From: Ginglymostoma cirratum
Taxonomy: Eukaryota
DNA: 64,000 nucleotides
Direction of reading: 5' to 3'
Assembly (NCBI GenBank): GCA_024137785.1
Contig: JAHRHZ010000133.1
Span: forward strand, 25,037,874 to 25,101,873
Positions 1-64,000 of this stretch are shown here, one piece after another. Every line of letters starts with the position of its first letter. Positions within the stretch are counted from its first letter, which is position 1. The position numbers and the translations under genes were made by a program. The notes under the pieces are model-generated. The model did not search any database. It was not told the DNA's origin and saw nothing but the letters and a program-made list of their open reading frames with translations.

Positions 1-119
1 TTCATCTCACAAATCGCCCTCAAAAGCTGATTACTTCCTTCACTTCTTCACCTATTCAGTATTCTTCTCTCCATTTTCACCACCAAATTTCAACTTGCAC
101 CTTATCTATGTTGTCAGCT

Positions 120-405
120 TCTATAGATTGAAGAATAGCTAATGTAGCCCCAGTATATGGAGGTAGAGAGAAATTCAGAAATTATACACCTGTTGGCCAG
201 TCATCAGTGCTGTGGAGAACATTACAATCCATTGCAAAAGATTTCATGGGATAAAACTTGGTAAACAATTGGATAGGATCAGATAGTGTCAGCATAGATT
301 TTTGAAAGGGAAATGATACTTGAGAAATCTACAGGAATTTTTGAGGATTTAACTCATACAGTCGATAAGGAGGAGCCCAGTGAATGTGGTTTCTGTGGAA
401 CTTTA
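120..405 (+). mobile_element. Decayed CR1-type LINE fragment (N-terminal part of reverse transcriptase region)
   Basis: Degenerate matches to typical CR1 ORF2 segments (IANV.P, NY.PV..TS, GF.KG..CL.NL..FFE) with stops and frameshifts. Confidence 0.65.
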
Positions 406-2177
406 TTTCTATTTAAATCAATGGAAATAAGCATAAGGTGGATTCTGTAATGGAAAAAACAGTCCACTGTGTCAGTTTATTGTGCATGAGGTGAAGATTA
501 ACCTCTTCACCCCTTCTTCCCCCCCTCCTCCCAATCACTCTACCTGTAATTTCTCATGAGTAATACTGCAAGAATTCTGCTCATAATGATAAAAGCAAAC
601 AATACTATAGCATCACATGCGTAATGGTAAAAAAGATATTGACATGTTTAGGCAAAATAGTTTGATGCCCCTGCTAAGGATTTTCCCTTCCCATTATTTC
701 CACATAGGCATTTTCATTGTGAAATTTGACATCCATGGATAGCCATTCAAGTTTGTCATCAGCATCCAAAAGGTTAAAGAAACTCTCCATGCAGCTTGCA
801 GATATATTCATTAATCCTACGCTTACCATCATTGTGTGATCATAAATTCCTGCTTGTTGAAGGCAATGAAAGGTTTAAAAATATCCTGCAATGCAAGATA
901 TGAAATAACAACTTGCCATCTGCTATTGGCAGACTAATCTCTGCCAGTCACAGGTAGAATTTAAAACCTGGCCAATTTTTTTTAAGTGTCCAAACAGTCA
1001 GATGTATCACAGTCCCAGAAATAAACCAGCAATTTAAATAATGTCTTAAAAATCACTTTGGCATCTGAAGTTGGAATTGTAGTTAGCAAAGATAGCAGGA
1101 CGTTTAGAATTTCACAGTGTAAGTGTCAAGAGTAAATATGAGTTGCAATCTATTGTAGAGGTCAATTTTAATTTTGAAGATGTAGCTTTCAAACAGGATC
1201 AATTATTTAAGTGAATGTTAAACTTTGTTGACTTTATGAATAGTACAATATACATTCCTATCTATGATATAAGAGTAAAATTAAACAACTTGCTGTAATG
1301 TGCCATTTGTGGCATTAAATGTCCACAATGCCAAGTAACTCTTTTTCCAAGTAGTCCATTTACTATTCATAGTTCTAAAAGAAAGTTAACTGCCAACCCT
1401 CAATGAAAAGCATAATTGAATGAACAACATGTCTGCACGTTCCCTCAAAATTTCATATCCCATTGGCTATTTCAAGCATGCTTTAGGAATAAAGAAGCAC
1501 ATTTTCACATTTATCGTCACGTCAATGAAATGCTGACATCTGTGGTACTACAACAGATGTATATATCTGACAATTGTGCAGAGGAGTTATATGTCAAGAA
1601 ACCAAACTGTGTTGTTTGCATCATTCTTTCTCTCTTCCTGGCTAACTAGGTTTCACAATTGCTGCAAAAGCTCAAAACCACAGCATGACAGAAAGCAACC
1701 AAGATGCAAAGAAATACTTTATGGCCTTAAAGTCCTTAAATTGTTAAAGGGCATTTAAACTGCAATATAATGGCATGGTTGATGATTTGTGACTCCTTAT
1801 ACCAATGCATGCAGGGTAGTATGCTCGGGTAGGTGGCAATATATAGGCAGTCATTGCAAGCTCAAAGCGCAACATGTGACATGAGCTGTTACTTAAGAGT
1901 ATGAAACACAACATCTGATACAAACTGTCAGGGGATCCAGTATAACAGGAGCTGTCAGTTAAGAAGCACAGTGTGAGATAAGATTCGAATTAGAGGACAG
2001 TAGAGAGGAATGAAAGGACGTGAATGAAATTGTTACACTCTAATCTAACTGGAAATAGCTACACCTTTAGCATTTTCAGCAGAAATTAACTGTCCCATTA
2101 TCTAATCGATGGATTGAATGGCTAAGAGGATTTTTGAAGACTAGTTTCTTTACACACAATGTGAGATTAATGACATG

Positions 2178-2519
2178 GGCAGCACAGTGGTTCAGTGGTT
2201 AGCACTGCAGCCTCACAGCGCCAGGGACTGGGGCTTGATTCCACTATTGGGTGACTGTGTGAAGTTTGTACATTCTCCCCATTTCCACATGGATTTGCTC
2301 CAGGTGCTCCAATTTCCTCCCACAACCCAAAGATGTGCAGGTTAGGGAGATTAATCATGCTAAATTGCCCAGTGTCCAGTGATGTTTAGGCTAGGTGGAT
2401 TAGCCATGGATAATGGAGGGTTTTAAGATAGGAGAAGGGAGGGGCTGGGTGGGATGCTCTTCAGAGGGTCAGTGTGGACTTGATGAGCCAAATGGCCTGC
2501 TTCCACAGGGATTCTATGA
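2178..2519 (+). mobile_element. HE1-like tRNA-derived SINE (V-SINE superfamily)
   Basis: tRNA-like head GGCAGCACAGTGGTTCAGTGGTTAGCACTGCAGCCTCACAGCGCCAGGGAC, central CCTCCCACAACCCAAAGATGTGCAGGTTAGG, and CR1-like tail ending GGGATTCTATG. Related copies at 50348, 6100 and 53757. Confidence 0.85.
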
Positions 2520-2719
2520 ATGAGGGACAGTTGGGAGGGAAAAAAAACTGCTCTTAGCTAATTTTTTTTGGAATTCACAAATTTGATAGACTTTGGTAGT
2601 GGCTATAATTATTTTAAAAGTTCAGACTGATGAGATAGGGCACCATGGCCTCTTCCAACTTGTGACATTATGTAATTCCAATATTCAATACATAATTATA
2701 ACATCGAATTTATGAGATT

Positions 2720-3225
2720 TTTAGTGAGACCATACCTTGAGAATTGTATCTAGTTTTGCTACAGAAGGAGTACAGTGAAGTCTCATTAGATTGGTTTGTG
2801 GAATGATTGGGCCGTCTAGCAGGATAAATTGAGACTATACTTTCTGGAGTTTAGAACAATAAGAGATGATTTCATTGTAACATAAAATTCATTGAAAGCT
2901 TGTCAGAGTTGACAGTGTAAAGTTGTTTCCCTTGCTGGACATTCTAGAATTTGGGATCAATTTTTCAAATTAAGGAGATTATGATCTAGGACTCAGATGA
3001 GGATAAATTGTTTCACACAAGTGAATGTGTTTTTAGAATTCTCAACATCCATGGGTTGTAGATGTTCAATTGTGTACAATGTCCTAATGGACTTTGATAT
3101 AATTTTGATCTCTGTGGGAAGTAGGAGTTGTGGGTTTTTGGGAAAATTGAGTTGAAGGAGAAGATCCACCTTGATTATTTTGAACTGTGGAGCAGACTCA
3201 AGACGCTAAGTACCCTACTCCTGTT
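2720..3225 (+). mobile_element. Decayed CR1 LINE 3' end
   Basis: LVRP.LE.C-like segment (ttagtgagaccataccttgagaattgt), LEFR.IR.D segment and CR1-like 3'UTR ending cctactcctg. Confidence 0.65.
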
Positions 3226-3402
3226 TTCAATTTTTAATGTATTTAATAGTAAAGGGGAAAAAAATTATGACTTGAATTGGACTAACAATTTTCATTTCAA
3301 TTTAAAAGAAATATTAGACTGGAAGAGATTGGAGTTAGCTGCTGAATGCTCTCTGATGGACTCCTTGCATTATAAATATTACAAATTAAATTTCAAAATG
3401 CT

Positions 3403-3730
3403 TTTAGTTCATTCACAGGATGAGGGCATTAATGGGTAAGCCAGTATTTATTGTCCATTCCTAATTGCCCAGATGGCAGCTGAGAGTGAACCACATTGCT
3501 GTGGGTCTGGAATCACATGTAAACCAGACTAGGTAAGGATTGCAGTCTCCTTCCCTAAGGGTCATTAGTGAACCAGATGGGTTTTTCCAACAATGGTCAT
3601 CCTTAGGCTCTTAATTCCAGACTTTTATTGACTTTTATTTCATCATCTACCATGGCAGGATTGGAACCAGACATTACCTGGGTCTCTGGATTAAAAGCTG
3701 AGGGATTATACCATGAGGCCATCATCTGCT
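3403..3730 (-). mobile_element. tRNA-derived SINE with LINE-derived 3' tail (family not named)
   Basis: Reverse complement aligns by eye with 58395-58772 (CATCTG.TTCAC.AATG.CC.TTAGGGAA...CCTTACCT...TGTGA.TCCAGAC.CACAGCAATGTG). Confidence 0.75.
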
Positions 3731-4274
3731 CCGTACATAAAACATAAGGAGTTGCCGAAGTTGCAAAGAAAATGACCAAAATAATATCAACTGAAGTTAT
3801 AAACTTGCCTTGTTCTTCCAAAGGCAATCTTTTGGTTCTCTACTGGAGGCAAGGTTTTAAATTTTAATGGTAGGCTTAACCAAACCAATGCCTTTACATT
3901 GCCTGATCTTTCAAAAATTCAGCAAAATTGATAAAAGTTAAAGGAGAAATGCTCAAAGCCAAATGCGCTATGGAACTGACATAATTCACTTCAGACACAT
4001 GCAGACCATTCCTACATAGACAGCTGATTTTTATCATTAAGAGGATATACAGAATCAATTTAACTCTCAGATCTACATACTATATTAAGGAAAAGATGGG
4101 AAGCTCAATAATTTGGTTATTTTTAAAATATGGCTTTGAAGCCTTTCAGAGCTATCATATAGACAGTTAAAAAGCCGAAGAGATGTGAAAATATTTGCTT
4201 GGTTTCAATGTGTTTGGAAGTAAGCTGAATACGTGACTCTCAAAGTTATAATGTTGCTGCTGTGGAATATCAGC

Positions 4275-4382
4275 AATTGCTTTACACCTGTTTCTCTCAG
4301 GACAGATGTTATCTAGCATGATATATGTTTCCAATATTTCCTGTTATTGATTCCCAGTATTCAGCAGTATTTTGCTCTTGCC
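4275..4382 (+). mobile_element. Highly decayed Penelope-like short repeat remnant
   Basis: ctgtttctctc...acagatgtt...tttccaatatttcctgtt...ccagtattcagcagtattttgct resembles the family at 56955-57050. Confidence 0.4.
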
Positions 4383-4499
4383 AGTGTTAATTAAGTTTAT
4401 TTTGAAGTGTAATGTTGCAGTGTAGAGAAATTAAACATCCAAATTAAATACATTAACAATCCCTCAAACATCAACGATATTATAGACTGTTTCATTAAT

Positions 4500-4720
4500 G
4501 CTGGATGAGAGATAAACATAAATGGGATATTAGATGAGTTCCCCTGCTCTTCTTTGAACAGTTCATTTTTTTAAATGTTCATTTGTGGAATTCCGGAATA
4601 AAATCATTCTCCAAAAAATATCTCAGCGCTTGGCTGAAGCGTCAGCCTACATTATGTGTACAAGTGTCTGGAGGGATGCTTGAATCCAGGAAATTCAGTG
4701 TGAGTGCTACACTGGAGCCC
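4500..4720 (-). mobile_element. Decayed SacSINE1-like (Deu-domain) SINE
   Basis: gttcccctgctcttctttgaa and gtcagcctacattatgtgtacaagtgtctggagggatgcttgaatcc match the better-preserved copy at 43670-44025. Confidence 0.6.
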
Positions 4721-4943
4721 GTTCGTTTAAAAACAAATACCAACACCAACTAAAATACCGAGGAAAAGACTTCCAAAAAAAAATTTATGAACTTTTTTTT
4801 CCAAGTACGGAACAACATAATCTCAGCCCATGATAAATTATATACCCAGAAAATTTGTCTTTGCCTGAATCACGCATACCCAATTAATTTCCTCAGGTAA
4901 CGTTCCACAGCTGTTCTCCCTTCCCCGATCAAACTAAAGCAAA

Positions 4944-5072
4944 GTAAAAACCGAAAGAACTGCAGATGCTGTAAATTAGGAACAAAAACAGGAGTTGTTG
5001 GAAAAGCTCAGCAGGTCTGGCGGTATCTGTGAAGAAAAAAGTCAACGTTTAGGGTCCGGTGACCACTCTTCA
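4944..5072 (-). mobile_element. Short Penelope-like element with degenerate hammerhead core and 13 bp target-site duplication
   Basis: Direct repeat AAACTAAAGCAAA at 4931-4943 and 5073-5085. Minus strand starts TTGAAGA-GTGGTCACCGGACCC-TAAAC-GTT and ends CAGCATCTGCAGTTCTTTCGG. Confidence 0.75.
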
Positions 5073-5719
5073 AAACTAAAGCAAAACTCTTAACATCACT
5101 CGCTACCTTCCATGTTGCCAACATCCTTGCTCTCCTTAGCATAACAGGGCCGTTTGTCTCAATAGTTCAGGAATCATCACCTTCCATACCACATTCAATT
5201 ATTTCCTCTTTGTATCTGCTCTGATAATCTTCAGCCCTACTAGATTCAGGAGCCGTGCTGTGTGCAGAGTTTTGCATAAGACAGGTAGGGCACATGATTA
5301 TATTTGTTTTTCGTGCATGTTCAGGTCACCAGCCTGAAGCCCGACGCTGCACTTTTAGGGCCGTCATTCTACACCAAACAACGGCACCATTTAACCAATA
5401 ATGCAGTCAATAACGCCATCTGATACTTTGGTATAAAGAACCACAGAGGGGGTAAACCCCAAGGGGCAAAACCCACGTTAAAATCAGCGATATTTTATAT
5501 ATACCACTGAGCGCAAGTTAAGAACAATAATACCATAGCCTATGTCTCAAGCTCTAGTTCTAATGCTGTTCGTACGATATTTCAATTGCTAGACTGTTTT
5601 CTTTTAAAGTGCCAACGCATTACCCTGGGGTAGCTGTATCATACATATAGCATGACCAGTGATCGAATCATTTTCGTTTGATTCATTGATCAGCCCCATA
5701 ATGTTGGCGACTCCTGCTG

Positions 5720-5920
5720 AGGGGCTCTGTTATCTCAGTTGACTGGACGGCTGAATACAATGCAGAATGACTCCAATAGCATGGGTTCAATTCCCCTACT
5801 GCCTGAGGTTACCATGAAGGACTGGGGACTCTCCTTCTCAACCTTTTCCATTACCTGAGGCGTAGTAACCTTCAAGTTAAACCACCACCAGTCGTCTCTC
5901 TCTAAAGAGAGAGCGCAGTT
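5720..5920 (+). mobile_element. tRNA-derived SINE (family not named)
   Basis: A-box/B-box-like head (tctcagttgactgg...gggttcaattccc) and body CTGAGG...CCTTCTCAACC...GTTAAACCACCACCAGTC. Second copy at 42965-43175. Confidence 0.7.
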
Positions 5921-6099
5921 ACGCAGGCACCAATTCCTGTCACATTGGAATTTTGAGTTCAACTATCAAATGATTGCCTTGCAAGTTGCACTTTTATTAA
6001 GTATTAATATTTGAGACTCAACCATGGAAATATGATGAATTATTGGTGAAACAAATGTACTTCGAGTCAGTGAAACTTGTACTTACGTGGCGCTTTTAT

Positions 6100-6221
6100 T
6101 GTGCAAGTTAGATATGTTAGCCATGGGAAAGCAGGATTACAGGGAGGGGGCGGGGTGCTCTTCGGAGGGTCAGTATGGACTTGTTGGGCCGAAGGGTCTG
6201 CTTCTACACTGTAGGGATTCT
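6100..6221 (+). mobile_element. 3' fragment of HE1-like SINE
   Basis: gctcttcggagggtcagtatggacttgttgggccgaagggtctgcttctacactgtagggattct matches the 3' part of 2178-2519. Confidence 0.75.
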
Positions 6222-6408
6222 TTTAAAAAAATCAGTGACAAGTGAGCATGTGCTTTTCGATCGAAACCGCGCTTGCTTTAGCTCATTCTGAATGTTAGGA
6301 GGCTATGGCGTGCGGGAATGGGAGTGGGGTGGGGGGGTGAAATTGAAGGGGATGGGGGTTGAGAATTTTTTCCTGTATAACATTAGACGAGTAAATACCA
6401 AACTGTTT

Positions 6409-6626
6409 GAGATAGTAAGAACTGCCGATGCTGGAGTCAGAGATAACACAATGTGGAGCTGGATAACCACAGCAGGCCAGGCAGCATCAGAAGAGCAGGA
6501 AAGTTGACGGTTCGGGTCGGTACCCTTCTTCAGAAACGAGACAAACAGGAGGCTGGAAAAGCACAGCAAGCCAGGCAGCATCTGGAGGAAAGGAGAAGTC
6601 AACGTTTCGGGTATAGCCCTTAAGAG
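6409..6626 (-). mobile_element. Two adjacent short Penelope-like repeats with degenerate hammerhead cores
   Basis: 6409-6535 is the same family as 42564-42690. Its minus strand reads CTGAAGA-A-GGGTACCGACCC-GAAC-CGTCA. 6541-6626 is a related unit reading AGGGCTATACCC-GAAAC-GTT. Confidence 0.75.
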
Positions 6627-9600
6627 GTAACTTCCAGGGACCACTTCCTGTGGAGATTGAAAGACGCTAGTTTTAGCTGCACCTCTCTGCCCAGCGCCGA
6701 AACAGTTCCGCCCTGGCAGTACATGTCCAGCTCTCCACTCCCGGCCAAGTTGGCATCTACAATGTCTGAAATGGAGAAAGTGTAAGGCCAAAATCTACCC
6801 TACCTCCCTTCGGATTATTTTAACCTGTGCTAAATTCATCAAAGAGCCTTCCAAATGTCTTAATACGCTATTCGACAAACACGGCTTCAAATCAGGTTGG
6901 AGTTGTATCCTAGACTTTACCTGACTTAACGATACTCTGCGATCAGCCACACAAAGTTTCCTCCTGTTTGGACTTGTGCACAGAATTTAACTCTCGGTGG
7001 CTGTGAAGAGCATAAGTTAGCTTTATGTTGACTTGAAAAATCTTTCAATACTATGTCCCAAATTTCGCAAGAGGTTTTAGAAGAACTTAAAAATGCAGCT
7101 TTGCGTCAGGCTGGAGCTGTATCGGAGCTGGTGTGCATTGAGATTCGCGCCAGACCAATTCTGGGCGAGCCCTCGACTCTGTACCGTTTGAGACGGTGTA
7201 TACCTTCGGCGGAATAGTGGACGTTTAAGTAATCCCTCAACTGCAGTCAGGTATGGCCTGGGTTCTCACCGAGAAACGGAAACGTTGTACAGTCAATGAG
7301 CGGCGCTTTTAGCTGTGCCAAGGCTCGCCGTTTTGTAACGCTGATAGATCTACCGGGACTGACAGTTCGGTCTGACAAGTGTATGCAGGACTCAACGCTG
7401 AAAAAAAAAGAAATTGGAAACAAAATAGAGGGAAAGAAAAGCTTTGTACAGTTATCAAAATAGCGAGCAAACTGTAAAAGGGAAACAATACAGAAAATAG
7501 TGCCGATAAATTGGAATAAAATGAAAAGACAACGAACAAATTGACATTATCATATATTGAAATAGAATGAAATATGAACAGACGTTATTAATAAATAATT
7601 CGGTAGCTAGTACGTAGGTAAATATTTATATATATATTTGTGGAAGGATGTCGACTACGCGAAGAATGAAGATGTTACAGTGTGAGAGAATAATGGAAGT
7701 CTTGTATAACGTGTATTTTTTTTAAAAGTTTGTATTTTAAACAAGGAATACGTAACTTTGGTAGTCAGAACGAATTTTGGTTTAAGTTTCATCATAACTG
7801 CACTCATTTCCTAACGTTCAATGTTCGTTTTTCTGTAATTTTGAGTGAACAAACTATACCTGTGACTCCTTACGCTGCTGTTTCCAATGAAAACTGGGAC
7901 GTGTTCAGAGCTCCGTGCAGAGATAACGCTTTGCCGCTTGGTGACGCTAAAGAGGCGCAAAGCCAAGTATGAATCATCTATTGACAGAGGTCACCAGATC
8001 TTCAGTGCCCCAAGTGTTCTGCCAACAAAACCCTCAAAAATATGATGAAAGTACATTGTGATCTTCGTTTCAAGTTGTCTGATGTTAAGGTTGGGATTAC
8101 CTAGTTTTGTACTTTTTTTAACCTAACAACAGAAAATGTGGGTGGGCATTTGTCAAATATTTCCATCCATCTCTACAGTGTCTGTACTCTCCGCCTCAAA
8201 TTTACGAAAAGAATATTTCCAATTCTAAACCAGCAACAGTATTAAGTCCCAACTTTGACACCATCCGTTCTTTTTCATCAGATCGGCTAAAGAAATAAAC
8301 TAAAAGGCTTCCATATTTGATCAAATCTTTAATTTCGTGCGTTTGGTTGCGAAATGCTAGAAACTGTGTTAAAATCTGCATTTTCTAGAGGAATAGCGAG
8401 AACTGTAAGCTTGACAGCAATTGCAATAGTAATATTTATTGCGTGTGTAAATGTCGTTTACAATTTTCTAAAGTTCAGAAGTCAACTAGTTATTGGAAAT
8501 GCCAAAATAAAATCCATTCCTAACTTTAAAAGAAGATTTTGTAGCATTTGTCAGCTATCGATCCGCTTTATTCCTGTCACTTTTAACAGTTATATTGTTT
8601 GCAAAGAGCGTGGCCCATGTGCTGTTTCCCCAGTTTTCAGAGATGCCTTGTCCCTATAGAATAACAAGAGACAACTCTATTAGAGCAAAAATTAAAGAAA
8701 GCGAAGCTTTACAGTCCTATCAGAAAGTCGACCTGTCAGAAAAGTGGAATCTGATTTTTTTTTGTTGTTGCAGTGTTGTTTGGAATAGAAGCAAAATGAA
8801 AAGCCGGCTGCTCCAGACCAGGTATCTGAGCTGTCCGCGCTGCATCCACACCACCCAGAGAGAAGGGAGGTACTCCTTCCCGGAAAAAAAAACTGGGCAC
8901 ATTTACAGACAGCTCGAGTCCGTCAAAACACACAGCAGCATTGCTCCCTAGCCTGATAGCCAGCGGTTATTGTCAGAAGTGGGGCACTGTCGCCCAGCAC
9001 AAAGTGTAAGCGGACGCAGCTTCAGTAAAGAGCGTTTACAAATATCAGATTCAATATTTTCCGGCTGGCGATGCAACCTTTTCTGTTTCATTAAATGACA
9101 CGGAAGTTCTGCCCTAGTCTTGTTTCATTTATTTTTTAAATGAGTTTGTACGGACAGCAGTCGCTTACACGGTCGTTGTTACCAAAGACACAAATTGAAA
9201 ACACATTTCCCCAGTGATTCGTTTATCATCGAACACAACGCAAAGATGAACATCCCAAATACAAGAAATAGCGCAGCAAGTGCCAAGAGTCGAGGCGAGA
9301 AAAAAAAGTGCACTTTGAGTGAAATAAATACATAGCAATGTACTGTTGGCAAACTTCGAATGAATTGTTTTTACGGAACGATAGAATAAATGCAGAGCTT
9401 CTACTATTGGCAGTTGGACTGACCTAGAAATTAGATCTACATCATGCTTCTGTGTTCTTGTTGTGCTTCCGTTAATGAGACAGGCTGCGAGTTACCACCA
9501 GTGTAGGGAATGCAATTTTTTACAAAAACACAAAACACCAACAAAGAGAGAGGAGTCTTGTTTCCAGAACCCGTGGAATGTGTTCAACTGAAAAAAAGAG

Positions 9601-10552
9601 AATATCCCTTTCGTCTTTGTTAAAGCACTAACTTAAACATCACATTTCCCTCCAGCCAATGATGGGGAGAGGGGTGAAAATGTTTTAACGCAGTTTGCCT
9701 TTCAAAATGAAGCTGTACCCTTCAAGTGAACCCCATGTTGTCAAGGTTTTAACAAACACAACATGGGAGTTTGCAAAGATAGTTTCATTTTGAAATTGGC
9801 ACGGGGTTGTGTCTGGCGACGAGAGGCGTGGGGGGTGGGGGGCGAGAGAAGAAATCGCTGCAACCACATTAACCCAAGGACCCAATCACTCCAAGTTGAT
9901 CCAGTGACAATGACGGTGTGGTTGAAGGTTATACTGGGCTGGGAACTCGCCAACCAGAACTGTACTTTTCGTCAGGCCCCAGCCCACCGTCAACTCAGTG
10001 CAACACGTTCAAACCACAAAGTGGTGCTGAAAGAAAATTCATCTGGACACTAGACATGTTCCATGGCTCAGTAACAAATCCTGAAAAGTAAAAGTTTTTC
10101 TTTTTAACGCAGGGTGCTAATTCCGTTGCAACCTTGTAAATAATTCCGGACAATCACCTGAATGAATGACCAGTCACAGACCCCAAAATCAATAGCATGT
10201 ATCATATGGATTTAGGGAAACGTTTCTGCTCTCAACACTTTCTCGTTCCCCTCTCCTGACCTGCCTGACTTGTTCTATGGGGCAGTTCTACGGCAATCCA
10301 TGACTAAACGTTTCATTGAGGACCTGCCCTAATCCCGTCCCCTCATCCCCAAATCCATAGTTTTGCATGTTGCAGTAGGACCGCTCACTGGGCGGTGATC
10401 GGAGCAAAGAACCTCTCAGCGGGTTTTGGCTCTCTTCAGTCTCAACAAAAAATCCTGGCCACCCACCTCAAAGCCCCGCAAATTTACTCGGGACAGATCA
10501 GGGGAAAACCAGGGACACCCTTAAAGCTACATAAATCGAAAAAAAAGTTCGA

Positions 10553-10640
10553 AAAAGAACGTGCATTTGTATAGCACCTGTCGCTAACTCTGTTAGACGC
10601 AAAGCGCTAGACACACCGCGCAATCACTGACGTTTATGTT
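10553..10640 (-). mobile_element. Remnant of SacSINE1/L2-type 3' tail
   Basis: aaagaacgtgcatttgtatagcacct...caaagcgct resembles the reverse complement of the L2-type tail AAAGCGCTTTG...GGCGCTATATAAATGCAAG. Confidence 0.45.
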
Positions 10641-11671
10641 CGCAATTCTAAAACTTTATTTTCAATCAATTCGCTTAGCTAGCAGGGCCCCCTCCAGTTT
10701 CTGATGCACTTTCGATTCCACTCACAATCCCAAGTCCACCACACATAGCCGGGGAAAGGTTCCCGCCGGAAGGGTTTCATAGAATCATAGAATCCCTAAA
10801 ATCCTTCCTGAATAAATACAACAGACCTGAGTTAGAACTAGTATTGTGCAGAAATCGTCAATTGTGAATTAAGTGATAACACCGGCCTAGCGATCAAATT
10901 GTGTGTGACCATGATGGGAATAAGATCGATTTACCACCGTCACGATACCGCCCGGTAAGCGTAATGTCCGGAATGAGGATTGAGAGAGCAGAATATTGAG
11001 AAACATTACTCGCCTGTCCCCATGTTATAGCTACTCCACTTCTGGGAAAGTGGGCAATCAATATTTACTAGTGATTTACTCGTTAGTGAACAACGCGGTC
11101 TCCACCATTAATGGGATCAACATGATATTCATGGTTATCCGCTAATTCGCCCGCGTTTGCAAGAGTTTTGTTTCAGCGCTGTTGTTGGTACCCTCACTTT
11201 GATTGCAGGTTGAAATTAAAATTAAAAATCATGTTCTTCAACTATTTATATTTCCACATGTGCGATAGAAACGGGAATACCAACCCCTCCGGAAATGTTT
11301 ATTTTCTATTATTTACCAATCAGCGCTAAGTTTTTTTTTCTGGGTTACTGAAGGCGAAAGGAGATGTATTGGCATATTCTGTGCTTTCCTGCTGATTTTG
11401 GAAACGATTTATTTTCCGTGGGCTTTAATGAACAATTTTCACGCTGTGGTTGCTAAGAAATGAACTGGCTCATCACAAATTTCAATACGACTATTTAAAT
11501 ATTTTTGTTTTATATGCACCGTCTACTTTTGCAACCTGTAAATATTTATGAAGCATCAGAGCTAATGTTATTAGATATTAGCGGTATTTTGTTTTTATCT
11601 TATGTACAATACATAATACTTGAGACGCCAAAACAGTGGAAATTCCAATTTGTGAGAAATGTGGTGTTTTT

Positions 11672-11685
11672 CCACTAGGCGGCGC
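11672..11685 (+). promoter_or_regulatory. Candidate CTCF site
   Basis: CCACTAGGCGGCGC, one mismatch to CCACYAGRKGGCRC. Confidence 0.45.
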
Positions 11686-14600
11686 GCCTGTATTGCTCGG
11701 GGGGAGGAAGCGAGCGTTTTGGAGAATGAACAGATACTGTGGAACCTGACTTTACACTGAGCCCGTTTTATTGAATACTTCTTTGTTTCCATCTGTGAAC
11801 CTTCGTGCGTTGTGCTAAAAGCAAATGTTATTTTGCTTCATGTGTAGGATATCGCTTGTAATGATTTCGGTCAACGGTCCAAACAGTCAACAAGTAATAG
11901 ATGAGCAGATCAATTATTGCATTATTATCTGTTTTAGTCACTCTGCCTCTGTTTGACGACTTGTGTAGTCGTCATACCGTTAAATTATTTCCCAGTTGTG
12001 CTTTCAATAGTGACATTCGTTATTTATAGATTCAGACTTTATGTTGTATTTTAAATTTGTGCAACTATTTAAGCTTGGACATTTTTTTTTTTTTTCGTAA
12101 TTCGAATATCGACCGGTTATTTGCGGCCGTATTTTATAAAGTGTTAATATTTCATCCTATTTGACACGGTCGAGAATGCCTGGTTCAGAGGTTGTGAGAG
12201 ACTAAAGTTTAGAACATAAATGAAGAATTTTAATATGTCGTAAAACGTGCGTCCTATTATTCGATGGTCATAAAAGCCAGGGATGGGCGGATTCGTGGAA
12301 AATCTAGAGAGGCTGTGATGCGAAGGTAGTTACACCGCTTTTGTATGTTGTGTACTATCAGCACAGACTGTTACAAGAGCGTGTCGAGACAAGCAACTCA
12401 TTTGGACTAGGTGCTGAGGGAGAGAACTGCTATAGGTAGATATGACACAAAGCGCCTGTCACCGCCAGTTTGATCTTTGCTGTGCTGCGTATGGGACTGG
12501 GTTTTAATATTTATAATTATTCATTTTGGCCTTGTTAAAACTACCCACAAAGCGAACGAATCAACAAATGAGAATAATTATTAAAATAGCCTATGAATAA
12601 CATGGAGCCAATATCACCGCATGAGAATACAGTACAAAATATTCATTATTTCTGTAGTTTAAAAAAGGGAGCTTCCATTTCCAGGGCAGTAGCTCCAGTT
12701 GCAATGATAAACACGAATATGGGAATGGAAGTAGTTCTGTCAGACAATCTCTGTTTTCCCCAATTCCCGACCGCTACCACTGGGTATTCATAAACAACCA
12801 GCAAACAAAACGTTACTACAAAGAGGACACAAAGGACCACGGGGGACTCACATTACAAGCCTGACATTACAATTAATTTTCACACTTTATCGGCCCAGAT
12901 ATTGAAGTCAAAAACCATACATAAGATTAAAGATTTTCTCCCTTTAAAAGATCGATTTTCACAACAACTGCTATTTACGAACAGTGGTATCAATTAAGTT
13001 CCACCAGAATTTGTGAAAGTAGGAACGGTTCATTCAATACAGTCGAGATAGCATTGTTTACATGAGCATCGATTTTCCTACGCCGTTTCTTTGTGTGGTC
13101 CCAGATCTCTTTAAATGGATGAGATACCGCGCGAGGCAAAACGCGAAACAAATAACATTTAATACAGAAAGAACAATTGTTTGAACGCTATCGGAATGAG
13201 ATGACAGCGTTTTACACATTTTCTAGTGAAGCTTTCTGGTTTGATCGTAGTTTTCAAAAGAACAAGTTTAGTTGGAGGCGACCTTTTGCAGGTTGCTGTT
13301 TAAAGGAACTCCTCATTGTAACCTATAAAAAGATGTGCTATATGGTTTAATCACAAGTGAACAGAATTTTCATTTCTGTATGGTTACGTCGAGTATTTTA
13401 GATTTTTCTTTCATTGGAAGCTCACCGTCTTTTGATGGGAAACGTCAAAGATTCTTTCCCCTGTTAAAAATCTGAGGCGTCACGTTATTTGCGATTCAAG
13501 TCAATATTTGAAATCATTTTGTTAATGCTGCGCTTCCATGAAATAAACAAGCAACTCACATTGTCTATTAACCGCAGTAGCTTACAGTATCATCTGCGAT
13601 GTAGATTTGCAGACTACTGCAAATTACATTATCGTGTGTATGAAAGGAAAGGTTACCATAGCCTGCCGTCACGGAATGTACATTTCAATCAAATAAAGGA
13701 TGCGGTAATTGACAAACATAAATATCAGGGATTTAATTGGATTTGGTACTAATTTGAACATGCCCTAACGCCAATTGTTCTATGTTAAATGAAAGTACTC
13801 TCCGCCAAAAAAAAAGATATTGGAAGACGCTGGAGGATTCGTTGTTTATGTTTTACATCAGACCCGATATAGAAACACGAGGCATACTCCTCTTAACCAT
13901 TTCAATTTCAGCCTAATATCGTTTGCACCACGCAATGGTTTTGTTAATTGTAAGCGATCACCGTTTGCGAGCGTATCTTTAGGAAAGCGAAAAGAGATCG
14001 CAGCCATTCAGGCGCATCTTTTAATATTTGAGAAATCAAACCCCACTGACAGCCATTCCTACACCCAAGTCGCCTTGCCATAACTCAGTACCTGAGCAGA
14101 CCGGAAATAGCCAATCAGCATGCCCAACTAATAAATGGCGTGAATAATACTGCTCTGATTTTTTTTTATTCTATCCCATGGAAGTATTGATTAGAATATG
14201 TTAGTGGCTTATTTTAAGGTAGGGAACCATGCAACTTAGGGCCTTCTGTACAATCTTGCAATACGCATAACTGTTGCTTATTTGAAATGTTTGAAATAAT
14301 GAGAACTAATTTATTTTCTCCAACACACTTTATTTTAAGTTCTATATTTCAAGACCACTTCAACCTTCAGTCAGAATCATTAATAGAAAAGAATCGCTTT
14401 GACCTTCGATCATTTCAGATGATTTTTCTTTTAAAAAAAACACAAAAAGCAATTAGGAAATTATTCACTAGCGTTATTTATTTTCTGGTTAGGACTATAT
14501 TATTTGTTTGACTTCTCCAGCTTTAGTAGGTTGCAAATAAGTTTCTCTCTGTCATCAGTAAATTACTGGATTATTTTTATTCGCAATGCCAGGACCTCTG

Positions 14601-17600
14601 CAGTGTAAATGTGGGATATATTATACTGAATACCTAGATCCGAACCAGAGTTGTTCAACACCCACATAGTAAATTATTCAGTCTGTTGAGACGCGTTTAC
14701 AAGGGTGTTGAAGCTTTATGCTCAATAAACCGAGGACAGTCCGTTTTTCAAATCGATTGTTCGTCATATCTAAATGTGGTGTTGCGTGCTTTTTCGCTTT
14801 CTCTTTCATGGGCACCTCAGTCCCCGCATGTTTGAGAGAGTGCACTGTCGGGCTATCAACAAGAGAAACTTATGGATAATTATATTATCACGCAAACAAT
14901 GGTTTCTATCTTCTGCTGTATTTCGGCTATAGGCCATACAACAATAACCTGCCCACCTCAATCCCATGTTTCTCTTGCTTAGGGCACTCCCTGGGCATTG
15001 TTTGAATGTCATTTCTGTTTTTTTTAATTTTTATGACTGCTTCACCTACTCATTGCGAAGCAGTTTTGTTTACATTGGAACAAACCGGGAATAAGCGACC
15101 ATCTCCCAGGTTTGTGTGTGCGTGTGTGTTTTCTTTCCTGCAGTTTTGAAGGAAATTTCCCAGTGACACAATGTTATGATGGAAAGATGCTGCAAATGAC
15201 AGCGCCGGTAAACGTTCGTCTTAATCATCGGGCTCTTAATTTAGTTTGGTGCTGGTTTTTGGAGTGAGCAGCCGCTGACAACCTACAGGGAGTTAATGAG
15301 TGACAAGGCAGGGCTGCTACACCAAGTAACACTTTCCTGGTGCGAAGACCGCTAACTGGGAAGTTTAGTTCACTACTGTTTTCGCAAACCTAATAATATA
15401 ACCTGTAACAAAAACCACTTAAGAAACATGCAGCACGCTAAATACAGAAACTTTCAATCACTAATTATTAGCGCCTGCAGTCAGTTAAGTGTCTTACTTA
15501 GTTACACGGAGAATGTAATCGCCGATTCCTTCACTGGTCTGGCAACCGTTCACATTCATTTGCAAACATTGTTTTTTTTTTAAAGAAAGCCTTCTGCCAA
15601 TTATACAAATATATTTCTGTTGAAATTCAGGGCATGTCTGCGTCTGTTTTGTGCAAAATGGCGCCGGGGGTAGCACTTTAGCCAAACCCGCAAACAATTT
15701 CCGAAGTGTAGTGCTGTGAATTTCTTGAAAATCATCAATTCTATTGAGTACTGAGACCTTACTGAGATAATGGTTACTTAAGTTTTTGTCATCATTCCAG
15801 GGGAGTCGGCAATGAGATTGTATTTCTGTTCTAATATTTTTGCTCTACCATGCCAGCCGGATCGACCTAATAAGTAGCACAAAGGACACTTGGGGGAGAT
15901 TGCGGGTTACTGTTCCAACTTTATTTGACCACACCAGTAAATCCGTTACATTTGAATACTGAATGCATACAAGATATGAACAATCTATATTTTTATATGC
16001 AACGTACAAAATAACACATTGTTTTATTTAATCCAAGCTGATAAATAGCACACTTTTAAAATCATGATGGCGTATTCGTATGAAAAGGTCCTCAGCTCCT
16101 CACGTCGGTAAGGGGCATGGAATACCCACAAGTCCACTTCTGTGCACGGTGTCTTTTGGATGTAAAACGTAAAATTTCTGCAGCAGACCCAAAAAAAAGA
16201 CTGTATTACTTTAAAAGAAACAGCAGTGTCAAAACGCTAAACTTGCAGAAGGCAAAAAGTAAAACCACCTTAAAAATATACTTCCATACATACATTTACA
16301 GACAAAACCATTGTGTTGAATCTTATTTTCTTAGGGGGAAACAGCCTTCGTCCAGATTGATTCGAAAACCTTTCTCAGTAGCTCTCGCTACTTTTGGTCC
16401 GCTTTTGCCTTTGTTTGGTTCAGGCGTCTGTTCATGTTCTGATTCTGACCCGTTCTGGTAATGACCATTTCTTTTCACATTGACGCTGTTTTTGTTCATT
16501 GCTGCAGTAATTTCTGCACTGACCGTGTGGATTATTATGGCGATTAAGGTGATTCGAATGAACAGTAGATTAAGTTGCCTGCTCAAATATTAAATAGAAT
16601 ATCAAAAAAAAAGTTGTCTTCAATCAGGTTTCATTAAATGTTAGAAACCCAATTCCAAATGTGTAACATTCGCAGCAATCTGTTGGGTTCCCTGTGTCAA
16701 CATTTAATTCATTTTGTGGCAACATATGAATCTTAAATTATATTAAACAAGCAGAATTCAATATATTATAATACACTAGAAATAGTACGCCTAGCTTATT
16801 TTTTTCTCAGTATCCCAGAATCAGCTTGAGATACACGTTAGTAAACTGGGTTTGAAATAGTTATGTAAGAACTCTGAAGTATTACTAAACCACAGCAACA
16901 ACGTGGTTCAGTACAAACAACAGCTGGGTCTAGTTTTTTTTAGAAAAGTTACCATTCAATGACCGCTTGCTCATATGAGCATGCAATCAGTTAATCTCGC
17001 TTTCTTCTTTGTGTTAATCAACACTTTCCTCGCTGCATATCAGAGTACAAGTATTGGAGTTACTCCACATCAGTAAATGTTTATGTAACCTGTCCTTTCC
17101 CAGGAATCCGGTTACGCCAAATCATTTCATGCTAGACTGAATAAGAAAACGAGCAGGTCAGGCTAGACTTTAAATATATACCGAGAAAATAAGCGAACGG
17201 TTCACAATCTATTCCCTTGAAATAGACGCGCGCGCCCCCTCCGACACAGCGTATGAAACCATTTACGACCTTCCTTAGATTTTACTGACGACCTTTTGGC
17301 CTCAAATATTCTACTGGTTTAAAACGAGGAGCTCCCTTAACAGATTTGTGCTTATCATGCATCACCATATCAAAAAAAAGTCCAAGTATTTAATGGCTTG
17401 ACGTATCTGAACACACTTTAGAGATTAGTTTAGTGCTGGAACATATAAGTTTCTTGTTAAAGGCTTTTTAAAAAAGCAATCAAATCCATGCACTGTCCCA
17501 TTTATCATGCAGCCTCAGTTTGACTTTACCTATGGGCAATGTTTCTTGCTGCCGACTTTTAATGCTATTACGCAGTGAAAATACTGATCACTTTGTACTA

Positions 17601-18469
17601 ATTCGGGCAGTTATCTGTGTTAAAACGCCTGCGGAATACAGAAACAAGGTCAGGGACATATTTGTAGTTTACTCCCGGAATATAATGAGGTTAAAGACGA
17701 GAGCTGCCGTTTACCGCGAGAATGGCATCCGAATCCAGTGGGCGGCTGGTTTGTTCAGGAATTCAATGCACAGAGTATGAGCGCGGCCTTCGCTTTGACG
17801 CACCCAGGCGCTTCTGCAGTTCGAGGTTAATGTTTGTAGGCAACGCGACATCCCGGCTTCACTTGGCGTGAACCTATCGAATGAATTACCCCAGGTCCAA
17901 GCAAAGCAGGAAAAGATAGGATAAATATTGACATGTTTTAAGACACCGTATCAGCAAAACAGCAAACTCACATATATGATTAAGCGCATCTCATATTTTA
18001 TAAACATATTAGTTAATAGTTAAAACTTAAGAAATGAAACAAAGGCTGATATAAAGAACCCAGGATGTACAGCACGTTTACAGGCCAGTAACACTTATCT
18101 ACAACCCAAGATTGACATCTGCTACTTCAGAGTTCCTTCCTTGTAATAAGCAGAGAACTGGTCTATATAAACAGGATTTTGTTGTATTTGGACCGAGATA
18201 AAGTAACAATCAATCTACAACTGATTGTCAACATGCCCCATCCGCCATCATGGATCCAAAATGACTGACAGCACAACAGTCAGAGCGAAAGATAGAGAGT
18301 TCACATGGAATGAACAGACTCAGGAAGACTGTGACAGGTCACGCAGGGGATGTCGGTTTGGAGTCAGCGGAAGGGTGCTCTGGAATCAGGCTCATAATGT
18401 CAACCGGCCACTCTGCAGCCCCCAGTCCCTGCCCACCACTATCCCCCCACAGCCGCCACAAATTCCCAA

Positions 18470-20345
18470 GTATTACTACTGCCCCAGCCCCTGTCGCCGG
18501 TATTTCTCCCATTCCCCGCCCCCAGCGCTTGATCCAACCCGGGCTCCTGGCCCCAATCCGAGTTCCCACCCCCCAATACCTGATCCAACCCTGCCTCCAG
18601 CCCTGACCCAACCTGGCTCCTGCTCCCAAACCCTGACCCAGTCCCAGTCCCTGGCCCAAACCTGGCTCCTGCCCCCAACCCCTGACCCAGTCCCAGTGCC
18701 TGCCTCCAGCCCCGACCAAACTGGGCTCCTGCCTCCAATTCCTGATCCACCCATCTCCCAACACCTAACCCCTGGTCCAACCCTGGCTCCCAACACCCAT
18801 CCCTGATCCAACCTCAGCTCCTGCCCCTAATCCCTGATCCGACCCTGGCTCCCATTCTCCCAACTCCTGATCAAACCCTGAGTCCTGCTCCCAACTCCTG
18901 CTCCAGACCTAGTCCCTGCCTCCAGTCCCTGACCCAAACCCTGATCCAGCCCCCAACCCCTAATACCACCCCAGCTCACAACCGCCAACCCATGATCCAA
19001 CCACAGCTCCCGCTCTCCATCCCTGATCCAACACTGGCTCCAGACCCCAAACCATCATCCAACAATGGCTCCCACCACCCCCATTCCTGATCCAACACCG
19101 GCTTCCACACCCATAACCCCTGATCCAACTCTGGCACCCACCCCCAATCCCTGATCCAACCCTAGTTCCTTTACCCAATCCCTGATCCAACATCGGCTCC
19201 CACCTCCCAACCCCTGCACTAACATCGGCTTCCATCCCCCTCCCCCACCCTGATCCAACCCCAGCTCCCAACCCCCAATCCGTCATCTAACCCCGGCTCC
19301 CACCCCACCCAATCCCTGATCCAACCCCAGCTCCTGTACCCAATCCCTGACCCATCCCCAGCTCCCACCCTTGCCCAACCCCTGACCCAACCCCACCTCC
19401 TGCCCGCCAAATCTCTGACCCAACCTTCCCCCATGTCCTGGTCCAAACACAGCTCCTGCACCCCAATCCTTGACCCAACCCCTGCTCCCACCCTTGCCCA
19501 ATCCCTGATCCAACCCCGGCTCCAAACTCCCAATCCCTGACCTAACCCCTACTCCTGTCCCCCAACCTCTGATCCAACACCGCCTGCCAAACTGAACTAC
19601 TGATCCAACCTCAGCTCCTGCCTCAAATCCCCGATCCAACCCCGGCTCCCACCCACCCAATCCCTGATCCAACACTGCCTCCCACATCCAATCCCTGATC
19701 CAACACCGCCTCCCACATGCAATCTCTGATCCAACACTGCCTCCCACATCCAACCGCTGATCTAACCCCGCCTCCTACCCCAACCCCTGATCTAACCCGG
19801 CTCCCAACCCCAACCCCTGACATAACCCCACTTCCCGCCCCCCAACCCCTAATCAAACCCCAGCTTCTGCTTCCAACCCCTGATGTAACCCCACCTCCTG
19901 CTCCCCTCCCCCCAAATCTCTGATCCAACCCCAGCTGCTACTCCCAACGCCTGATCTAAACCTGGCTCCCATCCCCCATGTCCTGGTCCAAACACAGCTC
20001 CTGCACCCCAATCCTTGATCCAATCCCGGCTACCACCCTCAATCCCTGAACCAAACCCGGCTCCTGTCCCCAACCCTGATCCAACCCCAGCTCCCGCCCC
20101 CCTCATCCCCAATCTAACACCGGCTGTTGTCCCCAACCCCGATCGAACCCTGACTCCCACATCCTCCCCCGACTCCTGATCCGACCCTGGCTCCTGCTCC
20201 CAATCCCTGATCCAATCTTGTTGCAGTCTCCTACCCCGATTCCCAACTCGAGAGCTCCCTGGCTCCTGCACCAGTCTCCCGTCAGAGCCTAGTTTCTGCC
20301 ATCCAGCCCCTTATCTAATCCTGACTCTTGCCCCCGGCTCCAGCT
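18470..20345. repeat. C-rich degenerate minisatellite, unit ~30-35 bp (core CCCTGATCCAACCCCRGCTCC)
   Basis: Dozens of imperfect tandem copies with extreme C-over-G skew on the + strand, and an identical 47 bp block at 19427-19473 and 19972-20018. Confidence 0.95.
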
Positions 20346-20784
20346 CTGCCCTGAGTCAAGTTTTCTAACACTGAGGCAGCGCAACATCAAACACAAACAC
20401 ATGAACCAGGGATTCTTGCTCTGCGTGGGCCTGGGAGATGTGTTTGGGGTGGAATTACAAGGGTGCGTGTGGAGGGATGGGAGGCAGGAGAGGTGCGGTG
20501 TGGGGGCGGGATGGGGGGGGTGAGGGGAATGCAGGGGCTTCTCTCACTGTCAACCCTTGACTGCAGCCACTCACAACGCATCCGAACTGGGGACTGGAGC
20601 CTGGGACCCCGAGAAAATAGTTCTGCTCCTCTTCCTCCTCCTCCTCCTGGAGTTCAATTCCCGGCCTGCGTTAAATTTAAAAAAAAGAGATGGAGAGACA
20701 ACAAAATGACAATAAGAGAAAATCCACAAACTTTTCAAAATAATAGAATGGAAGCGTGCTGAGAAAAGCAACCACCATCCGGAG

Positions 20785-20838
20785 GAGATAGTAGGAACTG
20801 CAGATGCTGGAGTGGCCTGCTGTGTTCACCCAGCTCTA
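20785..20838. mobile_element. 54 bp internally inverted Penelope-like insertion with 12 bp TSD
   Basis: GAGATAGTAGGAACTGCAGATGCTGGAG joined to TGGCCTGCTGTGTTCACCCAGCTCTA, the opposite orientation of the same family. Flanked by CACCATCCGGAG (20773-20784) and CACCACCCGGAG (20839-20850). Confidence 0.8.
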
Positions 20839-20999
20839 CACCACCCGGAGCATTTGGTTGGGTGGGGGTGGGGTGGGGGGAGGTGAGGTAAGGAGTGAGT
20901 GCAGAGTGGAATGGGAAGTGGAGGTTTGTGTGTGGAGTGTTGGGGGAGGGGGGGGGTGATTGGAGGGTGCTGCTTGGGACGGGGTTGGGGGGGTTGGGG

Positions 21000-21373
21000 T
21001 GGCGGTGACGCGGCTTTGACCTCTTTCCACGCCCTGGCGCTGTAGTGTTCCGCCAGCAGGAGGAGGAGGAGGAGGCGGAGAGGGGGCGCGGCGCTGATTG
21101 GCTGCGGCGCGGGGCGACGCGCAGGCGCGCCGGCGGCTGTGATTGGGCAGCCAGGGGCCGGGCTCCATGGGCGCGGAGCTGCCTGGCTCCGAGCGACCTC
21201 TTCTTAAGAACATGAAGTAGTGGCTCTTTTTTTTTACTACACGGAGTTGCCAACGTTTGTGCGATTTGCGGTCCAACTGTGCTGCGGCGATCACAATTTA
21301 TTTTTTTTATTATTATTATATTTTTTTCTCGGGATTTTTTTCGGGAAAAAAATCCCCCGTGTGTGTGTGTGTG
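21000..21373 (+). promoter_or_regulatory. FOXG1 CpG-island promoter and 5'UTR
   Basis: High GC/CpG, a (GGA)n tract and two reverse CCAAT boxes (ATTGG at 21097-21101 and 21142-21146, each in a TGATTGG context) directly upstream of the ATG. The TSS cannot be determined from sequence. Confidence 0.75.
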
Positions 21374-22603
21374 ATGTTGGACATGGGAGATAAGAAAGAA
21401 GTGAAGATGATCCCCAAGTCTTCGTTCAGCATAAACAGCCTGGTGCCCGAAGCGGTGCAGAGTGACAGCCGCCAGCGCGCTGGCCCCGAGCACGATGACA
21501 AGCCATGCTTGCCAGCTCTCGACACCAAGCCGGAGAACGCCGGCGGCAAAAGCGAGAGCAGCTCGTCGGATCCAGTCGGCTCGGACGACAAGGACAAGCC
21601 CGAGGAGAAGAAGGCCGACGGCAAGGAGGCAGACGCCGGCAAGGAGGGCGAGAAGAAGAACGGCAAGTACGAGAAGCCCCCGTTCAGCTACAACGCCCTG
21701 ATCATGATGGCCATCCGTCAGAGCCCCGAGAAGCGGCTCACCCTCAACGGCATCTACGAGTTCATCATGAAGAACTTCCCGTATTACCGGGAGAACAAGC
21801 AGGGCTGGCAGAACTCCATCCGACACAACCTCAGCCTGAACAAGTGCTTCGTCAAGGTGCCGAGGCATTACGACGACCCTGGGAAGGGCAATTACTGGAT
21901 GCTGGACCCATCGAGCGATGATGTCTTTATAGGCGGCACCACGGGCAAGCTCCGCCGGAGATCCACCACCTCTCGGGCCAAGTTAGCCTTCAAGCGGGGA
22001 GCGCGCCTCACCTCCACCGGCCTGACATTCATGGACAGGGCAGGTTCCTTATACTGGCCGGTTTCGCCATTCCTGTCCCTCCATCATCCCCGAGCCAGCA
22101 GTACCTTGAGTTATAATGGAACCACCTCACCTTATCCCAGCCACCCGATGTCCTACAGCTCGGTGTTAACTCAGAACTCTCTGGCAAACAACCACTCCTT
22201 TCCAACTTCAAATGGCTTAAGTGTAGATAGACTTGTGAACGGAGAAATTCCTTACGCCACCCACCACCTAACGGCTGCAGCCGCCTTGGCTGCCTCGGTG
22301 CCGTGCGGTTTGTCTGTTCCATGCTCCGGCACGTATTCGTTAAACCCCTGCTCGGTAAACCTTCTGGCAGGACAGACGAGTTACTTTTTCCCCCATGTTC
22401 CTCATCCTTCAATGACTTCTCAAAGCAGCACTTCAATGACGGCTAGGACAGCGTCGTCCACGTCTCCACAGGCGCCTTCAACTCTCCCCTGTGAATCTCT
22501 AAGACCTTCTTTGCCAAGTTTCTCCACAGGACTTTCTGGAGGACTTTCTGACTACTTCACACATCAAAACCAGGGGCCCTCTTCAAACCCTCTAATACAC
22601 TAA
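21374..22603 (+). CDS. FOXG1: Forkhead box protein G1 (BF-1), single coding exon, 409 aa
   Basis: Starts [24 protein letters not shown] (eh1-like motif, Ser19). Forkhead domain [31 protein letters not shown]...[10 protein letters not shown] starts at 21674, followed by RRRSTT, YWPxSPF and C-terminus SSNPLIH, all near-identical to vertebrate FOXG1. Confidence 0.99.
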
Positions 22604-23485
22604 CAAATCCCTTCGAACAGACTGTAAGTTAACATTTTACACACATTTGCGTTGTAAATAATTCTCAAAAGAAGCCCAGGTATTTTTATTCAAGTCCCCA
22701 TTTTTGTCTGCATTTTGTCAAATACCGTAGGATTGTTTGTTTATTCAGTTTCAGCAATGTGCAATTTGAGGCGGTTTAGATAGGAAACCACGAGTTAAAT
22801 TAATGTAGACTGTGTATTTAAAATGACTACATTCCAACTGAGTTTAAATTAGGCAGGTCTGATCCAACTGTTCCACCAGATTTTCACATTTGCAGTATTA
22901 GAAATTACCTTACTTGGTGGCTGCTGATCTCAATATTGGCGGAAACATTTTATACTCGAAATAATCAAAATTGAACGCTTGATTTGTACTGTATATGGTA
23001 ACCTTACTTAAAACATGCCTAACGTTCGGTCATTTTTTTCCCATTTGGTTACAAAATGGTTCATGTTTACGTTGAGACCAAAGACGGGGCTAGAAATGCA
23101 CTCCTTGTTTAAAAGAACAAGTACTTTGAAAATAATTCCTCTTTTCCAGTTTACAACACTGCCTGCAAAAGAATCAGAAGGGGACAAAATTGATGATTGC
23201 CTTTAGTTTGTGTTGTGCATAATTCGATGTATGTGGTCACTAACAGGTCCCTTTTCATTTCTTTCTGTAACTGTAGTGAAATGTGTAAACCTATTGTACT
23301 TAAAGGATAAATCTTGCGGACGTGTAACTTGTGTTGCTTAAATGCCTCATAAATTCCTTGAGTGATTGTTAATGTCGTCTCTAAATTTCATGATTGTGAT
23401 ATTGTGATCATATGCCCGTGTTGTCACTTAAAATGTTTACTATACAGAAGGCACCGAAATAAAAAAAATAGGTTACATTCAGAAA
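22604..23485 (+). promoter_or_regulatory. FOXG1 3'UTR with miRNA seed matches
   Basis: miR-9 8mer ACCAAAGA 23077-23084; miR-200b/c/429 8mer CAGTATTA 22893-22900; miR-30 TGTTTAC 23064-23070 and 23434-23440; miR-34 ACACTGCC 23156-23163; miR-33 AATGCAC 23095-23101. Confidence 0.8.
23458..23463 (+). terminator. Polyadenylation signal AATAAA
   Basis: Canonical hexamer ~855 nt after the stop codon, followed by a U/GU-rich stretch near 23495-23510. Confidence 0.75.
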
Positions 23486-26400
23486 TTTTGACATCTTGTC
23501 CTTTTCTTTATCACCGCTAAATGCAATAGTGACCTGCAGTAATACTTTTTTTTAAATGGTGGCTTTCTCGCCGCATACATTCCTGTACCCCTTCAAAGAG
23601 ACCAAAGTATTCCAAATTAGGCAGAAATGAAACCACCCCCTCCCCCTTATCTAGGCCTAATTTAGCCTCTTTTACTCACCCACGTTTAACCTGAACCGTT
23701 GGTATAATGTTAGTTAGGTTCCAATTTAACTAATATGCTCCCTTTTTTTAACTGCTCTTAATGAGTTTTATACTGGCGCAGCGTGTTCTTAGAACCGTTC
23801 AATCCACGGTTTATTACAAATGATACACAACAACAGAAAAGAGAAAAACGGAACAGGTTTGAATGCATTCCTAAATCTACTTCCTATCAAAATTTAATTC
23901 ACCTAACGCGCTAGTCTTCAAACTATTCGCTCTTCATTTGTCGTTCAATTATGAAGGACTCAGGACGCTCTGAGGTAAATATTTTAAACGTTAATTGCTG
24001 CAGTGCTATGTTGTTGATCGAAATGTGGTTTCCCTAAAAGTGGAGCCCTGCCTTTTCACAGCCACCTCGAACAGTTCGTGCATTTTTGAAACAATACAGT
24101 CTTCAAAAGACATTGAGAATCCAATGCCTCCTGCGATGTCAGGTGTAAAATATAAACATTATATTTTTAAATAGGGAGTAACTCACCAAGAACTTAGTTG
24201 AAAGTCATAAATTCATATTTGGTTTGTCGAATTGTTCTATTGACATTGTGGTATTATTTACAAATTCATATTGAAGTGTATGACCACTGAGAGCAAGGAA
24301 ATGTTAGAGCTGAAAGCTGCCAAGTGCTTCGTGTACGCTGGGGATTTTGTCGATTCCGAAACAACATGATTATTAAATCCATTCTTTCGTAGAAATGACA
24401 GCTTGTGCCAAGGAATGTTATGTACATTTATAACCCCATTTCAGATTTGATTGATTCGTACAGCGACTCGGAGACAATTACTTTGGTTGTATCATTTATG
24501 ACTAAAAGCACCAAAGCTCTCTTTGAAAATATAGAATATTCGACAGGCTGAGATACCACATTTGTGAGAAAACCTTTGCTAACACATTCCTGACAAATTC
24601 GATCCGCTGTAGGTCTGTGCAGGGTGCTATCCTTATTTGTTCTTCTTGTATTACATTAACTATGCCCACGAGTAACGCAAGAAGGCTAGTGCCTCTCACA
24701 ATAGGCCCGAAGGAAAATGAATCTCGGCTCTAGATGTTATCGCTGTAATGTTAAACGGGGTTATGTGAAAGAAGGAAGTGTGGCTCCTGAATTAAATACA
24801 GGCAAATTGATATGAAAAAAAAGGAAAGAAGAATTTGCGAGGCGTTACTGAGGGGATCTATAATAAGAGGTTTTTCTTTGACCTAAAGAAACGTGAAGCT
24901 TCATTTACATAGAGACAAGACGCAGTGACGTTAGCTGTTGTCCGGGCCGCTGACTGCTCCATGCGTACTCCGGAGAAAATCTATCCCGTTTCTCTGCTCC
25001 AAACTGGCGCTCCGGAACTAGAAAATAAAATCAATCTATCTGTTGATAAAATTCTGTACAGAGTTTATTAGAAAGACAATAAACTGAATCACATCTTTAA
25101 AAAGTTCTAGTTCTTTTCTTTTCACTGCAGCACAGGTCAAAGGCACGCCTGCTTTTCAGATCTGTGGCTCCCTTACAAGTTGAATCTCAAAGTAATTTCA
25201 AAAACAAACCTTACACAATTAGGATAAGTTTAAAGACTTTTTTTTCGTAAAGTGTCATTTTACAAAAGGAGAGAGAAACATTCCGCTGTTTAACCCCTGA
25301 AGTTTCACTGATCTGGAACGTGTCGTTGATTGCAGCAACTTGCATTTGGTAAGTCCACAATCTCTTTTTCTTTTCAATAATTCGTTGTTGACTTGCTAAG
25401 ATTGTTTGAATTGTATGTGTGTGTATGTTGTCCTGCAGAGTCTTTATTGCATTGTTTTTTTTCTTGCAATTTAATTTAATCAAACTCTGGGCCTAAGGCG
25501 CCTGTTTGTCAAACGTCTTAATAATCAACATAAACCGACAATCGTGATTTTAAGGATGTTATCATTGAAACAGTTTATGCGAAATGCACATTAAAAATTG
25601 CACAGTTGCGATAAATTTCCACAGGGTAGTCATGCTGAGGTTGTCAGGAGGCGCATCAGAATATTTTAACGATTACTGACAAACGAGTCGAAATCTTCGT
25701 GTTTGTACCAAAGTAGTACAGATTTGACCTGCTACCAACAGAAGATCGATGCAAACAAAAAGAAATCGTGCATATAATGTCATAATTCCATGACTATTGT
25801 CGATTTGTCTTGTATGTGGACCGACTGGGAGGGGGAACTGGATCGCGACAGTATGTCTGTTCACGACAATGCTTAGCTGTGACTGATTGGAAAGCCGACT
25901 TGAAAACACATCAAATCTCCAATTACCTTCACACTAAAGCAGACCAAATCCACTAGCTGCGAAGTTTAGGAAATACAGCCGTGTTGAAAGCGAACTAGAG
26001 AGTTTACCTGATAGACTATGACGCCCGGATAGTCATAGGTTTGACGTTCAAATCTTCCCTAATGATCCAAAGAACATCTCTTAACTAATGGTTTCAAAGT
26101 CCAATAAGCTGTCTATGTTGAAACAGTTCAACATTTCCAAAGTAATAGTTTATTTTACAAGTTGTTAAGTGCATAGCAAATATGTTGAAATGACCTGGTT
26201 GTGCTGAGAGAGAAAAAGAGTACCAAAATGCGATGTTGCACATTATTATGCCAAGCGGAGGTACATCAAGCCTAAAGCTGAGATCCTCACAAATGTAGAT
26301 ATTAATTTAGTATTACATGGATTTGTATGAAAAAAGACCTTCACCTCGAATCCGTAACGTAAGGTCTCAGTGTGACGGCTTTGGTTCAAATGTGGAGGAT

Positions 26401-29400
26401 AGCGCACTCCTGTCAACATTTTGGGTAATGTGGCAATACTTTGCGTCAGCTGTGTGACGTTCTACAATGTGAGGTGAATCTTGGGGCAATACGTCAAGGT
26501 ACATTCAAGATCAGTCGGATCATTTCCAATAATTCGTATTCGGAATCCGATTAATGTCAAAATACAAGATCCACAGTCATGATCTCTCTTTCCACCTTTG
26601 CATTTTGTTTGTAAACGGTGAAGATTATTTCCCGTGCAAGTAATGCTCCGGTTGGTTTCTGCCTCAGTGTATTTCCTACCTCCAAAATGCTGCAAGGAAA
26701 GAGATCCACAATGTAGAGTCCTTGATGATATTTCTTTTTGAAATGAGTGATTATATTTTTTAGTCCATAACGTTGAAATTGTTTCTGGTAACTAGGGATC
26801 GACCCGTTTGGGTCAAACGTGGTATTTGCCGGGTTAGATAGAGGTGAAGGTGAAGTTCATTATGGGTTTGAGGGATGTGTGAGTGGTGCCCAGAGGGCGG
26901 AGTTCTTGCGCACTGTAAACTTTCCAGATCAAAACTCACTTTCATTGTGTGGAAACTGAGGGCAGCGACATTGAACGGGAGCAAGGGTTGAGCCTCAACC
27001 CTCACTAAATAGGGGACTGTGGAAAAAAAACCCACGAGAATAACGAAAATAAAACAAAAAGCTATTAAACATAAGTAACGATTATGTTCTAGTCCGAGTT
27101 AACTGTAAGCAAATAACTTTTGATTAAAATCAACGCCCTCACTTTGCGCAACAATTTGTTTCCCTCTACCCAAGCTGTTAGATTGAATCTTTTGATTATT
27201 TACATTTGAAAATTTTAAACAAATTTAACTGTGGCTACTCCGGCTGCAAAGACACTTTGCTACAATATTTAAATAATATGATGTATGATAATTAGAAGCA
27301 AAGAAATGTAATTATCATGCGCATATCTAAATATTCATACATTTTCAAATATTTTTGCGCTGCTGTTGAGCAGCCTTCAATTAGTTTTATTTTATTTATT
27401 TCTTGATAATAACCTGCAAATTGTTCCATAATATTCAATTGATATGTACGTGTTCTATGAAAAATTTAAGCCACATATTTGACCGTCAGTTACTGAATAC
27501 ATGAAATACAAATAACAGCGAAAATAAAATTGCTAACAAAATAGGTACAACTGCATAATTACCAGAATTGATATTTGGACTAATTTCGTTTATCTTCAAA
27601 TGGATAGAATTAGGGAACAAAATGCCGACACTATGGAATTTTGAAATGTTATATGTGTGCGCAAATCCATTGTTCTTTTTTCAGTCTTTTACTTACGTCT
27701 CACGGACATACTAGCACCATTGTCTTTACATTACCTCAAGCGATATTTCTTTCCACGACTAAAATTTTTAAAGTTCCATACTTTTCACTTCCAATATGAA
27801 TTTTAAATTCTTTGAAAGCAAGTAATGGTGCTTCTGTGTAATTTGTACTGCTAAGCAGTAGTTAGTGTAAGATGTGAGGGTAATATGTATCCTTTGGAGT
27901 TACTTTCAAATATTAGATTAGTGCAATTAAAAAAAAGTGTTCTCTGTGCTAATTGCAATTAAAATGCTGGTGTTGCAGCCTCTATCTTGTCGGGTGTTAC
28001 TTGCCTGTCTGTAAATCTGTAACATGTTTGGCGAAGTAGAAGATAATTCACCAGGGCACAAGCTTGGGTGTTTATGCCGGGGTTATAACCTTCGTGTTTC
28101 TTTTTAACATTTTCAATGTCAAAGGATAAACATATATTTTAGACCTATATTCAACGACTTCTGCATTAATTACATACAGCTTTAGTAATGTCGTAGGTCA
28201 AATCATAAACTGTATATTTCCCTTTCCAACAATAGTTTATAAGCGGCGTGCAAAATATTGGATACATTTCCTATTTCGCAAAACAGCACAAGGATTTGAA
28301 TATTTGTTAATGCTTACATACTGTGTATATAAGATGCTTTCCTAATTATCATTAATTCCTCTATACAGTATACAATATATTCATTTTTGTCCGAGATACA
28401 ATACGAAATATTCCCCCTACGAATCTCTAAATTACGATTGTATTTACTATTCACATATCGATTGACCAAAAGATGTAAGAACCAGTTTCCTCCATCGACA
28501 AATGATTATACCGGTGATCTAACGAAATAATTCAGGCAAATATAATAGCCAGAAAATCTACAGCTACTGGTCTACTATTAAGACCTTTTCAAAAAAAAAT
28601 ATCCATTTCCCAGAGCAAATGTGTTTGTAAACACATCGATTTACATACATAAGCTGAACAGTGAAAGGGTTGGAACAATTGTTGTTCACAGGCTGAGCAT
28701 CGCGTGAGTCGCAGACCTTGGTCCTGGACGTTAACGTTATCGAGTGTGACAGGTCACTTTGTTTGCGGCGCTTTACTGTTGTGAACTCAATCTAGTCAGT
28801 ATTGTATTCAGTTTCAACACACTGTGTCTATCATAGATCTAAGCACATTTCTTGATAACTCATCTTACATTCCGAGGCATTGTGACGAAAAGCTAAAACT
28901 GTTTTCTTTTTGGTATCGGCAGACTTTTCTGCACAGCCTGAAGTTTGACAAGTCTTCAAGTTGCACATTTAACATAGGTCATCATAGATATTGCTTGTAA
29001 TAGAATGTAAGCTGGAAATTATGGGTATATTGCCAGAAGACAGATAAGTTTAGTTTCATTTCCTCTTTGATTTTCTTTTGACAACCGATAGCTAACCTTT
29101 CGGGAAAAGAGAGCTTGGTCAGAACAGCGAATAGTAGCGTGGGGGCGCTGTTGGTAAAGCAATGAGTCTAACAAACGATCTCTTTCGCTGTCGATCTAAT
29201 CTCTTTCTTTCTTCCTCCCCTCTCTCTCGCTTTCCTTCACAGCTTGTCTCTGTGTTTCAAAAACACAATGCACGTATTCGATTGTCTTTTGAACATTACG
29301 CTTTTCTAGCACTATCGACACCAAGCGGCTTCTCTTCTCACGGTGTAAACCCCAAGTCCCGGAGCTCAACTTGGCTCCAGAGAAAGGAGTGGACTCAATT

Positions 29401-32400
29401 CCACTTGGCTCTGAGCAGAATCGGCTCCCTGATTTACACCAGAAAACTTTAGCGCCTGGAAATCGCTTGGCACTGACCCTGCCATAATAAGAAGGCGGAT
29501 GCGTCGTCGATCAGAAAGGTGTACGCAATTTATCAGACAATGTCGACTTAAAAGGAAATCGGTGTTTAAGTCACATGCTTCACTTTTCCAATCAGCAAAA
29601 CTTATTCTCGTGGTCATGCTCAAGCACAGTTGTGTGAATAAAATATATTGTTTAATTGATTTATTGAATAATTGGTAAAATGCAAAAAAAAGTAAGGAAT
29701 AAAAATTTCGCTATTTTGTGAGTAATTAACTTGACTTTTAGAAACGGTAACCAAGGTTAGTTTTGAAAGTGTATGTGTCCGTGAATCAGTTCAAGCTAAA
29801 TGTAGTATTGGTTTGTTACGATGTACGGTGGATTCAGTATTATTTGGGAAAGTAAATGTGTTTTGAGTATGATTGAAATAATATTTATCAGCAAAACTTT
29901 AACAGTATTATCGTTGCATTTTAATGCAATTTAATATTTTGACACCTGGAATATCTGATAGACATTCCAGTCGTTCAGGCTGCGTTTTCTTTTTAACATG
30001 CTGCAAGATTGTTTTAACCATGTTGGGACTGCGCTGCTATTTATTGTTCGGATTCGTGCAGATGAAGTCCGCTGAAGAGCACATTTGATACTATTAACTG
30101 GGAGTTTAAACGTTCAATGAATATAATAAAACGATTGAGCGATTTTTGTATGTTTGGTCACAGGGAGTTATAATTTAGCTCTACCTCTTACGTCTAACTG
30201 CTCTTAAATATTCCATTTTAGTTTCGCTAAAATGGGCGCCTATGTGTGCATCGACTAAACAAATTATTGGTGCATGTTTTACAAGTATGCCTAGCAGCAG
30301 CAATCAACTGCTCTCACTCCAGGGATTTGATTTGAGAAATAATGAAGGTGGGATTTGCCAAACCTCGGTGCACCAACAGATTTTAAATCAGAAAATGGCA
30401 TGGAATATATAGAATGAACAATCGCTTTGCAACGGGATATGTCTTTTTGATGAAATTTAAAGTTAGTCGTCCATTTAAATTGGTCAGTATCGGGCTGGTC
30501 AATCTATATCCAGTTTCCTCGTCGACCCTTAAAACCAGAAATGCGCACATTTGTTCATCGCCCTGCCCGTCAAGGTCCTCGCCATTGAAACAAAGGGCGT
30601 AGTTGATTTTACAACACATCAGTAAGATTCTGTGATAGATATGTTCCAGATAGAAGATAGGAATAGAGAATCATGTGTCATTTGGAAATTTGTTTTAGAA
30701 ATGTTAAGGGATATGTATATCTTGTATTTGATATTAGTTGAACAAATAAACAGAAAAATCATGCACAGTGGTTCCATGTCATTGAATACAGGTGCATTGT
30801 TTGCCATACTTCGATATTTCATAGAGTGAAATGAAGGATTATTTGTTTGTATCGCACGAGTAACTATAGCTATCGTTTTACAGTATTTGGCTTTGTCGAG
30901 TAATCGAGAGACACTGAAGGTTACCCGATGTAAATCACGCGCGCCTGTATTTCTGGACAGTGAAAATGTTCGAAGTAACAAAAATGTGTTATTCTACCGT
31001 ATTGAACATCCAAAAAGAACAAGACAAATATTTGCAAAGCTTTTCGCCACATAAAGTAGTCAATTCGCACGAATGTTCTTGTTCAAATATCCAATCCCCT
31101 AACGAAATGAAATGACAGCTATTGAAGTTCAGCAGAGTTCACACCTGAACATTTAATATAAAACGCTGGTAATTGCTTTAACAATTACACTACACCTTGT
31201 CTTTGTGCATTAACAGTTTCTGCGTCCTGTCATTTTTACAATAATTATCTACTATGATTCATTTCAATTCGCCTTCTTGCTAAAATTAATTTCATGAATG
31301 TGAGCGCTTTTTTTTCTCAGAAACATTCCATTTTCAAATTCCTTTAAAGCAGATTCGAAGCTATAGCGGTGTAAACATGTTCTATTTTATTGGAAACTTT
31401 TTTAGGTAACAGGAAGTGGAATCAACGTCGAGAAGACATTTTTTCCCCCTTCTGGAAACAGACTTAACCTGAAATGGTTCAAACTGTAAAGGGAGGCTAA
31501 GGAAATATTGAAGTCCAAGAGAAAACCCCATGATTTGAGTGATGCCAATATTAAAACATTATTGAAATAGCGTAAATAAGAAAGGACTCTTCTGATAAGT
31601 TCCGGAAATGAAAAATGTACTCCTATGTAATTACTTTGTGGAAATCATTTGGGACTCGGTGGGATTTTATTTGCGGAAGCAGTGTAAATAAGGTTCGATT
31701 CTGAATGGCGAACTAATGTGCGTAAAACCTGGGCCTGGTGCTCAAAGTTACAAGCAGCATCGTTGGGGAGAAAACACATCACAAAGCCTTCATAACCAAC
31801 GTGGTCTAAACTATACATTAGACGATAAAAATCGTAGTTTAAAATAGACTCATTTTAAGATTATTCACATTAACCAAATGCCAAATTTAAATATCAAATT
31901 CGAGTATTGCTAACAAATTGATGGAGCTCAACAAGCCGACTTTCTCCAACAATTTCTGTTTTCGAGACAACAAATGACATGCTCAGTAAGAGACCGAGAC
32001 TGTAAAGACTGTAGAACGTGAAATAATAATTGCTGTTTTCTACCAACTTTATTCTAAATTACTCATTCACCTCGGTTAAAATAAACTACGACTGAAATCG
32101 AATTTGATGCTTAAAATACGTTTATAGTGCTAAAAAAAACCCCCCACTGTTGATAGCATTGCGTAAACATGTCAACCACACATTTAGAATGAGTCATTTA
32201 TCGGGAATTGGTCACAAATTATACGAGGTTTAATTTGTATTGATTTGCGTGTTTATCTATTTGTGAAAATTTTACGTAATTGCCTCCATAGTCATTGGCT
32301 TGTGTTGATATTACCGTATTGTTTTGAAACAAACTTCTTATAATCTGCGAAAAATTGGCACATGTTACAGTTTAGGTATTATATCTATGGTAGATTGTCA

Positions 32401-33084
32401 TCAGCCTTGGTAAGGATGACTGCGATAAACAAATGAACGAAAGTGTTCAAAGCCAAATGCACGATTTTGAAGCGGAAAATCACAATCAAAAGAATTTTAT
32501 GAGAACTTTAACCTACTTTATAAGAAGTGTTACTTGAAACATACTTGCCCGAGCTATTTTCATAGCCGGAAGGGTAATGGAGTATTTCCACTAAGGTTTC
32601 TTGTGTGCGCATTGAAGATACAAGTTGGTGTTAACAGACGGTCCCACGTTTCTGTGTTGTCGCTATTATTTTTCAGCAATAGGAAACTGACATCACTTTA
32701 TTTAAATTTCGTAACTTGAAATATTAGTTTCAATTAATTCATTAGTTTTGAGGAATTTGGGAATTGCTAATCTAGGTACAGTTTTTTTTTCCCTTGAAAA
32801 CACTAAAACCACAGGGAGTTGCCCTGCAGAATATTGAACGGAGAAATTGTATGAGGGGTAGGTTTTAACCGTAATCTATTTAACAGCTGGCATAAACATG
32901 GAATTGATCAAAAACAGATTATTTCATTGAAAATTGATGACCTCTCGCAATTTACTGCCGTTTATGTGGTAATGATTATATTTTACGCTAAATTGCTTTA
33001 ATTTTTTTTATGCGCAGGATCAGACTTAAAGGAATGGTAAGAAACGTAAGCATTTTGCGTGTGGGCCTGTCTCTAGCCATATGA

Positions 33085-33335
33085 ATTTGTTCCTGTCTGT
33101 ATTTGGCCCACCGATATCTGCTGCTGTGTGGGGGTATCTGTCCTTGTGTGTGCGTATCTGCTCTGTGCATATTTGTTCCTGTGTATCTGCCTTTGTCTGT
33201 CTGCTCCTGTGTGTGTGTATTTGTGTGTGGTTGTGCTTTCGCGTATCCCCTATGTGCCAGCCCGTGTGAATCTGTCTCTGTGTACATACCTACTTGTGTG
33301 TATCTGTCCCTCTGTGTGTTGATCTCCCGTGTATC
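33085..33335. repeat. Degenerate (TG)-rich low-complexity repeat (TGTGTATCTG-like units)
   Basis: Recurrent tgtgtatctg/tgtgtg motifs. Confidence 0.8.
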
Positions 33336-36300
33336 ACTACAACCTGTGGAGTTGGAGCTGGTTTGGGAAGCGCTGTTTGAAAGTGCAGGTCTTTTCTTTC
33401 TTCTGACTCGCCGACCCAATAGGTTGAGCTAATGCTGAGGGCGTCGTGTGAATGAACTAGAAAACACTCGACAGATCGTGAATAATCGTTTTAATGAGTG
33501 TGTAAAGCATGCGACGGGGTGCAGAGAGCTGTCGGGTTAAACAAACAACTTGTACCCTGATGTAATCCGATTGTTAAAGTGCAAAGTGGTGTCATTCCAG
33601 TTTTCCGTTCTGTTGGTTAAAACCACAGCTCCAACACGCGGGAGTCCAATTGTCCCAATTAAAGAAAAATAACAATATTTTCTTAACTTGAGTGTGATCT
33701 TGTTTAATGTTAGTCTGTGGTTTAGCCAAGCATTAGTTCAGACAAAAAGGTGATTTGTGAGCGCACTACAGTCTTTAATCAAAGCCCAAGTTAACACGTA
33801 ATATGTTTGCCACCCGTAGACGACAATAAATTGTTATTTAGTTCAATTCATCTATGTAGTATATTTGCTTCAGCAACGCGATGAATGAGGGCGATATAAT
33901 GTACACTCCAGCATCGGCGAATCGCTTTGATTATAACATTTGGTATTTTGTAGGCAAACCAAGTGCATGGTATGTGTGTTTCATATGTATTCAAACTATA
34001 AAATCCCAGTTTTTAAATCGGGTTGACAAGCACTCACACACAAATATGTTAAAATGTCCTTAAAATGCCAAATAATCACGTGTTTCCTAAATGTTGGCCA
34101 CGTGTGAAACTTGCGCAAAATGAGGAGGATTTTATTCACATGTACTGCCCCAAGTGTACACTGTAAGTCTTTGGAATTTTGAAACAATGGGATCGAAATA
34201 AATACTTAGTTTCAATTAATTACGACGATGCATTACCCAAACATAAGTAACCGATTGCTGCATGAAAACAAATGCCATGGAACCGCTCACCGCCATGTCT
34301 TCATTGTGAACTGATTTGGAACCTACTGGGACATTTCAAAACTTCTAATTGCGCCTATTTCTAGGTTGCACAAATTTTATAACGCTCTGACATTGTCAGG
34401 AAATTGAATTGTGTTCGGTGAAATGGGTGGTCTTCCTCAACAAACTCATAATTTGCTGGCAGATTAGTGTTAAAATAGATTCCAGTTTTACGCAAAGCTA
34501 TTACTGATAAAAACAACCGGAATCTGAAGAAAATTTAGCTTATGGCTTTTATTAAAATATTGCTCATTTTTATTACTATTTTCAAACTTTGTAACAGTAG
34601 CTTTCCTAACGTTATCTGTATACATTTGTTTTATTCTTTTATGTTCATTAATTGCTATTAATTGTGTTTATTTTGACAGACATAATTCAAAAACAATACA
34701 AATATAATATTGCAGAGTAAACAATTCAACCAGACAGAGTTACAGTAATTATACAGTGGCGGAAAAATCAGACTAAGAAAATTGAAGATTTACACCGTGT
34801 AGACAATGAGTGTTATACAATTGGTTCGTTCCCATGTTTTCAAAGGAAGATCGGAGTAAACTAATATAATTATAAGGGTTGATATTCCAGAATTGTTTCA
34901 GTTCACATATCAGCATTACAGGGAATTGTTATATACCTGCAGGAGCCAAATCACCCTAATAATCCTTAAAATAAACCCCCAAATTGCTTTTTATTCTGGC
35001 TGTTTGTTTGCTCTGCTTTGCTGTGTAAGTAAAATGCACTAACATATGTTTACGTCAATACAGCTGTGCTTTAAGAAACGTTTGTCTTGCTGAAGTGAAA
35101 ACAGGTTACAGAAACAAAAATATTTACAACGTCAGAAGCAGGCGGTGACAATTCCAAACACGTCAACAGCAACCCGCGAGTTTCAGAGGCAAGGGAAATA
35201 TGGCAGTGTTCCTATCAAAGATCTAGTTGTCCAACTGTTGTGTAATTTTAAAATCGGTCTCGAACAGAAAGTTTAGAATTTGGTCTCCTGCCTGTTCGCA
35301 CCATTATGGCAAGTGAGTGTTTCGATAAGTGATTGCGACACAAATTCCCCTCTCGTATTACCATCACACCGCCTCAAAGTCCCATTTTCATGCAAATTGT
35401 CGTACGCAGATTAATAATAATAACATAATCACGTCAGTCTGTACAAAAAAAAGAGGATTCACTTATGTTCGGTGTGGGTGCTCAGAATTTGCAGGCAACC
35501 TCGCTCAAGACGGAAGGAGGCAGGCAAGCTCCGCGACCGGTTTGAAGATTTCACCCTTTTGCTTCCTCCGGTAGTAACAAGGAAACGCATCTGTGAATCT
35601 GGGTTTGAGATAGCATCTTCCTAAAATCATCGTCCCTCCCCAGAATGGTACAGAATTCTTCAACACAAAGTAACCAGTCCTCATGCTCACACACGCGCTC
35701 AGATGATAAGGGGGCTCTCGCTTGCAAAGTAACCCCACCGTGGAACCCGCTGTCCGACCAGGTGTCATAAAAACCAATTTTAGACAGCGAGAAATATTGA
35801 CCAAAGAAAAGGTGAATGTGATGAATGAAATTCTGGTCACAGAGCACGGAGACAGGCTATGGCATAAAGTGCTCTTTTGTATAATGAAAACATAGTTCGG
35901 CGCCGTTACAGGTTGTGGTGGGTAAATAGCACAGTCTCTGCCGGAGTAGGAATTGCTATTGTTAAACACGTTAAAGCTATTGTGTGTAAAGTAAAGGGGA
36001 AAGGGCAAAGGCTTTCTTGAGATTGGATTTCTTTAAGTATTCCGTCTCGAAACAGTTCACTAGTTTTCGGAAAGTACTGTATTAAAAGGAAACATTCAGG
36101 AAAACAGATGCCTGCGTGTTGCCTCCTTGGCCATTGCGCATCAGTTTCACCACAAGCAACGTTAAACATAGGAAACTTTTTTTTTAAACTTCTTGTTTCA
36201 AGTCTGTGCTGGTGATAGATGCGCTGGTACTTCCTATATTTTACAGCTAATCGCACTGTAATCAGACGAATATATGTCTGAATGTAATCCTCGAAAAATT

Positions 36301-37501
36301 ACACACTGACAAAACGAATTTTCTGAAATATTGTGCAACCTAGAATCTTCTGACCCTGCATCTTTAAAATAAATAAATATGTATACTTACATATATATCA
36401 AGGTTTATTTTGTTTTTCTTGTAGGCAGGTTCTAGACGTTTATTATTTGTCCTTTTTTGTAATTACACAGTTCAAAACTTTATGGCAGCCTATTTCAAAT
36501 TTTGTAAATGTAATTTAGTTATTGTGGAAGCCTGGTGACAGCTTTGTCTAACAGCTGAACTAACACATTTTCTGTCAACTTTACTTTATTTGGGATTCAA
36601 TAAAACAACAAATTCCTTGATAAAATATGCACTGTATCAGCTTGAAATTCGCTGAAATTAATCTTGCATTGTTTAGACGTTTCATCTGTTAGATTTTGAT
36701 TGTTTTTATCGTTTCAATTAAAATAAGTGAAATGTATCAATACAAATCAACGTGGCAGGTAATTCACCGAACATTGTGTGGAGATACAATATTTCGACAA
36801 TTATTTATATCGACAAAGTGTGATAGCAAGAGTAGAAGTTGCTACCCAAGATTTTTTTTTCCTTGTGACTTTGTAATTATTTAACTTCCTTCCAAGATAG
36901 CACAATTTCAATTAAAGACGGCTGGTATACGTAGTCAATTTTTGATGGTAATTTCCTCAGGCGCATACTACTAAAACAAAACGACGTTGCAAAGTTTTTT
37001 TTGGAGTATATTTCACGTAAGCTATTAATTTCAGCAAAGTCATATGGATGTTTCCCACTTTTTCTCGAGACTTTTAATAACAGAAGTTTACAGATATAAT
37101 GAAACTTTTTGATATGAATTATGTCACGGTATGCTTTTTGATCACATTTTAAATTTTGCGTTGCTCGCTAGCGACATAATCATTTCATCTCTACCTTGTT
37201 GTTAAGACTAAACAGTTGGGTTGAAGCTAAAATGAAAGCTTTACCGTTTTAGTATATCTTGATTACCATAAATAAACTTAGCAATCAACTTAATCTTTTC
37301 GTCCAAAAATATCAGAATTTTAATTGTGGAGCATTTTTCACTGAGCGCTCGGTTAGGGTTGTAATTTTACTTAGTAAAACGCAGTTTCAGTGTTTTATTT
37401 TGAAATAATTTGCACATCATAGCTCTAAATTAATTAACAAATATAAAACTGGTGTTGTTCTTGGCTTGATGTGAAGGACGTTTTCCAAAACTTCAACAGT
37501 T

Positions 37502-37547
37502 AACTTTGCCACTCATACCAAACAAACTTTGCCACTCATACCAAACA
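37502..37547. repeat. Perfect 23 bp tandem duplication
   Basis: AACTTTGCCACTCATACCAAACA x2. Confidence 0.95.
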
Positions 37548-40500
37548 TCCAATTACATTATATGTCACCATGGTTGAAAACATTTTCACTCATCACACTG
37601 AATCAATAAGCAATAATTTCAGATATAGTTTTAACCCGATTCTTCAAACCAAAGGGTCAGAAGCATGCAAACCCATATATTTATTTTGTGTTCCTATGAG
37701 TGAACTTTGCATATTCAGCTTTAAGAGCCTAATAACATCTGCGTACGTTTCAGCAAGTAGGTCAATCAGTAATGTTTTGATTCAAATAAACTTAAACCCA
37801 ACCTTTCGGAAGTACAGCCTGCACAAATTTTACTTCCTGTAAATATTAATGTTTCCGAACTTTTCTGGACATCGAAATATCTTTGCTTTTAGTTATAATA
37901 ATTTCCCTTACAGAATAAACAGAGCAACACGTATATTTACTACCTGACGTTACCTTTTCCACATTAAAGTAGATGAATCAGAAACGATCTGATATATCTC
38001 ATGATTAGGTAAGTTGTTAACAAAGAGCTTGATAAACGCAACGTCCTTTGTGAAAATCATGATAGCATATGATATATGTTTATTGTCTTTTATTTCCTGA
38101 GGCGATGTTTTGGATAACAAAATTAAATTTGACCAGCATAATATGGCTTAGCATTTGGAGATGGTTAAATAAAATGAACTAAAGCTTGATCCAACTAGTG
38201 AGAATGGAAACTAAAACCTAATTATAAGATAGTTTTTTTTTCCAAGTTTCCTTGATGAAATCAAACAGCACTTAAATTTGATATAATTTAGCATTGTACT
38301 GTGCACTGATGATTTACGTCTTTTACCTTTGAGTTCTAAGGTTTAATAAAGGCCAGACAGATGGAATGAATCATCTACACAATTTGATGCTTCTTAAGGG
38401 TTGTAACTGAAACAACTTTGTGCTGCATTAACCCAGTTTTCATTGGATATGAGACTACAGCACAAAACTGTCTGTAATTTGGCACCAATTGCAGCTGATT
38501 GGATAGTCTCACTCAGATAGGCCACATAGATGACTGGTGTATGGTAAATGGAAATATCAGGGCAATGATCTTTTAGCTGGGGCAAGAAATGCATGAAATA
38601 ACACACCAAACACAAAACAATACCTATTCCTCCAGCAAATTTAAGATATCCACCAAGCTACTTGGCATGTTTCTCACTGTAAAAAGTTCAGTAGATTGAA
38701 GGTTAATACACAAAGGGAAACAAGTAAACATCTGTGATATAAATGTAAGGTAATTACCAGATAAATTGACTTTCTCTTATTTCATTTCCTTGTTTATTTT
38801 TAAGTGTGTTTAACTATTTATGTAAAAACATATTTGAAATAGTAAACATTATTTGATTGCATTTATTTAGCTGATAATAAATGCTGTTTCAAATTTATTT
38901 ATAAAATTAGAAGTACCCATTTTCTGTACAGTGATAAAAATTGTTAACTAGATTCATGCTAATGCATTACATATTAAAATAATTTGGAGGCATACATTTT
39001 CTTCTACTGTTTAGCAGCTTGATATTTGACCTGAATAAAATAAACTTCCTCATTGCAAAAAATATGCTAAAATATAACAATCAAAATAATTTCATTCATT
39101 GTATAAAAAAGCATATTTTAAAAACAAACAATGTTTACTCATTTATATGAAATATTTTTGTTTAGTGCTGCATATGTAACAACCTAAAGCTGGGTAAACA
39201 ATTATCAAATAAAATTAATTGAAATATCTGTTGAGAATATAGTATAGAATTTTCATACTGCTGTAGAGTTAGATGTACATATAAACATATGAAAATAAAG
39301 GAGAGGAGCAGAAAAGCTGGCTATTTGGCTTTTATTTTGAACAAGTCTTGTATTTGGTTACTGAGCTATTAGATTGCTTGGTCACTGAGTGACCACTAAT
39401 TCCTCAACAGAATTGCATATTATGTATAACTAATATCAGTTTCAAAAACACCACTACATGCGTTAATTTAGGGTCTGTAGTCTCTCGTGTCTACTAATTA
39501 CTTATGCAAGAATGTGCAGGCATCATGAAGAATAGAGGACATTGAGCTGGTTAAAACCAACAATTACCTCATGCTTTAATTAACAATTTGATCTTTTTTC
39601 TTCTAGCACTATGCTTTTGCATTCATATAGATAAAACAATACCCCCTGGATCTGAATTTACCAAAAATTACATATTCACTTTTTTTCATGATTTGTGAAT
39701 AAAGTGTGAGATCGCACAATCTAAGCTTTCAATCTGATTTATTAACATTTAGCTAAGAGTGTGATTAATTAAGAACATGCACACTCAAGACTATGTGCAC
39801 GTATGAAATAGCTTCTACTATACAAACAAACTAAATGTGCTCATTCAGATGTCATAATAACAGAATATCTGAACTGACTAACTATATGTCCATTTGTCCC
39901 TGTATGTTGTACATGCTTCAGGTACTGCTGAGTAAATGCAAATAAACTATTTACACTGACATATTGAGAGAGATATTTGTAAATTAGGTGTAATTATATT
40001 GATATGCATGCATTTAAAAATCAGGGAGTGGTGATTTGTTTTTTTTTTGTGGTCAAGGTTACACTATAGTTCTCCTTGATGATTTATAATGAGATAATAC
40101 TGGCACAAGCCTGTACAGAAAATGCTCACTGAGGTTTGTTTTCTGAGAGGAAAAAAATGCATTTTTCCTATCCATTCCTTTGTTGTTTCCAGACACCACA
40201 TGGCAAGAACTTATAGGTATATGGTTTCTTTAACAAAATAAAATGGTTAAAGGTGCCTCATCAACCTAGCAAATATGAAAGGCAGGCTATTGTTTCTAGG
40301 TTGCAGAAATTCCATTCTCAACCAACCAGGAAATATTGCATGAATACAATCTGCAAGTAGTACTTTTCATAAATTCCTCCCCTTACTAGGGAGCTATTTA
40401 GTTGGATCTTCAGCACAAAGTAGACACTTAGCAAGAATAATCTAGAATACTCGAGAACAATCCAGCTGCAACAAAAACACATTAACATCTGGAATGGAAC

Positions 40501-42563
40501 TTTGAATCCAATATTATTAATATTTTTTTCATTTAAACCCACTGAGCCTTGGAGAACTCAGATCTTATAAAAGTTCATGTTATTTCTGAAAGTTTCTAAA
40601 AGTTTAAAGCATTATACCTGATTTATATTAAATATCAAAACAAACGAGTTTAGCTTATATGTAGACGTTTGAACAATTCAGTTGTATTCACTCTGTTGGC
40701 CATTAAAACATTGACATTGACATTAGAGTATTGTATTGTAACAAAAATAAATCATATTACAATAAATTTAAATTTGCAATAGAATTTGGACTGTTTACAT
40801 TTTTGGTAATATTTCATTAATAGCTTAATATCTTGTGATTATTATTTGGGATAATTAATACATGTGAAAAAATATCAACTAAAACTTCTCCTTTAGCACT
40901 TCATCGCTGCTAAGTAACAGTGAATGAGTCCATATTTGTTTTTGTCAACACTGTTAGATTTATACAAAATAAATGTTTAAGTTTGATACTTGTGTATAAT
41001 GCTGGATCTATTTTTAACAGTTTTTTTTGTTAAGCTGGTAGGGAGGGTGGTGCAGTGGCATTAAGATAATACTGTAAATGTTTATAAACAGACTGTACTC
41101 TGATTTGTAGCAAGCAGAGACAGAAACATTCATTCTCTGAAGCTCATCTCCATGCTTATTAGGTATAAATATGGTAGAAACCTCTTAAATATGGTAAGTT
41201 ATAGAATTAAATGAATTGTTAGCCTTATGAAAATTCAATATATGCAATCTGACAAATGCAGGAAGGCAATGTCCGTTGACCCATGGTCTACATTAAATAT
41301 AAAATAAAGTTGTTCATCCTGTGTGTATTGTTCATTGTTTCAAAGAAAGAGAGATGGAAAGTGAGGCTATCAGAAATGAGAACATTTATATGTGAGACAA
41401 CTTTCAATCTCGGAAGAACAACTAGAATTGGAGCAGAAAACTGAAGACAATACTAACAGTCATATTTTAAGATTTCATGGATTGGTTATGTTACTGGACT
41501 TTAGTTATTTATAATGGGTGCCACCATTAAAAATGCAGTGCAATAATTGTTTAAATTTGCAGCCTTGCAGGTAAGTATTCTTTTGTGGGACCTTTGCTGA
41601 ATTAGACTTTAAATAAATATCAATATGCACCAGTTGCTTATTAGAGTTAATGAGAAAAGTGTCTCTTTTTTCGTCTCACTGTTACAGATTTGATGTGCCA
41701 CCTTACAGAGTTAATGTGTGATGCAAAATATGCAATTCTTTTAATTATATTGACAATCTGCAACACATTGCTTTCCAATATATTTTCTTTAACTCCCAAT
41801 AAGTTCAGTTTCTCTCCAACTTGCAAAACATTTAGAAGTAGTCACAATATTTTTGGAAGAACCTATATCTCTGAAGTTTGAAAGGTAAAAAAAAAATTGG
41901 AAGAGGGAGCAAGGAATATTAAAACCAAGACATGTATACCCATATACACCAGCACTGGAAAGCTAGCTATATATATGTTCATTCAATAAAATTATAAATG
42001 GTTCATGCTGTCCAGTACAATTCCAGTCATCAAAACTGTACTTATAATGACCTCTTGTTAAAACAACATAGGGGCACAATCTGATATACTGTCAATTTTT
42101 GTGATTACTCTTTGCTGGTGTGTAATATTCTTTAATCATATGACAGGGGTGAGAGTTTTATCATTAATCGTAAATAAAGTGGCATTCTCAGAGGGAGAAA
42201 AGATAGAGCAAATGGTGAATGGATGTTCAATGTTATGAATGAACAATGAATGTTACTGCTGGAAATATATGTGGAATGCTGAATGCTGGAGTGTATTATA
42301 TGGAAAACACTGAGCTCTGCAGCAGCCCAGCGCAGTACTGGTTGAACAATTCAATGTGGGACTTGCAAGGCTGATGAAGTGGCAGAGTTAGTGATTGAAA
42401 TGCAGGGAGATATTTGAAGCAGTTAGGCTGGGAAAAGAGAACATTGATTATAAATGAACAGGTGGGTGAAGCAGCTGGAATGTAAGGCAGAGGAGAAAAC
42501 AAGCAACATAGCAAATGTAGGGTGAAAATAACTGCATAGCAGACACAAAAGATGAGAAAAGAT

Positions 42564-42781
42564 GAGATAGTAGGAACTTCCGATGCTGGAGAATCTGGGA
42601 TAACAAAGTGTAGAGCTGGATGAACACAGCAGGCCAAGCAGCATCAGAGGAGCAGGAAAGCTGATGTTTCGGGTCGAGACCCTTCTTCAGAAGAAGAATC
42701 TCGACCTGAAACGTCAGCTTTCCTGCTTCTCTGATGTTGCTTGGCCTGCTGTGTTCATCCAGCTCTACATCTTGTTGTCTT
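42564..42781. mobile_element. Palindromic (fold-back) Penelope-like insertion with 13 bp TSD and two defective hammerhead cores
   Basis: ~90 bp inverted arms 42599-42688 and 42690-42779 around a single central base. Direct repeat AGAAAAGATGAGA at 42555-42567 and 42782-42794. Confidence 0.9.
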
Positions 42782-42964
42782 AGAAAAGATGAGACGTTAA
42801 GATGAAGTAATATATAAATATATTATATATAATATATATATAAGTAATATATAAAAGACACTTTTAGCCAATGGGCTGGAATTAATTTTTGTTGAGGTGT
42901 GTGTGTGGAGTTATTAACTAGGTTGAATCAAGCAAGTTACTATCTTTCAGACATGTGATATGAG

Positions 42965-43175
42965 AGGGTACCAGTTAACTCGTTTGGCTGGATGGCTGGC
43001 TTACAATGTAGAAGTAGCACCATCAGTGTGTTTTCCATTCCTGCACTGGCTGAGGGTGCCATATAGAACTTTCCTTCTCAAACCTGTCCACTCACCTGAG
43101 ACATGGTGACCTCAGGTTAAACTGCCTTTCTGTAATGAGAAAGCACTGGTAGGAGTATGGTGACTTTACCTTTTT
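42965..43175 (+). mobile_element. tRNA-derived SINE, same family as 5720-5920
   Basis: Shared ctggatggctg...ctgagg...ccttctcaa...acctgag...ctcaggttaaac blocks. Confidence 0.7.
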
Positions 43176-43669
43176 CGTATGCAAGGTTTGTCCAAATTGT
43201 AGAAAGTTTTACTGTTTATCTGTGCTTCGTTGAAAATAATTGTGCTTCATATTTTGAAAGTTGCTATGATAAGATGCAGCAGGACATGCAGCAAATAACT
43301 ACATTGAAAGGACAGCTCATAAAGGGGGAGCAGCAGGTCAACTGCTGTCGGGTGATAAAAAAAGTAATGATCAGTAGCTAAAGTATGGAAAGTAAGAGCA
43401 GACCTTGGGGAATAAATCTTTATCAGTGCACATATTATTTTCTGTTGTGGTTAAAGCTAATAGTCTTGTAGAATTCTATGGAAACAAGGCATGCTGTTTA
43501 ATTTCCTCTGTGTATCATTTAAAACAAAATGTTTTCATTGGCTTTCTCTAACTTCGGTAACTAATTTCCCATTTGCCTCAGCTGTTAAACAATAAAATAG
43601 TGTGCAAAGGAGCCAGTTACTCAGTTAACTGAAAATAATGAAGGAAAGTAGCTACAAAATAGGCCTTTC

Positions 43670-44025
43670 ACAACTATAAGAATTATCAAAGCTCTTTATA
43701 CACAATGAAGTAATGTAATGTAATGTAAGAAACATGGCAGCACATGACAAGGTCTCCAAATAATCATGTGATAATGATCCGTTTGAGCAATGTAGGTTGG
43801 TAGATACATGTTAGCCAGGGCACTGGGGATAACTCCCATGATCTTCTTTGAAATAATGCCATGTTTACCTCTATTACATCCACCTGAGAAGTTGGACAGG
43901 GTCTTTCTTTAACATCTTTTCTAAAAGACAGCTTTCTTAACAGTGTTGCATTGGAGTGTCAGTGAAGATTTCATGTTATATCTCTACAATAGGAGTTGAA
44001 TTCACAACATTCTGACTCAGGAGTC
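43670..44025 (-). mobile_element. SacSINE1-like Deu-domain SINE
   Basis: Reverse complement carries Deu-domain-like CTCAGGTGGATGTAA...CATGGCATTATTTCAAAGAAGA...GGGAGTTATCCCCAGTGCCCTGGC and a tRNA-like head CTGAGTCAGAATGTTGTGAATTCAA. Confidence 0.75.
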
Positions 44026-44287
44026 TGAGCTTAAATAGATACTAAGTCAGAGGAAAAACATAAAAAATAACTGCTGAATTTAAAAAATTAGCAGTTTGTA
44101 CCAAAAGACACAGGACGGAAGAGTGAGATGAATGAGGTTGAAAAGGAACAACTCGGATTCTTTGGTCAGGTGATCCTTATGAAAACTCGGCAATAAATTG
44201 AAGAATGCTTCTCCTGTGGTGAAAGAATTCTAATTATTGTAGATAGTACATTTGATTGGCAAACTATTCCATAGCAAAGGGTTCATA

Positions 44288-44505
44288 TGAACATAGGAAT
44301 TAGAACCAGAACTAGGCCATTTGGCCCTTCAACTTTGCACTTCCACCCAATAAGATCATGACTGATCTGTTTGCATCCTGAACTGCATGCTCTCATCTAT
44401 CCTGGATCAACATTGCTACCTCTGTCTATCAAAAATTAACAATCACTACTCTAAGAACATTGAATTATCCCACCTCCACCATCTTCTGTTGTAGAGTGCC
44501 AAAGT
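44288..44505 (-). mobile_element. CR1 LINE 3' end (outermost element of nest, continues at 51645-51870)
   Basis: gaacataggaattagaaccagaactaggccatttggccc is the reverse complement of a CR1 tail. The sequence resumes colinearly at 51645 (tcacgcaaccctctgagag). Confidence 0.65.
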
Positions 44506-44509
44506 AGCA

Positions 44510-44858
44510 ACTCAAGACTGGGAATACATGAGGCAAAGTACACCATCAACAGCTGCAGAATTGTGCTCCAAAAACAATCAGCAATCTCACAGCCTGGAAT
44601 ACCTCTCACTCAGTATTCCGCGAAGCCAGGCAATCAACTCTGGTTCAAAGAGCAGTGCAGGAAAACGTGCAAGGAGTAGCATTATGCACACATAAAACAG
44701 AGGTGTCAACCTGGTGAAGCCACAACACAGGATTACCTGTATATCAAAAAGCATAAGGAACATGTGCTAGACAAAACCAAGTAATTCTACAACCAATGAA
44801 GCTGATCAGGATTCTGGAATCCTGCCATATCTAATTGTGAATGGTGGTGAACTGGACA
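44510..44858 (+). mobile_element. Old CR1/L2-group LINE, left part (continues 51065-51645)
   Basis: QLWFKEQC-like and WW motifs. The continuation has WK.AQ...YKKQDK.NP.NY motifs and the same 3' tail as 57420-58220. Confidence 0.55.
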
Positions 44859-44859
44859 G

Positions 44860-45033
44860 GTAGGTGAAAGATGAAGTTCAATGTAAAGCTGTGAGGTAAT
44901 GCATTTTGCTAGGAAGAACATGGATAAATGATATAAAATAGCACATATAATAGCAGAGGAATTGTGTATTATTGTGCATTGATCTCTGAAAGTGGCAGGA
45001 CAAGTGAAGATGGCAGCTAATAAAGCACATAAT
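44860..45033 (+). mobile_element. Old CR1 fragment (continues 46100-46395 and 50735-51062)
   Basis: MKFN...CEVMHF.RKN motif. The pieces join colinearly across younger insertions and end in a (ATTCTGTG)2 tail at ~51062. Confidence 0.6.
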
Positions 45034-46096
45034 GGATGGAAAATTCTGGACCATTCTCGTCCATTCCGTCCATTCTGGACGGAAAATATTCAACATGGTG
45101 CTCAGTTACGAGTGGTGTACCACGAGGATCTGTTCTGGGTCCTCTTCTATTTGTGATTTTTGTAAATGATTTGGATGATTAGCAAGTTTGCAGACGATAT
45201 GAAAGTGGGTCACGTTGTGAACAGTGCAGAGGGCTGTTCTAGGTTACAAAGGGACATTGATAGAATGCAGAGCTGGACTGAGAAGTGGCAGATGGAGTTT
45301 AACCCTGAAAAGTGTGAGGTGATTCATTTTGGAAGGACAAACTTGAAAGCAGAATATAGGGTTAACGGAAAGATTCTTGGCAATGTGGAGGAGCAGAGGG
45401 ATCTTGGGGTTCATGTTCACAGTTCCCTGAAAGCTGCCACCCAGGTGGATAGAGTTGTTAAGAAGGCGTATGGTGTGTTAGCTTTCATTAATAGAAGGAT
45501 TGAGTTCAAGAGCCGTGAAGTTATGCTCCAGCTCTCCAAAAGCCTGGTTTGGCCACATCTGGAGTATTGTGTCCAGTTCTGGTCACCTCATTACAGGAAA
45601 GATGTGGAAGCGTTGGAAAGGGTGCAGAGGAGATTTACCAGGATGTTGCCTGGAATGGAGGGAAGGTGTTACGAGGAAAGGTTGCGAGAGCTAGGGCTTT
45701 TCTCTTTAGAACGACGAAGGATGAGAGGTGACTTGATAGAGGTGTACAAAATGATCAGAGGTATAGATAGAGTAGACAGCCAGAGACTTTTTCCTAGGGT
45801 GGAGGTAGCTTTTACGAGGGGACATAGTTTTAAAGTGAAAGGAGTTAGATATTGGGGAGACGTCAGAGGTAGGTTCTTCACTCAGAGAGTGGTCAGGGCG
45901 TGGAATGCATTGCGGAGAGGGTAGTGGAGTTGGCCTCATTAGGGGCATTTAAGCGGCTATTAGATAGGCATATGGATGATAGTATAAGGTAGGGATGGAG
46001 GTTAGATAGACCTTAGGTTTCGGACAAAAGTTCAGCATAACATCGTGGGCCGAAGGGCCTGTTCTGTGCTGTACTGTTCTATGTTCTATGTTCTAT
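45034..46096 (+). mobile_element. Young 5'-truncated CR1 (HER1-like) LINE, RT C-terminal half plus 3'UTR
   Basis: ORF 45166-45924 with ISKFADD, WQMEFNPEKCEVIHFG, HLEYCVQFWSP, LERVQRRFTRM and FFTQRVV..WN.L. (TTCTATG)n tail and possible ATAAT TSD at 45029-45033 and 46095-46099. Confidence 0.95.
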
Positions 46097-46099
46097 AAT

Positions 46100-46395
46100 C
46101 TGCTGTGTTTTATTAATAGAGGCATGTAGTAAAACAGAAAGGTGATTATGCTGAATTTATGTAATAGACCTCAGATAAATATTGTGCTCAGTTCTGGGTG
46201 CCACTCTGTAAATATGTGGATACATTGGAAAGTGTGCAGAAGAGATTTACAGAAATGTTTCCAAGGATGAGCCACTTCAGTTACAAAGGTAGATTAAAGG
46301 GATTGTGGCCATCCTCCTTGGGGGAAGAAGGCTAGGAGGAAATCTGATGTTTTCAAACTCGTTAGAGACCTAGATGGAGTCCATAAAATATGAGA
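46100..46395 (+). mobile_element. Old CR1 fragment, middle piece
   Basis: FINRG, YCAQFW.P and LESVQKRFT motifs with stops and frameshifts. Confidence 0.7.
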
Positions 46396-48178
46396 CTATA
46401 AGATATAGGGCAGAATTAAGCCATTAAATCCGTTCAGTCTGCTCCCTGTTTGATCAAGGCTGATGTGTTTCTTAACCCCATTCCCTTGCCTTCTATAGTA
46501 GCCTTTGATCCCCTTACTAATCAAGAACCTATCTATCTCTGTCTTAAACACACTCAATGACTTGACCTCCAAAACATTCTGCAGCAATGAGTCCACAGAT
46601 TCACCACCCTCTGGCTAAAGAAATTCCTCCTCATCTCAGTTCTAAAAGATTTTCCTTTCACTCTGAGGCTGTGCCCTTGGGTCCTACTAATGGAACCATC
46701 TTCTCCACATCCATTTTATCCAAACCTGTCAGTATTCAGTAATCAGATACAGAATCCTCAACCACTTCTCATGTCAAGTTCTTCGTCGCCGGGATCATTC
46801 TTGTAAACTCGTCTAGACCCTCTCAAAGGCCAGCATATCCTTCTCTAGATACAGTGCCCAAAACTGATCACAACATTCCAAATATGACCAGAGCCTTACA
46901 CAGCCTCAGCAGTACATCCTTGCTCTTGTGTTCTAGCTCTCTCAAAATGAATGCTAACATTGCATTTGCCTTCCTAACTGCCAACTAAACCTGCATGTTA
47001 ACATTAAGAGATTCCTGAACTAGGACTCCTAAATTCCTTTGTGCTTCAGATTTCCAAAGCCTTTCTCCATTTAGAAAATAAGAATTCTAACAAATTCAAA
47101 GAATTCTAACCGATTAGTCAGGATGACCTCCCCTTGGTGAATCCATGCAAACTCAGCCCTACTTTGCTATGCACTCCCAAGTACTCCGCAATGTCATCTG
47201 TAATAATTTAAAATCTTACCAACGAACAAGGGAAGTTAATGAGCCAAGAATTTCCCATCTTCTACCTCCTTCCCTTCTTAAACAGTGGTATAATTTTGGC
47301 CATTTTCCCGTTCTCTGGATCTTACCTGATTCCAATAATTCCTGAAAGATCGCCTCCAATGCTTGAAGAATCTCCTCAGCATTATCCTTCAGAACTCTGG
47401 TGTGTAGTCCATCTGGTCCGTGTGATTTATCCACCTTCAGACCTTTCAGGTTTCCCAGGACCTGTTCCTTAGTGATCCATTACACTCACCTCTGCCTCCT
47501 GACTCTCTTGAAGTTCTGGTGCGCTGCTGGTGTCTTGCACTGTAAAGATTTATGGAAAGTACTTATTCAGTTTCTCTGTCATTTCTTTGTTCCCCATTAC
47601 TACTCCTCCAGCCTCATATTCCAGTGGTCCAATGTCTACTCTTGCCTCTCTCCTACCTTTTATATTTATACAAAAAGCTCTTGCAATCCTCTTGTATATT
47701 ATTAGTTGGCTTTGCCTTTCATTTCATCTTCTTCCCCTTTTTTCAGTTTTTATCTGTTGGTTTTTAAAGGCTTCCTAATCCTTTGGCTTTACACTAATCT
47801 TCAACACGTTGTAAGCATTTTGGTCAATGCTGTCCCTAACTTCCATTGTCAGTCATGGTTGCCTCATCTTCCCTTTGTATATTTCATGTTCCTTGTGATG
47901 AATTTCTGCTGTGCATCCCAAATTATCCACAGATTTCCTGCTATTGCTGCTCCGCCATCTTCCCTGCTATGCTCTCCTTCCAATCAACTCTGTCCAGTTG
48001 TTTCCTCATGCACCTTCACTCAATTACAATACCATTGCATCTGATTCCAGCTTCACCCTCTCAAAAATGCAGTGTGAATTCTGTCATATTTAAGGTCACT
48101 GCATCCTATAGGTTCCTTCACCTTAAGCTCCCTAATCATGTCTGCCTCATGATACACCACTAAATCCAGAATTGCCAA

Positions 48179-48490
48179 CTAGAACTAGAGAGCATAACTT
48201 CACAGTAAGGGGGAGCAGATTTCGGACTGAGTTGAGGAGGAACTTCTTCACCGAAAGGCTGGTGAAACTATGGAGTTCCCTGCCCAGTGAAGCAGTAGAG
48301 GCTATCTCATTGAATGTTTTTAAGGCAAAGATAGATAGATTTTTGAACCATAAAGGAATTAACATTTATAGTGAGTGGGTGGATAAGTGGATCTGAATCC
48401 ACAAAAAGATCAGCCATGATCTGATTGAATGTTGGAGCAGGCTTTATGGGTCAGATGGCCTACTGCTGCTCCTATTTCTTATGTTCTTAT
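48179..48490 (+). mobile_element. Short 5'-truncated CR1 3' end inserted in the larger CR1
   Basis: RTREH...RRNFFTERLVKLWSSLPSEAVEA...FKAKIDRFL followed by a (TTCTTATG)2 tail. Confidence 0.9.
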
Positions 48491-50347
48491 GCTCCCAGTA
48501 TGCTCCACCACTAGCTGCTCCAAAAAAAAAATCTTGTACACATTCTACAAATTCCTTTTCCTGGGATCTGTTACAAACCTAATTTTCCCAGTCCACCTGC
48601 ATATTGAAATCCCCCCGATGATTGTGATAGTGTCTTTCTTACATGCCTTTTTTAATCTCCTGATTAATTTCCTGCCCCATGTACTGACTTATGCTAGGAG
48701 GCCTGTACTTAACTCCCATCAAGGCCTTTTTCTCTTTGCTGTTCTTCAACTCTACTGACATGAATTCTATGCCTTCAAACACTATATATTGCTTCCCGAT
48801 GTTACTAATAAGGAAACACTGCTCCCTTTGCCTGTCCTTTTGATAGATGAAGGCCTGATCCTCTTGGAGCCATGTCTCTTTAATACCCACAACACCATAT
48901 ACATCAATTTCAATCTGCACTACAAGCTCATTTACCTTGTTTTGACTGTCGTGTACCTTCAAGTACAACACTCAGTCCTGTGTTGATTGCCCTTCCTTCT
49001 CAAAGTTGTCCCTTTACCTGCTGCCTGAAATTAGTTTCTGGGATCTTTCCATACTCTCCGTCCTGTTACTTGTTCTGTAAACTTTCATAACCTCTCCTGA
49101 AGTCTCCTCCCCATTAACCTTTTCCATGCAAATGAGCCCATGCTTCTAACTATTAAGATTGAAGCCCTATCTACTGCCGGGGACTCTGGCCCCAGGCGTG
49201 TTTCGGAAGGAGCCCATCCCATCAGAACATGCCCCTACTTCCCCAATACTGCTGCCAATGTCCCATGGATTGAAACTGGTTTCTCCCACACCAGTCTTTG
49301 AACCATGCATTTACCTCTTCAATCTTATTGACCCTATACCAATTAGCTTAAGGCTCAGACAGGCTTCCAGAGACTACTACCTTTTTGGTTCTGCATTTTT
49401 AAAATTTGGTCCTTAGCTGCTCAGATTCTCTCAGCAGAACCTCGTTCCTCTTTCTACCTGTATCATTGGTAGCTACATATCCCACTACAGCTGGATATAT
49501 CCCCTCTCACTCCAAGGTCCTCTGCAGCCTGTATGAGATATCCTGAACTTGGGCAGAAGCAGACAACACAACCTTCAGGACTCTTGATCCTGACCACAGG
49601 GAACAGTGTCTATTCCCCTGATTTTACTATCCCCGATTACAATAACATTTCTCTTTCTCCCCACTATTGAATGGCTCCCTGTAATTCGTGCAATGCTCAA
49701 TTTGCTCCAGCCTCCCTATAGCCACCACTCTTATCCATACAGGGAGCAAGAATCTCAAAACAATTAGACAAACCTGAGGGCTGAGGCTCCTTCAGTACTA
49801 TCTCCTGGATCCCCCTACTTGCCTCACTCATAGTCATATCCTCGTTCTCCAACCACTAACTGAATTCAAGGTGTTTAATCTCTGGGTTGTGAATCCTTCC
49901 TGATACACAAAATCCAAGTAACTGCTGCCCCCTCCCCTTTCCTGATGTGTCACGTTGTTCAAAGGTTGCACTGCAGCTCATCGACTGTGAGCTGGAGTTC
50001 TTCAAGCAACAATCCTTGTCACAGATGTGCTCACTCAGAAACACAAAAAGGCCCACCAGTTCCCACATCATGCAGGTACAACACATCATCTGGCCCTGCA
50101 ATCTCTATTTTAATTTACTTAGTTCTTAATTTGTTTCTTTTAAATTTTGTATTTGTCTTTTAAATTGTAACCTGTAAATATTTCTCCCATGGGCCTTCAA
50201 TAGGAAATTAACCTATAATCGTCAAAAATGAGCTGTCATCAACTAATGAACATACAGTGATGTCACTCTTTTCTACTAGGCCCTTGATCCTGGGCTTCAA
50301 CTTATCCTGTTAAAAATAAACACCTTATGAGCTATAAGCCAAACTAT

Positions 50348-50606
50348 GGGGCAGCACATTGGCTCAGTGGTTAGCAATGCTGCCTCACAGCACCAGGGAC
50401 CCTACTTCAATTCCAGCTTCAGATGACTGTATAGAGTTTACACATTCACAGTGTGTGTGCATGGGTTTCCTCCCACAGTCCAAAGATGTGCAGGCTAGTT
50501 AGATTAGCTGTGGAAAATGCAGGGTTACAGGGGTAGGCCTGGGTGAGATGTTCTGTGGAGGGTCAGTGTGGGCTAAATGGCCTGATTCCATACTATTAGG
50601 ATTTTA
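50348..50606 (+). mobile_element. HE1-like SINE
   Basis: GGGGCAGCACATTGGCTCAGTGGTTAGCAATGCTGCCTCACAGCACCAGGGAC head and CCTCCCACAGTCCAAAGATGTGCAGG body. Confidence 0.85.
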
Positions 50607-50734
50607 TTTTTCTGGAAAAAAAGCAAAGAAAAACATCTCTTTCCCTTTGCACTGAATTCTCACGTCGCCTTCAAATTCTTTAACTATATACTCACTCGGA
50701 CTGTGTCTCACTCCGGACGTAACCTCTCCTTCAT

Positions 50735-51062
50735 GATCATGCAAAGCTTATTGATAATTAATAGGGAGAAACTGTTCCCATTCATGAAAACATTGAGGAT
50801 GATAGGACAACAGCTTAAAGCGATTTGCAAACATAGCAAATTTGCTGTGAGGAAAAACATTTTCGCAAGAGTGTTTTGGGTCTGGAATGCACTACCTCGA
50901 AGTTTGGCAGAATCAATTACAGCATTCAAGAGGACATTGTTTTTATTTGAATAATTATTTAATGTGCAAGGCAAATGGCATAATGCTTGTGAAGAGCTGA
51001 TGCAGGCACAAGGGGCCAAATTACATTGTATCTGTGCTGTAACAATTCTGTGATTCTGTGAT
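50735..51062 (+). mobile_element. Old CR1 3' end (last piece of element starting at 44860)
   Basis: NREKLFP...RKNIF.RV..VWNALP...ESITAFKR followed by an ATTCTGTG repeat tail. Confidence 0.75.
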
Positions 51063-51064
51063 AT

Positions 51065-51645
51065 CATAAAACCTGGATGCTAAAAAGGTTCTGGGGCCCT
51101 GTGTTCCAGAACTAGCTATGCACCAATCCAAGCTGTTCCAATACATCCACAACAGTGGTATCTACTTGGAAATGTGGAAATTTGCCCAGTTATGGCTGTA
51201 TACAAAAAGCAGGACAAATTTAACCCAGTCAATTACTGCACTATCATTCTACATTTGGTGATCAATAAAATGATGCAAGGGTCATGAACAGTACTATCAA
51301 ACAGCATTTGTTAAGTAAAATCTGATGCTTAATTTGGGTTCTGTCAGGTCTACCCAGCTCCCGACCACATTACAATCATAGTTTAAACATGGACAAAAGA
51401 GCTGAATTCCAAAGGTAAACTCAGAGTGACAGCCCTTGACATGCTGGAACTGCCTCCCTAACTGTATTGTGGTGTACTTACAATAAATGGACTACAATAA
51501 TTTAAGAAGGCAGCTCACCACCAGAATGATAGTACAGTAATTGACTGGGTTGAATTTGTCCTGCTTTTCTCAAAGGTAATTGGAGGTGGACAATAAATCC
51601 TCGCCCAGCCAGAGAAGGCCACATCCCCAAATGACTAAAATAAAG
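51065..51645 (+). mobile_element. Old CR1/L2-group LINE, right part with 3' tail
   Basis: WKFAQ...YKKQDKFNPVNY and ALD motifs, AAHHH-type end, and tail ggacaataaat...cacatcccc. Confidence 0.65.
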
Positions 51646-51870
51646 TCACGCAACCCTCTGAGAGGATTTGCCCTCATCGCTTAGGTCATCGCTAATTTGA
51701 AAACATATACCCCTTGCTCTAGCTTACTGACAAGAATAAACATCTTTTCCACATTCACCTTGTTAAGACCATTCAGAATCGTATACACTTCAATCAAGAT
51801 TGCATCCTCTGAAGACAATCCAAGTATCAATCTCACAAACCTGCTGTGAACTGCCTCCAACGCATTCCCA
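51645..51870 (-). mobile_element. CR1 fragment, continuation of 44288-44505
   Basis: Colinear reverse-complement CR1 ORF2 end (caaccctctgagag...ccctcatc...atacacttcaatcaagat). Confidence 0.6.
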
Positions 51871-53289
51871 TCAGGAAAAAGGTGATTATATCATGATAGA
51901 CTTGACACGCTCATGAGCTGGTTCTCCAGTTTACAGATTGTGATGCAGAGTCCAGCTTTTCGTGATACCCGGCAGCAACTGAAGACTTACATGTTGAGAA
52001 AAATACAGTTTCTGTTGATTGTGTGGTTCTTCAGAACACAATATTTTCCGAGTAAATTACTTCTTCCTTTAGATTCCCCATGATAAGCTTTTAAACCATC
52101 TCCTACCTGTGATTTTTCTCTTTTAGTTACTACCTCAGTTGCTGTTGAGCTCTGACCCTTTAAGTAAGAAACAAAGGGAAGCTGTTTCTTCTACATGTAT
52201 TGATGCAATCTTCATAATTGGAGATTCCAAGGGAATCGCATCTTCACTAAGAATAAAAAAGCATCTTGAGTATCTAAAGCACAAAATGATATCACCAAAA
52301 CTAGTCTATAATTTACGATTCAACTTATTTCATATTTAGAATTAATATTGAAAACTGAAGCCTACAATTATGTGAAGAGTATATGAACTAAATATACAAT
52401 GAAGGTCTACACTATTATAGCTTTTTTTTAACACTCATAACTTAAAGATGAGTTTGTTATGAATGAGCTATCAGGTTAAAAGGATAAAAATGTGTCTTCT
52501 TTATAAGAATAAAAATCTTCTTCTTTACATTGAGTGAGTGAACTAAAATAAGGTTGGAGTATAACTGACAGCTGAATCAACATTTTCTAATAAAAATATT
52601 TTGTTTTTTTAGGTCAATTGAGGAGCTTGTTTACTTACAACTACAGTTATTTGTTGTCTTACTTATGTTAAACATCATTTGAAACTGATTAACTGAGAAT
52701 GTACTTAAATCCAGACATCAGCCCTTTTTTTTATTTACACTGTGCATTTTGATAGCAACATTAATGGAGACAAACGTTCTCAGCTGCTACACTGAGGATT
52801 AAGAAAAAGACACAGATGCAAGAATACCAAACTATAAAGAGGCAACAATTTGTATTGAGTGAGAAAAAGATGCTGATCAGTTGGCAAGGTGACTCTGATT
52901 GAATGAGGATCTACTATAGATAATTCATCAAGCAATGCTTTTGATTAATTTGAAAAAGGCTCAATGTTTTGATGTGTTTCTTTTTCCTATAACATGGGTC
53001 TCTGTACAGTCATATGTGTAACTTTTAGTAAACATTGCATGCCAGGCATACAATCTTTATTTGGTTGTTAGCACAACTGTTAGCATGCTCAATTGTCAGA
53101 AAATGATGTCAAATTGTGGAATTACATTCGAATGTTATCATTATGTTCCAAACTTTGTACACATGGATTGGGTGAGCACAATTAGATCCTTGCCTATTGC
53201 AAATGGTTGAAAGGGTGTGCCGTTTGATATGATCTTCCAGTTGTAAATGATACTAAATCAAATAAGAAGATGTAACAAAGGGTGACCGG

Positions 53290-54180
53290 AAGTTGCATCT
53301 ACAAGTTTGGCTTTAAGTGTTTTAAAAGGAGGAAATGATGAATGAAATGCAAGAAGGGAACTCCAGACCATGGAATTCAGATGGCTGAGGTGATTGTTGA
53401 GCTGAATGAAGACAAGATACGTAAGAAAACAAAGCCAGAGAAATGTATTCTTTGGACAAGGAACTGGAGGTGGCCTCAGAATTTAGAAAACTATGAAGAA
53501 GTTTAAAAATAAGAATGAGAATTTTAATGTATGAGCTGTATTGGACTTAGCATGAGATAGGAAATGGGCATCAGAGTTTTGGATGAGCTGAAAGCTAAGA
53601 GGCAAACCGGGTGAACGCTGGAATAGTTGAGTCAGGAAATGGCAAAGGCATGACGACCAGATTAGTAAGTTAGTGGCAGATAGGGATGCTACATATGGTG
53701 CATGATGGAGATGGTATGGAATAAGAACTCTCCTTTGGCTGGAATAAAACAAGGATTGTAGAATCACTACAGTGCAGATAGAGGCCATTTGGCCCATTGA
53801 GTCTGCGCCGACCCTCTGAAGAGCACACCACCAAAACACACCCACGCACCCACCCATCATATCCCCATGATGCCATATTTATCATTGTTAATCCATATAG
53901 CCTGTACGTCCTGGCTACTATGGAACAATTGTAGCATGGCCAATCTATCTGACCTGCACATCTTTGGCCTGTGGGAAGCTCCTGGAGTACCCAGTGGAAA
54001 CACATGCAGGCTCAGAAAGAACATGCAAACGTGAAGTCGCAAACGCTCTAGTTCAACTTGAAACAATGGCCAGGAGCAGCTTTGAATCAGTGTTGAAGGA
54101 ACTAGGTTCATGAAGGAAGCTGAAAGAGAAGCTTTTGGACTATCAGATATTTACTTATTGTGGGAGTAGAAGTGGAAGTT
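53290..54180 (-). mobile_element. Decayed L2-type LINE, interrupted by a SINE
   Basis: Minus strand FQLIQNSDAH (L2-type LQL.QN.AAR) and FKIL-like segment. Confidence 0.5.
53757..54035 (-). mobile_element. HE1-like SINE (5' head missing)
   Basis: Reverse complement has TTTGCATGTTCT...TGCATGTGTTTCC...CTTCCCACAGGCCAAAGATGTGCAGGTCAG...GCTCTTCAGAGGGTCGG...GGGCCAAATGGCCTC. Confidence 0.8.
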
Positions 54181-55409
54181 GATCACATCCCATGAAGTAA
54201 CCCAATTTAACTCTTCTAATTACGTTTTAGAAAAGTATCAATGTCCACTCAATACTAGTTATTGGCCAATTAATTTTTTGACTGCTGCAAATAAGTTTCT
54301 AAAGGAATTTGTAATAATTTATTTTTACGTGGTTCAAATAGTTGCCATTGGATGTACAGTTGATTGCATTGTTCATTTCCACTAATTCTTCACAATTACT
54401 GCAGTCACCTCCTCCCCAATTATGAATTTGTTAATGTCAAATCTCACAAATTTCTTCAGAACTGACATGCGTAAGTTATTTTTGAGCAGCAATTACCAAT
54501 TGAAATTTTAAAACATTGAGTTCCAAATGAATAATTAGATTTGCAAGCTGTATTTGTCTTGCCAATCAAGTTGCAATTAAAAATTCCTTAATGATATCCA
54601 TGATACGTACAAAACTCAAAGAATTCTCAATATCTTGTGAGGAAAATAGTGTCCCTTAATTTTCATTTCTGCTTGTCAGTTTTCTCCTCCACCACTCTGC
54701 TCTTCAACAGAATTATGCCTTGTTGGAGTATGATTACTTGCTGGTATTATTCTCCAAAGTGGGCTTTTATTCATGTGAGTCTGAGCAGTGAATTTCAACA
54801 GATTAATTGGTCACATGAAGCATCAAAGAAAAATAATCAGGGAGTGAGGGGCAAGCGGTGGGTGGATGACCTTATTTCATTTTCGCAACTTTATCCTGCT
54901 GACTCATCTCTTACAAATGAGGCAATACAAAATATTTTTTTCATTTTTGAGTTGAACAAGAAAGAACAGAATGTTTTAAAGAGTAAAAATCCTTTACTTT
55001 TCTGTCATATTTCTGTGCACCTGTATCATTTTGAACTGGTTCACTTATCCCATCCTTTCTTTGTGTAGAGCAATGGCCTCAAGAGAAAAGTGCATATTGT
55101 ACCAAACTGTTTTTTTTAACACAATTACAATACTAGTACAAGTACCAGTTTTGAAGTGGTGATGGTAAAGTTACATTGCCCACTTCCATTGTAATTTAAT
55201 CAGCTTAATCAGAACTGAGCAGTTATACTTTTGACTCATTCTCCAGCTGATGATGAAATGTTTAAGCTTTCAATGATAGAAAGGAGTCAACTATTCTGTA
55301 AGATGTTAGCTAACTTTAAACGGGCTTAAACAATTCAGTAAATGACTTTAATAACATTTGAAGTTATAGGTTTGGTTTAAATTGGCTTTATTATTTTGAA
55401 AGCTATAAA

Positions 55410-55720
55410 AGAATGAACTTGCATTTAAGCAGCAATTTATTACATCTCTTCAAAATCTTCTGGCGTGTATTAAATGAATTTCATTGTTATGTAGATGAAC
55501 AGAACTAATAATCAGCACTAAGCAGCAGCCCACGAACAGCAATAAAACAAATTATCAGGTAATCAGTTTATGGCTGAATTGCTTGAGGGTCAAATTTAAG
55601 CAAGATATTGACAGAACTCTTCAAATTGTACCAGGGATTTTTTTACATCAACTTGAATCAATATAACAACAACAATTTGCATTTAAATAACATTTTCCAC
55701 ACCCACAAAAAAATTATATG
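55410..55720 (-). mobile_element. Highly decayed SacSINE1-like remnants
   Basis: aatgaacttgcatttaa, cccacgaacagcaat and gggattttttacatcaacttga blocks resemble the reverse complement of the Deu-SINE body and tail. Confidence 0.4.
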
Positions 55721-56954
55721 GTGCTTCACGGGTACTTTAGTCGGGTCAGGTAGTGGAAAGTTTATCCAGGCAGGGAAGCTTCATCAAGGGCAAAATGATG
55801 CCACCTCTGAACCATGTTTCTGTCAAAGCTAGGACGTAAGTGCAGTCATTTCAGAATAAAGCTGGATAGCAGGTATCTTACATAAGAGTGAGCAGACACC
55901 CTGGGGAGAAATTTAGAGATGGATGGTAATTGATTACTGTCAGAATCCAAAAGGCAGTTGTGGATGGGGTGAATGACAACTAATGTAACTTACAGTATTA
56001 ACATCTGGAGGGACCAGAAGGCTAGAAAGGAGTATAGATTGCTGCTGATACAGCATGTAAGGTCTAACATCTCAGTCTACCCTCTGTAGAGCCGAAGACA
56101 GACATGGAGGATAACTATGGTCGCACAAAGGAGGGGCTCAAGCCAAAGACAAAAAAACAAGAAAGTGTATTTCGAAGAGTAGGGCAGTAACATCTGCAAC
56201 AATGCAGTACTCCCTCAGCACTACATTTCAACTTTCAGCCTGATATTCTGTTATTAAACAGTGAGTTGACAGCACCAGCTTACTTCATCGGACTCAACAC
56301 CACTGTTGGATCAGGCAGGTCAAAAGTCATGCAATGTGAATGGAAAGGTTTTAGACCTAGTGGTTCAGACTGAGGCATGAAACACCATGGTCCTTAAGTC
56401 CATAATTATGAATATTGAATGGGAAATCTGCTGTCTGGTCAGGTAACTAAGTAAGCCTCATCCCACTCATCCTCACCATCCTCCCCCCAACCCTTGCACC
56501 CCAAACAAGATTCTGGTATGCAAATCTCCTTAATGGGAAACTTATTCAGCATCTTCATTGTTAAATGTTAGCCATGTTGTTCAATAATTGAATTTAGCTG
56601 TGAGATTGCCTTTAAAAATTATTGACAATAGTGCTCTTTGTCTTGTTTTCTTAATTTGGTCAGTAAGTTCATCTGAATTAATTCCCTCATGGATACCCGC
56701 AACCTGGATCAAAAGAACAAAGTAGTCAATATTTGAAATCTTAGAAAAAAATACAAACTTTTTAAATGTATAGCTTCTCTTTTGAAACAGCTGTAATTAA
56801 ACAGTACTTGGTAAAAATTTGCGGCACTGAGAGTGAGATAGCCTTCATCACTTGGTAAAGATTCTGATGCAGCAACAGTCAAATGGTCTTATAGACAAAT
56901 AGAGCTTTTCACTGGAGCATTTTGTTGCTATTCAAAATCAGGATGACGATAGAT

Positions 56955-57050
56955 TTTGAAACGGTCACCAGACACAAAACATTAACTCTGATTTCTCTTC
57001 ACAGATGCTGCCAGACGTGCTGAGCTTTTCCAGCAACTTCTGTTTTTTGT
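56955..57050 (+). mobile_element. Decayed short Penelope-like repeat (family of 4944-5072)
   Basis: ggtcaccagacacaaaacattaactctgatttctcttcacagatgctgccagacgtgctgagcttttccagcaacttctg is the reverse-complement equivalent of 4985-5065. Confidence 0.7.
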
Positions 57051-57419
57051 TTTTGTTGTTAATGGAGTCTGAAAGTTTGAATTTGGCCTTAACTCTTGAA
57101 AACATTATCATCCATGTATAAATCATAACTTAGAGTTCTAAATTTCACCAAAGACCAGAATCTTCCACAGTGGAGCCTCCTCTAGAGTCAAGTTGCATTT
57201 AAACATTCTGTGAATTTTGTTTTGAATATGCAGGTACTCAGATGTGAAATGGGAATAATTGTTACAAATCATTATAAAGGCTTGCAGCCTCTGCAAAGTA
57301 TTTAACTCATAAACTTCCCTGCTTTATTCAATGCAAAATTCAATTTCTAATTTACTCAGTCATCATAGTATATTTTAAGCACAGCACATTTAGGAGCTTG
57401 TAATAGCCTTTCTAAGCTC

Positions 57420-58220
57420 AGAAGTGGGGATATTCACTAATGAATGCATAGTGTTAAATACCCATTTGTCATTCCTCAGATGCTGAAACAATCCCTGCCC
57501 ACGTTAGCAAAACCTGGACAACATTTGCACTTGGGCTGATTATAGACAAGAGGGAATCTAACCATCTTCCCTTGACCTTCAATGAAATTGATATTGCCAA
57601 ATTCCCTCAACATCAAGCTTCTGAGTGTTACCAAACAACTTAAATGGACCAGCCAAATAAATAGAGTAGCTCCAAGTGTAGATCAGAGGCTTGAAATCTA
57701 CCTCCTGGCTCACCAAATTCTGCTGTCTACAAGGCTCAAGTCAGGAGTATGCCAGTATACTGCTAACTTCCTTGCATGTCTGTAGCTCTAAGGAGCTCAG
57801 CATCATTCAGGACAAAACCTATTGCTTGATTGGCACAACACCTTAAACATTCACACCATTTCCCAACAGTGCATAGTGACAGCCACGTGTGCCATCTGCA
57901 AGATGCAATGTGGCAACTCAACAGGGCTCTTTCGACAGCCTCTTTCAAACCTATGACTTCTACCACAAAGAAGGATGCATGTGAACACAAACATCTGCAT
58001 ATTTTCCTCCATCAATCTTTCTCGGAACGATATCATCTCCTTTCACTGTCACTGGAATAAAATTGTGCAACTTGCTCTCTAATACTATTGTAGATGTACC
58101 TACACCACATGGACAGCAATGGTTCAAGAACATAGCTCACCACCGCCTCTTCAATCAATTAGAGATGGGCACCAATTACTGATCTTGCCAGTAATGCCTA
58201 TGCACCAAGAACAAATACAA
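57420..58220 (+). mobile_element. Decayed CR1/L2-group LINE 3' part
   Basis: Degenerate FADDC region, YKAQVRS motif, IQDK...LI, WFKN.AHH end and a tail shared with 51440-51645. Confidence 0.7.
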
Positions 58221-58394
58221 ACAAATCAGGAGAGCTTTTCAATTCATGTTTCTAATGCCTTAAGATACATTTAATTTAATCAAAAATAATACAGTGCAGA
58301 TCTCATTGAACACGGGTAAAAATAAAAAAACAAAAATAGAATACAGCAAAATCCAGTAACAGTTTGAAGACAGCATGTTAGCAAGTGCAATGAG

Positions 58395-58772
58395 GAGACA
58401 ATGACATCGTGATAACACTCCTGGAGAAGCATTCCAGAACCCCAAGATAATGTTCTTGGGTGCAAGGGTTTGAATCCCAGCATTGTAGATAGTAAAATTT
58501 GAATTCAATGAAAATCTGGAATTAAAAGTCTAATGAAGACCATGACCAATGTTGGGAAAAAAAACTCATCTGATTCACAAATGCCCTTTAGGGAAAGAAG
58601 TCTTGTCCTTACCTGGTCCGCCCCCCACCATGTGACTCCAGACTCACAGCAATGTGATTGACTCTAAGTTACCCTCTGAAATGATCCTAGCAAGCCTCTC
58701 AGATCAAGGGATGAGCAACAAATGCTGACCCAGCTAGAAACACCTACATCCCATGAACAAATTTTTTAAAAA
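58395..58772 (+). mobile_element. tRNA-derived SINE with LINE-derived tail (family of 3403-3730)
   Basis: B-box GGGTTTGAATCCC, body matching the reverse complement of 3403-3730, and tail AAATGCTGACCCAGC...CACCTACATCCCATGAAC. Confidence 0.75.
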
Positions 58773-59749
58773 ATGCCCGAGCTCATACATGAATCTGTGT
58801 AGCTTTGGTGTGGAAGGCAGAGCAGGGAAGCTGGTTCATGTGTGGACATGAACATGATCAAAGGGTTTGAAAGACAGCAGAAAGATATTAAGAAGATTGT
58901 GCCTTTTACTTACATGGATAACACAGAATTCTGCAAGCATCTGGGCTTCATAATTAAAATGTGTACCTGTGAATGCAAAAATGGACGAAATCTGAGTTTA
59001 ACACATTTACTTTTCCATTGTATTAAAGTTTAATTTCATAAATATTTATGCAGCAACAGTTTTACCTGAATGTTATCCGACTGATATTTCTAAATGATGC
59101 TCACCCCAGTAAAATTGCCTTTTTGCTTTTACAGAATCCCTTGCATTTTCTGCTCATCTTAGCAAAGCAGATAAAATTATTTCAGACAAACCAGGCAAAA
59201 ATATAAGTAAATGCACCTGGTTTTGGTAAGTTGACAGTAAGACATGGATATGGAGTTCAGCTATTTTGACTGAGAAGAGAAAATCTATAACATTAATGTG
59301 TACAGTAGTGTAACTACATGGGTTAACACCTTATACATGAATAAATATTTCTTAACATTGCAAAATGCATTTCTTATGTCATGAAACCAGAGTGATTGAG
59401 AATGGTATCTAGAAAGTAACGTATGACATAAGCATAGCAGACTCCTTTGAACATTCATTTCTTACAAAATACTGCATTTCAGTCAATAAGCTAGTGATAT
59501 CATTCAGAAGTTATGATATTTTGTATTCAGTGGTATAAATTCCAGTATTGTAACAGTTTTGGCAAAATTATGTGGCATTGATATGTGAGTTCTTTGTCAT
59601 TGCCATAAAATATTCCCATGAAAAGGAATCCATAGTTGTAAAATGGGGAAAATTTTTAAAAACATTTTCCTCACTTCATATTACTATTTTTTAAATAATG
59701 TCACCTATTTTATGATGTATATTTCACTGAGAAACTAATTCTGCTTTCA

Positions 59750-60530
59750 GAGATAGGAGCAGGAATGGGCCATTCAGCCCCTAAAACACTGTCCACTTTC
59801 TAGATCGTGGTTGATGAACTACCTCAAAGTCATGTTATTGTGTCATCCCAATATTCTTTGATGCCATTCATAACTTGAAATTTATCAATCTCTGTCTCAA
59901 ACTTACTTAATGACTGAGCTTCCAATGTTCACTGCTCTTTGATTGATGAAGTTGCTCCTCATCTCAGTTTCAAAAGGGGCACCTTTAATTCTAAGACTGT
60001 GTCCCCTTATTGTAGACCTCACAGCCAAGGGAAGCCTTCTTTCTGCATCTACTCAGTCTTTTCCTTTAAACATTTTGTAAGTTTCTATGAGATCATTTTA
60101 CATTCTTCTAAACTCCAGAGAATACAGGCCTAGTCTCCTCAATCTGTCTTTATGGCCTAGTAGCCCGGCCACTTGCCGCAGTGGGAAGTGTCCGCGGGAG
60201 GGGCAGAAGCCAGCAGGTGCTCCCTCCAGCATGTGGGCCAATCCCCGATATTGGAAACCTTTCAAATGCTTTCGGAGCAGGAATTAGTCTGCTGAAACTC
60301 CACTGCGCTCTTCCTGTGGTGAGTATATCATTCCGTAGGCAAGGGGACCAGAACTCCAGTAGCAGCCTCACAAGTGATCGATACAATAGAAACAAGACAT
60401 CTTTGCTCCTGTACTCAAAATTGTACTGTGATAAAGGCTACCATACTGCTTGGCTTCTCAATTGTTTGCTACACTTGCATTGCCACTTTCACTGATTTAA
60501 AAATAAAGACAACTAGATCCCTTATGATGA
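59750..60530 (-). mobile_element. Decayed CR1 LINE 3' part with a GC-rich insertion
   Basis: ataggagcaggaatgggccattcagccc tail and minus-strand LYRSLVRLLLEFWSPCLRND. Confidence 0.8.
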
Positions 60531-61124
60531 CACATCATCTCAAAATTTTAATATGTTATCTTGTAACATGTCTTTTTTAATACTCTATCACATACTGCTT
60601 TTCTGCACCGAAAAATAGATTCCAATATAAATGATTTAAGAGTTCTGACTTTAGAAATTGCACAACATGGACATATAAGATAATCAAAATACATTCTCCA
60701 TACATTTACTCCTTCTCTCCATTGTAGTATTGTGCCCCCATGCATGGGATTGCTTGTTGTTCAAGGCTACCATATTTTAATAAATTAACTTTTAGCAGCT
60801 AACTTGGGATGTGGTTTTAGTAATAAAATCCTGATTTTTAACTCTCGGTTTCTTCAAGACTGGTACTGTCCAAAATCCTGCTCTGCATACAGCCCAGAAT
60901 GTTATAGTCAATTTGTGAGAGTGAGATAGGAGTGAGGTAGGGGTTGGGGGAGGTGGTTTAATAGCACAAGGACCCAAAGGAACATTCCCAGGCATGAAAA
61001 TGGATGAAATTTATCAGCCTGCAAAAGTCTGTTGTCAGACAGAATGGGAAGGCTGAGGCTCAATATCAGAATTTTCTACAATGAAGGGCTATAAAAGTTG
61101 AAAAGTTTACCACATTTTGAGTGA

Positions 61125-61772
61125 AGAAATTCCTCCCCATGGGAGAGGTCACACCTTATCCTCAGGTTATGTACCTGGTTTTAGACTCAACAGCCATAAG
61201 AAATATCACCCTGTCACAAACTGTAAGAATGTTGTCAATTTAAATCAGGTCACTTCACATTCTTCTAAACTCTGGAGAAAACAAACTGAGTTCCTTCAAT
61301 CTCTCAACATAACACAATCCTAGCATCCCAGAGATTAATTTGATGAACCCTCATTGCATTCCCTCAATGGCAAGTGTATCCTTCCTTTCATAAGGAGTCC
61401 AAACTTGACACAATAGGAGTGGTCTCACCATAGGTCTACAGAATTATAACAGGACACCTTTACTTCTGAACTCAAATTCCATTGTAGTGAAGACCAACAT
61501 ACCACTTGCCTAAATGCTTGCTGCACCAGCAAGCTAACTTTTAGTGCCTCATGAATCATAACACTCAGGTGTCTTTGGACACCTGCACTTCTAACATCTC
61601 ACCATTAAAGCCTGTCTGCACTTTTTCTCCCCAAGTGAATAATTTTACATTTATTCACATTATATATTCCTTCTGCAATGTTCTTGCCCTTTCGCTTAGC
61701 CAGGTTAAATCCTCATGAATCCCTCTTGCATTGTCCCCACAATTTATGTTCCATCCAGTCTTGTGTCATCAG
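61125..61772 (-). mobile_element. Decayed CR1 LINE fragment
   Basis: Minus strand ADDTRL at ~61755-61772, and MVRPL and FSPEFRR motifs. Confidence 0.7.
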
Positions 61773-61774
61773 CT

Positions 61775-62145
61775 CAAAGAGAGTTGGGGGTACTTGTATG
61801 TGAAACACAGAAAGCTAGTGCACAGTGCAGCAGGTAATCAGGAAGGCTAATGGAGTGTTAGTTCTTATTTCAATGGAGATTGGGCTATAAGAGTAGGGAG
61901 GTCTTACTGCAACTGTACAAGATACTGGTGAGACCACATCTGGAGTATGGTGAGAATTTTTTAACGAAAATACATCAATCATTGCAAGCAGTTCAGAGAA
62001 GGCTCACTAGGATAATCTCTGGTATGGAGGGATTATGAGCAAAGGCTAAGCAGGTTGGGACTTGACTCACTGGAGTTCAGAAGGGTGAGAGGTGATCTCA
62101 TAAAAACACAGGATTCTTAAGGGGCTTGACAGAGTAAATATTAAG
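61775..62145 (+). mobile_element. Decayed CR1 LINE fragment
   Basis: QQVIRKANGVL, VLLQLYKILVRPHLEY and SLEFRRVRGDLI motifs. Confidence 0.8.
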
Positions 62146-62149
62146 ATCA

Positions 62150-64000
62150 ATCAACATATACACCCCAGTGCATGAAGATCCAGCAGTGTCTCAATTTCTT
62201 AAGGTTCTAACAGGAGGTCATGAAGGAATCTCTCTCAGATAAACTAGAGAGTCTCTGGTGTGTAGTGAAAATGGACACTCCCTGCACTGAGGATAAGTGG
62301 GCAACCTTCAAGAATGTGGTACACTTCAGTGCTCCTGAGGCTCTTGATCTGACCTCTGGTCAGCATCTAGATTCATTCACTAACAACAAAAGTAATTCAA
62401 AAGAGAACATTACATCCATAGGATTTTACCTGAATGACAATGCACACAAAAATATCTGCAAGACTGTTCAGTGTAAGTTCAGGTAGATATAAAATGGGCG
62501 GCTGAATCAGAAGTCAGATGAACTTCAGCCAAATGCACCATGAAGACTGGAAGAGACATTACATTTTATTTTATGTCTATTTACAGGCCCTTGGTTCATT
62601 ACCAATCCTCAGTGTTAACTGTTTGCAGATAAAGCCCAAGTTTGAGAAATATATTCAAAGCGTTTTAAGCATCTCCTCAATCAGCTCTCAACCATCAATG
62701 AAAAAGCAATGAATAGCTGCCACAGGTTTCTATCAGCTGCTATGTTGACGTACCTGCCACACAATTAGAGAGAAAAAAATGTAATCAAACTCCTATCTAG
62801 TGACAAAGCTCCAGGAGCTGATATTACCTCAGCAGAGGTCTACAAGTCTGGCGGCCAATGCCTGACTTAGAGGTTTGCCAAACTCTTCCAGACTGCGTGG
62901 AAGAAAGGAACGAAGCCATAAAAAAACAAAGGTCCATCCGTTGTCCATCTGTAGAAGAGGAACAAGACTCACCAGACTTGTAACAATTATAAAGGAATCT
63001 CACTCCTCTCCATCAGCAGCAAAGGTTTCACAAGAATCCAGATGAACCTTTAGATCCAACATCTTGAACAGCATCTGGATCCAGAGTCAGTGTGGTTTCA
63101 AAAAAGGATAAGGAACCACTGATACAGTGTTTTCTATTAGACAGCTGCAGGTGAAACAGCAAGAACGTAACTTGGACCTCTACACTATGTTTGTTGAGAT
63201 CACCAAGACTTTTGCCATAGTCATCTGTGAGGCCCATTGGAAACAATGGAGAGATTAATTACCCTCAGAAATGCATTCCAGTCTTGTGACACCCTATCCT
63301 GGATGCTGGTGACTCTTCTGACCTATTCCTAGACACTAAAGGAGTTAAAGAGTGATGCTGTGGCAGGGTCAACTATCTTCAGCTTGTTTTTTTTCCTGTT
63401 ATGCTCTCTGATGGCTTCCATACTCATATCAGATGGATGGGAAGCTGCTCAGCCTGACATGAATCTTGGCAAACACCAAACTCTCCAAGCAGATAAATCA
63501 CAATATCTTTTTTGACAATTACTGTACACTAGATGCTGATTCAGAACTGGATATGCCATACAGCATGGACCTGCTATCCAATGATTGCAGCAATTTGGCC
63601 TCAAAATCAGCATGAAGAAAACTGAAATAATGTGCCAGCCTGCTCCAGAAAAACTTACCTCAAGACCCATATTTCAGTCCCCAATCACGACCTGTTAATC
63701 ATGGATAAATTCATTTATCTCACAGCACACTCTCTCGAGCTGCCTATATTGATGACCTTTGACAATTTCAAATATCAGTTTAGAAATGAAGAGGACAAAG
63801 TCTGTCTACCAAACTAAAAATCTATTGACCGATCATCCTGTCCTCTTTGTTCTTCAGATGTAAGGCTTCACATCTGTACTAGAACCATGCAATGAAACTC
63901 AACCACTTTCATTTGAATTTCCTTCAGAGGTTTCAGAGTGTCAGATGGCCAGACAATTACTAGGCACTGAGGTGCTCACATGAACTGATAAGCCAAGTGT
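62150..64000 (+). mobile_element. Decayed RTE-clade LINE (RT region), runs off window end
   Basis: KAPGAD...AEVYKSGG (from 62805), CNNYKGISLLSI (62979-63014), SQCGF (~63085-63099) and FGLKISMKKTEI (63594-63629), broken by stops and frameshifts. Confidence 0.8.

Follow-up and report, generated by a model that had tools for sequence, protein, structure and literature searches.

The FOXG1 locus and its short insertions

The window analysed here, a 64,000-nt stretch of the Ginglymostoma cirratum genome, is the vertebrate FOXG1 locus, with an intronless FOXG1 reading frame at 21221-22603 (plus strand) whose best solved match is forkhead box G1 (E 4.6e-69). A C-rich, degenerate minisatellite with a period of ~31 bp lies upstream of FOXG1 (18512-20258), and a 46-nt inverted repeat, 96% complementary, occupies 51205-51250 and 51523-51568, with 272 nt between its arms. 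The window also contains tRNA-like SINE copies in both orientations (2177-2507, 6138-6208, 50349-50579 and 53775-54006) and a 252-aa frame at 45166-45924 (plus strand), which we take to resemble a CR1/L2-type LINE reverse transcriptase in its C-terminal part; pieces related to this frame lie near 61889.

Scattered through the same DNA are short hammerhead-bearing units, which we sought across the 64 kb with BLAST and a profile search, numbering positions from C3 of the CUGANGA box as +1. The profile search returned six strong arms and one weak piece, and the arms fall into five insertion loci. All five units named in the first-pass annotation were present where it had placed them, and the lengths that it gave as ~127-129 bp measured 129, 128 and 127 nt; it had overlooked a seventh and an eighth arm, at 20785-20841.

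At 4944-5072 (minus strand), a 129-nt unit of subfamily B, with a tail and a mutated core, starts at U4 of the CUGANGA box, flush against a target site duplication (TSD). As had been claimed, this 13-bp TSD (4931-4943 and 5073-5085) is exact; among 300 random positions, none reached a score of 13 and three reached 10 or more. The T-rich end of the right TSD copy abuts the box, where 3-4 nt of microhomology may exist, to judge from the similar upstream letters of the copy at 56955. The latter (56955-57050, plus strand) is a tail-less subfamily B unit with a destroyed core, for which no TSD was found; the claim that it begins at about the same place holds by comparison with the 4944 unit, although its 5′ end has no independent bound.

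Two further units are joined head to tail. A subfamily A unit of 128 nt (-3 to +125) with a tail spans 6409-6536 on the minus strand, and a tail-less subfamily C unit with a destroyed core, at 6539-6627 on the same strand, adjoins its -3 end. The second had been described, as 6541-6626, as beginning at about the same place as the others: its start does lie at the box edge, but with so mutated a core it can be placed only to about +7 to -3, and the unit is part of one dimer of two subfamilies (6409-6627), for which no TSD was found. The DNA upstream of the dimer is single copy, as seen from the depth of public-run contigs at 6630-6750.

The copy at 42564-42690, previously taken for a unit of its own, proved to be one arm of a head-to-head insertion, and its 5′ end is the fold-back junction. 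The left arm (42564 to about 42690-42692, minus strand) belongs to subfamily A and carries the tail, the right arm (42686-42781, plus strand) is a tail-less subfamily A copy identical to it at 82 of 93 aligned bases, and the two meet in a TTC(T/A)GAA quasi-palindrome. One 13-nt TSD (42555-42567 and 42782-42794) encloses the insertion and has 4 nt in common with the element end. A mini inverted insertion of ~60 bp (20773-20850) combines the tail alone (20785-20812, minus strand) with a body fragment (20813-20841, plus strand) inside a 12-bp TSD with one mismatch (20773-20784 and 20839-20850). This insertion sits in the GC-rich 5′ region of FOXG1, ~0.5 kb upstream of the coding region. TSDs were found at three of the five insertion loci.

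The optional tail is ~32 nt long (6409-6441, minus strand, in the subfamily A unit), is present in three window copies and absent from three, and can by itself form the short arm of an inverted joint. A 3′ end of the CAGCATC.G.AGTTC type had been proposed; the motif is indeed found in the three tail-bearing copies, but their true ends lie 9-14 nt beyond it. No convincing direct-orientation tail was found upstream of the free tail-less copies 6539-6627 and 56955-57050, where the best local scores were matched by 4-54% and 76-87% of random windows, and a tblastn search of the window with the ORFs of relatives found no remnant of a Penelope-like element (PLE) ORF at E<0.05.

Of the eight arms in the window, six begin within ~7 nt of C3 and the other two inside the unit; no arm continues farther upstream. 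The six do not count as independent observations, as three are bounded by an arm-arm junction and that at 56955 only by comparison with 4944. The shared 5′ boundary that had been noticed near the box is nonetheless real, being visible in these arms and in a peak of loose ends at -3 in sequencing runs. It is a strong mode and not a rule, since the arms at 20785-20841 stop inside the unit.

A minimal hammerhead motif within the units

By inspection against the minimal motif of PMC4209133 (this and the sources below are cited for the parts of their text available to us), we recognized a minimal type I hammerhead at 6506-6533 (minus strand), with CUGAAGA, an extra base, stem II and GAAA-C-G-U-C as its visible parts. 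C3 corresponds to 6533 and C17 to 6506, and cleavage is expected between 6506 and 6505. The boundary therefore differs from the ribozyme cut site, as had been pointed out, with C17 at 6506 and the 5′ end at 6536. An Rfam search returned no hammerhead at E≤1; there is no helix III stem, and stem I amounts to ~2 bp in subfamily A. The damage previously reported in the cores extends to all six window copies, each of which is changed in the core or in helix III. A15.1 is altered in the 6409-6536 copy, whereas ~92% of the depth in run X1 reads the conserved base, and the 42564 copy is changed at a single place, the helix III palindrome, where CG reads CA.

Folding z-scores were unremarkable for two subfamily A copies (0.40 and -0.54) and reached -2.5 for unit B. 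A consensus fold of 24 copies of the coral-type family described below predicted an outer helix, with no two-sided change in six pairs, and a matching outer helix was predicted in the window copies too; on this evidence, structural conservation amounts to no more than a lead. That the boundary might be caused by the box pairing with the tail end was supported neither by the consensus fold nor by folds of the window A copies.

The 5′ boundary in public sequencing runs

Contigs of four public runs (three organisms, three studies) were aligned to 6330-6750 at 80% likeness, yielding 7061 to 46968 records per run. This test covers the boundary in subfamilies A and C, and that of subfamily B rests on two window copies. 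Both ends of the 6409-6536 unit coincide with loose-end peaks in all four runs. At the 5′ end, 6536, which lies 3 nt before C3, there were 201, 591, 506 and 1271 loose ends per run with an agreement of 0.33-0.35, and at the 3′ end, 6409, there were 340, 1452, 1166 and 2400 with an agreement of 0.38-0.39; these figures come from 24 of 1168 rows, contigs collapse young copies, and internal truncations are uncounted among the loose-end rows listed. Among those rows, the next on the 5′ side after 6536 in run X1 held 14 and 13 loose ends.

Since loose ends should accumulate where the reference copy ends whatever the model, the test lies in the agreement. At the internal control 6539, where other subfamily C copies run on into the tail, agreement was 0.44-0.54 and the consensus was readable. 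The consensus behind 6536 begins TGGGG in all four runs, indicating that a minority of copies continues into shared upstream sequence, and is then T-rich. A T-rich stretch 13-23 nt past 6536 mirrors the A-rich flank before 6409, which may be read as the pattern expected of target DNA in register. In a rough simulation with an assumed background, agreement was at least 0.46 if at least half of the copies continued at a hazard of at most 0.01 per nt, and 0.36-0.40 if at most 30% continued, the 0.40 obtained at zero continuation overshooting the observed value. Our reading is that most copies stop within about 10-15 nt while a minority continues; mixed subfamilies could mimic part of this, as low agreement could also come from several subfamilies with differing upstream sequence.

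Inversions account for 12 of the 15 joints listed, out of 110. Among these 12, six have an arm starting at 6536/6537, seven have the tail alone as the short arm, and five sense arms start inside the unit. In two of the inverted joints listed (6504-6536 and 6505-6537), an arm ends at the ribozyme cut site (+29/+30), and one X10 contig with such a cut-site joint has a depth of 1359 against ~16 for single-copy DNA; these arms are possibly a minor class copied from cleaved RNA and later amplified. Head-to-tail joints from 6536 to 6409 occur in 1, 9, 1 and 4 contigs per run, with short sides of 26, 27, 25 and 52 nt, giving 15 contigs in total against 2569 loose ends; they carry the flag 'between: not known', with 31-36 intervening letters in two X10 contigs. 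A 17-fold drop in depth from the middle of the unit to the core was considered as a truncation profile and discarded, as short contigs of many subfamilies align best mid-unit.

A coral-type relative with an open reading frame

A hammerhead-pattern scan of metagenomes gave 80 matches in 78 loci, grouped to 60 loci, of which one group of 12 may be over-merged; the pattern demands an intact core, and shorter copies are invisible to it. It had no matches in viral contigs in the first scan and none in prokaryote genomes. A viral contig of 61.5 kb does match the pattern (L079:4001-4023, minus strand), and from L001:4006 onward a hammerhead unit of another family is joined directly to GIY-YIG-like sequence, likely as a partial tandem.

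The metagenome matches share the hammerhead sequence of the window copies; in the family that we call coral-type, likeness to the window units beyond the hammerhead is slight. In five coral-type loci, a long ORF on the same strand stops 94-98 nt upstream of C3. RVT_1 matched one of four frames tested (E 2.4e-6, just below its cut-off), and GIY-YIG matched the one frame tested (E 6e-5). A single longer homolog was found, named as an Acropora protein. A CxxxRCxxC linker is visible in the ORF, and a Zn-finger-like linker between reverse transcriptase (RT) and endonuclease (EN) is described as a feature that Neptune shares with Nematis (PMC8557442). Judged from these motifs, the coral-type unit is the 3′ end of an autonomous element, probably Neptune-type.

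After four loci of other families and seven cut by contig ends were dropped, 49 coral-type 5′ ends could be counted, and 27 of these lie no more than 30 nt upstream of C3. The rate of ends was 0.022 per nt at 0-30 nt upstream, compared with 0.0076 per nt at 31-150 (p = 0.0009). A TSD of 9-14 bp flanks 15 of 47 copies examined, six of these 15 being direct short units that start at -3 to -30, and some junctions overlap the TSD by 1-3 nt. The inverted pair at coral-type locus L005, which ends at +140 with the tail on one side and at +88 without it on the other, resembles the 42564 insertion. Coral-type ends scatter over -3 to -30 in a T-rich tract and do not fall on one base. The boundary is therefore common to the window and coral-type families, and broader in the latter.

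Origin of the units and of their shared boundary

The window units, members of an abundant set of pieces some 90-130 nt long, are likely short terminal copies of the pLTR type, that is, 3′ termini of a PLE, likely Neptune-type, with partner and clade inferred from another animal. The features that they share with termini of EN-bearing (EN+) PLEs are a minimal type I hammerhead, an optional tail at either end, and tandem or inverted insertions with TSDs; continuity with an RT and GIY-YIG ORF was seen only in the coral-type relative. Two features of non-LTR retrozymes were looked for and not observed: a tandem series of two or more units whose hammerheads are complete (contigs could miss arrays elsewhere) and a canonical hammerhead with full stems I and III. 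These comparisons bear out the earlier suggestion of mobilisation by a Penelope-type RT. A separate non-autonomous family, which had also been put forward, is not needed, as the same short units are produced by a PLE family that carries an ORF, though such a family may still exist. We found no description of a hammerhead-edge 5′ boundary or a strong-stop product in the open literature, and the regularity may be unreported; subscription journals, Repbase/Dfam and preprint supplements lay outside this scope and may describe these repeats.

We give somewhat better than even chances to run-off on a linear RNA, in which the two classes of 3′ end, separated by about 32 nt, would mark two internal RT start sites and the shared 5′ end would be an RNA start just upstream of the box. 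Transcription would begin at the pLTR promoter, in truncated as well as full-length copies; RT would prime at about +125, including the tail, or at about +90, without it, and run off the 5′ end of the RNA to yield a strong-stop-like cDNA. The product would then be finished, or a second arm would be primed from the other nick to give inverted products, or RT would jump to another RNA, as in the A-C dimer. We favour this reading because it needs only known parts and explains the flush joints, including the jump between subfamilies. Published PLE parts (nicking of both strands, two internal RT starts and a pLTR promoter) account for the 3′ classes as well as for the inverted arms consisting of the tail only and for the head-to-head pairs. 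A defined RNA end, one of the options offered in the first-pass annotation, is supported as one possibility. By eye, there is no DPE-like match at the expected distance, and an Inr-like match at -4 is weak and was read from the consensus of loose ends. A 3′ splice site was rejected, as position -3 has no AG. It is possible, if unlikely, that the ~128-nt unit propagates itself as a SINE-like element dependent on PLEs, with an internal promoter setting its 5′ end and internal RT initiation its 3′ end. Any intact solo copy would then be a master, without a circle or ribozyme activity, and inverted-tail insertions would be traces of a PLE dimer that had primed two times on a single RNA.

The boundary could instead arise on a long autonomous PLE RNA, if RT stalled, or the RNA were trimmed to a protein-protected domain, upstream of the hammerhead, and T-rich target microhomology were used at the first T-run. 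The T-rich setting of the coral-type ends, several with 1-3 nt of TSD overlap, fits this proposal, as do the TTT start of unit A, the T-rich TSD end at unit B and the 5′ microhomology junctions known for a PLE (PMC3846280); listed with these is the upstream sequence of subfamily A, which the G-run in the loose-end consensus indicates to be C-rich. However, an RT moving 3′ to 5′ would unwind the hammerhead before reaching the box, so a stop there should not be due to the ribozyme fold; the box pairs with the tail end only in some coral-type single-sequence folds, and joints at exactly 6536, whether inverted, head-to-tail or in the A-C dimer, fit an end-to-end jump from a real RNA end. Stalling is the main rival to run-off, though on balance we regard it as rather doubtful. 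Ordinary random 5′ truncation, with the boundary as a limit of similarity between subfamilies combined with the reference-copy end, would draw on the fact that any copy reaching that end must pile up at 6536, on the arms that start inside the unit (two of eight in the window and 5 of the 12 listed), and on accounts of PLE copies as heavily 5′-truncated, with single minimal hammerheads genome-wide (PMC4209133, PMC8557442, PMC8969392). It is improbable in view of the TSD flush against the box at 4944, the single-copy DNA upstream of 6627, the low agreement behind 6536 relative to the 6539 control, the flush joints, and the threefold higher rate of ends near the box in an independent family whose upstream sequence is in hand.

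The circular or concatemeric retrozyme template considered in the first-pass annotation fares worst. In this scheme, hammerhead-cut tandems would give a covalent RNA circle of ~128 nt, copied for one turn, in which -3 adjoins the tail end. Circles have been proposed for PLEs (PMC4209133), retrozymes are reported as PLE derivatives, including in one cartilaginous fish (bioRxiv 10.64898/2026.07.22.740005), and the 6536-to-6409 joints are present in all four runs, three of them with a short side of 25-27 nt, that is, with the tail moved 5′. Yet a copy started at the tail-less site should run past the box into the tail, whereas tail-less copies stop at the box and the two free ones lack a convincing tail upstream; the window dimer joins two subfamilies; and the joints are few beside the loose ends, with the intervening letters noted above. 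Stem I of subfamily A is short for such a cycle, the variable coral-type ends misfit a fixed circle junction, and a template jump yields the same permuted product. We consider a circle highly improbable.

The repeat itself is ordinary and decayed, and what bears on PLE mechanism is the regularity at the hammerhead edge. How PLEs come by their pLTRs, tails and inverted copies has, according to PMC8557442, yet to be defined. The peak of 5′ ends, seen in two animal families far apart, and the inverted arms made of the tail alone provide countable genomic predictions for the PLE cycle, and such a boundary would explain thousands of single minimal hammerheads per genome without circular retrozymes.

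Comparison with known systems

Single minimal hammerheads are widespread and have been ascribed to truncated PLEs (PMC4209133), and solo pLTRs, tails, inverted pLTRs and junction palindromes have been described (PMC3846280, PMC8969392). The terminal region of Penelope contains an internal promoter (PMC2377424), and transcription of Chlamys-3 also starts in the pLTR (PMC8557442). The window units most resemble solo pLTRs of EN+ PLEs, with the Neptune clade closest, in the terminal minimal type I hammerhead, mostly as single motifs (PMC4209133, PMC8557442, PMC3846280), in the optional 30-40 bp tail at either end and in head-to-head copies with palindromic junctions; the TSD size, 12-13 bp, is near the 8-10 bp of a rotifer PLE. 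In the descriptions of EN+ PLEs available to us, 5′ truncation is variable and solo pLTRs are possible products of recombination or deletion, whereas here TSD-bearing short units have 5′ ends that peak at the 5′ edge of the hammerhead.

For PAc, a Poseidon element of the green anole, both strands are reported to be nicked and extended, with RT initiating internally on the RNA at two sites that flank the tail and without a need for ribozyme cleavage (PMC11167929). According to the same source, these starts lie ~111-118 nt past the point where stem II begins, and window units end ~117 nt past stem II; the PAc hammerhead overlaps the ORF start, whereas that of the coral-type relative lies 94-98 nt after the stop codon, and we found no positions of 5′ ends given for PAc. 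Animal non-LTR retrozymes are likewise short, non-coding, PLE-related, dispersed as monomers and equipped with a type I hammerhead, and are defined by tandem units and circular RNA (PMC7229834; bioRxiv 10.64898/2026.07.22.740005). They are described with tandem repeats, intact ribozymes (canonical in PMC7229834) and circular RNA, whereas in the window family tandems are rare, the motif is minimal and its stem I weak, and the copies bear the tails of PLEs as well as TSDs and inversions.

Follow-up and report, generated by a model that had tools for sequence, protein, structure and literature searches.

A probable Penelope-like fold-back insertion centred on a damaged hammerhead motif

The window analyzed here, i.e. 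the whole stretch of 64,000 nucleotides, contains a forkhead gene, a long hairpin flanked by a short direct repeat, and several relatives of the repeat from which the hairpin is built. The corresponding elements are listed below.

21221-22603: forkhead gene, identified with Pfam, about 20 kb from the hairpin
42555..42567 (+): left copy of the target duplication, 13 bp, its last 4 bases being the family's terminal 4 bases
42564..42598 (-): one-sided tail of about 35 nt, lying between the family's two 3' ends
42599..42692 (-): left arm, an element 3' end piece with hammerhead motif
42686..42692: inversion axis, a TTC-A-GAA quasi-palindrome, whose 1-nt centre at 42689 is U4 of the core
42690..42781 (+): right arm, a tail-less end piece beginning at G5
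42782..42794 (+): right copy of the target duplication, 13 bp, originally possibly 16 bp, from 42779
6409-6640 (-): partial tandem (two ends at 6409-6621) of two hammerhead-bearing ends from different subfamilies
4944-5072, within 4931-5085: single arm with tail, of another subfamily, with an exact 13-bp duplication
56956-57049 (+): old tail-less arm of a second subfamily, starting near the core's 5' edge
20785-20843, in the region 20771-20850: tiny fold-back of the same family, a 28-nt tail piece (-) and a 31-nt internal piece (+)

The forkhead gene, which we take to be FoxG1, lies downstream of a repetitive C-rich and GC-rich tract (18200-20400), and the tiny fold-back at 20771-20850 is located about 450 bases upstream of the first ATG of its open reading frame. 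Two other sequences of the window were noted. A 252-aa frame at 45166-45924 (+) gives a weak match to reverse transcriptase; it belongs to an element separate from the hairpin and is presumably LINE-like. At 51205-51568, 46-bp inverted arms that are 96% complementary and lie 272 bases apart possibly represent a small DNA transposon.

The arms of the hairpin, 42599-42688 and 42690-42779, are reverse-complementary at 81 of 90 bases (90%) around a single base, A42689, and all nine differences are transitions. The preliminary description of this DNA had rightly reported the 1-nt centre, and its term "near-perfect" was too generous. The exact 13-bp direct repeat that it placed around the arms was found again (42555-42567 and 42782-42794, with a chance of about 9e-8 per position). 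The insert enclosed by the two copies is 214 bp long (42568-42781) and not the 181 bp first given, a figure that omitted the diagnostic feature, the one-sided tail: read on the minus strand, the left arm is 31 bases longer than the right arm before the duplication starts, and this extension (42568-42598) was assigned to the element itself. At the axis, three bases are compatible with either arm. The next-longest hairpin with a short spacer in the 64 kb has 15 bp, compared to 95 bp at this locus; the predicted RNA fold reaches -167.9 kcal/mol (z -20.8), and none of 200 shuffled sequences folded equally well. The effects through double-stranded RNA or cruciform extrusion suggested earlier are possible but hypothetical, the arms having 10% mismatch and pairing perfectly over only 7 bp beside the axis. 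The left duplication is overlapped in the source organism by a 10-bp tandem slip (42545-42567). In organisms B and C the left flank seems, in the rows listed, which give one of the three inserted letters, to end with three extra bases that match the right side, so that the target duplication may originally have been 16 bp long, the local slippage following in the source lineage.

To place the insert among its relatives, we considered a profile built from six pieces of the window, which gave seven matches in it, six of them the training pieces themselves. The tail is also present, by sequence comparison, at 6409-6440 and 20785-20812. In the partial tandem at 6409-6640 the upstream end stops at the internal site, and the downstream end, to which the tail belongs, begins 3 bases ahead of C3. 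The arm at 4944-5072 has its 5' end at U4 of the core. The fold-back at 20785-20843 has non-overlapping arms and a duplication of about 12 bp with one mismatch. No clear duplication was found around the copies at 6.4-6.6 kb or 57 kb. Gene model P0006 corresponds to a further fold-back with about 14 more bases at its axis, provided that the model has no intron there. The point of inversion thus varies among copies: 20812, that of P0006, and 42628-42660 in the read data.

These read data come from four of the 17 listed sequencing runs, covering three related organisms, which were compared with the reference 42240-42692 (left flank and left arm). Contigs matching the arm and its flank numbered 10156, 65155, 60406 and 145057 in the four runs. 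Loose ends before 42564 and before 42599 numbered, in the same order, 139 and 202, 552 and 1131, 517 and 1016, and 1542 and 3931; these were the strongest in all four runs among the loose ends listed. The internal 3' site at 42599 therefore outnumbers the tail site at 42564 by 1.5 to 2.5 fold, as counts and not as frequencies, since hairpins interrupt the contigs and saturation affected three of the runs. The flanks of the loose ends are A-rich and heterogeneous (agreement 0.39-0.43). This clustering indicates that copies of the family end at either of two 3' sites separated by 35 nt. The insert carries one of them on each side, its arms ending exactly at 42564 and 42599. The 15 best of 102 joints, counts likewise not to be read as frequencies, comprise seven inversions from 42628-42660 to 42691/2, two tandem steps of 92-94 nt and six end-to-end joints. 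Joints from 42563-42565 to 42599-42613, in which the tail end faces the internal end on opposite strands, were also observed, with as many as 26 contigs in a single run; such face-to-face joints are not a product of simple twin priming. Contig record 2 of X1 was considered as a possible right arm and dropped, 14 mismatches being expected and 12 reported.

The architecture of the insert and of its relatives makes the repeat likely to be an endonuclease-bearing Penelope-like element (PLE), the formal assignment and the enzyme both being deduced from this architecture. A tail of 30-40 nt between two 3' ends is present on one side of the insert, on the left arm only; inverted and partially tandem 5'-truncated copies are found at the locus itself, at 20785-20843, in the tandem 6409-6621 and among the read joints; a hammerhead motif lies in the terminal repeat; and the insertions have AT-rich targets, target duplications (13 bp here and at 4931/5073) and no poly(A) tail. 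The Penelope-like origin proposed in the preliminary description is thus supported by architecture and by the two-site 3' ends. No open reading frame with a PLE reverse transcriptase or GIY-YIG domain was tied to the family within the 64-kb window, as expected for a 214-bp fragment. Protein searches covered two frames, the third having a stop. One frame from the element end gave no PLE reverse transcriptase (none of 20 candidates), three matching proteins from unrelated repeats being rejected as chance; in the other, four of seven candidates were retained, all of them gene-model fragments without Pfam domains and none a reverse transcriptase. Scans for the exact DNA motif gave 0 and 0 in metagenomes, 0 in prokaryote genomes and 0 in viral contigs.

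Such a structure is not new for these elements. The accessible text of PMC8557442, PMC3846280 and PMC2377424 presents an inverted 5'-truncated copy with a tail of 30-40 bp on one side as characteristic of PLE insertions, and that of PMC4209133, whose supplementary file 2, as accessible, has no shark entry, reports opposite-strand pairs of minimal hammerheads in PLEs. The fold-back architecture is therefore already known for PLEs, and the locus at 42555-42794 is most likely another example. With the endonuclease-bearing elements of these sources (Penelope/Poseidon, Neptune, Nematis) it shares the head-to-head inversion, the palindromic junction, the one-sided 30-40-nt tail and the target duplication; it differs in its very short arms, which hold only the last 92-125 nt, with no open reading frame and no linked reverse transcriptase. 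Rotifer PLEs, in the sections of PMC3846280 available, also show head-to-head inversions and palindromic junctions, with duplications of 8-10 bp compared to 13 (perhaps 16) bp here. Animal non-LTR retrozymes (10.64898/2026.07.22.740005, available in part) are likewise short non-coding PLE-end sequences with a hammerhead; they form head-to-tail tandem arrays, whereas the present locus has one unit of two inverted arms, flanked by a target duplication.

The hammerhead motif is described here with the usual numbering of its positions. In the left arm C3 is at 42690, helix II (42682-42671) is intact, GAAA occupies 42670-42667 and cleavage would fall after 42663; a G-to-A change of CpG type at 42665, where the family carries C on the plus strand at 78% depth in X1, breaks the helix III palindrome. 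The right arm retains GAAA-C-GUC, with would-be cleavage after 42715, and its helix II is broken by changes at 42697, 42698 and 42707. The core bases C3-A9, G12-A15.1, U16.1 and H17 are complete in the left arm, and the right arm is without its own C3-U4. The earlier readings of both motifs hold as written, except that the "CA" of CAGAAGA belongs to the other strand of the left arm; the right arm hence starts at G5 (42690), and there is a single CUGAAGA box. As previously claimed, the two arms have different defects: helix II with G10.1-C11.1 is found in the left arm only, and the palindromic 15.2-16.2 pair for a dimer helix III in the right arm only. Helix II is presumably better drawn with 4 bp and a 4-nt loop than with 5 bp and 2 nt. 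Combining the arms restores the core and helix II, but the intact ribozyme proposed earlier is not supported: helix I has at most 2 bp (U-A, U-G), below the 3-bp minimum, since the element's sequence ahead of C3 has been lost and the other arm stands in place of that strand. Minimal type I hammerheads, in the parts of PMC4209133 available, share with both arms combined the CUGAAGA box, the extra base after A9, G10.1-C11.1, GAAA, the palindromic CG and GUC; they differ by a helix I of 3-6 bp, the present motif having also damaged arms and a buried core.

In the predicted folds, those of short fragments included, the CUGAAGA box is paired to the other arm, and in any transcript the core would sit buried inside the 90-bp hairpin. 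With damaged arms, a 2-bp helix I and a core paired with the other arm, the locus is predicted to be inactive, i.e. its ribozyme would neither fold nor cut. The motif was not recovered with the covariance models of Rfam: no hammerhead appeared among 16 matches up to E 10 in 42400-42950, and no match reached the gathering score in the whole window. Matches to microRNA precursors, below gathering scores, reflect the hairpin only and were rejected. The parent family nevertheless probably carried a hammerhead of the dimer type, of the kind treated in the accessible portion of PMC6765202.

We consider it probable that the insert consists of two 3'-end pieces, both 5'-truncated, of a PLE repeat with very high copy number, joined head to head by twin priming in one insertion. 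In LINE-1 twin priming, both ends of the target start synthesis on the same RNA and are joined by microhomology, which yields an inversion; the present case differs in having a second start at a constant position, 35 nt in, and arms that overlap by 90 nt, an overlap for which strand displacement or a second RNA is needed. In an A-rich target, the PLE endonuclease would place its nicks in the two strands at a distance of 13-16 bp. Reverse transcription primed by the top-strand end would begin at the distal start and so produce the tail; primed by the bottom-strand end, it would begin at the internal start, which lies 35 nt upstream. After about 90-125 nt, synthesis of both cDNAs would end where the hammerhead core has its 5' edge, and the two would be joined by annealing through the TTC/GAA quasi-palindrome. 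Both pieces, which do end at about the same template position as had been proposed, likely stem from two primings during a single insertion. In the fold-back at 20785-20843 the tail arm stops before the internal start, and its non-overlapping arms are the pattern expected of twin priming without strand displacement.

The anole Poseidon element (PAc of Anolis carolinensis) offers the closest biochemical comparison in the accessible text of PMC11167929. In vitro, nicking and extension take place on both target strands, and two reverse transcription starts bound the tail, as proposed here; AT-rich targets are also common to both. Hammerhead mutants still insert, cleavage being dispensable. The hammerhead lies about 85-120 nt upstream of the starts in our repeat, and the PAc start lies 111-118 nt from helix II, where PAc has an ATG that the 42555-42794 insert lacks. 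Here the target and the template share 4 bases at the tail end, and at the internal end they agree in 5 of 6; such primer-template homology was not found in vitro, and this difference is an argument against twin priming.

A second argument against it is that a single snapped-back cDNA gives an identical junction. One tail-primed cDNA of the same PLE origin would have stopped at the core, folded back through a 2-bp stem and a 3-nt loop, which yields exactly the junction with a 1-nt centre, and copied itself, the second arm then being either cut at the internal site or joined there. The available sections of PMC3846280 prefer self-priming as the explanation of palindromic PLE junctions. This course of events leaves unexplained, however, that the second arm ends at the main family 3' site, 42599, and it can produce neither the non-overlapping fold-back at 20785-20843 nor the asymmetric inversions from 42628-42660 to 42692; we regard it as unlikely. 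Still less probable is that the hairpin was mobilised whole, having been copied from a non-autonomous fold-back master of MITE-like or retrozyme-like kind that was amplified. The clustering of 5' ends at the 5' boundary of the core, the partial tandems of 92-94 nt and the derivation of animal retrozymes from PLE ends (10.64898/2026.07.22.740005, in the part available) would fit such a master, but no second copy of the hairpin shape exists within the 64-kb window, the axes differ between copies as described above, and the axis 42688/9 is absent from the best-supported 15 of 102 joints, a count in which copies sharing one axis may be too few owing to breakage of contigs in hairpins.

Comparison with the relatives bears on the age of the insertion. 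In organism B a 20878-nt contig (two runs) shows 16 differences over 42240-42588, and in organism C a 9147-nt contig shows 32 differences over 42240-42590, i.e. flank divergences of 4.6% and 9.1%. Both contigs pass from unique flank 21-23 bases into the tail, which is less than the 31-base bridging rule, so that the evidence for a filled site in both is strong but not formal. The preliminary description had proposed to look for the empty site in related sharks; the left junction appears to be filled in B and C, and the insert is accordingly old and not an artefact of assembly. An arm divergence of 10% would fit an insertion shortly before the split from organism C. The copy has likely decayed neutrally since then: six of the nine arm differences leave a wobble pair on the plus strand, with no bias (p 0.51), and against the family two differences fall in the left arm and seven in the right (p 0.18). 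These figures also bear on the idea that the hairpin was retained as a functional double-stranded RNA or regulatory element downstream of the forkhead gene. Its very stable fold, its position about 20 kb from that gene and the presence of the left junction in three related organisms agree with this, but the arms have diverged at least as much as the flank has from organism C, with no compensatory changes, no significant wobble bias and two adjacent changes beside the axis, and we find retention for a function very improbable. That the hairpin arose in assembly is hardly credible: inverted PLE structures do trouble assemblies (PMC8557442, in the text available) and the read comparison covered the left flank and left arm, but nine arm differences, all transitions, the exact target duplication, a contig spanning 42240-42623 with 0 differences (possibly from the source sample) and the left junction in relatives all speak against it. 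The hairpin is real and old, and most likely a dead PLE fold-back insertion of known pattern.

A last observation concerns the 5' ends. For five of the seven profile matches the start is no more than about 3 bases away from C3-G5, namely for both arms and for those at 6535, 5072 and about 56956; of the others, the one at 6621 has an ambiguous start and one starts about 50 nt downstream. In all four gene-model matches the sequence before the core differs, and among the loose ends listed those at 42685-42690 rank first on the 5' side in three of four runs. The numbers are small, the queries start at the core and the reference ends at 42692. This cluster coincides with the 5' edge of the core; the hammerhead cleavage site is 27 nt downstream of it. 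A 3' splice site before the core was rejected as its cause, pyrimidine-CAG being present in the loose-end consensus of organism B and not in that of C. Plain T/A microhomology with A-rich targets is a possible cause. A rather unlikely reading is that in this family the hammerhead sets the 5' ends of insertions without cutting: reverse transcriptase would pass the cleavage site and stop 27 nt further on, the fold or a protein complex acting as terminator, which would yield a standard non-autonomous unit of about 130 nt, with the TTC-N-GAA of the CUGAAGA box programming the fold-back joining. No description of this clustering was found in the literature searched, though it may be in print. As one old dead insertion among tens of thousands, the single locus has little weight by itself; it is a clean record of PLE integration in which both priming sites, the primer-template matches and the joint are all readable. 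Should 5' ends prove to accumulate in this way across the whole genome, this would be relevant to what PLE hammerheads do, with thousands of natural test cases.
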